The notes under the pieces are model-generated. The model made no database searches, was not told where the DNA came from, and saw only the letters and a program-made list of their open reading frames with translations. A stretch of 64,000 nucleotides of DNA from Centroscyllium fabricii. Lineage: Eukaryota. Positions 1-64,000 of this stretch are shown here, piece after piece (positions within the stretch are counted from its first letter, which is position 1; every line of letters starts with the position of its first letter). The stretch covers positions 59,892,001 through 59,956,000 of the forward strand of contig JBNRSN020000024.1 in NCBI GenBank assembly GCA_051313645.2, read 5' to 3'. The position numbers and the translations under genes were made by a program.

Positions 1-478
1 TAAAACTACTACAAATGCATTCTCCATGAAGCTGTGCTGAGCCTGGTGTTAAAAAAGCATTGTCCCTCTAAATTTAAAGCTAAGGCATAATTTTGGAAGC
101 GGGCCATGGAGTTCTGTGCAATATCTGACCACGGGGGTGCTTGAAGCTAATCCCGGATCTTAAATGTAACATTTATCCCCTTAACGTTCCAGATAATGGA
201 AAAAACCCCAACATTTTTTACAAAGAAAGTTATATAAAAATTTTAAATCAGTTGGCATTGTGATTGAAGCTCAAGATTTCCTATTGAACTTACTGTTGAA
301 GGATCAATCTTCTGAATTTCCTGTGGTTGGTTGTGTATATAGTACAGCTATATCTTTTACACACAATAGAAATGTTGTTAAGAAGAATTAACAAGTTTGA
401 GGGGCTCATGTGCCTCTTCTGTCAATAAGATTGAGACCATCCATTCATATGCATCTGCTGCCTACCCATCTCGCTTCC

Positions 479-640
479 CAATGTTCCCCCTAAGGTGCGC
501 GGCCAGTAATCCCAAAGGTCCCGGGCAGGCCGCTCACCGGTTTTACATTGTGAATACCGCGCATGCGCAGAAATTTAAATCGACCGCGCTTTAAAAGGAA
601 CAGGCCGCGCAGAGTAAAGCACAGCTTACGTTGAACACTG
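479..640. mobile_element. hAT-like MITE
   Basis: Imperfect TIR CAATGTTCCCCCTAAG / CTTACGTTGAACACTG; flanks TCGCTTCC and ACCCTTCC match 6/8 (putative TSD). Confidence 0.55.
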
Positions 641-1254
641 ACCCTTCCCCTTGTCCACCAAGCCAAACCTCACCCCAGACTCTTTCCTGTCCTGTGAACC
701 AGTGACTTTCTCCAGTTTCTCTCCGATCTCCCCTTTTGCCCGCTCCAAGCTCATCTGCTCCCCTGACTCCATTCCCACTAAACCGCTGACCACCCAACTT
801 CCCGTCCTGGCCCCGATGCTAGATGACACTGAAAATGGTTCCCTTTCCTCAGGGATTGTCCCCCTTCCTTTCAAAATCCACCCTCGATTCCTCTGTCCTT
901 GTAAACTATCACCCCATCTCTAACCTCCCGTTTATCTACACAGCTGTTGCACACATTGTTGCTTCTCAAATCCATGCCCATTCTTTCCCGCAACTCCATG
1001 TTTGAATCTCTCTAATCCGGTTTCCGCTCCTGCCCCTGCCTCAAACTGGCCCTAAAATCACAAAAGACATCCTCTGCAACTGTGGTGTATTTCTCCTCCT
1101 CATTCTCCAATGCCTCCGGCTCGCAACTGCTCTTGCTTGGCTCCACGCTTTGCCATCCGTTCTTACGTGGAGCACCTCCAGCAAAGCATTCTCTTGTGGC
1201 AGGTCCACCATCTGTTGTATATAATTCAGTTGTACCTAATTCCCTTTAACATAG

Positions 1255-4070
1255 AAGATGAAGATAGGAGCAGGAGTAGGCCATTCGGCCCTTCGAGCCC
1301 GCTCCGCCATTTAATGAGTTCATGGCTGATCTTTCAAGTTCAGTACCCTGTCCCCGCCTTCTCTCCGTAACCCTTAATCCCTTTAGCCTGAAGAAATGTA
1401 TCCAATTCCCTCTTAAATATATTTAATGAACTGGCCTCCACTGCCCTCTGTGGCAAGGAATTCCACAGGCTCACCACTCTCTGGGTGAAGAAATTCTTCC
1501 TCATATCTGTCCTAAATGGTTTACCCCTTATCCTTAGACTGTGGCCCCTGGTTCTGGACTCCCCCACCATTGGAAACATTCTTTCTGAATTTAACCTGTC
1601 CAGGCCTGTCAGAATTTTATATGTTTCTATGAGATCTCCTCTCAATCTTCTAAACTCCAGCGAGTACAAGCCCAAACTACACAATCTCTCCTCGTAGGTC
1701 ATTCCTGCCATTCCAGGTATCATCCTGGTGAATCGCCGCTGCACTCCTTCCATGGCAAGAACATCCTTCCTCAGATGAGGCGACCAAAACTGTACACAAT
1801 ACTCAAGGTGTGGTCTCACCAGTGCCTTGTACAGCTGTAGTAAGGTATCCTTATTCCTATACTCGAACCCTCTTGATATGAAGGCCAACATACCATTTGC
1901 CTTCTTAACCGCCTGTTGCACCTGCATGCTCGCCCTCAGTGACTGGTGCACAAGAACACCCAGGTCTCTCTGCACTTCCCCATCTCCCAATCTATTGCCA
2001 TTTAAATAATAATCTGCCCTCCTGTTTTTGCCCCCAAAGTGGATAACCTCACATTTATCCACATTATAGTGCATTTGCCATGTATCCGCCCATTCCCCCA
2101 ACTTGTCCAAATCGCACTGGAGCTTCCTGACATCCTCTTCAGAGCCCACCCCCCCTCCTAGTTTAGTGTTGTCTGCAAATTTGGAGATGTTGCATACAAT
2201 TCCCTGGTCCAGATCATTAATATATATTGTGAACAGCTGGGGTCCCAGGACAGATCCCTGCGGCACCCCACTAGTCACCACCTGCCACTCAGAAAACGAG
2301 CCGTTTATTCCAACTCTCTGTTTTTTATCAGCCAGCCAGTTCTCTATCCACGTCAGTACTTTGCCCCCAATCCCATGAGCCTTGATTTTGCATGCTAATC
2401 TTTTATGTGGGACCTTATCGAAGGCTTTCTGGAAGTCAAGGTACACCACATCTACTGGCTCTCCCCCATCTATTTTATCAGTTACTTCCTCAAAGAATTC
2501 CAATAGATTAGTCAAGCACGATTTACCTTTTGTAAATCCATGTTGACTCTGTCCGATCCCGTCCCTATTTGTCAAGTGCTCCGCTATTACATCCTTAATA
2601 ATGGACTCTAGCATTTTGCCTACTACTGATGTAAGGCTTACTGGTCTATAATTCCCTGCTGATTCTCTACCCCCCTTTTTAAACAGTGGGGTAACATTTG
2701 CTACCCTCCAATCCATGGGTACTGTTCCCGAGTCTATCGAGCTCCTGAAAATGATCATTAAGGCATCTACTATCTCCAGGGCCACCTCCTTAAGTAGCCT
2801 AGGATGTAGATTATCAGGGCCTGGGGATTTGTCGGCCTTCAATCCCTTCAACTTCCCCAACACCATATCCTTAGAAATACTGATTTCTGTCAGATCCTCC
2901 CTTGCATTAGTCCCCATGTTTCCCGATATCCCAGGGAGGTTATTTGTGTCCTCCTTTGTGAAGACAGAACCAAAATATGAATTTAATTGGTCTGCCATTT
3001 CCTTATTCCCCATTATATATTCCCCTGAATTGGACCGCAACGGACCGACTTGGGATTTTACCAATCTTTTCCTCCTGATATACCTATAAAAGCCTTTGCA
3101 GTCGGTTTTTAATGTTTGCCACAAGCTTACTTTCGTAATCTATTTTCCCCCTCCTGATTAATCCCTTTGTCCTCCTTTGCTGTATCCTGAACTGCTCCCA
3201 ATCTTCAGGTCTGGTGCTTTTTTTGGCCAATTGATATGTATTTTTGGGGGATTTTATGTTATCCCTAATTTCCCTTGTTATCCACGGCTGAGTCACCTTT
3301 TTAGGTTTATTTTTATGCCAAACCGGTATAAACAAGTTCTGTAATTCTTCCATTTTATCTTTGAATGCTTGCCATTGTCTATCCACCATTAGTCCCCCCA
3401 TAAACTCCGCCCAATCAATCTTACTTAATTCCCTTCTCATACCATCATAATTCCCTTTATTTAAATTGAGGACCTTAGTCTCGGAGTCAATTTTTTCACT
3501 CTCCATCTCAAGTGAGAATTCGATCATATTATGATCGCTCCGACCCAAGGGGCCTCGTACAACAAGATTGCCAATTAGTCCCTTCTCATTGCACAATACC
3601 CAGTCTAAGATGGCCTGATCCCGAGTTGGTTCCTCGACACATTGGTCCAGGTAACCGTCCCGTAAACATTCTAGGAATTCCTCCTCCTCGGTATTTTTAC
3701 AAATTTGGCTAGTCCAATCTATATGTAAATTAAAGTCACCTATGATGACAGCGGTGCCCTTATTGCACGCTTCTCTAATTTCCCTTTTTATGCCTTCCCC
3801 CACCTCCATATTACTGTTTGGAGGCCTATATACCACTCCCACTAAAGTTTTCCGCCCCTTACTATTTCTCAGTTCTACCCATATAGATTCCGTATCATCC
3901 GAGTTAATATCCTTCCTTTCAATTGCGTTAATCCCTTCTTTCACCAGCAATGCTACCCCACCTCCCTTTCTTTTTTGCCGATCCTTCCTAAATATTGTAT
4001 ACCCCTGGATGTTAAGTTCCCAGCCTTGCACCCCCTGCAGCCATGTTTCTGTAATCCCAATCAAATCATA
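1255..4070 (-). mobile_element. CR1 LINE (HER1-like), 5'-truncated ORF2 (APE 3084-4064, RT 1340-3124), inserted in the gypsy 5' LTR
   Basis: GITETW/GDFN/SDH endonuclease motifs; RT motifs YRPVSLTS, LDFQKAFD, GVPQGSVLGP; FADD mutated to FADN; one frameshift near 3100; CR1 3' UTR and CTATG tail. Confidence 0.95.
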
Positions 4071-4263
4071 TTAACAGAGTTCTAACACCAGCCGGACATT
4101 CAACCATGGTGTTAGGCATCAATGTACTGTTAATGTATCTTTTGTATGTACGGGGCGTGTCCCCTTTAAGAGTGCGGGATGACAGCTTTGAGTAAAGACC
4201 TATTTTGAATCGCTCCTCTGTGTAGACTTCATTTCTTGGTTAGGAATCTGCCGATTTCTACAT

Positions 4264-4275
4264 TGGTGACCCCGA
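4264..4275 (+). promoter_or_regulatory. Primer-binding site complementary to the 3' end of tRNA-Trp
   Basis: TGGTGACCCCGA one base after the 5' LTR end (CA at 4261-4262). Confidence 0.85.
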
Positions 4276-4276
4276 G

Positions 4277-4919
4277 TTGGTGAATGTTTTCACCGACTAT
4301 TCCAAGAAGATGGTAGTAAATGCTGTGTCCCTGAAACTGCCGCAATTTTGGGAGCAGCAGGCGCCCACGTGGTTCGTGCAAGTCGAGGCCCAGTACGCCC
4401 TGCGAGACATCGTGGCGGATCAGACCAAATTTCTTTACGTGGTCTTCGCCCTCAACAGCCTCCCGGGTCATCAGATTCCTGGAAAGTCCCCCTGAGGATG
4501 GCAAGTATAAAGCTCTGAAAACACGATTACTCCTGGTCTTCGGCCTCTCCTAAGCTGAGCGTGCCCGTTGACTGCTCTCGATGCCCGGCCTCGGGGGCTC
4601 CAAGCCCTTGGAGTTAATGAACCAAATGCTTACGCTCCTGGGCTCCGAACCAGAATGCTTTCTGTTCCGAGAATTATTCCTTAGCCAGCTACCCGAACAG
4701 GTGCAAGCTGCCCTGGCTGGCTCCTCGATCACCGACTGCGCCGACCTCACGGCTGAGGCCAATAAAATTTTTGCGGTCACTCGACACTGCTGCACCGCCA
4801 TGAGGTACTCCACCCCCACGGACAACGCCCCCGCTCGTCAAGCTGCGGGCCTCTGCTTTTATCACGCGCAGTTCGGCGCGAAGGCGAGGCGCTGCCGCCC
4901 TCCCTGCACGTTCTCCTAA
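4277..4919 (+). pseudogene. gag, disrupted
   Basis: KLPQFW...PTWFVQVEAQY N-terminus and CHCC knuckle CFYHAQFGAKARRCRPPC; frameshifts and stops. Confidence 0.85.
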
Positions 4920-4929
4920 AAAAAAAAAC

Positions 4930-7830
4930 GCTCAACTGACGCCACGGCCATAGCAGACTGGATTTAGCAAGCCACCCACAACAGCAGGAAAGCTACTTTT
5001 TATAACAGACTCCCTTTCGGGCTGACGGTGTCTGTGCGACACCGGTGCGCAGTGCAGCATTCTGCCCGCGTCCGCCCTCGATGTCCAGGCTGGGCACCGC
5101 GGAGCCACCCTCGAAGCGGCCAATGGCAGTACGATCCAGACCTTTGGCAGGCGGCGATTTGAAGTGTGTTTCGATGGCCAGCGCTTCCACTGAGATTTCG
5201 TCACGGCTAAGGTCTCCCAGCCCCTCCTCGGTGCAGATTTTCTATGCGCCAACAGCCGACTGGTTGACGTCCGGAATCGGTGGTTGATCAACGTGGCAAC
5301 ATTTAATTCACTACTGCGTTACCGTAGTAACACGACGGCACGCATGGTCTCCTGTGCGTTTCCAACTCCCGACGAATTTGCTCGCTTCCTGGGTGAATTC
5401 CCCGGCCTTACACAGCTCACCTTCCTCTCCTCATCCGCCAAACATGGAGTGGAGCACGACATCTCCACCAACGGCCCCCGGTCTACGCGCAGGCTCGGCA
5501 CCTCGAACCCGGCAAGATGGCGGTCACGAAGGCGGAGTTTGCAACGATGGAGCAGCTGGGGATTATTCGCCGGTCGAATAGTCCCTGGTCCTCGCCGCTC
5601 CACATCGTCCCGAAACCTGGCGGCAGCTGGTGGCCCTGTGGCAACTACCATCGTCTGAACGATGCCACCACACCGGATCGTTACCCGATCCCCCATATCC
5701 AGGATTTCTCTGTCCATTTGGCAGGTAATACCATCTTTTCCAAGGTCGACCTCGTCTGGGGCTACCACCAGGTTCCAGTGCACCCACAAGATGTCCAGAA
5801 GACTGCAGTCATCACCCTGTTCGGCCTCTTTGAGTTCCTTAGAATGCCGTTCGGCTTGAAGAATGCTGCCCAGGCTTTCCAGCGCCTGATGGACTCCGTG
5901 CTGCGGGACCTCAAGTTCCTCTTCGTCTATTTAGATGACATCCTAGTGGCCAGTCCGAACAAGGAAGAGCAGCTTAGTCACCTGTGCACCCTGTTTCAGC
6001 GCCTCAGCCAACATGGACTCATCATCAACTTAGCCAAGTGCCAGTTTGGCTTGAGCCAAATTGACTTCCTGGGGCATCGCATTACAGCAGAAAGAGCGGT
6101 GCCTTTACCAGCTAAAGTACAGGCGGTGACAGCCTTCCTACGCCCACAAAGCGTCAAGGCCATGCAGGAATTTCTGGGCATGGTGAATTTTTATCACCGG
6201 TTCGTTCCTAAGGCAGCACTTCTCATGCGGCCCCTGTATGAGGCACTCAAGGGCAAGACTGGTAACAACCCGGTCAACTGGATGGAGGAGATGAACCTAG
6301 CGTTTGATGAAACAAAACTCGCCTTGGCCAATGCTTACAGCATCTTTGACTGAGAATTGCTCGCCCTTTTCCTGGCTGTTCGACATTTTCGGTTTCTCTT
6401 GCAGGGTCATCCCTTTACAGCCTTTGTCGACCACAAACCACTCACTTTTGCTATGTCCAAGACTACCGAACCATGGTCAGCGCGCCAACAGCAACAGCTG
6501 ACTTACATTTCAGAGTTTACTACTGATATTCAGCACATGGCTGGTAAGGACAACCTGGTGGCAGACTGCCTCTCCCACGCAGCCATCCACACTGTACATT
6601 TGGGTATCGATTATGCCACTTACACCCTTCACGGTCCCAGAGCGTCGGTTCGACCATGTCCATGTGGATTTGGTAGGTCCTCTTCCGCCATCCCAGGGTT
6701 TCTCACATATCCTTACAATGGTCGACCGCACCACCAGATGGCCAAAGGCATTCCCACTTGCCTCCACCACTTCGGCAGACGTGGCCAGAGCTTTCATCTC
6801 CACGTGGGTCGCCCGTTTCGGGGTTCCATCTGACATCTCCTCGGACAGAGGCCCACAGTTCACTTCAGAGCTCTGGAACGCGGTGGTCCAGGGGCTCAGC
6901 TCCAAACTACACTGAACCACAGCCTACCACCCGCAAGCAAACGGCTGTGGTAAACCACTCTTTATGTATATATCTGTATATTACTGTAACCTACTGTAAC
7001 CACCCTTAAACCATGTTGTATTATAGTTCTTTGTGTGTGATCACCTGGACATGCCTATGCTGGCCCCACCTGTGACTCCTCCCTCCCAGGACCAGGTACA
7101 TAAGTGGCCGTCTCCCTTCCCCCGGCCATTCCTGGGGACGGTCGACTAGCTGGTGCATGTCCACCTTTAGCTAATAAAAGCCGATTGTTTCACCTCTTAA
7201 TATCTCGTCTCCGAGGTCGTTAATTTGGTAACAACGGCTTCTGTGAGTGGTTCCATCGATCAATGAAGGCCACGCTGAGGGCCAGTCTCCAGGACGCAGG
7301 TTGGGTGGACAAGCTGCCGTGGGTCCTGTTAGGTCTTCGCACAGCCTCTAAGGAGGATCTTCACTCTTCCTCAGCAGAATTGGTGTACAGCCAGCCACTG
7401 AGAGTGCCGGGTGAATTTATACCAACCACTACCGAGCCGTGGTCCAATTCTGCTCAGCTAGCCCAACATCAGGAGGCTGCCAGATGTTTTCGTCCAGTTC
7501 CTACCTCACATCACGGGCTTCAGCGCTCCCACATCTCCAAGGAGCTTCACGACGCTGAATACGTCTCCATTCGGTATGATGCCCACAGGGATCCTCTCAA
7601 GGCCCCATATACCGGCCCTTTCCACGTGTTGGAGACGGGTAACAAATCCTTCACTATCGATGTTGGAGGCAAAGCTGACCACATCTGTCGACCGCCTCAA
7701 GCCGGCTCATCTGGACTCTGACTCCCCTATTCAGACAGCGCAGCCGCTGAGGCGAGGTAGACCATCTGTCGTCGTGCCTACCGACCCGCCACAACCGCCC
7801 GCCAGCCACACCGCAGCCGTCGCCTTCTGA
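4930..7830 (+). pseudogene. pol (protease-RT-RNase H-integrase), disrupted
   Basis: DTGA at 5038-5049; RT with YLDD (5517-6353); RNase H remnant DHKPL...N.VAD.LS; integrase HVDLVGPLP...SDRGPQF...YHPQANG; internal deletions near 6335 and 6620. Confidence 0.9.
6946..7233 (+). mobile_element. Solo LTR of an unrelated LTR element, nested in the gypsy integrase
   Basis: TGT...ACA termini, 5-bp TSD ACGGC (6941-6945 and 7234-7238), AATAAA near 7173; integrase frame resumes after it. Confidence 0.88.
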
Positions 7831-7895
7831 ATATCGAAGCTCGTCAGACCTCAACGTTTGACTCTGTCCGTTAAAGAGAATTCTGGGGGGGCGCA

Positions 7896-8176
7896 TGTGG
7901 CAGGTCCACTGTCTGTTGTATATAATTCTGATGTACATAATTCCCTTTAACATAGTCCTAACACCAGCCGGACATTCAACCATGGTGTTAGGCATCAATG
8001 TAGTGTTAATGTATCTTTTGTATGTACGGGGCGTGTTCCCTTTAAGAGCACAGGAAAACGTTGGGTGTGGGACTGCACAGCCAGTCCCTTCGACGACAGC
8101 TTTGAGTAAAGACCTATTTTGAATCGCTCCTCTGTGTAGACTTCATTTTTTGGTTAGAAATCTGCCAATTTCTACA
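7896..8176 (+). repeat. 3' LTR of the gypsy element (281 bp)
   Basis: Aligns to 1195-1254 plus 4071-4262 with roughly 15 substitutions and an indel of about 38 bp (counted by eye). Confidence 0.92.
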
Positions 8177-8190
8177 CTCTTCTCACCCTT

Positions 8191-8495
8191 GAGAAGGATG
8201 TTCCCGATGGCGGGGGAGTCCAGAGCCAGGGGTCACAGTCTAAGGATAAGGGGTAAGCCATTTAGGACTGAGATGAGGAGGAATTTCTTCACCCAGAGAG
8301 TGGTAAACCTGTGGAATTCTCTACCACAGAAGGCCAATTCATTAAATATATTTAAGAAGGAGTTAGATATATTTCTTAAGGCTAAAGCGATATGGGGAGA
8401 AAGCAGGGACCGGGTACTGAATTTGGATGATCAGCCATGATCTCATTAAATGGCGGAACAGGCTAGAGGGGCCGAATGGCCTACTCCTATGTTTC
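8191..8495 (+). mobile_element. CR1 3' fragment
   Basis: RMFPMAGESRARGHSL...FFTQRVVNLWNSLP and CTATG tail. Confidence 0.9.
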
Positions 8496-8499
8496 TAAC

Positions 8500-10050
8500 C
8501 GTTACTTCTGTAGCCCCCCCAAGGATCTATTCTTATTGGCACCCTCCTCTTCATCTTTATATTGTTCTGTGATATCGTCCTGACATGTCCACTGCCTGTG
8601 TTGTCAGACTGCTTGTCTGACCTCCAGTTTAACATTGGGAAGATTGAAGCCATTGTCCTTGGCCCTCGCAACAAACTCTGCACCCTTGCCACCGATTCCA
8701 TTGCACCGATTCTGGCCACTGCCCCTCAGGCTGAAAATCAAACTATTCGCAACTTCAGTCTCCGACTTGACCCCAAACTGAGCTTCTGACCCCCTATCCT
8801 CTCATCACGAATAGCTCCTGCTTCTACCTCCATAACATCGGCTGTTTCTGCACCAACCTCAGCCCATCTGCTGACAAAACCCTTGTCCATAACTTTAGAA
8901 CCTCCAGCCTTGACTGTTCTAATGCTCTTCTGGGCAGTCTTTAATCTTGCACTCTCTGTAACCTTCAGTTCATCCTAAATGCTGCTGTCCGTATCCTATC
9001 CCACACTGAGTCCCGTTCACCAATCACCCCTGTTCTCGCTGCTCCTGGTCTCTCAAATACCTCAATTTTAAAATTTGCATTCTCATCTTTGAATCTCACA
9101 TCTCCCTATCAGTGTACCCTCCTAACATTCTGTATCACAGGCGTCTGGTGCATTATCCCTCCGGCCCCCCACCACCACCCCACCCACCCACCGTCTCACT
9201 ATTGACATCCATACCTTCGGCTGCCTAGGCCCCATGCTTTTGGAATTCCTACCCTGACCTCAGGTTCTCCCCCTTTGCGATCCTTCTTAAACCCACCTCT
9301 TTGACCAAGCTTTTAGTCAGCCATCCCAATATCGCCTCCTTTGGATGCCCCCAGGCCTTCGGACATCGCAACGAGAAACAACGCTAGAGGCAGCGTCGGA
9401 GCAAAGTTAACGGAGCGGTAGAGGACAAAAACATCGAAATGAGTAGCCGGAGCAGGAATGGGACCCATGATGTTGGCGCCGGAGAATGGCTGAGGTCTTG
9501 CGGGCTCCGTGCGTGCCGGGCAGCTTAATGTCCTTGTTGCGCGGTGCGTTCGGATCGCAATAAGCATTTCACTGTCTAGACTGTATTTAGTACAAGTGAC
9601 AATGAACTTGAACATATCCTAATTTATACCAAATTCTGTTCATCCATCACCCCTGTGCGTACTGACCTTTATTGGGCCTGGTCCACTAAAGGCCCGATTT
9701 TCTCATCCTCATGTTCAACACCCTCCGTGTCCTCGCACTTCCCTATCTCTGTAACCTCCTCCAGTCCTACAACCCTCTGAGAACTCTGCATTAATCCAAC
9801 TCTGGCCTCTTGTACATCCCCACTTCCTTCGACCCACCATTGGCGGCCGCCATCTAGGCCCCAGGTTCTGGAATTCCCTCCCTAAACCTCTCAACGTCTC
9901 CTCCTTGAAGGCATGCATTAAAACCTATCTCTTTGACCAAGCTTTTAACCACCCGTTCGAATATATCCTTCTGTGGCTCAGTGTCAACGTTTGTCTGAAC
10001 ATGCTCCTGTGAAGCGCGTTGGGACATTATACTACGTTCAAGGCGCTGGC
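8500..10050 (+). mobile_element. Old L2-like LINE remnants (probably continuing 650-1190)
   Basis: Pyrimidine-rich degenerate RT C-terminus (LQFNIGKIEAIVLG) and L2-type 3' end TGTGAAGCGC...TGGGAC. Confidence 0.55.
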
Positions 10051-11013
10051 ATCCTACTACTCTCTTTTACTTTGATACGAAGCTTATTCTGTAAATTCAC
10101 TCGGAGGTCCACTGATGAAAACATTTATTTGTTTTCAAATTAGTCTTTTGGCAGAAATGATCAAAATAAGCTGATAATAAAGTGGCCTAATTAATGGATC
10201 ATGTGCACCTCAAGGTTTTCTCTGCTATGTATTGTTTTCATTTCTGTGAGCTGCAGCCATTTCCAAGTATTATTTAACATAAAGCCAGTGTGACAACCTC
10301 GGTACAAAATGGTTTGTAATTTGCTTTTTGATGCTATCAAACTGACTGTGAAGGCCAACAATCAGGAACAATAAAGCAGCTTTATGGCTCTGCCCAGTAT
10401 CAACATAAATGCGGTAATTAATTTAATTAAATCCACAGAAAACAAATCAGACTGGGAAAACATCCAGACTTGAGGATTAATCTGTTTGGAAGAAAGTGCA
10501 AGTGTTGTGGTTGACAAGCAGTGTAAAAAAAACAATAAACAAACTAAGTCCACCAAGGCAGGGGGGGGGGGGGGGTAGAAAATGTTTTTTTTAATGTAAT
10601 TTTTTTTTGTCAGCCTGAACAGGGTTCTGTTCATTTGCAATGATTGGTTTGTAATTGTAATTAACTGTCTGTCTACAGGGGATACAGTGAAATCAGCCAC
10701 ATTTGGGAACTAAACAGGTGGGCTTTCAATGAAGATTCGAGTTTGAATTCTTTGATGATTAAAGAAACCCACTCCACACAGTGCAGAAACAGGGCAGATT
10801 GTCCAGTCCTGGCTCTGAATTGGTGGGACCAAAGCCTTGGCAAGCTTCCCATTTTCACAAATCAGGAATGGTAGACCTCGCTGGATCTTTCCAGGGTTGG
10901 TCCTCATTCATTATTGACAGGGAGCTCCCATCCTGGCACGGAGAGTTTGTCAAAGAGGGTTACAGTGCTCCATCAGCCCTTAATAGGCTGCATGCCACTT
11001 AAAAAACTAAATA

Positions 11014-11367
11014 CATGAAACTCTTTATTATCTGGCACTTAAATATCCAGAATTCTCTATTAACCGGCAAAATGCTCACCCGAAAACAACACCTCAATAA
11101 CCAGCAATATTGCCGAGTCCCAGTCTCATGTGGTGGCCAAGTTAATCAGTGGGGGGTAGTTCTCCAAACTGCCACAATCCACATCCATTTAACACAACAT
11201 TCTGCAGGCGAGTACCCAATCTCTTTACCCAATCACTCAAGTATGCTGCACATTTCTTGATTTAAAATTTTTTTGTTAACAAAAGCCTCAGTAGATAACC
11301 CTCACCGCTTTCCGGAAATTTTGATAAACCGGCAACACGCCGGTCCCGGATAATAAAGAGTTTCCTG
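11014..11367. mobile_element. Tc1/mariner (pogo-like) MITE, family B
   Basis: TIR CA(T/G)GAAACTCTTTATTATC / GATAATAAAGAGTTTCCTG with TA on the left; interior shared with 24045-24519. Confidence 0.75.
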
Positions 11368-13676
11368 TCGTGGGGATAAAATTAGTTTGCAGCCTGTGGA
11401 CCAATCCTGCCCGCTGGAAAATATTTCCCCTATCTTTTACCACCAGTTGATTGGGAGAGGGTTTCCTCTGTGCATTATGTGGAACCAACTGTTTATAAAG
11501 AACAAGTTTATGATTTTGCACATCGTGCACACTGTAATGTTTCCTCTATATGGTAACTGCAAACAGTTTAATGCAACATCAATTAATGTTTCATTAAAGT
11601 TTAAAATATTTTGCTAGGTGTTATTTTCAAAAATATCAATATTCAAGCAAAAGTATCACTGTGTCAACAGGAGTATTTTACATTTTTACCTACAAAAATA
11701 CAGTGGTTCATTTATTAAAGATTGATATTGTTCTTCATTCCAAACTGCTCTAAGAAACCTCCTTGTACATGAGGAGTGCTATAGAAATGTCAAATATTTC
11801 CGACAATTTGGTTTTATCTGCAGCTGCCTCATGAATGTAAATGTTACATTTCTGCTTAGTTGGGCTGACTGTGAAGTACAAGGACACTGTGCCTTGGCCG
11901 CATATCCACTGGGGATGAGTTTATGATTACAAGCTCGCTTGGGACTTTTATTAAAGAAAAGACTTTCAACCAATCTGTTTGGTCCAGATACAAAGCGAGG
12001 TCCCAGAGGGAAAGGGTCGATGTCACCCACTCCCTAAATAGGGGCAAGTCCTGGCTGATTGATGGGGTCAAGGATGCTCCTCTCCATATTAAACTTGACT
12101 TTACTGCAGAGGGAAGGCTCCAACTTGCCACTTGCTGGAGCAGTGGGAACTGTATCACTACAATCAAAGGTGGAGGCTTGTGAACAGAACAAAGTTGACG
12201 AAAAAAGCAACACTGCAGAGGAGAAAAAGAAAATCAGCACAACTTGCAAATGATTCAGTGAGCAAGCTACGAACACTAAAGTTTGGTACTTAAAGGGTTA
12301 CGGTTGGGTTTCCAATTTAGGGCACATTGGCTGCACGTCGTGATGTATTTTTCACCAGAGAAATTCTACATTTAAACAACTTCATTTCCAAGTGCAGCAC
12401 TAATTAGCTGCAGAATTAGTGAAGCTGAGTACCCCCATAGATCGAAAAAACCTCGAGGGAGGCTCCTGGATAGAGAATGTTGCATTTCCAATTATTTTGT
12501 TGAATTGCTAATTCAGTTATTGCACCAAGTGTAATTGTGATGGGTATTGGTGTGCAATTCAATTTGTTTTAAATATTTGTGGGACAGTCTGATTGGTAAT
12601 GACTCCGACCTATCCTCGTGGCCTAGATGAAGAATCAGACAACACAAACCGCTAAGACTCAATTTAATTTTTTTTTATTTTGATCTTTTCAATACTCTTG
12701 AGATCGAAGAAGTTACAAAGCCTTAAATTAGAAAACGTTACTACAATACTTTGATCCTCAGCTTTGCAAGAGCACAAGATTTTTTTTTACACTGTAATGC
12801 AACTAATTTCCAGGTTTCGCTCCCCCCTTCCCCGTCCAGTACCTTGGTGGTTTATCAATCTCCTGTCAAAGTTTAGAGTTGATCTGAAACCCAATTTTAC
12901 CCTCTCCTCCTTTCCTGCAGGTGCTGACTTTTATTAGGGTACAGTCCATGGTCACTGACACCTCACCCAAGTGGCTATTCACTCGAGACATTGACTGTCC
13001 ACCAGAATCATTGGAAAGCAAGCCAAAGTGGAACTGGGACCCCTGGCTAATTTCCCCTTCATAGCACAGAGACCAAGAATAGTGCCAACTAGAGCCCAGA
13101 CCAGTGTGCATTTTAGCTACTGAGTTACATAGCTTATCTCTGCTTCCATCAGTATCTCAATACTGTTTCTATTAAACCACATGGTGTATTATCTCAGTTA
13201 TTCTGTGTTGTTGTGACAGGATGTGCCAGCATTTCCATTGGGAAACAAGTCACACTGACCCTCAGTACAGATGTGTGTGTGGGCTTTTGTTTCTTTGCTT
13301 TTGCCATAAAGGAGAACAGCACTGGACTGTGCACGGCTTTCTGCTTCACAAACCGAGAAAGGCACGGACAGCCTCTCCTTCCATGCAATAGATGTTGGAT
13401 TGCACGTCAGCTGTGCATTGGCCTCCAGTTATTCTATAACCCATGGCCGACTTAGTGAGATGAAGTTCATGTTGCTCACAGAAAAACTCCTGCCATCCTG
13501 TCTGCTTTTGCTTCCAGATGCAGGTCTACATTTGAATTCACTGTATTCCATACCCTCCCACGGAGTGTGCAGAATTTGAACAGGACTACACCCGAACTCA
13601 GTCGACGGTAGTAGTTGTGAATGAGCCCACAGCACAAACCATGCCTCTCTCCCAGCTGGAACAGGAGCTGAGAGCG

Positions 13677-14050
13677 AGGGAAGATAGAGGTGCACAAGAT
13701 TATGACGGGTGTGGATAGGCTAGACGGGGAAAGGCTGTTCCCACTAGTTGATGGTACAAGGACTCGGGGACACAGATTTAAGGTTTTGGGCAAGAGATGC
13801 GGGGGGGGGGGGGGAACGTGAGGAAAAACTTTTTTACGCAGCGAGCGGTGATGACCTGGAATTTGCTGCTGGTGGAAGCGGAGACACTCGATGTTTTCAA
13901 GGGGAGACTGGATAGGCACTTGAGGGAAATAAACTTGCTGGGCTACAGGGATAGAGCGGGGGAATGGGACTGACTGGATTGCTCTGGAGAGCCGGCATGG
14001 ACTCGATGGGCCGAATGGCCTCCTTCTGTGCCGTTATGACTCTTGACTCT
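13677..14050 (+). mobile_element. CR1 3' fragment (different subfamily)
   Basis: Degenerate KIMTGVDRLDGERLFP...TRGHRFKV reading and GGGCCGAATGGCCTCCTTCTG 3' end. Confidence 0.85.
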
Positions 14051-15580
14051 GACAAGACATTGAATCGTGCCCAGCACAGAAGGAGGCCCTTTAGCCCATC
14101 ATGGTGGCTCTTTGAAAGAGCACATGAAGTAGGTTGGGTGAAGACTTGGGAGTTTTTCTGGAAAACATTTTTTTAAAAATTCATGCCCAACAGTTAGCCT
14201 CACTGCTTTCATGTGTAAAAAAATTACTTTAAAAAAAAAAGTATGGAATAAATAAAGTCAATTTTATTGTTCCAGTCACAGGATTGCATCTCAGAATTCT
14301 TTGGCTGAAAAATGTTGACCCACTGCTTCAACACAACAAATCACTTCCTTTGCCACTAATACATTTCATCACTTGTTCAACAGCCGGCGTGACTCCTCTC
14401 TCCTTCGTTTATGTGGGGCGGGTGCAATTCCTTTTGAGGAAAAATGACGGCTTTTCTCTACTTAATAAAATCTCAGCCGCACACAAGTTTGAAATGTGCA
14501 ATATCTCTGAGAATGCCATTTGTTGGCGGGGCCCGAATGCCACAGACCGTCCCATTTTATGTTGACAGGAATTTCACCCCTGAATTGCTCACCTCAAACC
14601 TTTCATCTGTTCTCACCATTCAAGAGAAACTCCAGGACAGTCGTAACGCTCATCATGAAAGAGCTTTGCTACACAGGTTAAAAATATAAACATTATTCCC
14701 TAGAAAAATAATGAATCAGAAGTACAAATGAAGCAGAGTAACAGGACTGTGATATTTAGAATTTATACCATGAGACCCAGAACATGATTTGCCGCCCACA
14801 TTTTATAGGTGAATTCTAGACTTGCACTAATCACACAGTAAAACTCTGGGGCCAACGCCTACAGTGACTGAAGAGTTTCAGACCTGTTTGGATACCGTAT
14901 AGTTTCCCACAGTCACACCATGGCACCTATTGTCCAGGATGGTTTATCACAGTTGAGGCTACGAGTGAAACTCCACATACCACAGCTCCCTAACAAACTG
15001 TTTATTAGGCACAATCGCCGGCTTACCAGGGCCACCACTGTGGAAGATCATGACAGGCAAGGAGAGGGCATTTTAATTGTGTTTTCTGCTCAAGGGCAGC
15101 GACTCCAATTGCATCCCAAATGACACCTCCAACTAATTCGATCACTCCAATAACTGCTCTCTCTCTGGCTCTCTCTCTGTCTGCCTTTTTCTCCCACAGT
15201 GTCTCCTGCACTAAGACCGGGGAATCCTATTTCGACCACATGAATCCTGGGGAGGTGACATCCCTATGCAGCAACCCCTGCTGGCGGGGAGGAGCAATGG
15301 GCCTCAGGAAGCGTTGATAACGGTTAATAAAAATAAAGCACCAAAAGCAAATATTACAAACTGCACCTCCATCAACAATACATGTGGCATTTAAAAATAT
15401 ATATAAACCTAACGACAAGTTAATCAGTGTGGGGCCATTCAGTGCACAGGGTACTCTGCTTCTGCGTCTGGGTTCTAATACATTAAAAAAATGTAATAAA
15501 TCATTTACAAAGCCCAATCAAAAATCCTTGGGTACTACTGCAAATAAAAGAGCTCTGTAAAATAGGTAATTAGTTATGAA

Positions 15581-15803
15581 ACAACAACAGAAAATGATGG
15601 AAAAACTTAGCAGGCCAGGCAACATCCGTGAAGAGAGAAATATAGAGTCGACGTTTCAGGTCGGGACCCCTTGTCTTGACCAAGGGTCCGGACCCGAAAC
15701 ATTGACTCTTTCTCTCTTCACGGATGTTGCTCGGGCCTGCTGAGTTTTTCCAGCATTTTCTGTTGTTATTTCTGATTTCCAGCATCTGCAGTATTTTGCC
15801 ATC
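15581..15803. mobile_element. Fold-back Penelope-like non-autonomous element with degenerate hammerhead cores
   Basis: Inverted arms of about 95 bp; GGGTC-CG-GACCC-GAAAC hairpin; 14-bp TSD TAATTAGTTATGAA (15567-15580 and 15804-15817). Confidence 0.75.
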
Positions 15804-15889
15804 TAATTAGTTATGAAGCTGCCTAGAATTGAATAAATGCAAGAAGTCACACAACACCAGGTTATATAGTCCAACAGTTTTATTTTAAA

Positions 15890-15927
15890 TCACAAGCTTT
15901 CGGAGCTTTTGCCCCTTCGTCAGGTGA
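15890..15927 (-). ncRNA. Minimal type I hammerhead ribozyme motif, same sense as ACACA
   Basis: UCAC-CUGACGA-A-GGGGC(AAAA)GCUCC-GAAA-GC-UU^GUGA. Confidence 0.65.
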
Positions 15928-16024
15928 AAGAGAGAGACTGACTTAAAGAACGCACATATGGGATGAAGGGAGAAATCCGATATCCCTTTGTCCCATATGT
16001 GCGTTCTTTAAGTCAGTCTCTCTT

Positions 16025-16062
16025 TCGCCTGAGGAAGGAGCAGAAGCTCCGAAAGCTTGTGA
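16025..16062 (+). ncRNA. Minimal type I hammerhead ribozyme motif
   Basis: UCGC-CUGAGGA-A-GGAGC(AGAA)GCUCC-GAAA-GC-UU^GUGA: stem I, catalytic core, stem II, palindromic AGCU stem III. Confidence 0.65.
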
Positions 16063-18609
16063 TTTAAAATAAAACTGTTGGACTATAATCTGGTGTTGTG
16101 TGACTTCTTGCATTTGTCCACCCCAGTCCAACACCTCCTCATCATAGAATTGAATAGTTGCTGTTTGCAGTTAAGATGATCAGACCGCGTTCAACAAGTG
16201 TCAAAAGAAATGGCACCTGGGAACATTTTTCAGTATTCTGGGCTCATCCGACTCGTTTCCAATACTGGGGAAGATTCGCTCTGAACACCAGGTGCAGCGA
16301 AATTGTAAACCCATCCTTTACAAATATATTTCTGATTTTGCTCCAATTGCTGCTCAGAGAAGACGTCAACCCAGTGTGCAAAAACATCAAAGTACCAAAT
16401 GCCAGCAGGCAGTCGTGAAACAGAGAACAGCACAGCTTCTTTTAGCTGCCTAAATAGGATGGTTGAAAAAAAGAGAGCCTGAAAAAAACAATTAGCGAAA
16501 GACAGAAATTATACCCTTCTGTCTGAACTGCCATCTTATTTTGTGCTAAGGCTCCAAATCTTTTGAGGCTCCCGAAATCTGAATATTCACTTTGTTTAGT
16601 GAAGGTATGAATCCCTCTGCTTTGTCCCCCGCTTCTCTGATCTCCCTAGTGTCTCACAGCTCCCTACAGTTGACCTGCACTTCCGTACTGCTCTGAACCG
16701 AGAGATAAGGAGCTGCACATGAAGACGAGTAATGACTCTTCGCTTTCCCTCTCGCCATCCTCTCTGAGCGGAGAGATCAAGGAGCTGCTCGCAGGTGGCC
16801 AGCCACGAGGCTCCTGCTTTTCTCTCTCTCCCTTATGTGGACGGAGCAGGTCAGGTGAGATCAGGAAATTGGGGGCACTGAACCTGGATGCTCTCCACTG
16901 CTACATCGCGGCCACTAAAGTTTGGCTCGCCTTCAATAGTTTGCGGCAGAAACAGAACTAGTTTGCGCAGTTGCACAAATTTTAAACGCAGCCAAGTAAA
17001 AAGGGGGAAAACTTAACTAATTGCTGGCCAATCTTTAGCAAGTCATTAACTGACTGCCCCGCCCAACATTCCTCTGAAACCTGCTCACAGGCCCTGGTTA
17101 TAGCTTATACAGCAGATCAAAATGCGAGCTCTTCCAGATCAAATTGTTTAGAGATGTTACACGTTGCAACTAAATATTTAGACTCTTACTAAATGTACAT
17201 TATTGCTTCCCCAAAGCTACACATTGCCCAGCTACTGAGGAATTTACTGTGGTGGAAAGTCCCTTATCTTAACATATGGACTAATGGTGAAATTCATTTA
17301 AAGCCACAAATTCTTGGTGCACTGTTCCTTTTAAGTCCTTTGGGATAACACAGAGGAAAGGGTTAAACTCCACATCACATCACTTCAGTTTATTAATGCT
17401 GAAGTGAATAACATTTCTTCTGGCGATTTAAGCATTGCTCCTCATATCTTCACCCTTGTGCATTCAAACCGCAGACACTTCCTTCCGCACCAGGGCCAAG
17501 GAGAAAATGCTGACACTTTTCTTTCACAGATTCCTCCTGACATTTCATTACTGCTATTATTCTCAGTTTGCTTGTTGGGTTTGGCAATTACCAGGCTTAT
17601 GGTAAAATATGGAAATTGTAATTTTCCCAGACTGCGAATCAGATTAAAATAGCCGGTGCCGATAATGGCCACGAGCTCCTCCTCCCTCCCCCTAAAACTG
17701 GTCCATCTGCACCAACCTCATTAGGATCCAGCTGTCAATCAGCCAGCCAACTGCACCATGAAAAGTCAAATTGTAACATAGTTGGGAACAAACTCTATCT
17801 GATGGCTTTGATTTTAATAGAAGAATCTCAAATACTCACATCTTCACCTGCTGGCATACATGCCTTTGAGGTTCATTAATGAAGAGTATGGGGCTCAACA
17901 TAACAGGCAGCCTTTTCACACCGTCATAATTCGCCCCTTCTGTCCCTGCATTTTTGCAGAACTCTGCCCAGAGACTTTGTCAATGGCAAGTTGGGGGGGC
18001 TTGGTGCAACCTCCACTTGGCTGTTTAACTGTTCTTTTAAGTCAGCTCCTGTTTAATTTTTTTTATTAATAAACTACAGCAGCAGTTCAGGTAGCTGCTT
18101 ATACAAAGTGTTAAATATTTCCACAAACCATTAGCATTCTACATCGATTGCAGAGTTAACTAGCACTGCCATCCACAATGTACTTACATGCCCTCCATGA
18201 GGTATGCTAACCGACAATTTATGCCTGCAAAAGAACCAAGGACTGTAGTGTACAGATTTGATTGCTGGCAGTTTGATAGAGACTTTATGAACCAGCAAAA
18301 AAACAAGCACTGTATCTTTACGGCATATTCAGTACCTTTCACAAGGACACGAGAGTTCAGAGTACAATTCAGTGCCAGGAATACATACATTTATATCACA
18401 TCACGATCTACATCTGGTTAAATTAAATTCCTCCTTATCTTATGTCTCGGGTGCAAATTATGAATTGTTAAAATTCCAACTGTGGGCCAGTGTCCATATT
18501 TCTGTGCTTGGGTTTCTGCACTCCATCATTCCTAATATCCTCGTCAGTGTGGCTGTTGTGATAGAACAGGCAGAGCTAGTGCCCCAGTCAGCTCACTGCA
18601 GACTCCAGT

Positions 18610-18736
18610 CTATGTTGAAGCAGGGGCATCCATTGTTGACAGAATGCGCACAATTTCAGCTCTCTGAGTGGGTGAGATGTGTTGGGTCATGTGAACAATC
18701 GAATCCATGGCAACTTCAGGATTGGCCTGCACCAGA
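18610..18736 (-). CDS. ACACA: ACACA last coding exon ([42 protein letters not shown])
   Basis: Translated by hand; nearly identical to the ACC1 C-terminus as I recall it; ttgcag|T acceptor; TAG at 18612-18610. Confidence 0.93.
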
Positions 18737-19493
18737 CTGCAAAGACAAGGTACAATCAGACCATTGATTTCCGTCATCTTAGTCATCATCTTCCGACTGG
18801 CAGCGTTACCAAATTAGACAGATAATTATGGGGGGGGGGGGGGGGGGGGGGAAACTTATTTGCTTACAATAGATTAAAACAAATTGGGCACACAAAATGT
18901 ACGATTATCTAATAGACAAAACTAGCAAAAGTACTGGGTGATATAATTTAAATCCAAGCACATTTGGAGCCCCGAAATCCTATAGAGCAACTGGGGACAA
19001 TTAAGTTTGAAGCATCTGTGCATTACACCAGAGCTGGGTGCTCTTAAAGGGCCATTGTCATCATACTGAGGATCCAGAAAAGCCAGGAACTGCCTCCTTC
19101 AATACCACTATTTAGCATCTGCTGTATTTGACCAGCGGGCTAAGTTCAGGATGCAGCCAGTATCATCTCTACAACTGCTGGCTGCTTTCACAATTTGATG
19201 TCAGATTTTAGTTTAACTTTGAAGCAGTTCTCAAATGCGGTGATGCACCACCCTCCCCAGATTGGGATGAGGTCTGTACATTGAGCGGAGGGTGGGGGCG
19301 TGGGTGCGGCGAGGACTAGAATCAATGCGCTTTTTCCAACTTGTGCTACAGTGATTCCTCCCGACTGTGTCCCGAGCTATCTCTCCGATTTTCTATTGCC
19401 CAATTTCTCACGATCTCTGTCCGAAATTTCCAGAGCCAGATAATCTGTTTTGGTGCTGTTGGTTGAGGGAGGAACACGAACCAGGCCACTGGG

Positions 19494-19807
19494 AGAATCA
19501 TAGAACCCCTACAGTGCAGATAGAGGCCATTTCAGCCCATCGAGCCTGCACCGACACATATCCCACCCTATCGCCGTAACCCCACATATTCAATCGCCCT
19601 AACATTAAGGGTCAATTTATCATGGCCAATCAACCAAACCCGCACATCTTTGGACTGTGGGAGGAAACCGGAGCACCCGGAGGAAACCCACGCAGACACG
19701 GGGAGAATGTGCAAACTCCACACAGATAGTTACCCGAGGCCGGATTTGAACCCGGGCCCCTGGCGCTGTGAAGCAACAGTGCTAACCACTATGCCACCGT
19801 GCCGCCC
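19494..19807 (-). mobile_element. HE1-type V-SINE with short (probably ancestral) CR1-derived tail
   Basis: tRNA head with A/B boxes, V-domain GTGTGGAGTTTGCACATTCTCCCCGTGTCTGCGTGGGTTTCCTCCGGG, tail ...CTGCACTGTAGGGGTTCTATGATTCT. Confidence 0.9.
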
Positions 19808-21002
19808 TAACTCTGTGCTCTTCTTCACACAGTGCCATGAGATCTCTTACATCTACTCAAACAAGCAGGCAGAGTCTCGGTTTAATGTTTCATCGGAACG
19901 ACAGCACCTCTGACAAAGCAGCACTCCCCCAGTACTACATTGAAGTCTCAGTCGAGATCAGGGGTTCCCAAACCGTGGCACGTGCACCCCTGGGGGTACG
20001 TAAGACATCTCTGGGGGGGGGGGGTTATGCGGAGAAACTGTCTAACGGTGGATTTTAAGTTGTATCTATTATAATTTGTACAATGCTTTGGCGTTAAAGA
20101 TTTAATCTATTAACCCTGTCTGCAGGGAGGGTTACACAGGCAGTTGGTAGATCTGGAAGGAGGTACGCAATAAGTAACCTCTGATCTCGATTATCTGCTA
20201 GGGTGGCGGCAAGTGGTGATCAGCGGGAGCTTTCCTTGGCCTTGATCGACCTGAAGCCATGAGACTTCTACGGGTTGGGATGGGGAAGAGAAAAAAGTAA
20301 TTAGGCAGCGTTTCCACTCCTCGTGATTGACCAACCTCCTGGCAGGGCGCATTTTGATTTACTCGTTCATGGGGCGTGGGCATCGCTGGCATTTAATGCC
20401 CATCGCTAATTGCCCTGGAGAAGGTGGTGGTGAGCCGCCTTCTTGAACTGCTGCAGTCCTTGTGGTGAAGTTGCTCCCACAGTGCTGACTTTGTCATTAA
20501 AACCTAGCTGGTTCAATAACGTCCTTTAGGGAACAAAACCACTACGACAAATGGTAGTTTCATGGTCACCATTACTGATGCTAGCTTTTTAAATTCCAAA
20601 TGTACTTTGATGAACTCCATTTAAATTGCCCCAGCTGCCTTGGTGGGATTTGAACTCCCGTCTCTGGATTACTAGTCCAGTAAAATAACCAGGATGCTAC
20701 CGTACCCCTACGGGTGCACTTGCGTGGATGTTGGGTGAGAAAGGGATGGGGTGCAGCTGTGTTGCAGCGGACCCCCCCCCACTCTCCCCTAACCCTGGTG
20801 TTGAGTAATCTGCTGACACTTACCATCCAGACTCGCACATTGAACAGTGGCTATTTGGGAGAGGTAGCAGAGGGTGTCTGGCACCCATGGAACTGTACCC
20901 CAGTGAGGAGTCAATGCCTTCAGGCCAGGACACAGAGAAAGCAATCGGCAGAGAAAAAAAACTGGACAGATCCAGATGTTTTTTTATTTGTTTAAAAAAA
21001 AA

Positions 21003-21127
21003 GACAATTGTAAGAAGTCACACAACACCAGGTTATAGTTCAACAGTTTTATTTGAAATCACAAGCTGATGTTGTGTGACTTCTTACAATTGTCCACCCC
21101 AGTCCAACACCGGCACCTCCACATCAT
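21003..21127. mobile_element. Internally deleted copy of the 15836 fold-back family
   Basis: Same arms (AAGAAGTCACACAACACCAGG...TGTTGTGTGACTTCTT) and GTCCACCCCAGTCCAACACC tail; flanked by the direct repeat A(n)GACAA. Confidence 0.75.
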
Positions 21128-22374
21128 AAAAAAAAGACAAATAGTGAACTTATACAAAGTGCATTAGATGACGGAGGGGCTATATCTCCAGAAAGATCTA
21201 CCAGCCAAGGACTACATTGCAGAAGGTGTTTCTTGGAGTTCAAGTCTGCAATTTCTGATTACAAAATGGATTTTTTAAATAGCTCCATCAGTGTAAGAAT
21301 ATCTTCAGATTGTTGGACAGCATTTAAAATTGGTCTGAGTCAAGTCAGTCTGCTTACTGCACCTGCCTGCACAGAACCCGTCAGCTGTGCATGTAGCCAT
21401 ATATGTGTGATAGTTAATACACACATGCACAGCCTAACTGAAAATTAATACCTTGCTGTGCGAGGCCCTGGGGAAAGAAAAAATATGCAAATCGCAGGGC
21501 CTTCCGAGACTCACTTGGAGACGTGCTGGATAAATCGCTTAGTTTGGGGAAACAGTTGATGGACAGTGTGTTTATCTTTGGACTGGCTGCACAGGGCTCC
21601 TGCCGAATGCACATTTTGTAGCACACAAAATGCTGAACATATTACAGCTTGTACAAGGGAAAGTCAGGAAAAGCACACAAGCTGGATTCCACTTGTTTAT
21701 GCAGATACGAGGATGTAGAGGTCCCACGTATATATAGAGTTGTTGGAGCTGAGGGGGGAGGGGAAGACATGCCCTTCTCATCCTCACCCCTTTAGCTCGA
21801 TAGCTGCACCATTGGCTGCTGTCAGGTATCAAGTACATCTCAGAAATGCATTAACTGTACAACAGCAAACAAAGCCCTACAGCCCCAGACTCCATGGCTC
21901 TGCTGCCAGGATTTGGCTGATTTGCCTCCTCCTCATTTATCTTTGTTCCCCTCACACCACACTGTTCCCCACTGGAAAGAGTGGATTGACAACCAACTCC
22001 TAGGCCTCTGCCATTGCTGCTCGAGAACCAGCCGAGGGAAGCGAGAGAGTTTGGTTTACGCACGAAGGAGAAGTGAAGAATTGATCATTTCCCAATTCGC
22101 CCGTCCTCCCCCCGCCAAAAAAAACTAGTGGACCTCCTGTGGCATTGCCCATGCCGAGTTGGCGAATATAGTAAACGTTTGGGAAAGGTGTAGAGAGACA
22201 GCAGATAGCAGCAAAGTGCTTTTAGATTGGCTCAAAATTTCTCGGAACCAATCAAAGCACAGAATTTTTTTCTGGTACCTGTACTAATTTCTTTTGTGCT
22301 ACTTATTACTATTTAAAGTGTGATGTGCACTCTACACAAGGCTTTCAATATATTTATTAGAGATTTATAAACTG

Positions 22375-23240
22375 CAAGGTTGCGCACCGGAAAACCGGCA
22401 CGGGCGGGACCAGGCCCGTGCCGGGAAAGTGAAAAAACCGGCAGAATGAAGTCGGTCAGTGCGCATGCGCGCACCATGCAAAATGGCTGCGCGCATGCGC
22501 ACAACATTGGAAATGGCCGCCGAACGTCTTTGTGGAGTCTCAGCTGACGGCCAGGTATCAGGGTCTATGTTTTTGCGCTATTGACTAGTAGCTGTTGGGA
22601 ATTGGAATGAGCCTTCCCAAACTCGTTACATTTAAGGCTGCTAACGGCGAGTAAAAGGTGCCTGTATTGCTGCCTGCTCCAGAAGATTTGTCTCTTCCCC
22701 CTTTTCTGCTCCTGCTTTGTTTTGTTCTGTCATATATGAAGGCATGATTTTTGCTGCTGTAAAGATGTACAATTCGGACTAGTTTCCCATTTCCCTGTTG
22801 CCGAGAATCTGGTGATGTGAATGAGCGTTGAACCAGCCGAGTGCAAGATCGGGGTGGTGACTGGAAGTGAAATATAGTCGGAATCAGTGGGATGTTCTGG
22901 TTCTGTCTTTATTTCCAATGGGTATGAAGGGTGAATGTTGTGCCATTGTATAGTGGGATATGATGATAGCCGTCGCGCCCTGACGCCACGGCAGCCGTTT
23001 TGAATGATCTGCGCATGCGCTAGCCGTCCGGCGACGCATGCACAGATCATTCAAAACACCCGGCAGCCGTTTTGAATGATCTGCGCATGCGCTCGCCGTT
23101 CGGCGGCGCATGCGCAGATCATTCGCCAAAGCCGCGATCGCGGCTGCCATCTTGCGCATGCGCAGTGCAGTCGGGGCAATTTGTTCCGGCAGACTGAAGC
23201 TGCCGGCGTTTCGGGTCACGGATTTTCGGTGCACAACCTG
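22375..23240. mobile_element. Tigger/pogo-like TIR element, family A, with unique interior
   Basis: TIR CA(A)GGTTGCGCACCG / CGGTGCACAACCTG-TA; both arms shared with 51339-52933. Confidence 0.8.
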
Positions 23241-23296
23241 TACCATTAATTTAAAAATAAGGAACAGTATTTGGGCAGTTTTGTAAAGCGTCTCAC

Positions 23297-23433
23297 CTTC
23301 GGATCTGTTTGAGAATATAATCTCTGCTGATGTACTTGATGTTCTCATCAATGACTGAACGAGCTCCTTCCTCCTCCAGCAGTTGCTTCTCCAGCCAGTC
23401 TACCACGTCCTTATTGTCATCCCACAGATAGGC
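23297..23433 (-). CDS. ACACA: ACACA penultimate coding exon ([45 protein letters not shown])
   Basis: Translated by hand (absent from the ORF track); ttctag|GCC ... AG|gtgag; 137 nt. Confidence 0.93.
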
Positions 23434-24044
23434 CTAGAAGTGAAGAGCATTGTTAGCACTCATGTGCTGCCAAAAGTGAATGGAAATCTTCAGGTGCAAA
23501 TCTGGTGATGTTAAAATGGAACGTCATGACAGTAATAATGCATGGAGCCTGCTAATATTGCCACTGGCTTTTATCCAGTTCAGATAGTTGATCTGGTGGA
23601 CATTCTGGAAGTTAACCTAAGTTTATCTAAGCTTCTTTAAATTTAAATAAAGGTCTTGAGGCTTATTCTAGTACTCGTGAACTGTGAGGCCACATCTAGT
23701 AGCTGAAAGAACACATGATCATATTTGTGAGGCAACGTAAAATCTCCCCGTGAAGGCCCCTGCTCTTCTTCGAAATAGTACCATGGGAGCTTTTACAGTC
23801 ACCCGAGAGAGCAGACGCGCACAAATTGACAAGTAAAGCATTTTCCTGACTCTTTTAAAATGGAATTATAAATGTGTTAAATGACTGTTTATTGCATCAT
23901 GATCTAGGAATCTGTCTCAATGTGGTTTGTAGCAATTACTGTACAGTAGACATTTCTCTAAAGAAGGCCAATGTGTTTAACTTCTTTGTGCAATAACAAG
24001 TTTGAGTTACTTTCCTGCATGGACTATTTTAATATATTAAACTA

Positions 24045-24519
24045 CAGGAACCTCTCATTTAAACGGCACCTAAATATCCAGAATTCTCTATTAACCGGCA
24101 AAATTCTCGTTCCCAAAACAACACCTCAATAACCGGCAATATTGCCGAGTCCGAGTCTCCCGCGGTGGCCGAGTTAGTTAGTGGGGGTAGGTCTCCAAAC
24201 TGCCACTACTCGGCTTCTTGGCGCTGTCGGGAGTCGGAACATCTCAATAACAGGAGTCTGACTCTCCCGCGCTGCCGGTAGTCTCTTCTGATCCGCCATT
24301 TTACAGGGGTACCGTGTGTCTCCCACGCTGCTGGTAGTCATTGCATTGCATTACCCTCAACTGGCAGTGCTGTACTTAATCAAGCATCTTCCACCATCCA
24401 TTTAACACAACATTCTGTAGGTGAGTACCCAATTACTGCATACTGCACATTTCTTGATTTTTACATTTTTTTGTTAAAAATAGCCTCGGTAGATAACCCT
24501 CTCCATCATCTGGAAATTC
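24045..24519. mobile_element. Family B MITE, right end lost
   Basis: TA-CAGGAACCTCTC start; long identity to 11014-11367. Confidence 0.7.
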
Positions 24520-24529
24520 CCAATGACCC

Positions 24530-24863
24530 TGGAGTACTAGCCAAACAAACCACAAAGTCCCAGGCTCCCTTCTCGGTCTGTGCTCACTCAGCTAATCTTA
24601 GCCAGAACAGCATTTAGACGTTTTAATTGGCATCAACACCCCTGGTGGAGGACTGTCCTCGCTCCTCATTGGTATCCAGTGACAACTGCTGGGAAAGTGC
24701 ATGTATGTGGACATTGGTTGATGACAGTATAGGTCATGGTTGTGGTGCCTCCATGGTTAAATAGCCTGTTGGCACTCACCATCTAACCTCACATGAAGAA
24801 TGACCACTTAGACAAGTTAGCAGAGGGTTGCCTGCAGCCACAAAACTGTATCCCAGCAAGTGT
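24530..24863 (+). repeat. Old SINE-like interspersed repeat, unclassified (related copies near 20710-20930, 28740-29047, 41160-41520)
   Basis: Shared blocks GTGGA(C/T)GTTGG...GACAG, CACATGAAGAAT(G/A)GCCACT, GGAACTGTACCCCAG. Confidence 0.55.
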
Positions 24864-25320
24864 CAGCGGTGTCTCAGTTGGTAGCGCACTCGCCCACTGA
24901 GTCAAAAGGTTGTGGGTTCAAGTCCCACTCCGGGGGCTTGAGCACATAAATCTAGGCTGACACTCCAGTGCAGTGCTGAGGGAGTGCTGCACTGCCGTCT
25001 TTTGGGCAAAACGTTAAACCGAGGCCCCGTCTGCTCTCTCGGGTGAACGTAAAAGATCCCATGGCCACTATTTCGAAGAAGAGCACGGGAATTATCCCCG
25101 GTGTCCTGGCCAATATTTATCCCTGAATCAACAGAACAAAAACAGTTTATCTGTTCATTATCACATTGCTGTTTGTGGAAGCTTGCTGTGTGCAAATTGA
25201 CTGCTGCGTTTCCCACATTACAACAGCGACTACACTCCAAATGTACTTCATTGGCTGTAAAGTGCTTTGAGATGTCCGGTGGTCGTGAAAGGCGCTATAT
25301 AAATGCAAGTCTTTCTTTCT
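24864..25320 (+). mobile_element. SacSINE1-like Deu-SINE, near full length
   Basis: tRNA-like head (CTCAGTTGGTAGC...GGTTCAAGTCCC), Deu-domain ACGTTAAACCGAGGCCCCGTCTG...AAGATCCCATGG, L2-type tail GAAAGGCGCTATATAAATGCAAGTCTTTCTTT. Confidence 0.8.
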
Positions 25321-27843
25321 GGAGAGGAGTGGAGAAATTAGGATTAAAAGATATCCTTTTGTGCTGAAAAAGGTTTAGGAAAGATATGTTCCAAAGAACA
25401 ATGAGGCATATTGGGGTGGGGGGGGGGGGGGGAAGTGTTGTTATTTAAGTACATCTAACAATGCATCTTAGGTAGCAATGATCTCTTGCAGATAGCTTGC
25501 CTTAGGAGAGAAATTTCCTATTTTTTCCTGACATTTCTCCCCCCTCCCCCGGATTTTTTTGCTTCCCATGGGAATTGGCATTAACAGCAACTGGGGAGGT
25601 TGGTGCACAGGCTGCAGCATCTGATGGATAGGTTGCACACTGATGCTCCCTTCCTTATGTCCACAGATACTGTCTTATCACAGTGATAGTGATACAACAC
25701 AAAGTGAAATGAATTGTATAGTTGTACCTATATTTTAACATTTCACAGGCATTTGAAGACAGTAGCTCTGTTGTGATACAGAAGTACAGTTGTAGGGCCC
25801 TTGCAATAAACAGTTAATTGATAGATTGGTTCTCTCCTGCCTCCTTGCCTTGGTCCTCAACTACCACAAGCCTCCAGCTGCACGAGATGGGCTGTGTGTA
25901 GCCTTGAAGTCGAACAGGTACAAGGTGTTTGTCAGTGCACCAAATAACCTCTTTTTCTATTGGTTTTATGAGGACGTTCTTCCCAATGGCAAGTAGAAAA
26001 CCGCAGAAGCTCGTATACAGGGCTTCAAGTCAAATGTTCGAGGATGCCTTTTGGTAAAGAGCGTACTTTTTTTGATTTGGCCCTCATCTATCACAGAGAC
26101 ACTACAAACTAAAACCGCTGAGCCTTTTACAACCTCAGGATAGAACCTTGCACTTCACAGGACTTTCTGCTTTCTTTGGTGCTGAGTTGGTCAAATGGTT
26201 GACTCTTTAAACAAAATTGGAAGAAAATTAAATACCCTGAGTGAACCCATTTTGCTACAAGCTCCTTAGAGACCCGGTGAAAGTGGCAAGGTCGTCATCT
26301 TGGGGAGCTCTGCAGGTAGGTTCATTTCATTAGGGGACGGCCAGTATGCAAAGTCAGCATTTGAGTATCGGGGGCAGACGCTGCTGCTGCAGCAGCCACG
26401 CTCTCTGATTCAGCTCAAGCATATAGTTTGCCAAAAAAACGTCTTTGAGACTGCCACTTCAATTCAAGGTGGTTTCGGGATGCGTGTCAACGCAAAAGGT
26501 GTCAATATAACTTGTCAGCAATCTGATTCCTGAGTGAATGAAAGAAAGATGCCGGATCCCTTCCGGTGAGTGGGCTAACTGGTTTGATTTCACGACAACA
26601 GAAAATGCTGGAAATACAGCATCTGTTCTAATGAAGGGCATACACCTGCAACATCGCGACCTCTCTCAACTCCTCACAGATACTGACGGACTTGCTGTGC
26701 ATTTCCAGTTCTTATTTCAGATTTCCGGCATTCACAGGTTCTGTTTTTATTTTTGGTTTGATTTCACAGCAGGTGAGCTAGAACTCCCGCCTGGTGCAAC
26801 GCTGCATTTCAGAAATGCTCAGGCAGTCTACTGGGAAAGTACGTTCAGGATGATTTCAATGGCAATAGAAAGTGGCCGCTCAACACCGGTGGTCCCCTAA
26901 CATTAATACGCAGCTGTCCGCGAAGCAGCGCTCTGTGCATACATACTCCGTGCACCTTTGTGATCGGCCCCAGTGCCACTCGCAGAGGCACACAAAGCAG
27001 TATAACTGTAATCACTGACGGCCCCACTCTGCAGATATCCGAGGTGGTATCTGAGGTATCTTTATGTATTTGGCAGATTGGAGTGTTTTCAACACATTGG
27101 CCTGGATTTTGCGATCAGCGACAAATGAACAGTGCCAGCCGTTCATCACACTTGCACTGGCCCAGACGTTCTGTGGGCTTTTACACTGGAAGTTGTGATT
27201 AGAAACACAGTTCAGCACGACGCCCTCTACAGGGGATGTGTGAACAGGGCAAGCAAAGGTGTGTCTCCGCAACCAATCAGATTGAAGAATTCTTACTGGA
27301 CATCTGAACCAGCAAGTTAGAATATTTAATTCAATGCCAAATCATGTACAGAAAGTGAAAAGAAGAAATATTGTATTAAGAGATATAAAAGAGACAGAAA
27401 GAAAAAGGAAAACAAATGTAATTAATCATTTTTATCTTTTTAAATCTCCAACAATAAAAATCTGAAGGAATGAAACATCACACTTGTAAAATTTAATTTT
27501 CATTGCCAGAGAGGTTGTTTGGAAGTAATTAGGATTTATCACGCCGTTAAAATTCACTTATACTGAAATGGATAAGCCCCAACTTTTTCGGGCGAGTTTA
27601 GTGGGTATCTATCACGCAAGTACAGCAACTTCACGTGGCTCCATGTGTTTCAATGCAGAGTCTCTCGGTGAGATACTGGTTAGAGCGCAGCCTCTGGAGG
27701 AGCAGAGCAACTTCCTGATTTACGCGTTTAACTGCGCATGTGCGGATGCCGGAAGTTGCTGTTCGATTTACTCTTTAATAACGGTGAGCACCGAGAGCCT
27801 CACCGTTATTTATAAGGCAAAATCCGGGCCATTTCAAAATAAA

Positions 27844-28723
27844 GGGGGGAATTTTTAAAAAGGTGTGGGAAGCTGTCGGTGTTTGGGCGGGTCAGCTTTC
27901 TGTCTGGCCCGAGCGATTTTGGCTCAAGTGGCCAATTAAATCCCCGCCGATCTGTCGGGCTTCCAATACACACTAATGGGCGGGAATCAGCCCTTCACAT
28001 TCAGTTTGAGTTGGGCGGGCTGTTGATTGACAGGCCTGAGTAGTAAGAACTCACTAAGCCTGATTGACAGATCTGAAGTGTTGCCTTTGTTTCTATGTTG
28101 ACATAGCCTCTGTGAGTCAGACTATGAAAGGAACACTAAAACCACAAAACAAACAGTTGAAGTGAGTCACTGTTTGTTAGTGGTTTCAGTGGAATGTAAA
28201 CAGAAACTGACCCGCTGGGTGATTGACAGCTGGGCTCACAGACACAGCACAACACGCCGATCTCTGTTGAATATGAGCGATTTGAAGGTGAGTGATTTCA
28301 ATGTTTTGGGGCTCTGAGGTTTATCACCCTTGGGTGGCAGCTGCACCTCCAGCATGGTGGAGGCTAGCAAGCTGCTGTGTGGGTGCTGTGCCCATGCCTT
28401 GAAGGTGGTAGACACCCAGCCGCCTGGGTTCCCACCACCTTTTTCGCAGCGGGGTTTTCACCAGGCGGGTTTTGGGTGGGAAGAGGGCTAAAATAGCTGA
28501 GGGCCCTTAAAATAGGATTAGCCATCCAATTAAGGGCCCTCAACGATCTCAATCTGTATCCCCGCCGGCGGCAAGTGGGAAACATGCGGGGCGGCAAAAC
28601 CCGCCCGACGAAAATCCCAAATGGGCGGGGATCCGGCGGGGTGGCTTCCCGCCCACCGGAATTGCAATTTTAGGACCCGCCCCGCCAGAAACCCGCACTC
28701 ACGGCCCTCCGAAAATCCACCCC
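27844..28723. mobile_element. Harbinger/PIF-like non-autonomous TIR element
   Basis: GGGGGGAATTTT / AAAATCCACCCC termini, 3-bp AAA flanks, CCCGCC subterminal repeats; homologous to 61712-62521. Confidence 0.6.
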
Positions 28724-29048
28724 AAACTTACAGCTTTCAAATGGCTTAGTGGGCAATGGGACCCTTTTAGCGTGGCACTAAACCACACAGAATAGAACAG
28801 CTGAACTTCAATTCCTGGCCTATGCTAATTAGCATACCTCAGGTCAGGTGACAGTTGGAGCACCAAAAGTGGCCAAGATTTGCGATTGGGACGGGCGTGG
28901 GTAAGAAACAAAAAATCAGCAAGGATTCCTATTCCTGATTACCATCCAATGATTCGTGTTGGGAAGGCGGATACGTGGACGTTAGGTGAGAACAGTAACA
29001 GGCTTGGCTGTAATGTTCAATAGCCTTTCAGCAATCACTGTCTGGATT

Positions 29049-29438
29049 AGAAACATAGAAGATAGGAGCAGGAGTAGGCCATTCGAGCCTGCTCCGCCAT
29101 TCAATGAGATCATGGCTGATCATCCAAACCCAGCACCCCGTCCCTGCCTTGTCCCCACATCCCTCGATCCCTATCGAGCCTACACCGACACATATCCCAC
29201 CCTATCCCCGTAACCCCACATATTCAATCCCCCTAACACTAAGGGTCAATTTATCCTGGCCAACCAACCTAACCCGCACATCTTTGGACTGTGGGAGGAA
29301 ACCGGAGCACCCGGAGGAAACCCACGCAGACACGGAGAGAATGTGCAAACTCCACACAGATAGTACCCGAGGCTGCATTTGAACCCGGGTCTCCAGTGCT
29401 GTGAGGCAACAGTGCTAACCACTATGCCACCGTGCCGC
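29049..29438 (-). mobile_element. HE1-type V-SINE, long swapped tail
   Basis: tRNA head, V-domain and a CR1 3' end of about 120 bp. Confidence 0.92.
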
Positions 29439-29582
29439 ACACGTGACAAATGGCCATTTGAACAAGGTCGCACGGGATTGCTAGCACCTGTGGGATTTTA
29501 ACACAGTGACAATCAGTTCCTCCAGGACCGAGGGAATAAAAAGAGAAAATATTTTAAAAATAGAAAATCATTCTCTTATGTA

Positions 29583-29891
29583 CAGGTTGAGCACCGGTAA
29601 TCCGGCACCCGATGGTCCGGCAGCTTCAGTGGTCCGGCACGACTGGAAACCGGCGCTCTTCATTTTGCGGAGCGTCCGCTCGGCGTCGCCACCGTTTCCC
29701 GGGAAGGGTGAGCGAGCGCAGAAGGCATCGGGCATTTGGGTTTCTATTTTTTTTAGGTCTTGTACCCGCGCGCTCCAGGCCCCAGGTAGTGTTCTACCAC
29801 GCGATCATCCCGAACCGTCAGTGATTCGGTATTTTCAATGGTCTGGCACCGGCCTGGTCCTGAGGGTGCCGGATTAACGGTGCTCAACCTG
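29583..29891. mobile_element. Tigger/pogo-like MITE, family A
   Basis: TIR of about 28 bp CAGGTTGAGCACCG(G/T)TAATCCGGCACCC; TA TSD on both sides. Confidence 0.9.
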
Positions 29892-31558
29892 TACCCCTAT
29901 TTGTTCCTCGTAAACCGCGCCCCCCTCCCCCACCAAGATTATTCTCCAAATGCAAGGTTTTGTCCCTGGGGCTCTGCTGTGACCCAGATCACGAGGAGTG
30001 GCACTGCTCTCCTGCCCCTTTTACCTGTGGGCCACAGTTTGGCGTTGTGACTACCTATCCGGCTGCCGGCCTAAATCTGGAGGCTGCTTATTAGATCAGT
30101 GTCTTTGGTTGCGTCTTTTTTAATTTTGGCTACATAAACCAAACGTGCGGCACGAAAACGCTTCCCGATGCCTTTTTTTTGACAGCTCCGAATACTAAAA
30201 TGCATATTCATGGTGCAAGCCCGTCATAAGCTCAAACAAAGTAATACTTGGCATGTGAGGTTGAAGATTCAAAGGATGTAAATGACTATTCATTTTAAGC
30301 TCACATAAGAAGAGCAGATTTACCCAAGAATTCCAGCGCTTGTGGTTTAGGAGAATATTTAATACCATTAATATTTTTAATCCTTTTGGTTTTAATTAAG
30401 TAACAGCACGCCAGTTCCTATCAACACATTCCAGGGTGCAGATTAATTGTAGCTTAATATAATCAGAGTTGATTGTAGTAAGTATTCGTTTGCGAAACGC
30501 CTGCATACAGTATAATGTGTATTCTACCTGGGGAAGTTGGCATGGCTCCAGAGTATTTTTGCTTTGTGCGTGGACGGATGTTTGAAGCAATGTTCTGACC
30601 AAGGTTGGGGACGGCCTTTTATTTTGTTCTGGCAAAGTTTGGGACTATATTTTCTTTATTTTTGCTTCTGACACGCACCTCGTCGGTTATTAGCTCCGTG
30701 AGGAGCCACGAGAGCAGTGTCTCAAACAGGAGGATAAGTGAGCACTCTGGATTTGACTCGGTTGCTTTGATCTTTACTGTTCATTTTAATTGGAACTGGT
30801 TCTATTTTTACTGAAATAGTCTCACTTTGCAATTTTTTGGGGAAGGCTTTTCATGTCTTCAGTGTCAAGTTAAAACCCTGGCGTTTACTCGCTTGCAAGC
30901 ACAGGATTTACATGTAAACAACAGTACATGCTGCCGCTCAAAGACATCACATCGAGGGCGCCAATGACACACTTACAGCGCTACTGTAACAACTAAAAGG
31001 AACACGGAATTGCTAATGGTGAAAAGTTTCATTATTCCGAGGAATTTCTGATTGTGTTGTAAAGAGCACAGGGCAAACTCGGTTAGCCTTTAAGGACCAT
31101 CCAAGAATTATAAACAATATCAAACATCTAACTTTAAGTAATGGATCGGGTTGTGACAGTCTGGTTAGATTAGAGAAAAATGCAAAGCATAACTACTTAT
31201 TCATCGATTTTTGAACTTATACTTTCACCGTCTATTAAACTACAAATTAGAGTGTAATGCTGATGATTTGAAGTTGTTATTTGCACTAAAAATTAAAATG
31301 ATCCAATAAACATAAATAACATAACACAGTGGGAATTTAGTGCTAAAAAAAAATGGAACGAGCTGATCATTTGACTTAATCAACACAGAATTAAGAGGGG
31401 CAGATTGTACACAGTGCCTGCACTGGTCTATGTAGTTCCCAATGAGAAAAGATGCCCACTAATCACGCCATATCATTCAGCACCATCAATCCTGAATATG
31501 TCGGCACTCCTGAACACCACGGAGTTCTGGCATTTAAAAAAAAAATAAAAATTGAATA

Positions 31559-32007
31559 CAGGTTGAGCACCGTTAATCCGGCACGTACGGGACCAGGCCC
31601 GTGCCGGGAAAGTGAAAATCCCGAACGATTGAAGCTTCGGCGAGCGCATGCGCAGACAATTCAAAATGGCCACCGCGAAAGGCCGGCGGCCATTTTGAGT
31701 GGTCTGCACACGCGCTTATCGTTCGGGGAGTCCTGGCCCAGCCCGCGATCGGGAAGTCCCGGCCCAGCCCGTGTTCGGGGAGTCCCGGCCCAGCCCGCGT
31801 TCGGGGAGTCCCGGCCCGGCCCGCTATCGGCTCGGAGAGACCACTGTGAATGATCTGCGCATGCGTTCGCCGGTGCATGCGCAGATCATTCACCGAAGCA
31901 TCAATGGTGGCGGCCATTTTGCGCATGCGCGGGGTAGTCGGGGAAATTATTGCCGGACGTTCGAAGTTGCTGGTTTTTCGGGTAACGGATTAATGGTGCT
32001 CAACCTG
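31559..32007. mobile_element. Tigger/pogo-like MITE, family A, with internal tandem repeat of about 29 bp
   Basis: TIR plus TA TSD; GTTCGGGGAGTCCCGGCCCAGCCCGC x4 at about 31720-31825. Confidence 0.9.
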
Positions 32008-32477
32008 TAATTTTGATTGATTTATTTTTGGGACGAATGGTTATTATGGAAAATTGAACACATTTCCCCACAAGAATGGCGATGTGCAAAGTGGAAAAGT
32101 CCAGACTAGTGCAATTGAAACGGTCCTTCTGAAGCTTAAGCACACGAGGTAGAGGGGTCGTTAAACCTACATCTAGCTGTGCTATAGAAGGGCTTATGAT
32201 GCAAAATGTGACAAATGTTCCATTCCCAAGGACCAACAACCATTTGCCTTGTGAAGTACAAAACTTCATAAAATCAACTCTGCGTTTTATCGCAATTATA
32301 CTTTTGTCCTTTGGGAGCTCCTATAACTTGGGAGACTGGGATCCCAGGGAACAGTTATTGTGTCCTTCCTCGACAGAGAAAGCAATTGCTCAGAATCCCC
32401 AGATTTAATCTGCCACCAGATTTTTAGTTTGTCGTGCGAGTCCCCTTCTCCTGCCCCACTTGTATTCTGTTCCAGTT

Positions 32478-32600
32478 CTGATGAAAGGTTGTTGACCTGA
32501 AACAACTATACTTTCTCTCTCGCTCTCCACATTTGATGCCGGACCTGCTGAATGTTTCCCAGCATTTTCTGCTTTTATTTCAGGATTTCCAGCACCTGTC
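32478..32600 (+). mobile_element. Penelope-like terminal fragment with hammerhead-like core
   Basis: CTGATGA-A-AGGTT(GTT)GACCT-GAAAC followed by CCAGCATTTTCTG...ATTTCCAGCA as in 15581-15803; a degenerate relative lies at about 26600-26750. Confidence 0.55.
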
Positions 32601-32934
32601 TTATGTTGCCTATTTTCCATAAAGTAAAGGTATTCTCCCCTCTCACTGGCCTCTAAGGGGCGATATGGCAGGCAACACTATCCATATAGTTGTCAATTGC
32701 TTTTTCAGTGAGGTCTGTCTGTTTACTACTTGTTCCTCACTCCCTCCGCTCCTTCATCTGCCTTGTCCCACCCACCAAAACTCCCTCCAGTGGCTTGCCA
32801 CCTTTCCCCTCTGCCTTCAACGACCTCCTCAAGTCTCTCCTCGCAGACCTTTGCCGGAAATCTCCTTGGAGCTGTTCCCACTTCGCCGCCGTAACTTTGT
32901 CGCGTAGCGGAAACTCTGCATATGCGCACAAACG

Positions 32935-33747
32935 GGGGGGGGGGGGGGGATTTTCATGCCCCCGTGAGGCGGGGTTTTCGGCGGAACCGGCAGATCCTGT
33001 CCCTCCCCGCCGCTTTCTCATTTTTGATCGCCCAGATTCCCCGCCCCGAAACATTCCCGCCGCTGGCCGGCGGGGATGGATTGTCGCCTCGTTAAGGGCC
33101 CTTAATTGGCATCTTTAATGCCATTTTAAGGGCCCTCAGCCATTTTGCCCTGTTTTCCGCCCTAACCCCGTCACTTTAAACCCTGCTGGGTGAAACCCAG
33201 CGGGAGCACAGCGCTGGTTATTACTGTTGGACTATAACCTGGTGTTGTGTGACTTCTTGCATTTATAACTTTCTACTTCAAGGTGTGAAGGACATGCTGC
33301 CAAATGCTTGGCATGTCTCCAGCACCTTAGAGGAGTAGGTTACTCTGTTCTGGCTGCAGCAGCAGCTTTGAGCAGAATCTGAGCGATCTCAGTTCTGCAC
33401 AGCTCCTGACAGCCGCTGCGAGTTGTGAGGGATTCTGAGCCTGCCCGCCCACCTGTCAGTCACCAGCACTTGGCCTGTCCCATTGGCTGCACTCCACTGT
33501 GATGTCACAGTGGAGTGTTTCCATGGGAACTGACAACAACCAGTGCTGGAACTGTCAATCAAACTGCTCGTAGCCCTGCTGCAGCCTGACTCGATTGACC
33601 TAATTACCTCCCGCTGCCGCCGACGGGGATTTAACAACCTAATTAAAGTAAAATTGCGTGGCCTTCCCAGCTGTTTGGGCGGGCGGGGCCGGAGGCGGCC
33701 CAGACCAATCCCCGCCAGGTTACCGCCCTTCCGGCAAAATCCCCCCC
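32935..33747. mobile_element. Harbinger-like TIR element, inverted relative to the 61712 copy
   Basis: G(n)ATTTT / AAAATCCCCCC termini; shared interior AAGGGCCCTTAATTGG and CACTGTGATGTCACAGTG. Confidence 0.55.
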
Positions 33748-34249
33748 AGGGTTTCTGCTGCTTTTGCTTTTGGCTGCTTCAGACTCTTATCTCCACCATC
33801 TACCACCCTGCAGAGCAGTCCAAGGTTTGTCTGTGTGTAATGAGCACTATGGAACTGGGAGTTGTTTTCCTCCCCGTTACACAGGCGCGTGATCCTTTAC
33901 TGCCTCTCCGAGTGCTGAGGATTTGATTTTCAGCTGATTTAGGACACAATTTGCAGACCTGCTGAACTGGGTTTTGAATTGTACGGGCTACACTGATAAC
34001 ATGAAGGGCTGTAGGATTCGGCAGGTGACCAAGCTATTTCACCAACCATGTAGACATTCACCTCACCTCAGGCACTTAGTCACGGGGGGGAGGGAGCAGA
34101 GCAAGATCAATTAACGCTCAGCACCTCTGCTGTGCGTCTTCGGCTGGCTCTCCTTAAATTCCATCAGTCACATTGTGCAATGCTACTCTAGTAGCAGGGT
34201 AGTAATATAGATAGTATTAGCATCAAGTCACAGCTCCTCGAAAACCTAC

Positions 34250-34420
34250 CTTCACGGCTCCTTCAGCCTCCACGAACCAGCGCCTCAGCATTGCCTGAAT
34301 CTGTCCGTCAGTCAGCTCCGAATTTGCGTCCAGGATCATCATCTTCACGGTGTCTTCCAGGAGCAGTCTGCGCAGACGCCAGTAGAAAAACGTACGTGAT
34401 GTCGGCCAATCCAAGATATC
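34250..34420 (-). CDS. ACACA: ACACA exon ([26 protein letters not shown]...[12 protein letters not shown])
   Basis: [12 protein letters not shown] motif; gacag|GAT ... AAG|gtagg; 171 nt. Confidence 0.95.
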
Positions 34421-34450
34421 CTGTCAATAAACAAGAAACCATAATACAGT

Positions 34451-34739
34451 TGTAGGGAACGGCAGTCCCCTACTCTTCGAAATCAATAATAGCGTCGAAA
34501 GGACGCGGAGCAAACGTAAACAGGTCTTTATTGGTTTCGATCCAAACACGACTGAGTTACAAAAGGCGTGAAAACGCAAAGCATCATGGGGCTTTTGACG
34601 TACAGCCCGCAGGACCAATTAGGGACTGGAATTGTTAATCCAACTACCCAATGGGGAAACAGGGGCGGGACCAACTCCGGAATGTGGATTCTGACTCTTT
34701 GGGGAGATTGGGATGTCTCCCCCTAGTGGCTCTGCTACA
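34451..34739 (-). mobile_element. Solo LTR (289 bp) next to an ACACA splice acceptor
   Basis: TGTAG...CTACA termini, 4-bp TSD CAGT (34447-34450 and 34740-34743), AATAAA on minus strand at 34527-34532, CCAAT and GC boxes. Confidence 0.82.
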
Positions 34740-36012
34740 CAGTATATTCTACCTTCCACAATCTGAATTCTCATCAGGCTCAAAAATTCCAGTGCACTTC
34801 ATCAAATCTCAAAACTTGGAACTCTTCATTCAGACACATAGGAGCATGACCCTGATCCAAGCCATTAGGTTTTCAATGCTCAGTCCAAGTAATCCATTCC
34901 ACAGCGTCATCTGATGACCCAGCGCATGTTGGAGGTCTAATTATTTGACTATTAACACTTCCTAATAATTTTCTCACAAGATGTCGTTTAAAACTTGGAA
35001 AAACACCATGGTTTAGATTTCAGCTCACTTTTACAATGATCAAATGAGTTGAGACACACCTGTACATAGAAATGCTGACTAAAGCATTTTATTATTCCTT
35101 TTGAGAGAAGCTGGTTTGAGTCAGAGGAACAGAGCATCCCGATTTCTCAAATTCATCCTGGCTCCATTTCAAATGTCGCATGTTACACATAATTGATAAG
35201 ATCCAAGTGACAATTTATTAATTAAACTGAAGCTGTCTTGTATCTGACTGGAGTGGAACCAATAAATAATATGAAGCAGCTCAGGCAGCAGCATGCTAAC
35301 ACTGAACATTCAAAGAGGCATTTCAGCTTGCTTTCTTTTTCTGCAGTTACTTTTTGTTGGTCTTGTCCTAGATTTTCCGACACACATACCAAGGTCTAAG
35401 CAATCGGCATTTCTACAAACTACATTTAAAAAGATAACGGCAAGTGTGATTTCAGAATTAAATCACAGCCTCAGTTAAGGCCACGCTATAATCAGCCTGC
35501 AGGAAGGGAGATGATGGTGGAGGAAGGCGGGGGGGGTTCGTTGAGCAACACCCAAGCAGAATCCCTGCTGTTCCCATCAGCTAGACTGTAGATCTCCAAA
35601 TTTCAACCCTCTGGCAGGTCGAACCGTAGCAACTATAATGAACATGGCTGAATGTTGAAGATGGTTTACAGTCTCCTTCCAAGTAGCTCCCCAGGTCATG
35701 CCTGGAACCTGACCTATTTAATTATATTGCCTAATTGATCCGAGGCAGACCATGCACCTTCAGTAAGATGCCCTTTTTACAATCTGCATGCCGACATGCA
35801 TTAGACTCGACTTTCAATTTGCTGCAACCAGAGGGGGACCATACCATACCACAAGAGAACATTCCGACTCCCACTATTGTGGCTAGTCTTGCGAATGACT
35901 GACAGCAATCTTGTAAATGTTGGCCTGCAGGTGGTGGGACCGGATGGGCCACTCTGTATTCAAAAAGGGACTGCTAGAAATAAGAGCAAGCGGAATGGAT
36001 TAGATCACTCAC

Positions 36013-36167
36013 CGTGATGACCCCCTTTTCTTGCATGCGGCCTGGAGTGTCATGAAGGTCAGCAAACTTCACGGCAACCTGGTGGTATATGGGCAATAGA
36101 AACTCCTCCCTCTCCTTCAACTTGGTTTCCAGCTCCTTGCGTTCACTCGGGCTCAGCTCTGGGGTGC
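36013..36167 (-). CDS. ACACA: ACACA exon ([52 protein letters not shown])
   Basis: [15 protein letters not shown] is ACC1-like rather than ACC2-like; ctgcag|GC ... ACG|gtgagt; 155 nt. Confidence 0.95.
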
Positions 36168-37964
36168 CTGCAGTGAAGGAAATACCTCGACTTAAAACAT
36201 GGCAACAAAAAAATCTGCACAGGCTCCGAGCACGCAATGATCAGACACGGAGTCTGCAGCCTTTTAGCGTTTGCGTTTTCTCCTCCCGTCACACCATTAC
36301 CTTATTCCTCCGTTGAAGGCTTCAATGCCTGCTGGGCACGGCTCCACAGGGGACGTCGTCCCCCTCCAGCATCTCACACGGGTAGCTATTCTTCACATGT
36401 GGGCCTAGACAGCGAGTGTGGCAGGCCCACCAAAGCTGAAATGCTGTTCTCACCTGGCGTGCAGAGGTCGCTGGCCTGCAATCAGGAGCGAAAGCCCGGG
36501 CTGATATTCCCCCCCGCCATTCCCAGTGGGCGACGAGACCAATTGTAGCGCCGTCCCGCTGGGTTCAGCTAACGGAACACAGACGAAAGGTTCAAACCGG
36601 GGACCTGATAGCCTGCACAGCTTGGTAACAGGGCAGGCAAGGCAGACATCTACAAGACTAAAAGTGTGGATTTTTCCATAGTGAACAATAATCGAATCAC
36701 TATCCTGAAACACAGCAATATGGCCACTTCGATACACAATATCAGGAGCACCTTCAGCAAAGCTGTTACTCAACAATACCCCGTTCTGATCACCATTCAG
36801 TGAGGTGCACCATCATCAGATTAGAATGGGTTTAAACTGATGACATCCAATATAATTTATTTCATTTTGAGCTGCCAAGAGAGAGTCAAAACAAATACTG
36901 CCACTATATTTAGTCCTATTCAGTTGATGAAAAATTTGGCAATTAATTTCTCTGTGTGATACAGTTGACATTCTCAGTGTCTTCTGCGTGTTTCTCTTTA
37001 ATAACAGAGCAACGAGATGTCATTTCTTTCACCTCGCAGCTGTGCAACGTTCGCAAACAGAATGATCAGCCTCATTTAAAGCTGCAGGACACCACAATAT
37101 GGGACCAGGACTACCGAGCACTTAGGGGTTATTAACCAAAATCGGCACTTAAATATTCCACTCCCCCTCTTAAAGAGAATTCTGTTGGATTTAATGGAAC
37201 AACAGTGAAAAAGACAGCAATATGCAAAGTAGGCAGAAACAAACTGCTCTCTGAACTCATATTTAACCCACAGTCTCATTTTAATAATCACCCTCTTGAA
37301 CTTTATCATTTCTCTCTCCCTCAAGCTCTCCATCCCTTAGGATCTCACTTTAATTCTTCCTGGAACCACACGTGTTGAAATTCAAGACTTGTCAGACTGA
37401 GTCCGACTAACTTCTTTTCCAGAATCGTCTAATATTTCCCTCAGCCTTCCCTTCCTTCTCCCACTGGACAGGTTTTCCAAACCCTAGCTTGGCATCTCCC
37501 AGGCCATTCACCTCCTTTTATACTCGGAGTGACAAGCACTGGGCTTCAGTTTTATATTGTGCCTCAGAGAGCAAATGTGTGGGCCCTGCTCGCTGTGTGT
37601 TCACATTATTAATCACAGCTCCCCTTATTTTTATGGGTCTGTGATGCTGTTCGAACAAGGAACTGTGGCTTGTTCAACACCATGTGCAGGCTTCCCCGTC
37701 CTCGGCCCTACTCTTCTCAACCTTGACCGTGTTCTGCATTATGGGGGCTCAACCCTTCACCTAGGTTTCTCAAAAATAAAAAGTGCAACACTCCTCCAAT
37801 CTTTTATATCATTTCACACATGGATACTTTCTACTCACTGGGAAGCACCCACTATCTGCGGAGAGCTGCATCGTGGCATGTTGTTCCCAGAAAGCTTTGC
37901 GCACTTCCACCTTATTGAAGCTACTTTTATATATTCGCGCATAGCTTCATCCAGTTTCAGGATT

Positions 37965-38452
37965 TTTTTATTCGTTGATGGGATGTGGGCGTCGCTGGCT
38001 GGCTAGGCCTGCATTTAGTGCCCATCCCTAATTGCCCTTGAGAAGATGGTGGTGAGCCGCCTTCTTGAACCGCTGCAGTCCATATGGTGTAGGTACACCC
38101 ACAATGTTGCGTAGCGGTTGTTTACAACTGAGTGGCTTGCTGGGCCATTTCAGAGGGCATTAAGAGTCAACCACATTGCTGTGGGTCTGGAGTCACATGT
38201 AGGCCAGACCAGGTAAGGATGGCAGATTTCCTTCCCTAAAGGACATTAGTGAACCAGATGGGTTTTTGCAACAATCGACAATGGTACCATGGTCGCCATT
38301 ACCAAGACTAACATTTAATTCCAGAATTAAATTAAATTGAATTTAAATTCCACCAGCTGCCGTGGTGGGATTTGAACCCATATCCTCAGAGCATTTGACT
38401 GAGCCTCTGGCTTACTAGTCTAGTGACATAACCACTACGCCACCACCTCCCC
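37965..38452 (-). mobile_element. tRNA-derived SINE with LINE-derived tail (third family; partial copy near 20355-20705)
   Basis: Minus-strand head GGTGGCGTAGTGGT...GGGTTCAAATCCCACC; tail CAGCGGTTCAAGAAGGCGGCTCACCACC...GAATAAAAAA. Confidence 0.7.
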
Positions 38453-39199
38453 AAAGCCTCTCCTGCTGCTGCACTTAGAATGGGGAGCTGGTCTCCATCT
38501 GCACACAACCTCTGCTTTTATACAGAGCCCCGCAAGCTCATCTCATGACCTTCAGATTCTGGGTGATCTGCTGTTGTTTTCACTGCTAAATCCTGCTGTC
38601 TTTTTCCAGACTCTCAGGCCCACAAAAACTGGGTCTGAGAGCCAACTGGTGGGGTAAAGAAGCTGGATTTAGCAGTGTAAGTGGAATCCAAAATTAAATG
38701 AAAGCCAGTGTGGAAGTAGCTACAGAGAGCAAATGTCAAGTGCCAGCTTACTTATTTCCATGGGTCTATGATGCCATTAGGATAAAGGAACAGGGATTGT
38801 TCACACTATTTACGTACAGCTGACTGGGGGGATAGTTTTCAACTCCATCGCCTGGACAGTAACCTGACTGAGCCGATCAGCCCTCGCCTTACACAACTAA
38901 ACCGGTTTTCATTACATTTAAAAAGGGTTATTGTCCAAGCAGCAAAGTTGAAAATGAACCCTTAGATCTCCCTCCACCCCCACACTGTAAAAAGCATTTT
39001 GAAACACATGGGAAATCCACTTGTGCCGTTTCAAATGACCATACATTGTGGGGAAAATTCTGTTTATGTCTGATAGATAAATATTTTCATTTTAACTTAC
39101 CATGCAAAGTGTTCTTGTGCAGTGATGTTGTTAATTTCCCAGTGTACAAGATTTCAGCCAACAGTTCCCAACGCCGTCACAGTCAAATGGGGACAACAG

Positions 39200-39595
39200 A
39201 CATAGAAGATAGGAGCAGGAGTAGGCCATTCGGCCCTTCGAGCCTGCTCCGCCATTCAATGCGATCATGGCTGATCATCCAAACCCAATACCCCGCCCCT
39301 GCCCTCTCCCCATATCTCTCGATCCCTATCGAGCCTACATCGACACGTATCCCACCCTGTCACCGTAACCCCACATATTCAATCGCCCTAACACTAAGGG
39401 TCAATTTATCATGGCCAATCAACCTAACCCGCACATCTTTGGACTGTGGGAGGAAACCGGAGCACCCGGAGGAAACCCACGCAGACACGGGGAGAATGTG
39501 CAAACTCCACACAGATAGTACCCGAGGCTGGATTTGAACCCGGGTCTCCAGTGCTGTGTGGCAACAGTGCTAACCACTATGCCACCGTGCCGCCC
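39200..39595 (-). mobile_element. HE1-type V-SINE, long swapped tail
   Basis: Same structure as the 29049 copy. Confidence 0.92.
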
Positions 39596-40769
39596 TTGAC
39601 TGCTAATGATCACCAGTTAATGGCTGCGACCAAGTCAATAGAAAACATCCACTTTGAAACCGGTTAGATCTTGCCTGACAGCACTGGACCTGCAGAATAC
39701 CGAGTGCCTGCGTTGATGCCAAGATGTGGACAAAACGAATTAAAAAATAATTCGGGCCCATATAGTTCTTTAACAGTGAACCCAGCTCCAGGACGGTGCA
39801 GGGTCCAAAGTGCAAAATGGAAAACAATATTCACGCTAATTGGCAATCTCAATCTCTTAAAGAGTAATTCACTCTGGTGCAGTGGGGCGCTTTTAATTTT
39901 GGAAATAATGCAGGTTGTTGAAGAGCAGAGACAGACTGACCTGCATCTACCCCAGCCCATTGATACCTGGTCAGGAGCACTTGGTGCTGAAAACAAGGTG
40001 GTGCTATCACTGGAAAGTGAAAGGAGATAAAGGGTTTCTGGTGACACGTCTTTCAATTTTACTGAAATTGAGTCTCCGGAAACGATGGGAAATGTGGGAT
40101 GTGGAAAAAAAAAGATTGACCAGAACCTGCCCGAACTCGGAACAGCCTGTAAAGTCAAGTATAGCACTGGAGAATGTGAATGGATGTCTGGGGAAAGGAA
40201 AGCCTGGGATGCAGGTACTTGAACATTTATTGGGAATTGTAAATGTACAGCAGGCAAGCTGGACTGAATGTGTTTTATGCTACTAATGACACTTCTCTTG
40301 TTGAAGAAGCAGCCCAACCATCCAGACTAATGGTTTAGGTAATATTAACAAATATGTCGATGACTATTTTCTGCTCAATTTAAAGCTGGGTTGCTTTAAA
40401 GATTTTTGCTGCTCCAGCCCCGTTCTCTTGGAAAATAAACAGCAGTGAAGGAGAGGGCAGAGAGCGATTACGCAGTGATTGATCCCCTCAGACTATTTGT
40501 TGTTCACAATCGCTATTGTAAAACCAAGCTCTTGATCAACCGCAGAAACGTGCCTACAATTAAATCACTAAAGAGGCTTCATATCCTTCCTGCTTCATGT
40601 TGGCAAGTCCAAAGTAACAACTGAGTAAAGCACCCTAGCAGTCTTCACACACTGACACCATTTGACCAATTAACTCTTTGGCCACTGGCTTTTCTGAGCA
40701 GCCTTTCAAATGCACCGGCTTTTCTTCAATGCAATTTAAAGCTGAATTCACAGCCCCTCGATGCACTGA

Positions 40770-41152
40770 GCACAGTGGCATAGTGGTTAGCACTGCTGTC
40801 TCACAGCACTGGAGACCTGGGTTCAAATCTGGCCTCGGGTACTATCTGTGTGGAGTTTGCACATTCTCCCCGTGTCTGCGTGGGTTTCCTCCGGGTGCTC
40901 CGGTTTCCTCCCACAGTCCAAAGATGTGCGGGTTAGGTTGATTGGCCATGATAAATTGACCCTTAGTGTTAGGGGGGTTATGGGGATAGGGTGGGATATG
41001 AGTCGGTGCAGGCTCGATAGGGATCGAGGGATATGGGGACAAGGCAGGGGCGGGGTACTGGGTTTGGATGATCAGCCATGATCTCATTGAATGGCGGAGC
41101 AGGCTCGAAGGGCCAAATGGCCTACTCCTGCTCCTATCTTCTATAATTCTAT
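40770..41152 (+). mobile_element. HE1-type V-SINE, long swapped tail
   Basis: Same structure as the 29049 copy, opposite strand. Confidence 0.92.
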
Positions 41153-42520
41153 CTATAAAAGAAACTGAGCCACACAGTCCGATAGGTTTGATCCCTGGTC
41201 TGTGTTGAGTCAAGGCAGTGCTAGTGGTGTTACAATTGGTTTTAAAACTCCTGGGCTAGGAAATGGGATGGGGAAAATCTTGTGTGTGTGTGTGCATGTG
41301 AGTCAGTGAGTGAGTAAGAGTACTGAAGGGCACCCAATGCCCATGTAAATCATACCCCAGCAAGATTGGGGAGGAGATGCGTGCAGCAAATCCTTCAGTG
41401 GATGTTGGGCGATGACAGGATCAGGTGTTACGCCCCTTATTTCTTGCATAAATTCACACATGATGAATAGCCACTAAGCGAGGTACAAGAGGACAGCTGG
41501 CACACATGGAACAATGCCCCAACAAGCGGAGGAGGGGGAAAAAGGGTTATTTTTTTTTAGGGAAAATACAACCGAATCAACCAGCCTGGGCACATGTAGG
41601 CAGCACAGAGTGACTTACCCGTCTGTGTCACTTATTCAGTGTCAGCCTTGGCTCTGTATTCATGTAAAACACCGGGCCCCTTGCCCTCAGAGGTGGGCTA
41701 CACGGTGAGGTAGATTTGAGTCAGTTTGGTATGAATGGCTGATGCTTCTCTGCTGTTCCTTTCCGCGAGAATCTTAATGCATGTGTTGCCTTGGCAATTT
41801 AATGCTACGTGGAGCAGGTGGAATTAATCCACTAGTTTTTACTGCTCTAGGAGCTATATCTATACAAAGATCTGTGTGAATGAGCTCCTCCACGCAGGTG
41901 GAGCTCAGCAAGTAAAATTAAATGAGCCTTGAAAATAACAAAGTGGTAGGATTTTTAAAAAGTTGTGCCGTTGAGGGTCTAACATTGAAATGCTACACCA
42001 CAACGTTCCAAGGCACAAACTTGTGCTCGTATTTCCCTCGTACTGCATTTCCTAATCTTGGCTAAGGCAATAAGGTTAGATTGCAAAGAGTAACGCTGAT
42101 CCCACAAAAGACAGAGGCCAAAAAAGAGTTTACTGTCAATTATACTGCCAATGTGTCTGAATGGGTCTCAATCAGCACGTACCCGAGGCAAATTTGTTTA
42201 CACTTGTTCTGATTTATAATAATGACGTTCAGATTTCTTGATAAATCCGAACCTCCGATTATTCCAGCGATGTGGAAAACACCGAGGGTTCTGCTTGGGA
42301 ACAGTTTCCAAAGTCAGTTCCCAATCCTTACTGGGTTTCATCGGATCAACTGAGATTTATCTGGATTTGAATAGCTTCAATCAATTTGCATTCCAGGCGA
42401 CACATTTGCCCGTTTCCAGCCTATGCTATTCATGAATCTTCAAAAATCCTTGCATTTCTCTCCCCGGTGAAATTTGTGCCCTCATCAGGTTGGCAGATGA
42501 TCGAAGATTGAGCTCTTCTC

Positions 42521-42906
42521 AGCACGGTGGCACAGTGGTTAGCATGGTTGTCTCACAGCACTGGAGACCCGGGTTCAAATCCAGCCTCGGGTACTGTCTG
42601 TGTGGAGTTTGCACATTCTCCCCGTGTCTGCGTGGGTTTCCTCCGGGTGCTCCGGTTTCCTCCCACAGTCCAAAGATGTGCGGGTTAGGTTGATTGGCCA
42701 GGATAAATTGACCCTTAGTGTTAGGGGGATTGAATATGTGGGGTTACGGGGATAGGGTGGGATATGTGCTCGATAGGGATTGAGGGATATGGGGAGAGGG
42801 CAGGGACAGGGTACTGGGTTTGGATGATCAGCCATGATCTCATTGAATGGCGGAGCAGGCTCGAAGGGCCGAATGGCTGACTCCTGCTCCTATCTTCTAT
42901 GTTTCT
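42521..42906 (+). mobile_element. HE1-type V-SINE, long swapped tail
   Basis: Same structure as the 40770 copy. Confidence 0.92.
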
Positions 42907-43518
42907 AAAGCACCTCACGTCAGCGTCATGAACTCACCAATATTGTAAAGCACAGGTAAGATGCAGAGCAAAGCTCCCTCTACTCTGCCCAAATGTGTCT
43001 CAGCACCAACCCCAGAAGAGCACCCCTACTGCACCAGTGCAAATTCTCCCATTACCCACATCAATTAGTCTGCGCATTTTCTAAGGAAGATTGCCTAACC
43101 AGTGAAAATTAGTGATTTAGAGGCAGTTTTCTAATGCTGTGGGTGCACGCCCACTGGCAACTGGATTGAATACATTTTTTTTGAAAAACAGGAATAGTAT
43201 CTTAATACAGGAAGGTAAAGGAAGCTAGTATCCAACAGGGGAAAAAGCTCAGGTTATATTGGGGTTAGTGGGTTGCGAGGGTCTCAATATGAGTATTGTG
43301 CAAGTGGCAACAACCCCAGACTAAGCTTGCTGGAATTGCCAAGATCAATCACTGGGAGAACCTGGCAACTTTTACAAAAACTAGGTCTGCCCTGCATCTG
43401 GCCTTAGCAAACCCAGCAGGATCGCAATCACGAGTTAGTGGCTCTAGCATCCCAGTAAACCCAACATAAATGCAACTTGAGAGAGAAAAACCTGTGTGTA
43501 CGTCACTGTTTCACAGCG

Positions 43519-44350
43519 TCATCCTTAGCTCAGTGGTAGCACCCTCGTCTGAGTCAGAAGGCTGTGGGTTCGAGCTCAACCCCAATCCCAGAGGCTTGAA
43601 CACATAATCTAGACTGAAGTCTTTCATAGACTCATAGAAATTTATGGCACAAAAGGAGGCCATTCGGCCCATTGTGTCTATGTTGGCCCAAAAAGCTATC
43701 CAACCTAATCCCACTTTCCAGCTCTTGGTCCGTAGCCTTGTAGGTTACGGCACTTCAAGTGTATATCCAACTACTTCTTAAATGTGATGAGGGTTTCTGC
43801 CTCTACCACCCTTTCAGGCAGTGGTTTCCAGACCCCCACCATCCTCTGGTTGAAAACATTTTCAACTCCCCTCTAATCCTCCTACCCATTACTTTAAAAC
43901 TATACCGCCTGGTTGTTGACCTCTCTGCCAAGGGAAATAAGTCCTTCCTATCCACTCTATCTAGGCCCCTCATAATTTTATACAACTCAATCAAGTCTCC
44001 TCTCAGCCTCCTCTGTTCCAAAGAAAACAACCCCAGCCTATCCAATCTTTCCTCATAGCTTTCAGATGAAATGTTAAACTGAGGCCCTGTCTGCCTATTC
44101 AGGTGGATGTCAAAATCCCATGGCACTATTGGAAAAAGAGCTTCTGAGTTGGTTATTCTCAACCAAATCCCCCTAAATAGTTACCTCGCCATTTCTCATT
44201 GCTATTTGTGAGAGCTTGCTGTGAACAGATTGGCTGCCATGTTTGCCTACATTACAACAATGACTACACTTCAAAAGTAATTAATTGGCTGTGAGGCACT
44301 TTGGGACATTCCAAGGATGTGAAAGGTGCTATCTAAATGCAAGTTCTTTC
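43519..44350 (+). mobile_element. SacSINE1-like SINE split by an antisense CR1 fragment (43625-44058)
   Basis: Head at 43519-43620, Deu-domain and tail at 44059-44350; insert translates to YEERLDRLGLFSLEQRRLRGDLIE. Confidence 0.8.
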
Positions 44351-45594
44351 ATTTACAGCTCAGAGCATTGGATCATCTATAACAAGGGGCTCGGGTTTGT
44401 ACCTGTATCATTGAGTGCTCCTGGCTATTTAGAGTTTTCAATGGGAAAAAACACCTCGGGTATCCAGAGCCTTGTTGGCAGGAACCTGCTATTCTGAGTT
44501 TGAAGCTGACGCTGTCTGTGTCTGCTTCCAAAAACCCGATGAGGTTTTGAAAGGTCTACCAAAAACCTTAAACAAACAGATGTCTAAAAATCGTTGGCAC
44601 TTCAAGATTACCCTACAGCTTCAACTGCACAAGCCAACAGCTATATTTTGTGATGCCGACAATCTGCTCAAGGTTACTTTGTCGCATCTAATATTGACAA
44701 GTTTTACAAATCTGGTTTGTATCTGCCACTATCACAACATATGGCACAAAGGAACCTCCACCGCTCGCCATAATGTAGGGACACCCCCGGTGGATAATAG
44801 AAATTGGTGGATAGTCACGAGTGCCTGCTCCACACAGGGCAGGGGAATTTCCAGAAATGGGCACTAAAACTGGCATTAGGCCTCTTATTAACATATGAAA
44901 GGGGCCAAATGCCTATTTTAAGTGCCCGCCAAGGATGCCAGAATAACCGCCTGACCCAATATGGGGTTAGGACATCTTTAAGCCGTTCTTGAGGCATATG
45001 ACATAGCAGCATAAAATCTGTTCTTTTTGCCCCCATTTTCCGCTCGAAATCTGCCCCCCTCTCCAAACTGAACTTGATACTTTGTTGCAACCAATAGTTG
45101 GTTTGTTTGAAGACGGGTGGGGATTGGAAAGGGCCACCCTGTTCAATTTAAATGCAGCCATTCTGTGTAATTTGTGTAAATGTGTTCAATTGGCAGATCT
45201 TTTTGAATTTCACAGGCAGCTATTTACATTTTGCTTGGCCCCAAAATCGAAGTATATACCAGCCTGTATTTTTCAAATTGGGTGAGTAATCTGGAGTCTT
45301 CGAAGAGAATCTGCATGTAGCCTTCAAAGTGAGTTTGTCTGGAACCTCTTAAAAGGATCAGTCAAGCTAGATAGCTTCTGTAGATGGTGTGAAAAAGATG
45401 CAAGGAAAATCTTAGTTTATCACAGGAGTTCTAGTGTATTCTTTTACTGCATGAGGAGATGGCAATTCTCAAGAACTACCGTAAAAATTTTATGTTGCTA
45501 GTAATATTTATTTGCTTTGATACTTCTTAATAAATTTGTTTGGCAGTTAAAGTCTTGCAATAGTGTTATTCTGTTGCCTTCCAAAAATGATGAG

Positions 45595-45998
45595 TAGGTC
45601 TGTGGAATTTGCTGCCCCAGAGAGCTGTGGAAGCTACTACTTTGAATAAATTTAAAACCAGAGATTGACAGTTTCTTGGAAGTAAAGGGAATTAGGGGTT
45701 ACGGTGAGCGGGCAGGTAAGCGGACGTGAGGCTAGTTTCAGATCGGCCATGTGATCTCCTGGACCAGTTTTTGATTGCCTAGATGGGTCGGAGAGGAATT
45801 TCCCAGATTTTTTCTCCCAAATTGGCCACCGGATTTTTGTCTGGTTTTTCGCCTCTCCTGGGAGATCACATGGGTTCGGGCGGGATGGAGAGTGAAAGTA
45901 GATTTGAGGTTAGTATCAGATCAACCTTGATCTTGTTGAATGGCGGAGCAGGCTCGAGGGGCCGATTGACCGACTCCTGCTCCTATTTCTTATGTTCT
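45595..45998 (+). mobile_element. CR1 3' end with long 3' UTR (same subfamily as 51629-52735)
   Basis: LWNLLPQRAVEATTLNKFK reading and CCTATTTCTTATGTTCT tail. Confidence 0.85.
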
Positions 45999-46351
45999 GA
46001 TGAGGATCTGGTAAAAGCACTGGATAAAATAAATAGTCTGCAAAGGGTGCTCTGTTCCTTTCCTAGACAGGTTATGAATTTTTACAGTTATTCGGGTGAG
46101 GGAAAACGCTTTCTGGGACATGAGGAGCTAGGTCGCACTAAATAGAGCAGCCAAACGCAAACTCAAAATGATTCAAAGTAAAAGGAAAAGAAACCAAGAA
46201 ATGTCCCTACAAATGGTCCAGTAATACCTTAGAATGGGAATGAAGACAAATACAATAGAAATAACAAAATAAATACTGTATTATGTAGTTATATTCAAGA
46301 AGAAAAGGAATGAAACACAAGTAACTGAAGAATCTGTGCAAGAAACATAAA

Positions 46352-46532
46352 GGGGATGAAATTGGCCTTCAGCGAAAATACGAAAGGAACAATAGCGAAT
46401 CAGCAGCCTGTTCTACATCGCGCCTGACTTTCGGTTGGCTTCAATGGTGAAGAAAATGGGACGGGGTGTTAAACGGGCTGCCGATTCACGATCACTCGTT
46501 TCGCACTATCGCCGAAGACCAATTTCAGCCCC
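46352..46532. mobile_element. Short MITE with GGGG...CCCC TIRs (similar elements at about 38846-38981, 44842-45058, 48982-49090)
   Basis: GGGGATGAAATTGGCCTTCAGCGA / TCGCCGAAGACCAATTTCAGCCCC. Confidence 0.6.
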
Positions 46533-49500
46533 GATGTCTTGTGCAAGGCTTTATTCTGCAAAAACTCTGGTGGCTAAAGGAGGCTTCACTGTAGTTTAGT
46601 CCCATCATAGTGGATAGCATCAAATGTCAGCAATAGAAGCCGAGAGTTTGGTTTAACAACTACTTACATTTCTATACTGCTCCTCGGGCAGAAAAAGGTA
46701 AAAAGGTCACAAAGCGCTTTACAAGTTGCACGAAGAATAGTTGGCAGGGGTGGGGGGGAAAGAGAAGATATGGTTGATTATTGGGCCAGGGCAGGTACAG
46801 GTAACAAGGTGGAGGGGGGTTTGCACTGTGTTCTCAGGGTGCTCCCTACTGTGTACATGCATTGGACTGCAGCCAGGTTTCAAGAGGATCAACTGTTTTT
46901 CTAGATATGGAGAAGCAGCTCATTTTATGGTGCTTCGTACTCACTGGGGTAAATCTTGGACTCTCCACTAAACTCTATGGGGTGATTTGCAACTGCTGGC
47001 CGCTCGTGTCTCGGAAAAACAGGCGATCAGCAATTGAAAATCAGAGGGGAATAGGAGGGAAAACTAGGCATGTCAGCCACCCCATTAATGGTCAAGGCCT
47101 GTCTGATGCAATTTGCCTGCTTTAAACAGGGGGAATGCTGCTTAAATACATAAATCAGAGTCCCACGCCAATTGTCAGATACCAACTGCAATTTTCAGGC
47201 ACAATTGGGCAGAGTGTACGTCAATGCACATTTGCACCAGGCAGTGAGCAGCCTAACCAGTGGTCATTAAGGAGGCCGCTCACAAAATGGCCCAGGAAAC
47301 TTTTTGTTTTGCGAGGTGTGAAGGAGCACTCTGGTCGCTGTTGGCCCATCTGAGGCCCACCGCCTACACTCCCCCCCCTCCCCGATTGCCCCCTGCTTCT
47401 CTCCTAAGCACTGTCGGCCGGCTCAGTGTGGAAGCTGGCCAATTTCCTACCCTTCCAGTAATGGCAAGCTGCACCAGGGCAGCCGGTCCTCAAAATGGCT
47501 CAGGACTCGGGCCTAACCAGAACGGGCAGGTGGCACAGCCGCTGTACTGACTTTGCCCCCGTTTCGGATGGAAGTCGAATATGCCCCTCCCCGCCTGTAA
47601 GTTCAGGGACCACAACATTTACTCTCCGACCATGTCAGTGTAGAGAAGCAAGCAAATGTCCAGTGTTACGTTGCTGTCCCCTGTTGCCTGGAGGCAGCTC
47701 AGGTGTCTGACTAGGCCACCCTTTTCAGCCCATATTGATTCCATACCAGCATGAAGCATCTGACAAAGGAGTGAGCTTTCATAGGGATAATGCTCGATAT
47801 GCTACTGTGGCATTTATACCAGTCTCAAACAGAGGCAGGTACGCTTGACTAGGTAATCGTGACATCCGTTAGGAAGGCTGTGTTTTGAAATAGTCTGCTG
47901 CATTGCTCTCTCATATATGACAGGCATGTCTTTTCAATCAATATTTTTCTTTTATGACACAAAAAATACTTCACAAATGCAATTTTGAAAAGCAGTAGAA
48001 AATTTGATGCAAATTCTGATAAGGTACCACATTAAACGGGAGTGGTTTTCTGTATTTTTTTTTGTCTTAACTGAAGTGTCTGTTCTAATCTGTCATTCCT
48101 GTATTGATCTGCCTTACCACTTTCTTTTTTGCCACCCTCATTACCACATAAAGAAATCATTCTCGTTTCCAACCGACTGCAAATGTTCAAGGGCCGCATC
48201 TGCTGATTTCTCGGTTGTCCCGCTGAATTCTGATATTGGTTCTCTGTCACAGTTCGAGAAAAACAAAAAAAAAGGCTTCTTTGGAAAGAGCAAACTCACC
48301 ATCGCAAGTGCATCCCAATGAATCTCAGTAACTTTCTCAGATCTTTGGGGTGCCTGCCTTTCACACCACTTAGCAGGTTTCAGATTGATCCCTGTCACAA
48401 CCAATCCTGTCAAAGCTCATCTCAGGTTGCCTCTTGAAGCAGTCAAAGGCCTGTTATCATCAGTTCAGTAAAAGATCAATCCAGCACAGAATGAGAACAT
48501 AATCAGCCATTGATTGATCCTCGCTCCTTCAGAGACTGCTAAATTTCCCTTGTGAATGCTTTCCAAAGGGTTAAAGGTCAAGTCGACAGGACTTTCCATT
48601 TTTCTGCTAAAATGTGTTCGTACATTTATTTTCAAATATATAGGGTTTTGCTAAAACTTTTCTGTCTAAATAAATATAAACATTGAAATAATCCTAATGA
48701 CATGTCATATCTGAACTATATGACTGCACATTTTCATGATATCCAATATGTCAACCAATTAAACAGGATTATAAAATTAATATTAACTTGTATCATTCTG
48801 AACCAGACCTTACGGGTTATAACACTATTAACAACAAAAACAAATCAAGAAATAGAAACGGAGATGAAAAGAAGAGCAATCAAATATATTGTAAAAAGAC
48901 GTTGGTGTGTAACACAAGGGTAAATGAGAAAAATTGAGCTGCAGAAATGGGCCAAAACGTGAGTACAGGATTAAAACTGCTAGGGGGTCATTTTGACTTT
49001 GGACGAGGGAAGTCAATGGCAATAAAAATCAGGAGAGATGTGTAACGGGCAGTCGATCAGAAATCGCCTGTTCAAAGTCAAAATGAACACGCCCGCCCCT
49101 CAATCTTGTCCCAAGTGAGGAAGGGGCAACTTTTACATCACAATAGTGATAGCTGACTGCAGACATATAACTTTCTCTCCGTTGGCTGAATCCTAAATTT
49201 ACGCAGCCTGACCTGCAGGCCCGAACAATGATGTGTCTACAAATCTACCAAAGGCCTTTCGTTGCGCAAGGGAGAGGTGGGTAGCGGTCCCACGTGGCTG
49301 CAGCCTTCTTACGGTCAGGTCTCCGTGTTGCAGTGGAGCTCAGCAGGCCTACACAGGTTGGCACCCAACGATAAATTTAAACGAAAGAGGACGATGCCAA
49401 AACCAGAACAAAACAAAAAAAAAAAGCATAGAGGGCCTTTAGACCTCGTCTGGGTGCAGATTTTAAAAGGGACCTAGTCACGTGAAGAAGTGTTTGACAA

Positions 49501-50154
49501 ATTCTCTCTGTTTGGAAATTTAACACAATGAGGTAAATGATGTTAAAATGCATCACCTCACTCACACTTGATGTTCCAGTAATGAAAATGACATACTGCT
49601 CTTTTCTCTTCCCCAAACAAAAATGTTTTTTTCCTTGGAGACAGTGTCCCTTTAAGACAGTTCCTCGTACCTCCAAACTCCACTGAGGGACCCTCAGAAG
49701 GAAAACTTCACTAAATCTAAAACATTTTTTATTTTGTTCTTCCTTGTTCAGTCAGTATCTCTCCCCTCTGTAAGCCGCTTGGTCTTTGGTCCCTCGCCCA
49801 AGTGGACAATCTTCATGAGCGAGGAGCATGTTCAACCATGGATGTTACAATATAGTGATCAGGAGTTGGAGCCTTGTCCGATTGTCCCCTCACCGGCCAA
49901 GGGACGTCATGGTCAATCATAGTGTCTCCAGTGTTGCTCCAGCTGACATCAGCTAACTTGGCTGAGAACCCTGGCCTATACGACTCTGCTATGCACCACA
50001 TGCGATCAGATGTAAACCCCAATTTTAATTTAATGTGCGGGAACTTAGTGAACAATCACCTCCCGGTGACAGAAGAGTTACCTTTTCCTTTCAGCGACCC
50101 GGCAAACAACCAAAAGAGAGAAAAATACTTAGCAGGGTGGAGCAAGGGCTTCTT

Positions 50155-50710
50155 GAGTATGGTGTGCAGTTTTGGTCGCCTTATCGGACGGAGGGAGGAT
50201 GTTCATGCCATGGAGGGAGTGCAGCGAAGATTCACCAGGCTGATACCTGGGGTGGCAGGAATGACGTATGAGGAGAGATTAGGTCGATTGGGCTTATACT
50301 CGCTGGAGTTTAGAAGAATGAGAGGGGATCTCATTGAAACTTATAAAATTCTAACAGGACTAGACAGACTGGATGCAGAAAGGATGTTCCCAATGGCCGG
50401 GGAGTCCAGAACCAGGGGTCACAGTCTAAGGATAAGGGATATGCCATTCAGGACAGAGATGAGGAAGAATTTCTTCACCCAGAGAGTGGTGAACCTGTGA
50501 AATTCTCTACCACAGAATGTAGTTGAGGCCAAGTCATTAAATATATTCAAGAAGGAGTTAGATATATTTCTTAAGGCTAAAGGGATCAAGGGATATGGGG
50601 AGAAGGCAGGGACAGGTACTGAATTTGGATGATCAGCCATGATCTCACTGAATGGCGGAGCAGGCTCGAGGGGCCGAATGGCCTACTCCTGCTCCTATCT
50701 TCTATGTTTC
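50155..50710 (+). mobile_element. CR1 3' fragment
   Basis: AMEGVQRRFTRLIPG...TRGHSL...FFTQRVVNL and tail. Confidence 0.92.
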
Positions 50711-51338
50711 TGTGCTTCCATTCAAGCTTGACCCCAAACCAGGTTCACACTCAAAATATTTTCCTTCCTGCAGCTTGGATTTTTCATGGCTATGGTATAG
50801 GAACTTCCAGACTTGCACCAGAGAGGATAGGAAGCTGAAGAGCTCAGTGTTTTCATCACCAGGTTGAGGTCCTCCATTCTAGCATTCCCATACTAAAGTC
50901 ATTAGTAGTTGGCTCAGACTAAAGTGCTCCCTGAAGAATGCGTGGAGCACTGTTCAAATATTCAAATTGCTTTCAAAGAGTGTGGGACACTCCTGAGCAT
51001 TGCTGCCCGCTGGCCAGCCAATTGGAACACTCCATTTTAATTAACTATCTTTATTAAACTTATTGGCAGCAAACGAAAGGACTTCTGGCTCTAGGCCCCC
51101 ATAGAAGCCTGAGCTGGTGGGGTTGCCAGAGGAAGATCGGCATGGAGCCACTGGAATTCCCACTAATATAAACAAGAATTACTGAAGTTGCTGAAAAAAG
51201 CGGGCTTTGCTCAAGGGAAGGAGTGGAAATACCATTTGTAAATAGGGAAAGCTAACTCTAAATCCAAGCCCAAATACCAACATACGAACAATGACGGACA
51301 GATAAGGTCCATCAAGCCTGTCCCACACAATTGCGATA

Positions 51339-52933
51339 CAGTTTGGGCACCGGTAATCCGTTACCCGAAACGACGGCAACTTCAGTCTTCCGGAACAAAT
51401 TGCCCCGACTGCACTGCGCATGCGCAAAATGGCAGCTGTGATCGTGGCTTGGGCAAATGATCTGCGCATGCGCCGCCGAACGGCGAGCGCATGCGCAGAT
51501 CATTCAAAACGGCTGCCGGATGTTTTGAATGATCTGCGCATGCGCCGCCGGACGGCGCGCGCATGCGCAGATCATTCAAAACGGCCGCCGGACGAGCCGG
51601 GCCTTCCGTGGTGTTTTGAAGGTGCGATTAAGAACATAAGAAATAGGAGCAGGAGTAAGCCAATCGGCCCCTCGAGCCCGCTCCGCCATTCAATAAGATC
51701 ATGGCTGATCTGATCCCAACCTCAATTTTATTTTTACTCTCCACCCCGCCCAGACCAATGTGATCACCTGGGAGAGGTGAAAAACCAGACATGGCCGATC
51801 TGAACCTAGCCTCACGTCCACTTACCAGCCCGTTCACCATAACCCCTAATTCCCTTTAATTCCAGGAAACTGTCTATCTCAGTTTTAAATTTATTCAACG
51901 TAGTAGCTTCTACAGCTCTCTGGGGCAGCAAATTCCACAGCCGCACCACCCTCTGAGTAAAGAAGTTCCCCCTCATCTCAGTTTTGAAATGGGAGCCCCT
52001 TATTTTAAGATTATGCCCCCTAGTCCTAGTCTCACCCACCATTGGGAACATCCTCACCGCATCCACCCGATCAAGCCCTCTCACAATCTTATATATTTCA
52101 ATAAGATCGCCTCTCATTCTTCTGAACTCCAATGAGTAGAGGCCCAATCCACTCAGCCTCTCGTCATATGTTAGCCCCCTCATCCCCGGAATTAACCTAG
52201 TGAATCTTCTCTGCACTGCCTCGAGAGCAAGTATGTCCTTTCTTAAATAGGGACACCAGAACTGCACGCAGTATTCCAGGTGTGGTCTCACCAATACCCT
52301 GTACAACTGCAACAAGACCTCCCTGCTTTTATACTCAATCCCCTTAGCAATAAAAGCCAACATTCCGTTGGCCTTCCTTACCACCTGCTGCACCTGCATA
52401 TTAACTTTCTGTGTCCCCTGCACCAGGACCCCCAGATCCCTTTGCACTGAAGTACTTTCCAGTTCCTTTCCATTTAGATAATAACTCGCGCTATTATTTT
52501 TCCTGCCAAAGTGCATAACTTCACATTTTCCAGTATTATACTCCATCTGCCAAATCTCTGCCCACTCACTTAGCCTATCTATGTCCTTTTGCAGGTTTTT
52601 AATGTCCTCCTCATTCATCACCCTCCCTCCCTCCCATTTTTGTGTCATCCGCAAACTTTGATATGTTGCACTTGGTCCCTTCTTCCAAATCGTTAATATA
52701 GATTGTAAAGAGTTGGGGTCCCAGCACCGACCCATGGTGAAGCGTGCGGTTCCCCGGAGCAACATGCTGCCGTCATCAGGAGGCACAAACCGCAGCTGAG
52801 ACTCCGCAAGGACGTTCGGCGGCCATTTTGAATGGTGCGCGCATGCGCACTGACCGACTTCATTCTGCCGGTTTTTTCACTTTCCCGGCACGGGCCTGGT
52901 CCCGCCTGTGCCGGATTTCCGGTGCTCAACCTG
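51339..52933. mobile_element. Tigger/pogo-like element, family A, containing a CR1 insertion
   Basis: TA-CAGTTTGGGCACCG / CGGTGCTCAACCTG-TA; arms are the reverse complement of 22375-23240. Confidence 0.85.
51629..52735 (-). mobile_element. 5'-truncated CR1 (RT C-terminal half)
   Basis: ORF 51812-52786: LQKDIDRLSEWAEIWQMEYN...RPHLEYCVQFW...TRGHNLK. Confidence 0.93.
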
Positions 52934-52935
52934 TA

Positions 52936-53590
52936 CATAACATAACAAATAGGAGGAGTAGGCCATTCGGCCCTTTGAGCCTGCTCCGCCATTCAATGAG
53001 ATCATGGCTGATCTTCTGCCTCAACTCCATTCACCGGCCCTATCGCCATATCCCTTGATGCCTTTACTAGTCAGAAATCTATCGACTTCTGTTCTGAATA
53101 TATCCAATGACTGAACCTCCACAGCCCTCTGGGATAGAGAATTCCAAAGATTCACCACCCTCTGTGTGAAGAAATTTCTTCTCATCGCAGTCCTGAATGA
53201 CCTACCCTTTATCCTGAGGCTGTGGCCCCTGGTTCTAGACTCCCCAGGCAAAGGAAACATTGTCCCAGCATCCACCCTATCAAGCCCTGTAATAATTTTG
53301 TATGCTTCAATGAGATCCCCTCTCATTCATCTGAATTCAAGAGAATACAGGCCTAGTTTACTCAATCTCTTCTCAAACGATAGTCCCGCCATCCCAGGAA
53401 TGAATCTCGTGAATCTTCGCTGCACTCCCTCTATGGCAAGTATATCCTTCCTTAGGCAAGGAGACCAAAATTGTACACAGTACTCCAGGTGTGGACTCAC
53501 CAGGGCCCTATATAATCGGATCAAGACTTCTTTACTCCTGTACTTAAATCCTCTTGTAATGAAGGCCAGCATACCATTTGCCTTCCGAAT
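52936..53590 (-). mobile_element. 5'-truncated CR1
   Basis: RKANGMLAFITRG...PHLEYCVQFWSP...TRGHSL. Confidence 0.92.
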
Positions 53591-54115
53591 GGCTGGTGTA
53601 TCACAGTATATACTCTCCACCAATGTTCTCTTGAAGCTGCGCAGACACGCAGCTCTCCAAACCGCACGTGTAGTATTTTGAATGGGCCGCACAACCCCGC
53701 ACCCAATTTTTTTTTTTTTTTTACGGGAACATTGCTCTCCACCCCACCCAAAACTACGTGATCTCCTGGGAGCCGCGAAAAAACAGATTAAAAATCCCAG
53801 GCTGATGCAAACTAGAAGATCGTGGATCTCCTCATGTTCCACATCCAATGAAGCGTGGCCACTATTGTTATTGTAGGAAAACATTTGTAAACCACAAGAG
53901 GTCACCGCATCAAATGAGATGAATGGCCAGTTAATCCGCTTTTGATGGTGTTGCTTAAATGAAATGTGGGAGAACCATGCCAAACTGAGCTTTGCTGGAG
54001 CAGCTGGCTTTGAAATCCTGAGCCAGTGAATTATTTGCCTGGGTCCCGAGTGGGACTAAGTTCTTGTCCTTTTGCCTACCCATGCAGTGTATCCCTGATC
54101 ATCTCTATGTTGGTA

Positions 54116-54461
54116 CAGGTTGTGCACCGTTAATCCGGCACACGGTAATTCGGCACCTTCAGTGACCTGGCACGATTCGCGCTGGCCAGCCCACGTGATC
54201 CCAGGGACGCTCTCGATGCGCGGGCTTCTCCCCGACTGGTCTGCACAAGCGCAACGGCCATTTTGACTGCTCTGCGCAAACGCAGTGGCCATTTTGACTG
54301 GTCTGTGCAGGCGCAGCGGCCATTTTGACTGGTCTGCGCAGGCGCAGCGGCCATTTTGACTGGTCTGCGCCTGCGCCCCCCGAACCTTCAGTGGTTCGGC
54401 ATTTTCAGTGGTCTGGCACCGGCCTGGTCCCGAGGGTGCCGGATTAACGGTGCACAACCTG
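54116..54461. mobile_element. Tigger/pogo-like MITE, family A, with 30-bp tandem repeat
   Basis: TIR CAGGTTGTGCACCGTTAATCCGGCAC plus TA TSD; GCGGCCATTTTGACTGGTCTGCGCAGGCGCA x4. Confidence 0.9.
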
Positions 54462-55404
54462 TACCAAGTTCTGCAACAGACACCGTTTCACTCAGTCTTT
54501 CAAGGGGTTAAATGGTTCTGAAATTATCTTTAATAATCAATAAGCCTGAAGTGTGCGGTGAAAGACAAATAGAGACGACACAGCTTCTGCTGCAGTCAGC
54601 AGGAACCTCGGCCTAACTGCTTGTTTCTGCCAAATGGAGTGAGGTAAACATCAAAGGCCAGTGATCCAGAATAACCAGGAGTTTAAAAAAATCTTAAATT
54701 AGCCATAAGCGCAAAATTATGCAACTCTTTGTGCGAGAGGGCTTCTGCAGCGCTGCAATAGCTGCTCTCCCTCCATTAGGCCGGGTTTTTAACAATCAAA
54801 TTCTTTGTTGAGCGCAATTATGACTCATCCAACTGAGGTCTTTATCAACAGCTAATGCTTTTACGGCTCTTCAGACACAAGTTGTTCAAAGTGACAAGCT
54901 CTTTTGCTTACGTAAAGCTCAAACTGTGATTTGAAAGGACAGCCATCATTTTTTGAAGCACTTCCCTTTCGCTTTGTGTTCAAAATAAATAAACAGAGAA
55001 ACAACAACCCCATCAATTCACCATCGCGTCGTGCCAAGAGCTTCTTTAATCATGTTTTAAAATGTAACCCCTTGTTGGATTTCCTATAGGATAGGATTTC
55101 GTTAAAGTACTTTACAAGGAGATTCCACATTAAAAAACAATTATCGGGTGATTTTAGAGCTTAAACTACCTGTATTAGCATTCCACATACTTTTTAAAAA
55201 GAAATTAAAATGATTATCCCGTTTTTTATACCAATTCAAATTTGGTTCTCTTGCAATGTTTCCTAAGCAACTGCATGTGAATAAATTGCTCTCAGTGCCA
55301 TTTTCTAATAGGTCACTAAAGGACATGCAAAAATGGCCCACTAGCAATTTTCCTGCATCCAAACACGCGAGGAAGTTGTTGTGCATCTGCAGGGGCTCAG
55401 CTGA

Positions 55405-55645
55405 TGGTGATCTCACCTCTGGGTCAGGTTCAAGCCCGACTCCAGGACTTGAATGTACAATCGAGGCTGGCAGTCCAACGTTGCACAGAGGGAGTGCTGC
55501 ATTGTCAGGGGTGCTATCTTTCAGATATGGGGTCCCCATCTGCTGGTTCAGGTTAAAGATCCCATGGCACTATTCGAAAATCAGGGCGTTCTCCTAGTGT
55601 CTTGGGTAATATTCCTCCCTCAACCAATACAACCAACATTGTTAA
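55405..55645 (+). mobile_element. SacSINE1-like fragment
   Basis: GGTTCAAGCCC, GAGGGAGTGCTGCATTGTC, AAAGATCCCATGGCACTATTCGAA. Confidence 0.65.
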
Positions 55646-55734
55646 AATAATTCCTTACATGAAGAGATCGGAAACCTTTTGCTAGAACAAGCAGCTATAA
55701 AAATGCAAGCATTTTGATTTTTTAGTCTCCAATA

Positions 55735-56049
55735 CAGGAAACTCTTTTTTATCCGGCACCGGCGTCGTGCCGGTTTATCAAAAAGTCCGCATTACAGAGA
55801 GGTATAGTTACCAAGCTACGAGAGACCCACACACAACAAATCCAAGCGTCCCTGTTGCTTAGCAACAGGTGCAGAAACACCGGCCAGAAGATCAGGTGTC
55901 CCTGTTGCTTAGCAACAGGTGCAGGAACCCTGGTTACAGATCCAGGAACAGCCACTAATATGAACTAAAACTTACCTGAACCTACTCCTGAATTTTGCTG
56001 GTCAACAAAGATTTCCGGTTATTTAGGTGCCAGTAAATCGAGTTTCCTG
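55735..56049. mobile_element. Family B pogo-like MITE with duplicated X-box palindromes
   Basis: TA-CAGGAAACTC / GAGTTTCCTG-TA. Confidence 0.75.
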
Positions 56050-56513
56050 TAATAGGCTCACCCAGACAGTACGACAAATTTCACGTAGAGAATTGTGACC
56101 ATAAATTTACAAAACTCCCACCTGTTTAACCAGAACAGTTGGCTGTGTGCTGAAGCACCCTCACCTAATGACCAACACTGCAGGTTTGGTTATATCAGTC
56201 ACAAAATGGCAGGAATGAGTCCTATACAAAGAGCTCCTCATTTCCTTCTCACTAATTCCTCCCTGGAATACAATTCCATGGCATTGGTTCCTTCCCCGAG
56301 TATCCATCACTCGTGTGTGAGCCTCGACAGTACATGTCAATAAGTTAACCTACTGCGAGAGGGAGTGGCGTCCAATCCACACGCAATAACTACACACATG
56401 CACAGGATAATGATTCTTACCGTGAACCATGACCCATTATCCCTTCCGCAGCCCAGGGATGTTGAGGCTAATTGTAGCACAGTCAGTGCCGTCCTAGTGA
56501 AGTTGCGCTAATA

Positions 56514-57117
56514 TGGGTGGCACAGTGGTTAGCACTGTTGTCTCAGAGCTAGGGGCCCGGGTTCAAATCCAGCCTCGGGTACTATCTGTGTGGAGTTTGC
56601 ACATTCTCCCCGTGTCTGCGTGGGTTTCCTCCCACAGTCCAAAGATGTGCGGGTTAGGTTGATTGGCCAGGATAAATTGACCCTTAGTGTTAGGGGGTTT
56701 GAATATGTGGGTTTACGGGGATAGAAACATAGAAACTAGGAGCAGGAGTAGGCCATTCAGCCCTTCGAGCCTGCTCCGCCAGTCAACGAGATCATGGCTG
56801 ATCATCCAAACCCAGTACCCCGCCCTGGCCCTCTCCCCATATCCCTCGATCCCTATCGAGCCTCCATCAACACATATCCCACCCTATCCCCGTAACCCCA
56901 CATATTCAAACCCCCTAACACTAAGGGTCAATTTATCCTGGCCAATCAACCTAACCCCACACATCATAGGGTGGGATATGTGTTGATGGAGGCTCGAGGG
57001 GGATATGGGGAGAGGGCAGGGGCTGGGTGCTGGGTTTGGATGATCAGCCATGATCTCATTGAATGGCGGAGCAGGCTCGAAGGGCCGAATGGCCTACTCC
57101 TGCTCCTAGTTTCTATA
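56514..57117 (+). mobile_element. V-SINE with a nested antisense 5'-truncated V-SINE (56725-56965)
   Basis: Host interrupted at ATAG, duplicated at 56721-56724 and 56966-56969. Confidence 0.88.
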
Positions 57118-57745
57118 GGAGAAACGTGGGGGCTCAAACTTGGGGCCTTCCTGATCGACCATGGCTCAACGACTCAATTGGCCGGGACTTCAGGGGAGCT
57201 CCTGAACTTGAACCTGTTGTCGGAGGAAGCAGCGAGCGGAGGCCGGAAACTTCCACATGAAACGGGAGAGAAGAATCAGGGTTTCGGGACTCACTCGCAC
57301 ATCTACTAGAATTCAGCAGCTGCTTGTGCCAGACATCTGGGAGAGTCACCCTTCCAACCTCTTGGCCTGGCCAATGGTGCTATAAAGGCCTGGAATGCTC
57401 TAAAGAGGTGAAGCACAGTAAATTAATTGGAGAGTAAAAAAAAATTAATTGCCTGTTAATTTAGATTTGGTAACCATGACGGTAGATCATACAGATCACA
57501 ATCTCACAAATGAGCTCCTCAAGTTGTGCCCAAGGCCTGTCACCTCCAGGCTGTAATCAAATTAAACTGTGAGAAAGCTGATTTAAAACAATAAATAAAT
57601 AAAAGCTACAGTGTATTAATGAATCGCAGGAATGCATTTAAATACGAGACCAGCCATCCGTCTTCAGACTCTCCACAGGTTCAAGCATTAATCCATATGA
57701 AACTTCGGGGGGGGGGGGGGGGGATAGAAATTAAACTGCACGTAC

Positions 57746-57858
57746 CCAAACGCTCGGCCAGGCTCATGTACACGGGGTCCACCCGGCGCATCGTTTTCAC
57801 CAGGTCTTTCTTCCGGAATTTGATCTCCACCGTTCCCTCTGGCTCCAGGACGCCACCT
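57746..57858 (-). CDS. ACACA: ACACA exon ([37 protein letters not shown])
   Basis: Conserved GVLEPEG motif; ttacag|A ... G|gtacg; 113 nt. Confidence 0.95.
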
Positions 57859-58449
57859 CTGTAATGAGCAAAACCCATTTACAGGCTAATTAACCATGCA
57901 ATTATTCAAGGCATAAATTAAAGTCACAGCATCTCTGCATTTAGAAAAAAAAAATACATATAGTCTGGACCTCTGAATAAATAAGAACTCACTCTCAGTT
58001 CTGTGTTCAGGTTGTGGTGGTGGTTGGCGGGGGCGGGGGCGGGGGGTACGGAAAGGGGTGACGTTTTGTTTTCCTTTTCCAAGAACGTTTCTGTGCGTCT
58101 TGGGAACCATGCAGATATTTTAGTTCATAAGATGTAAAGCACAATTGTTAGTGGCAATTTTCTAGTTACAGTAGTACTTTCAGAGCAAGCTATGATCACC
58201 GGCAAAGTTCCACCGTTCTCTCAACATTCTCTACACAGATGAGAGAAGGCGCTAGAAATGGACAGACACGTGTCTGTGTTTGGTGAAAAGCCAGGTCTAG
58301 ATTGAAGCTGCCAAAACAGCATTCCACACAGACGGGGTTAAATGGCAGAAAAATCCCTGTAACACACAATATGGGTTGACTGTGGAGACACATCTACTGC
58401 ATGGCAGCGCAGTATTGTGACCATAATTGTTACAGATGGGAGTTTATTG

Positions 58450-58612
58450 CAGGCGGAGATCGATAGATTGTTGGGCTCTCAGGGAATCGAGGAATATGGG
58501 GATTGGGCGGGAAGGTGGAGCGGAGGTGGAAGATCAGCCGTGATCTTATTGAATGGCGGAGCAGGCTCGAGGGGCCGTATGGCCGACTCCTGCTCCTATT
58601 TCTTATGTTCTT
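58450..58612 (+). mobile_element. CR1 extreme 3' fragment
   Basis: EIDRLLGSQGIEEYG reading; AATGGCGGAGCAGGCTCGAGGGG...CTTATGTTCTTA tail. Confidence 0.8.
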
Positions 58613-59884
58613 AAGGATGTGAGGGGGAAGAGGATTGGGGTGGTGGGGGCACGCGGGAAACAGAGCACACAGATAAGGGAAGAGAAGAAAACCACAAATC
58701 AGAGGGTGAATCAGACTGCCCCCCCCCCCCTTTTGTGTCACTTTGGTTCCCACACGCAATTCAGCATAGGCCTGGCAAGTGGGCTTTATGCCCCATACTC
58801 TAAATGCCAGTGGCCAGTCTCTGTCATGCCATGGGGAGGAAGCACCACATAAAAGGCCAGGCCAGGGAGGGAACAAAATAAATCAATCATAGCCTGAGCC
58901 ACAAACTCCTCTTGCAGACACTTGCCAGCAGATGGATTAAGAGCGATATAAAATTAAGACAGGGTTGGCCAAACTGGGAGCAGGTCACCTGCAACCTTGG
59001 TTAGAGAACTAGGCAATGGACAACCTAATACAGGAGGAGGAAGTAACACAAAAACAAGTAAAGGCAAGAAACAATTACATTTAATCTGTATATATTTATA
59101 TATTGTGACAGATGCACGATGTAAACAAGGCCAGCATCCTTCATTATGTATCGAGAAATTCATTGTGAAGCCAAACTGAATCAGTTCAGTCTCAGGAGTC
59201 TGCCCGTTGTCAGATTACATTTAGCTTTCCTTTCACAGAACATCTAGAAATATGGATTTGCAGTAAATGTCCAATGAGGAATGGAAACATGCAACTCACC
59301 AAAGAACATGCACAGAATTGGTAAAAGATATGAGAAGTATCCCCGACCCCTCCCCTCCATGCAGTGCTGACTCATGTGGAGAACAGTTCTTTAGGTGCTG
59401 GTATCCCTCCAGTATGTTGCCCATACTTTCGTGTGTATGTGTGGAAAATCGGTTCATATTTTAGCCAGCCCTGCATTTCATAAAAACGGCTCCTGAACCC
59501 ACAAGAATAAGACTGTTCATTTGCTGGATTTCAGCCACTCAGCAGCAACAATTCTGTGACAAACTGGGCTAAATCTGGTTCAGTAAAAACGGCCGGCAGT
59601 CTCCTGTGAGCTCCTGACCAACATTGGTGAACAGGGAATAGTTTTGTCATTTTCCACTCTTCCGCCTTCATCTGTTACACACGGCGGGTTTTAACCATGT
59701 TTGGAGACGCTGAAATTAGTGCATGTGGTTTAGAAATTATTTCACAAACCCCATGCCTGTGCTATCCTAACTGGTGGATGGAACAGTCCATCTGGTTTAT
59801 TTTTAAGTGAAAGCTGCACAGGGCTGGGGTGAGTATAGAAAGGGTTAACCTCCAGTGTGAGCGGAGCCGGCTTGATGTCCGTAC

Positions 59885-60062
59885 CTGCTCTCCTTGTCTG
59901 CATACATCTCCATGTGCCTGGGGTTGATGGTGGGGTCGATGACGACCCACGAGCCGCCTCTCAGCTCTGCGTGCGGGGGGATGTACACGAGCATGGGCTG
60001 CCGGTACTCTCGCAGCCCGTCGACGATGTACGCGCCAAACTTCAGCACTTGATCATACATGT
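59885..60062 (-). CDS. ACACA: ACACA exon ([60 protein letters not shown])
   Basis: Contains the [11 protein letters not shown] carboxyltransferase motif; ccag|AC ... AG|gtac; 178 nt, phase fits neighbours. Confidence 0.95.
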
Positions 60063-61113
60063 CTGGAGGGGATGAAGAAGAGAGTGGTTAATTTCACAGG
60101 GATTCGCATCCCATCAAATCACTCACGCTGAGACAACGACCCTGGTGTTAATTTCTGGTAAATTTCACGGCTGATTTCTTACTGTCGTGGGTCACTGCTG
60201 GCCTGCCTAACTAAACCCTAGCATATGGATACCCACCAACTAAATATTCAGCGAGTCTTATAATTTAATTTTGCATTATCGTGATAATCTTTCCAGCCAC
60301 ATAAAAATGTGCAGAAGACCAATCCAAACGTATCTGGATGTGCTTTTTATCCAACTTGAATTGGACCTCCTAGGTCGTCTCGTAAAGAGTTTTCCTTAAT
60401 GTCAATTTTCAGCCTAGCAAAAACTGCGTCTAATCTTTTCCTACTCATTACACACGATTTCCGAGATGTTTTACCCACCATCCAATTGGCTCCTTGCCGT
60501 GTTTGCGCGCACTGGAGAATAGTGTAATTGTTTATTTTCTTCCTCTGCTTTTCCCCCCACCCCCATGAATAATCAAAGCGGTGCCAAGGAAGAAACTGCT
60601 TCTGCACATTTCTCCTTGTAAGTGACTGGAGTTATCGGGCCAGAGCGGACCCTTATACTGCTGATGTTTTCTGTGCCAAGACTGTAAAAGGCACATTAAA
60701 GGAACGCCGTCGTCGGGGTCCCAGGAGTTCAGAAGCTGCCACAAGCACCGAAGTATAATATGGGGTACCACAGAATTGTTTTTCAAGCATTTAAAAATAC
60801 CATGATTTATTAAACGTTTGAAGTAGGACTCTCATCCTCAGGCTCCCTTATCAAGGGGAAGTCTCAGCAGCAGGTTGCTTTTTAAAAAAAAAAGTTAAAT
60901 AGCAACAAATATGAACATTACATTCCTTATTTTCTGTTTCAGTTTATTTTTAAAACTGCTCCTTTTTCCCTGGTATGATCCGCACTCACAGATTAAACAC
61001 AAATATTCCAAACTAAAGCAACCCAAGTGGATGGAATATAAAGTCTATGTTAGCTGTGACTGATTGATCTCGATAAGGAGCACTGATGATATAATGTGCG
61101 CGTCGGACTCTCT

Positions 61114-61688
61114 GGGGTCAATTTTCCTGAAGTTATGGGAAATGGGTGGGATCCCCACTGATCGCTCTATCTTCCCACTTTCTGAAAGGTGTGGAAGCCC
61201 CATGCAATTTTGGCTTAATTGGCCAATTAAGTCCCCGAGTGTGGGAAGACCCTGGCAATTGATGAATTTTACATAGAAAGTGGGCGGGCTTTGCACTGTG
61301 TCAGCAGCAGAGCCGAGGATAGGCAGCTGTAGTGATAGGCTTAGTGTTTCTCTTTCTGTGGTTTCAGGGCATTATGATGTCATAATGCAATGTCAACAGA
61401 TGAAACCACAAATCTAAGAGTGACAGCTTTAACTAGGTTGGCTCTGTTTGTTTGTGGTTTCAGTGGAATGTAAACAGAAACTGACCCACTGGATGATTGA
61501 CACTGTAACTGCTTTGCTTCACAGACAAGCTCGCAGCGGGCGGGACTGAGGCGGGCCGATCGGACCCGCCGGGTGAAATTGACAAGCGGGCGGGAAGACG
61601 GCAGGAGTGGTCGTGGACCCCCATTTCAGCTATTTTCGTTGCAGGCCCGCCCAAAAACCCGTCTCACGGCCCGAGGAAAGTTGACCCC
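61114..61688. mobile_element. Harbinger-like TIR element E1
   Basis: GGGGTCAATTTTCCT / AGGAAAGTTGACCCC; TCT on both sides (3-bp TSD). Confidence 0.7.
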
Positions 61689-61711
61689 TCTGTGTGCGTG
61701 TCGGACTCTCT

Positions 61712-62521
61712 GGGGGGGATTTTTGCAAAGGTGTGGGAAGCTGGCGGGTTTTGGGCAGGTCAGTTTTCTGACATGAATGTTTGAGGGCCTGGGAACCCCA
61801 CACAATTTTGGCTTAATTGGCCAATTAATTGCCTACGTGTGGGGAGCCCCTGCCAATACACAATTTCCAGTCAGAATGCAGCGGGCTGCAGTTGACAGCC
61901 GGAGGTTTGATTGACAGGGGTAAGGACTGTGTATTGTTAGTTTCTATGGAAACAGTCTATTGTGACATCACAATGGAGTGCAACCAATCTCAAAGCCCAA
62001 GTGGGTTGAGTGGCAGGTCCAAGGACTCGCTGCAAAGCTTTCAGTGAGGGGCAGTCTCTCTATGAAGCATTGCAGCACCTGTCAAGGTTAAGTCTTTTCA
62101 ATATTTTCTCCACAGCTGCTCTTCACCCAAGGGAGACACTTACACCTCCAGGGTGTTGAAGGCCTGGAAGGCATTCTGCTGTAGGTCCTTCAATGCCTTG
62201 AAGGTGAAAGTGACCAAGCTGACGAAGGTCCCGCTAGCTTTCACCAGCTGGGTTTCAGGATGGCAGGGTATGGGTGGGAAGGGCTTAAAAATTGCAAGGG
62301 GCCCTTAAAGTGGGATTACCCATGGCAATTAAGGGCCCCTAATGACCTCAACGACCAACTCCGCCGGTGGCGGGCGGGAAAGATTCAGGCTGGGTGGACA
62401 CGCCGCCGGAAAACTGCAAAGCGGCGGAGATCCGGCGGGAGGGGTCAGGACACCGTGGTTTCGGGATTTTAAGCCCCACCCCGCCGGAAACCCGCCCTCA
62501 CGGCCCGAGGAAAATTCCCCC
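61712..62521. mobile_element. Harbinger-like TIR element E2
   Basis: GGGGGGGATTTTT / AAAATTCCCCC; homologous to 27844-28723. Confidence 0.65.
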
Positions 62522-62917
62522 GTGTGTGTGTCGGACTCTATCTGTGCTGCTTAGGTTGAGCTGCAAATACACTGCAGCTACTGAACTAGTCAGGGACAGC
62601 AATTCCAAATTTTAAGTGATTGTGGACTTGTTCGAAAAGCATCGCACCACCATTACCGAAAACACCTTTAAAAATAATCGAGTCACAATACAGAAATATT
62701 CCATGACTCTTACTGCAAGAAGTGCAGAATACCGTCAAAGACCTTCCGGGAGACGAGGTTGCCTCATGGCCCTGCAGATTACAGCACTGGCTTCCCAAAT
62801 TCTACATCACACGCAGCCTGTCATTCGAGAGATTCTGAATGTGTCAGTTAGTTAAGATTAGTTTTGTCTGTTCTTTGCTCAACCACTAGGTGGAGCGCTT
62901 CAAGGAAGCACAGCATT

Positions 62918-63222
62918 CATAGAAACATAGAAGATAAGAGCCGGAGTGGGCCATTCGGCCCCTCGAGCCTGCTCCGCCATTCAATGCGATCATGGCTGAT
63001 CATCCAAATTCAGTACCCTGTCCCTGCCTTCTCCCCATATCCCTTTAGCCTTAAGAAATATATCTAACTCCTTCTTGAATATATTTAATGAATCGGCCTC
63101 TACGGCCTTCTGTGGTAGAGAATTCCACAGGTTCACCACTCTCTGGGTGAAGAAATTCCTCCTCATCTCTGCCCTAAATGGCTTACCCCTTACCCTTAGA
63201 CTGTGACCCCTGGTTCTGGACT
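62918..63222 (-). mobile_element. CR1 3' fragment
   Basis: Same 3' region as the 1255 and 8191 copies. Confidence 0.9.
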
Positions 63223-63382
63223 GCCTCCCTCATCCTTGCGTGACCTCCTAATGGTATTGACACAGTGGTCAAGGAATACTCAGTACCCGGAACAGTCTCT
63301 CTCTCTGCTGCAGTAAAACGCAGGGAGGGCAAAGCCCTTTGCTACAAGCAAACTTGGGAAACATTTTTATTTGTTTCTTTAC

Positions 63383-63518
63383 CTTTCATCCCGCCAGAGA
63401 AACCTCGCCAATTGGCAAACACCATTAGTGGAAGTCCTTCTCGGTTCAGGTCCTTAATGGCTTGAGCGGTTTTGAAGGCAGAGTCGGGGAACCACACTTG
63501 ACCGGCTTGCTGGATTAT
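63383..63518 (-). CDS. ACACA: Acetyl-CoA carboxylase 1, CT-domain exon ([45 protein letters not shown])
   Basis: Translation matches the vertebrate ACC CT domain; acceptor ...gaacag|ATA, donor G|gtaaag; 136 nt, phase 0 to 1. Confidence 0.95.
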
Positions 63519-64000
63519 CTGTTCACACAGACCACGCATGTATTATTGACCAACACCTACATGGTAAAGGGGAAGGCCCCACGTTTAAACAAACTGAGGA
63601 AAGGAAGGGAAGTGAGAAGGGTAGGGGAAGCGAGGGAATGGGTGAAAATAAGAAGATCAAAGATACATAAATAAACGTGTAGTAGTGCACGAGTCTGGGA
63701 GTACATCCACTATGGAAAAGTGCTCATGGCTGCAATGGTTTGTCGGCTCTCACAGGTTCCTTAATGTGAGGAAGAGCCATCAATGGATCATTCTTGCACT
63801 GAAAAGATAGTTCAAAGTGACTTTGACAGATCACTCAGAGCAGGTGCCCCCTCTCTTGTCCGGGACAAAACAACGCGACAAGAAAAAGGGAGGAAATCTT
63901 CTCCTCTAATAAAAACAAAACAAGCCTAATGGCAAATTTTAAAATGCTCAGTACCAGCCCTGCTAGATGAAGGAACGGCAATGTCATGAACTGAAATGCA

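Follow-up and report, generated by a model that had tools for sequence, protein, structure and literature searches.

The window analysed here, a 64,000-nucleotide stretch of a Centroscyllium fabricii contig, contains two adjacent hairpin elements downstream of ACACA, which raises the question of whether these are small ribozyme-bearing retroelements with a role in the ACACA mRNA, as the original prediction proposed, or remains of larger elements that settled there in passing. We consider it quite probable that they are two separate 5'-truncated, head-to-head insertions from two abundant Neptune-type Penelope-like element (PLE) families, likely passive, probably situated in the ACACA 3' UTR and likely formed by priming from both target strands.

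Layout and position of the two insertions

The elements measure 223 and 309 bp, carry exact TSDs of 14 and 12 bp, respectively, and are separated by a 6-bp spacer, in agreement with the arrangement of long TSDs that had been described. The features are as follows.

14263-14268, minus strand: candidate poly(A) signal AATAAA
15567-15580: element 1 left TSD TAATTAGTTATGAA, 14 bp, 100% match to the right copy
15581-15803: element 1, whole, 223 bp
15581-15675, minus strand: element 1 tail-less arm, sense of the element on the minus strand, hammerhead core interrupted by the junction
15676-15803, plus strand: element 1 tail-bearing arm, tail of about 33 nt at 15770-15803
15804-15817: element 1 right TSD TAATTAGTTATGAA, 14 bp
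15818-15823: host spacer GCTGCC, between the element 1 right TSD and the element 2 left TSD
15824-15835: element 2 left TSD TAGAATTGAATA, 12 bp, the modal TSD length of family 2
15836-16144: element 2, whole, 309 bp
15836-15984, minus strand: element 2 tail-less arm, sense in the direction of the ACACA mRNA
15927-15890, minus strand: putative minimal type I hammerhead in the tail-less arm of element 2, UCAC-CUGACGA-A-GGGGC/GCUCC-GAAA-GC-UU-GUGA
15983-16144, plus strand: element 2 tail-bearing arm, tail at 16115-16144
16025-16062, plus strand: putative minimal type I hammerhead in the tail arm of element 2, antisense to the ACACA mRNA
16145-16156: element 2 right TSD TAGAATTGAATA, 12 bp
18612-18610, minus strand: ACACA stop TAG
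18610-18736, minus strand: ACACA last coding exon, matching residues 2307-2345 of human ACC1 at E 1.4e-17

Both elements lie 2454-3043 nt downstream of the ACACA stop, which matches the anticipated distance of 2.5-3 kb. Reads of related species were compared over 13000-18600. Transcript-like contigs of organisms B and C connect 15580 to 16145, skipping 564 nt and retaining a single copy of each TSD, and contig X3 has GCTGCC between these two single copies at the empty site; the UTR of both organisms is collinear apart from the missing elements, and one organism B contig terminates at 14244. The elements are probably located in the ACACA 3' UTR, as had been expected, a placement that comes solely from the relatives' contigs, which are without strand and derive from runs tentatively taken to be RNA. 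A splice between 17160 and 14700 is possible. Transcript-like contigs of organism A contain element 1; since it is common to organism A, element 1 is the older insertion, and element 2 probably inserted later, beside it. The five final bases of the spacer match CTG(T/C)C, the left half-site favoured by family 2. Only 1 of 75 family-2 insertions has a family-1 match within 200 bp, which gives no support to family 2 being drawn to family-1 copies; chance and a suitable target together account best for the spacing of 6 bp. The locus is mostly ordinary, and the insertions are likely passive.

Parent elements and hammerhead cores

Exact motif matches for the two families number 163,417, or one in every 44 kb, and 14,598 in the genome, which bears out the suggestion of abundant families. 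The related copies that had been pointed out nearby fared unevenly: those at 21003 and 26600 have two arms and TSDs of 13 and 14 bp, respectively, without intact cores, whereas 32478 is a single old copy and 33224 is a 42-nt PLE stub in a different repeat.

The recommended search for an autonomous RT/GIY-YIG partner found one for each family. The family-2 parent is an 836-aa frame with an RVT_1 match (E 3e-9) and C-terminal GIY-YIG-type motifs, flanked by pLTR matches; Pfam returned no match on the endonuclease piece, where GIY-YIG was recognised as motifs. The family-1 parent is a 577-aa frame with RT and GIY-YIG, behind which lies a stretch that matches the element 1 arm at 86%, its Pfam matches to RVT_1 and GIY-YIG being weak and both under the curated cut-offs. 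The proposed Penelope-type origin is borne out, and the two parents share 33% identity. A 759-aa frame at L241 was rejected as a parent, since it joins part of a PLE to a CR1-type insertion. Two family-2 copies (L183 and L191) are partial pLTR-ORF-pLTR tandems; L191 is near-full, and its tail ends at ATG.

Both parents possess the CCHH motif, in which two cysteines lie between the GIY and the YIG (VVYLIRCRKGCPGAWYIGE in family 2, LVYCIRCSRCGLLYIGE in family 1) and which defines EN+ PLEs (PMC8557442). They also contain a CX4CxxC linker (CHSNLCKTC in family 2, CKRRRCNTC in family 1) of the CX2-5CxxC form expected of Neptune, a form shared by Nematis (PMC8557442). The insertions further display the EN+ PLE layout of an inverted pLTR, a one-sided 30-40 bp tail and a TSD. 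Judged by these motifs, both families are Neptune-like EN+ PLEs with a putative RT and GIY-YIG parent in the genome.

For element 2, the claim of one hammerhead per arm, one on each strand, stands: a core, stems I and II and a palindromic stem III are present in both arms, each of which contains the complete motif of a minimal type I hammerhead. The UCAC/GUGA stem I applies to the minus strand, where the predicted cut follows CUU between 15894 and 15893, but not to the plus strand, which has UCGC/GUGA. Element 1 in its present copy lacks a minimal type I hammerhead, and its cores are degenerate, as had been noted: AAGACAA...GAAA-CG-UC on the minus strand is interrupted by the junction, and UUGACCA on the plus strand (15676-15703) is of U3 type, but C has replaced A8 and CA has replaced CG in stem III. 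Among unbiased family-1 loci, the core is U3-A8 in 11/17, U-G in 3/17 and C-G in 3/17; U3-A8, a known core variant, is the family-1 norm and is broken in both element 1 arms here. In family 2, position 17 is U in 132 of 134 arms, with the cut predicted after CUU, and the core positions are strongly conserved, a conservation that reflects the parent element. The suggested hammerhead scan came back negative with Rfam, as none of the 14 matches in the whole window at E<=5 is a hammerhead; the miRNA-like matches are far under their gathering scores and reflect the hairpin.

Copy survey and proposed insertion mechanism

The copy samples comprised the first 100 matches on one contig, duplicates (L081, L089, L103, L104, L107) having been removed and L244 and L245 (neighbouring DNA) lying outside the analysed set; arm geometry was measured in family 2 only. 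A head-to-head pair was present in 51 of 84 unbiased family-2 loci, and 45 unbiased pairs passed the TSD/tail filter, with TSDs of 12 bp in 23 and of 12-14 bp in 37. Single-armed loci showed an exact TSD of at least 10 bp within the retrieved stretch in 8/33. Junctions and arm lengths vary copy by copy (138-1220 bp in the 45 copies), no internal junction is shared among these and 21 top family-2 copies or, by eye, among the 30 best family-1 matches, and arms continue into the parent 3' UTR and ORF; small non-autonomous retroelements as the replicating unit are contradicted by this variation.

Arm ends fall into two clusters, Q83-88 in 36/45 and Q120-125 in 38/45, and the element 2 tail terminates where the start codon of the parent ORF sits. 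With L153 left out, the tail-less arm is longer by more than 20 nt in 13 of 44 pairs (the excess reaches 336 nt among unbiased copies and 2050 nt among long ones) and the tail arm in 11, a type of inequality that asymmetric deletion at palindrome centres could mimic. The difference is within 20 nt in 20/44, compared with a mean of 6.7 and a maximum of 16 in 10,000 shuffles. These 20 near-perfect palindromes count against both-strand priming, being equally well explained by self-primed snap-back; in L185 the arms are 2.5 kb long and 99.1% identical, and small palindromes occur at many junctions. In 4/76 insertions (L078, L086, L158, L196), a tail-only arm, which stops no more than about 20 nt from the second start site, faces a non-overlapping inverted arm inside a perfect TSD. 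In the target flanks (n=37), C occupies -1 in 25, G occupies -3 in 22 and +13 in 21, and A occupies +16 in 18, corresponding to a symmetric preference for CTGTC-N12-GACAG, the right side of which shows only weakly in the unbiased subset (8/20 with G at +13, p 0.06); the 37 TSDs are 72% AT. At least 5 nt 5' of the predicted cut are covered by 88/100 arms and 0/100 start exactly there; alignment starts inside Q27-33 amount to 2/100, none at the cut, and only extension past the cut is interpreted, since many upstream starts are subfamily breakpoints against one reference. The formation of stub 5' ends by hammerhead cleavage was rejected, as arm starts show no excess at the cut.

Diagnostic differences, which count columns and not events, amount to 1.46 between arms within insertions versus 5.67 between insertions, and the two arms of one insertion share a source variant as a rule. 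Discordance at three or more diagnostic columns was found in 12 of 57 pairs, one of which (L161) is an alignment artefact; L159, L014 (misaligned) and pairs with fewer than 60 shared columns were left out. Ectopic gene conversion among more than 100,000 copies could mimic discordant arms. Each arm of L007 is identical to an arm of another insertion, the two differing at 6/102, and the element 2 arms differ from each other at 5/106 and from arms of other insertions at 1 and 2; among long pairs, 2/10 have an arm nearer another insertion (97.2% vs 94.4%). The arms of L007, L010, L114, L168 and element 2 are of different variants, and some pairs, element 2 included, look to have been copied from different source variants.

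The unequal arms, tail-only arms, symmetric targets with a 12-bp stagger and two-variant pairs favour priming from both target strands. In such a mechanism, the RT-GIY-YIG protein would cut both strands of a roughly symmetric site about 12 bp apart; one target 3' end would begin a cDNA at the outer start site of the RNA (the tail end, at the ORF start) and the other would do so some 35 nt farther inward. The two cDNAs would halt early, often near the same point; as a rule they would have one RNA or source variant as template, sometimes different RNAs, and their head-to-head joining and subsequent filling in would leave the TSD, the inverted repeat and the one-sided tail. The hammerhead would be merely a copied part of the parent pLTR, the template RNAs being uncleaved, and the hairpins are predicted to trap the ribozyme in the mRNA. 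We lean, by a modest degree, towards reading the inverted-plus-tail structure of PLE insertions as the mark of a symmetric (dimeric) RT-endonuclease, with priming from both target strands, two fixed start sites on the RNA, two different RNAs as templates in roughly a tenth to a fifth of events, and element 2 as a two-template chimera.

Snap-back, in which one strand self-primes the inverted arm and later central deletions and gene conversion render the arms unequal or discordant, would accommodate the many near-equal pairs, the junction palindromes and the predominance of one source variant, and PMC3846280 argues for self-priming, which has been proposed for rotifer PLEs. It nevertheless appears unlikely in view of the longer tail-less arms, the tail-only arms that stop close to the second start site and the two-variant arms of element 2 and other insertions.

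The effects that might be ascribed to the hammerheads in the mRNA are weighed against folding predictions. The hairpin has an MFE of -215 kcal/mol, within which forming the hammerhead would cost +48 kcal/mol and stem II would pair with a probability near 1e-12; the antisense arm precedes the sense arm in ACACA transcription. In vitro, a min-HHR on its own showed no cleavage (PMC4209133), which requires another copy in sense orientation or the assistance of a protein (PMC4209133, PMC11167929). Folding predicts that the ribozyme motifs are kept shut in the mRNA, contrary to the proposed ribozyme switch. That fold-back retroelements spread as small non-autonomous units and provide the ACACA mRNA with a switchable site of self-cleavage is very improbable: the mRNA-sense arm of element 2 retains an intact core, stem I and stem II, and core positions are conserved over the family arms, yet the copies have no common junction, the other intact core is antisense, and neither the folding penalty nor the distribution of arm starts fits it, the conservation reflecting the parent. 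The long dsRNA hairpin that had been foreseen is predicted by folding, the two stems comprising some 135 and 93 bp in the mRNA sense, and element 1 occurs in the transcript-like contigs of organism A; an action of the hairpins as dsRNA rather than as ribozymes, by A-to-I editing, nuclear retention, decay or small RNAs, would nonetheless be quite doubtful. The elements are missing from the otherwise collinear UTR of organisms B and C, the element 1 arms have drifted by ~10 substitutions and 2 indels, the motif density makes a UTR insertion unremarkable, and exon-overlapping retrozyme copies in Xenopus likewise lie in 3' UTRs (10.64898/2026.07.22.740005).

The locus itself is of small importance: the families to which its two stubs belong have copies in the tens to hundreds of thousands, and the stubs are missing from the UTR of two relatives. 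The useful part is the insertion mechanism, for which the copy set outweighs the locus. The counts give sharp predictions, namely two start sites on opposite target strands, a 12-bp stagger in a symmetric site and occasional two-RNA insertions, which are testable in the existing in vitro system of PMC11167929. If the hairpins were edited or changed mRNA stability, they would be comparable to inverted Alu pairs, in a lipid-synthesis gene.

Comparison with known systems

The layout, tail, TSDs and opposite-strand hammerheads are already published. EN+ PLE insertion units consist of a 5'-truncated copy, an adjacent inverted copy, a one-sided 30-40 bp tail and a TSD in the descriptions given in PMC8557442 and, for Pen2a_Av, in PMC3846280, and they share with the present copies head-to-head arms, a tail of ~30-37 nt on one arm, a TSD of ~9-14 bp, an AT-rich target and a parent with RT and C-terminal GIY-YIG. 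The copies here differ in being very short and very numerous stubs, which allow counts of arm geometry and source variants, and the CTGTC-N12-GACAG flank preference has no counterpart in those descriptions; the formation of PLE inverted repeats and tails is termed undefined in PMC8557442.

The hammerheads resemble published min-HHRs in CUGANGA, an extra base ahead of stem II, G-C at the stem II base, a palindromic two-base stem III and a short stem I, and dual min-HHRs on opposite strands, at a distance of 100-700 bp, as well as the U3-A8 core have likewise been published; here, however, family 2 is predicted to cut after CUU, and family 1 mixes C-G, U-G and U-A cores.

In L1 twin priming, too, a second cDNA starts from the second target strand, and the resulting inversion lies within a single TSD. 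The L1 segments stem from non-overlapping parts of the RNA and are primed by homology, whereas the arms here mostly overlap and begin at two fixed sites. Non-LTR retrozymes are similarly non-coding and PLE-derived, with a type I hammerhead and an occasional 3' UTR location, but they form head-to-tail tandem units, unlike the head-to-head, one-off stubs of two arms described here (10.64898/2026.07.22.740005). PAc, a Poseidon element of Anolis, initiates reverse transcription internally in vitro: both target strands are cleaved and extended, two RT start sites flank the tail, uncleaved RNA serves as the template and a dimer is predicted (PMC11167929). The two delimiting start sites, the extension of both target strands and the uncleaved templates are common to PAc and the mechanism proposed here, although PAc belongs to the Poseidon clade and was studied in vitro, the main text does not link the two start sites to inverted arms, and its tail reaches 111+ nt into the ORF, whereas the tail here ends at the start codon (PMC11167929).

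The insertion pair and its host transcript

Two adjacent fold-back insertions follow the last coding exon of ACACA, an upstream exon of which matches Carboxyl_trans. The original prediction described both elements, their target site duplications (TSDs) and the 6-bp spacer exactly; in each, the outer end of one arm is ~30–35 nt longer.

18736–18610, minus strand: last ACACA coding exon
15581–15803: element 1, inverted repeat with its own TSDs
15836–16144: element 2, inverted repeat with its own TSDs

No run from the window's own species is catalogued as RNA. Of 14 listed runs, 4 supplied the transcript evidence; each is a strandless contig set (X-number), presumed to be RNA, from related organism A, B or C. 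In organism B, X3 contig 22 spans 14244–15580 and 16145–18183 with GCTGCC in between, i.e., an empty site; it ends 19 nt past the AATAAA at 14268–14263 and overlaps contig 23, which extends beyond 18600. The empty site of organism C (X7) is identical. Two contigs of organism A, X1 contig 7 and X2 contig 12, cross from flanking sequence into element 1 and extend to 15604 and 15636, respectively; this organism thus shares element 1. X1 contig 8 of the same organism (9713 nt, of which 7240 nt precede position 18600) has a length that fits a spliced ACACA mRNA; its alignment ends precisely at 16145 with 74 letters remaining beyond, suggesting that element 2 is missing there. On the evidence of these contigs, the predicted 3′ UTR placement of both elements is likely, element 1 is the older, and relatives need neither.

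X7 contig 26 of organism C joins 17165 to 14692, omitting ~2.47 kb with both insertion sites, over which depth falls by half. The minus strand of 14700–17160 offers a good acceptor-like pyrimidine tract with AG at 14701–14700 and a weak donor near 17162; the skip is either a 3′ UTR intron (likely an NMD isoform) or a heterozygous deletion. Non-repeat sequence past the 14244 end (13007–14287) is also covered by contigs of all three organisms, which suggests either a longer isoform of ACACA or convergent transcription.

Families, coding parents and copy structure

Exact motif counts, which register arms rather than insertions, bear out the predicted abundance of both Penelope-like element (PLE) families in the 7.2-Gb genome: 14,598 for family 1 (that of element 1), and 51,037 (35-mer) or 163,417 (26-mer with one degenerate base) for family 2, each against a control of 0. 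The repeats are shark-like in appearance. The proposed search for an autonomous RT/GIY-YIG partner succeeded for both families, as arms traced upstream lead to coding PLEs. For family 2, RVT_1 (E 3e-9) matches the parent's 836-aa frame, in which a CX4CxxC linker and CCHH/GIY-YIG motifs also occur; at L191, a partial tandem, the tail, i.e., the extra outer segment of one arm, terminates at the ORF's ATG. The family 1 parent has a 577-aa RT–linker–GIY-YIG frame followed by a pLTR, the parent's hammerhead-containing repeat, 86% like element 1. The parents share 33% identity, and their linker sequence points to Neptune or Nematis, as delineated in PMC8557442.

The first 100 family 2 matches listed on contig C1, an unbiased sample, gave 84 loci after removal of duplicates, with a head-to-head pair at 51 and a single arm at 33. 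The 45 filter-passing pairs measure 138–1220 bp, with TSDs of 10–20 bp (mode 12) and junctions that all differ; hence, the fold-back is made anew at each insertion, and the small non-autonomous replicating unit originally envisaged is not borne out.

Within the stretch examined, an exact TSD accompanies 8 of the 33 single-armed loci, whereas most two-armed copies have one, a deficit that may reflect longer inserts or another resolution route. A tiny two-armed family 2 insertion without a hammerhead core lies in the last ACACA introns (20996–21138, 13-bp TSD), its tail-less arm extending ~35 nt more 5′ than the tail-bearing one. A distinct repeat of at least 350 bp, starting at a G run (~32943–33290 and loci L277, L290, L294 and L310), propagates a fixed 42-nt family 2 stub and accounts for 4 of 100 family 2 pattern matches. 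Frameshifted Gypsy-type LTR retrotransposon pieces (~4240–7830; gag, protease, RT and integrase motifs by eye) adjoin a CR1-type LINE at 1343–4070.

Origin of the fold-back shape

The geometry evidence covers family 2, in which outer arm ends cluster at two sites ~35 nt apart. Among 44 pairs, the tail-less arm extends >20 nt further 5′ in 13 and the tail-bearing arm in 11, and the two reach within 20 nt of each other in 20, far above the shuffled expectation (mean 6.7, maximum 16). One side consists of tail sequence alone, facing a non-overlapping inverted arm within perfect TSDs, in 4 of 76 insertions, and arms reach past the predicted hammerhead cut in 88 of 100. Flanks are approximately palindromic (CTGTC-N12-GACAG) at 37 sites with an exact 12-bp TSD; at 20 unbiased sites, the symmetry is strong on the left and weak on the right. 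Arm pairs mostly represent one source variant; at least three diagnostic columns differ in 12 of 57 (one of the 12 an artefact), L007 being the clearest example and element 2 another. For long pairs, the best match is the partner in 8/10 and another insertion in 2/10.

We infer that priming on both strands is the source of the shape: both target 3′ ends would prime reverse transcription, one per RNA start site, and the two cDNAs would derive mostly from one RNA or source, sometimes from two. Snap-back, followed by deletion and gene conversion, stands as a rival and is strongest for the symmetric half of the pairs. Twin priming would tie the in vitro results in PMC11167929 to the genomic structure of insertions; no paper stating it for PLEs was found in the non-subscription literature searched. 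The pair is real, correctly spotted and of a known kind; ordinary as a locus, it is of value as mechanistic evidence and for its dated empty site.

Ribozyme cores and the ACACA mRNA

Each strand of element 2 carries one full minimal type I hammerhead (min-HHR), and the element 1 cores are broken in the window copy, both as predicted. Across family 1, U3–A8 mostly replaces C3–G8: in 11/17 cores from unbiased loci and in 16/31 from top hits, many of which have a core interrupted by the junction. This variant is known from Schistosoma PLEs (PMC4209133). C3–G8, U3–G8 and U3–A8 cores occur side by side at family 1 loci L201–L230, possibly a path of compensatory change, and in some cores position 4 is also C (UCGAUAA).

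The hammerhead motif is predicted to fold when isolated. Element 2 as a whole has an MFE of −215 kcal/mol; imposing stems I and II carries a penalty of 48 kcal/mol, and the probability of stem II is ~5e-12, the same with 100-nt flanks. In the mRNA sense, the antisense arm would be transcribed first and the emerging hammerhead arm would pair with it, and the sole other intact core nearby is antisense. A lone min-HHR failed to cleave in vitro (PMC4209133), and the Anolis min-HHR required protein (PMC11167929). The proposed ribozyme switch in ACACA mRNA is very unlikely; a dsRNA effect is possible.

The elements share the PLE insertion layout of inverted copy, tail and TSD (PMC8557442 and PMC3846280), and dual min-HHRs on opposite strands 100–700 bp apart were noted in 2014 (PMC4209133). 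Exonic copies of Xenopus retrozymes also tend to be in 3′ UTRs (10.64898/2026.07.22.740005).
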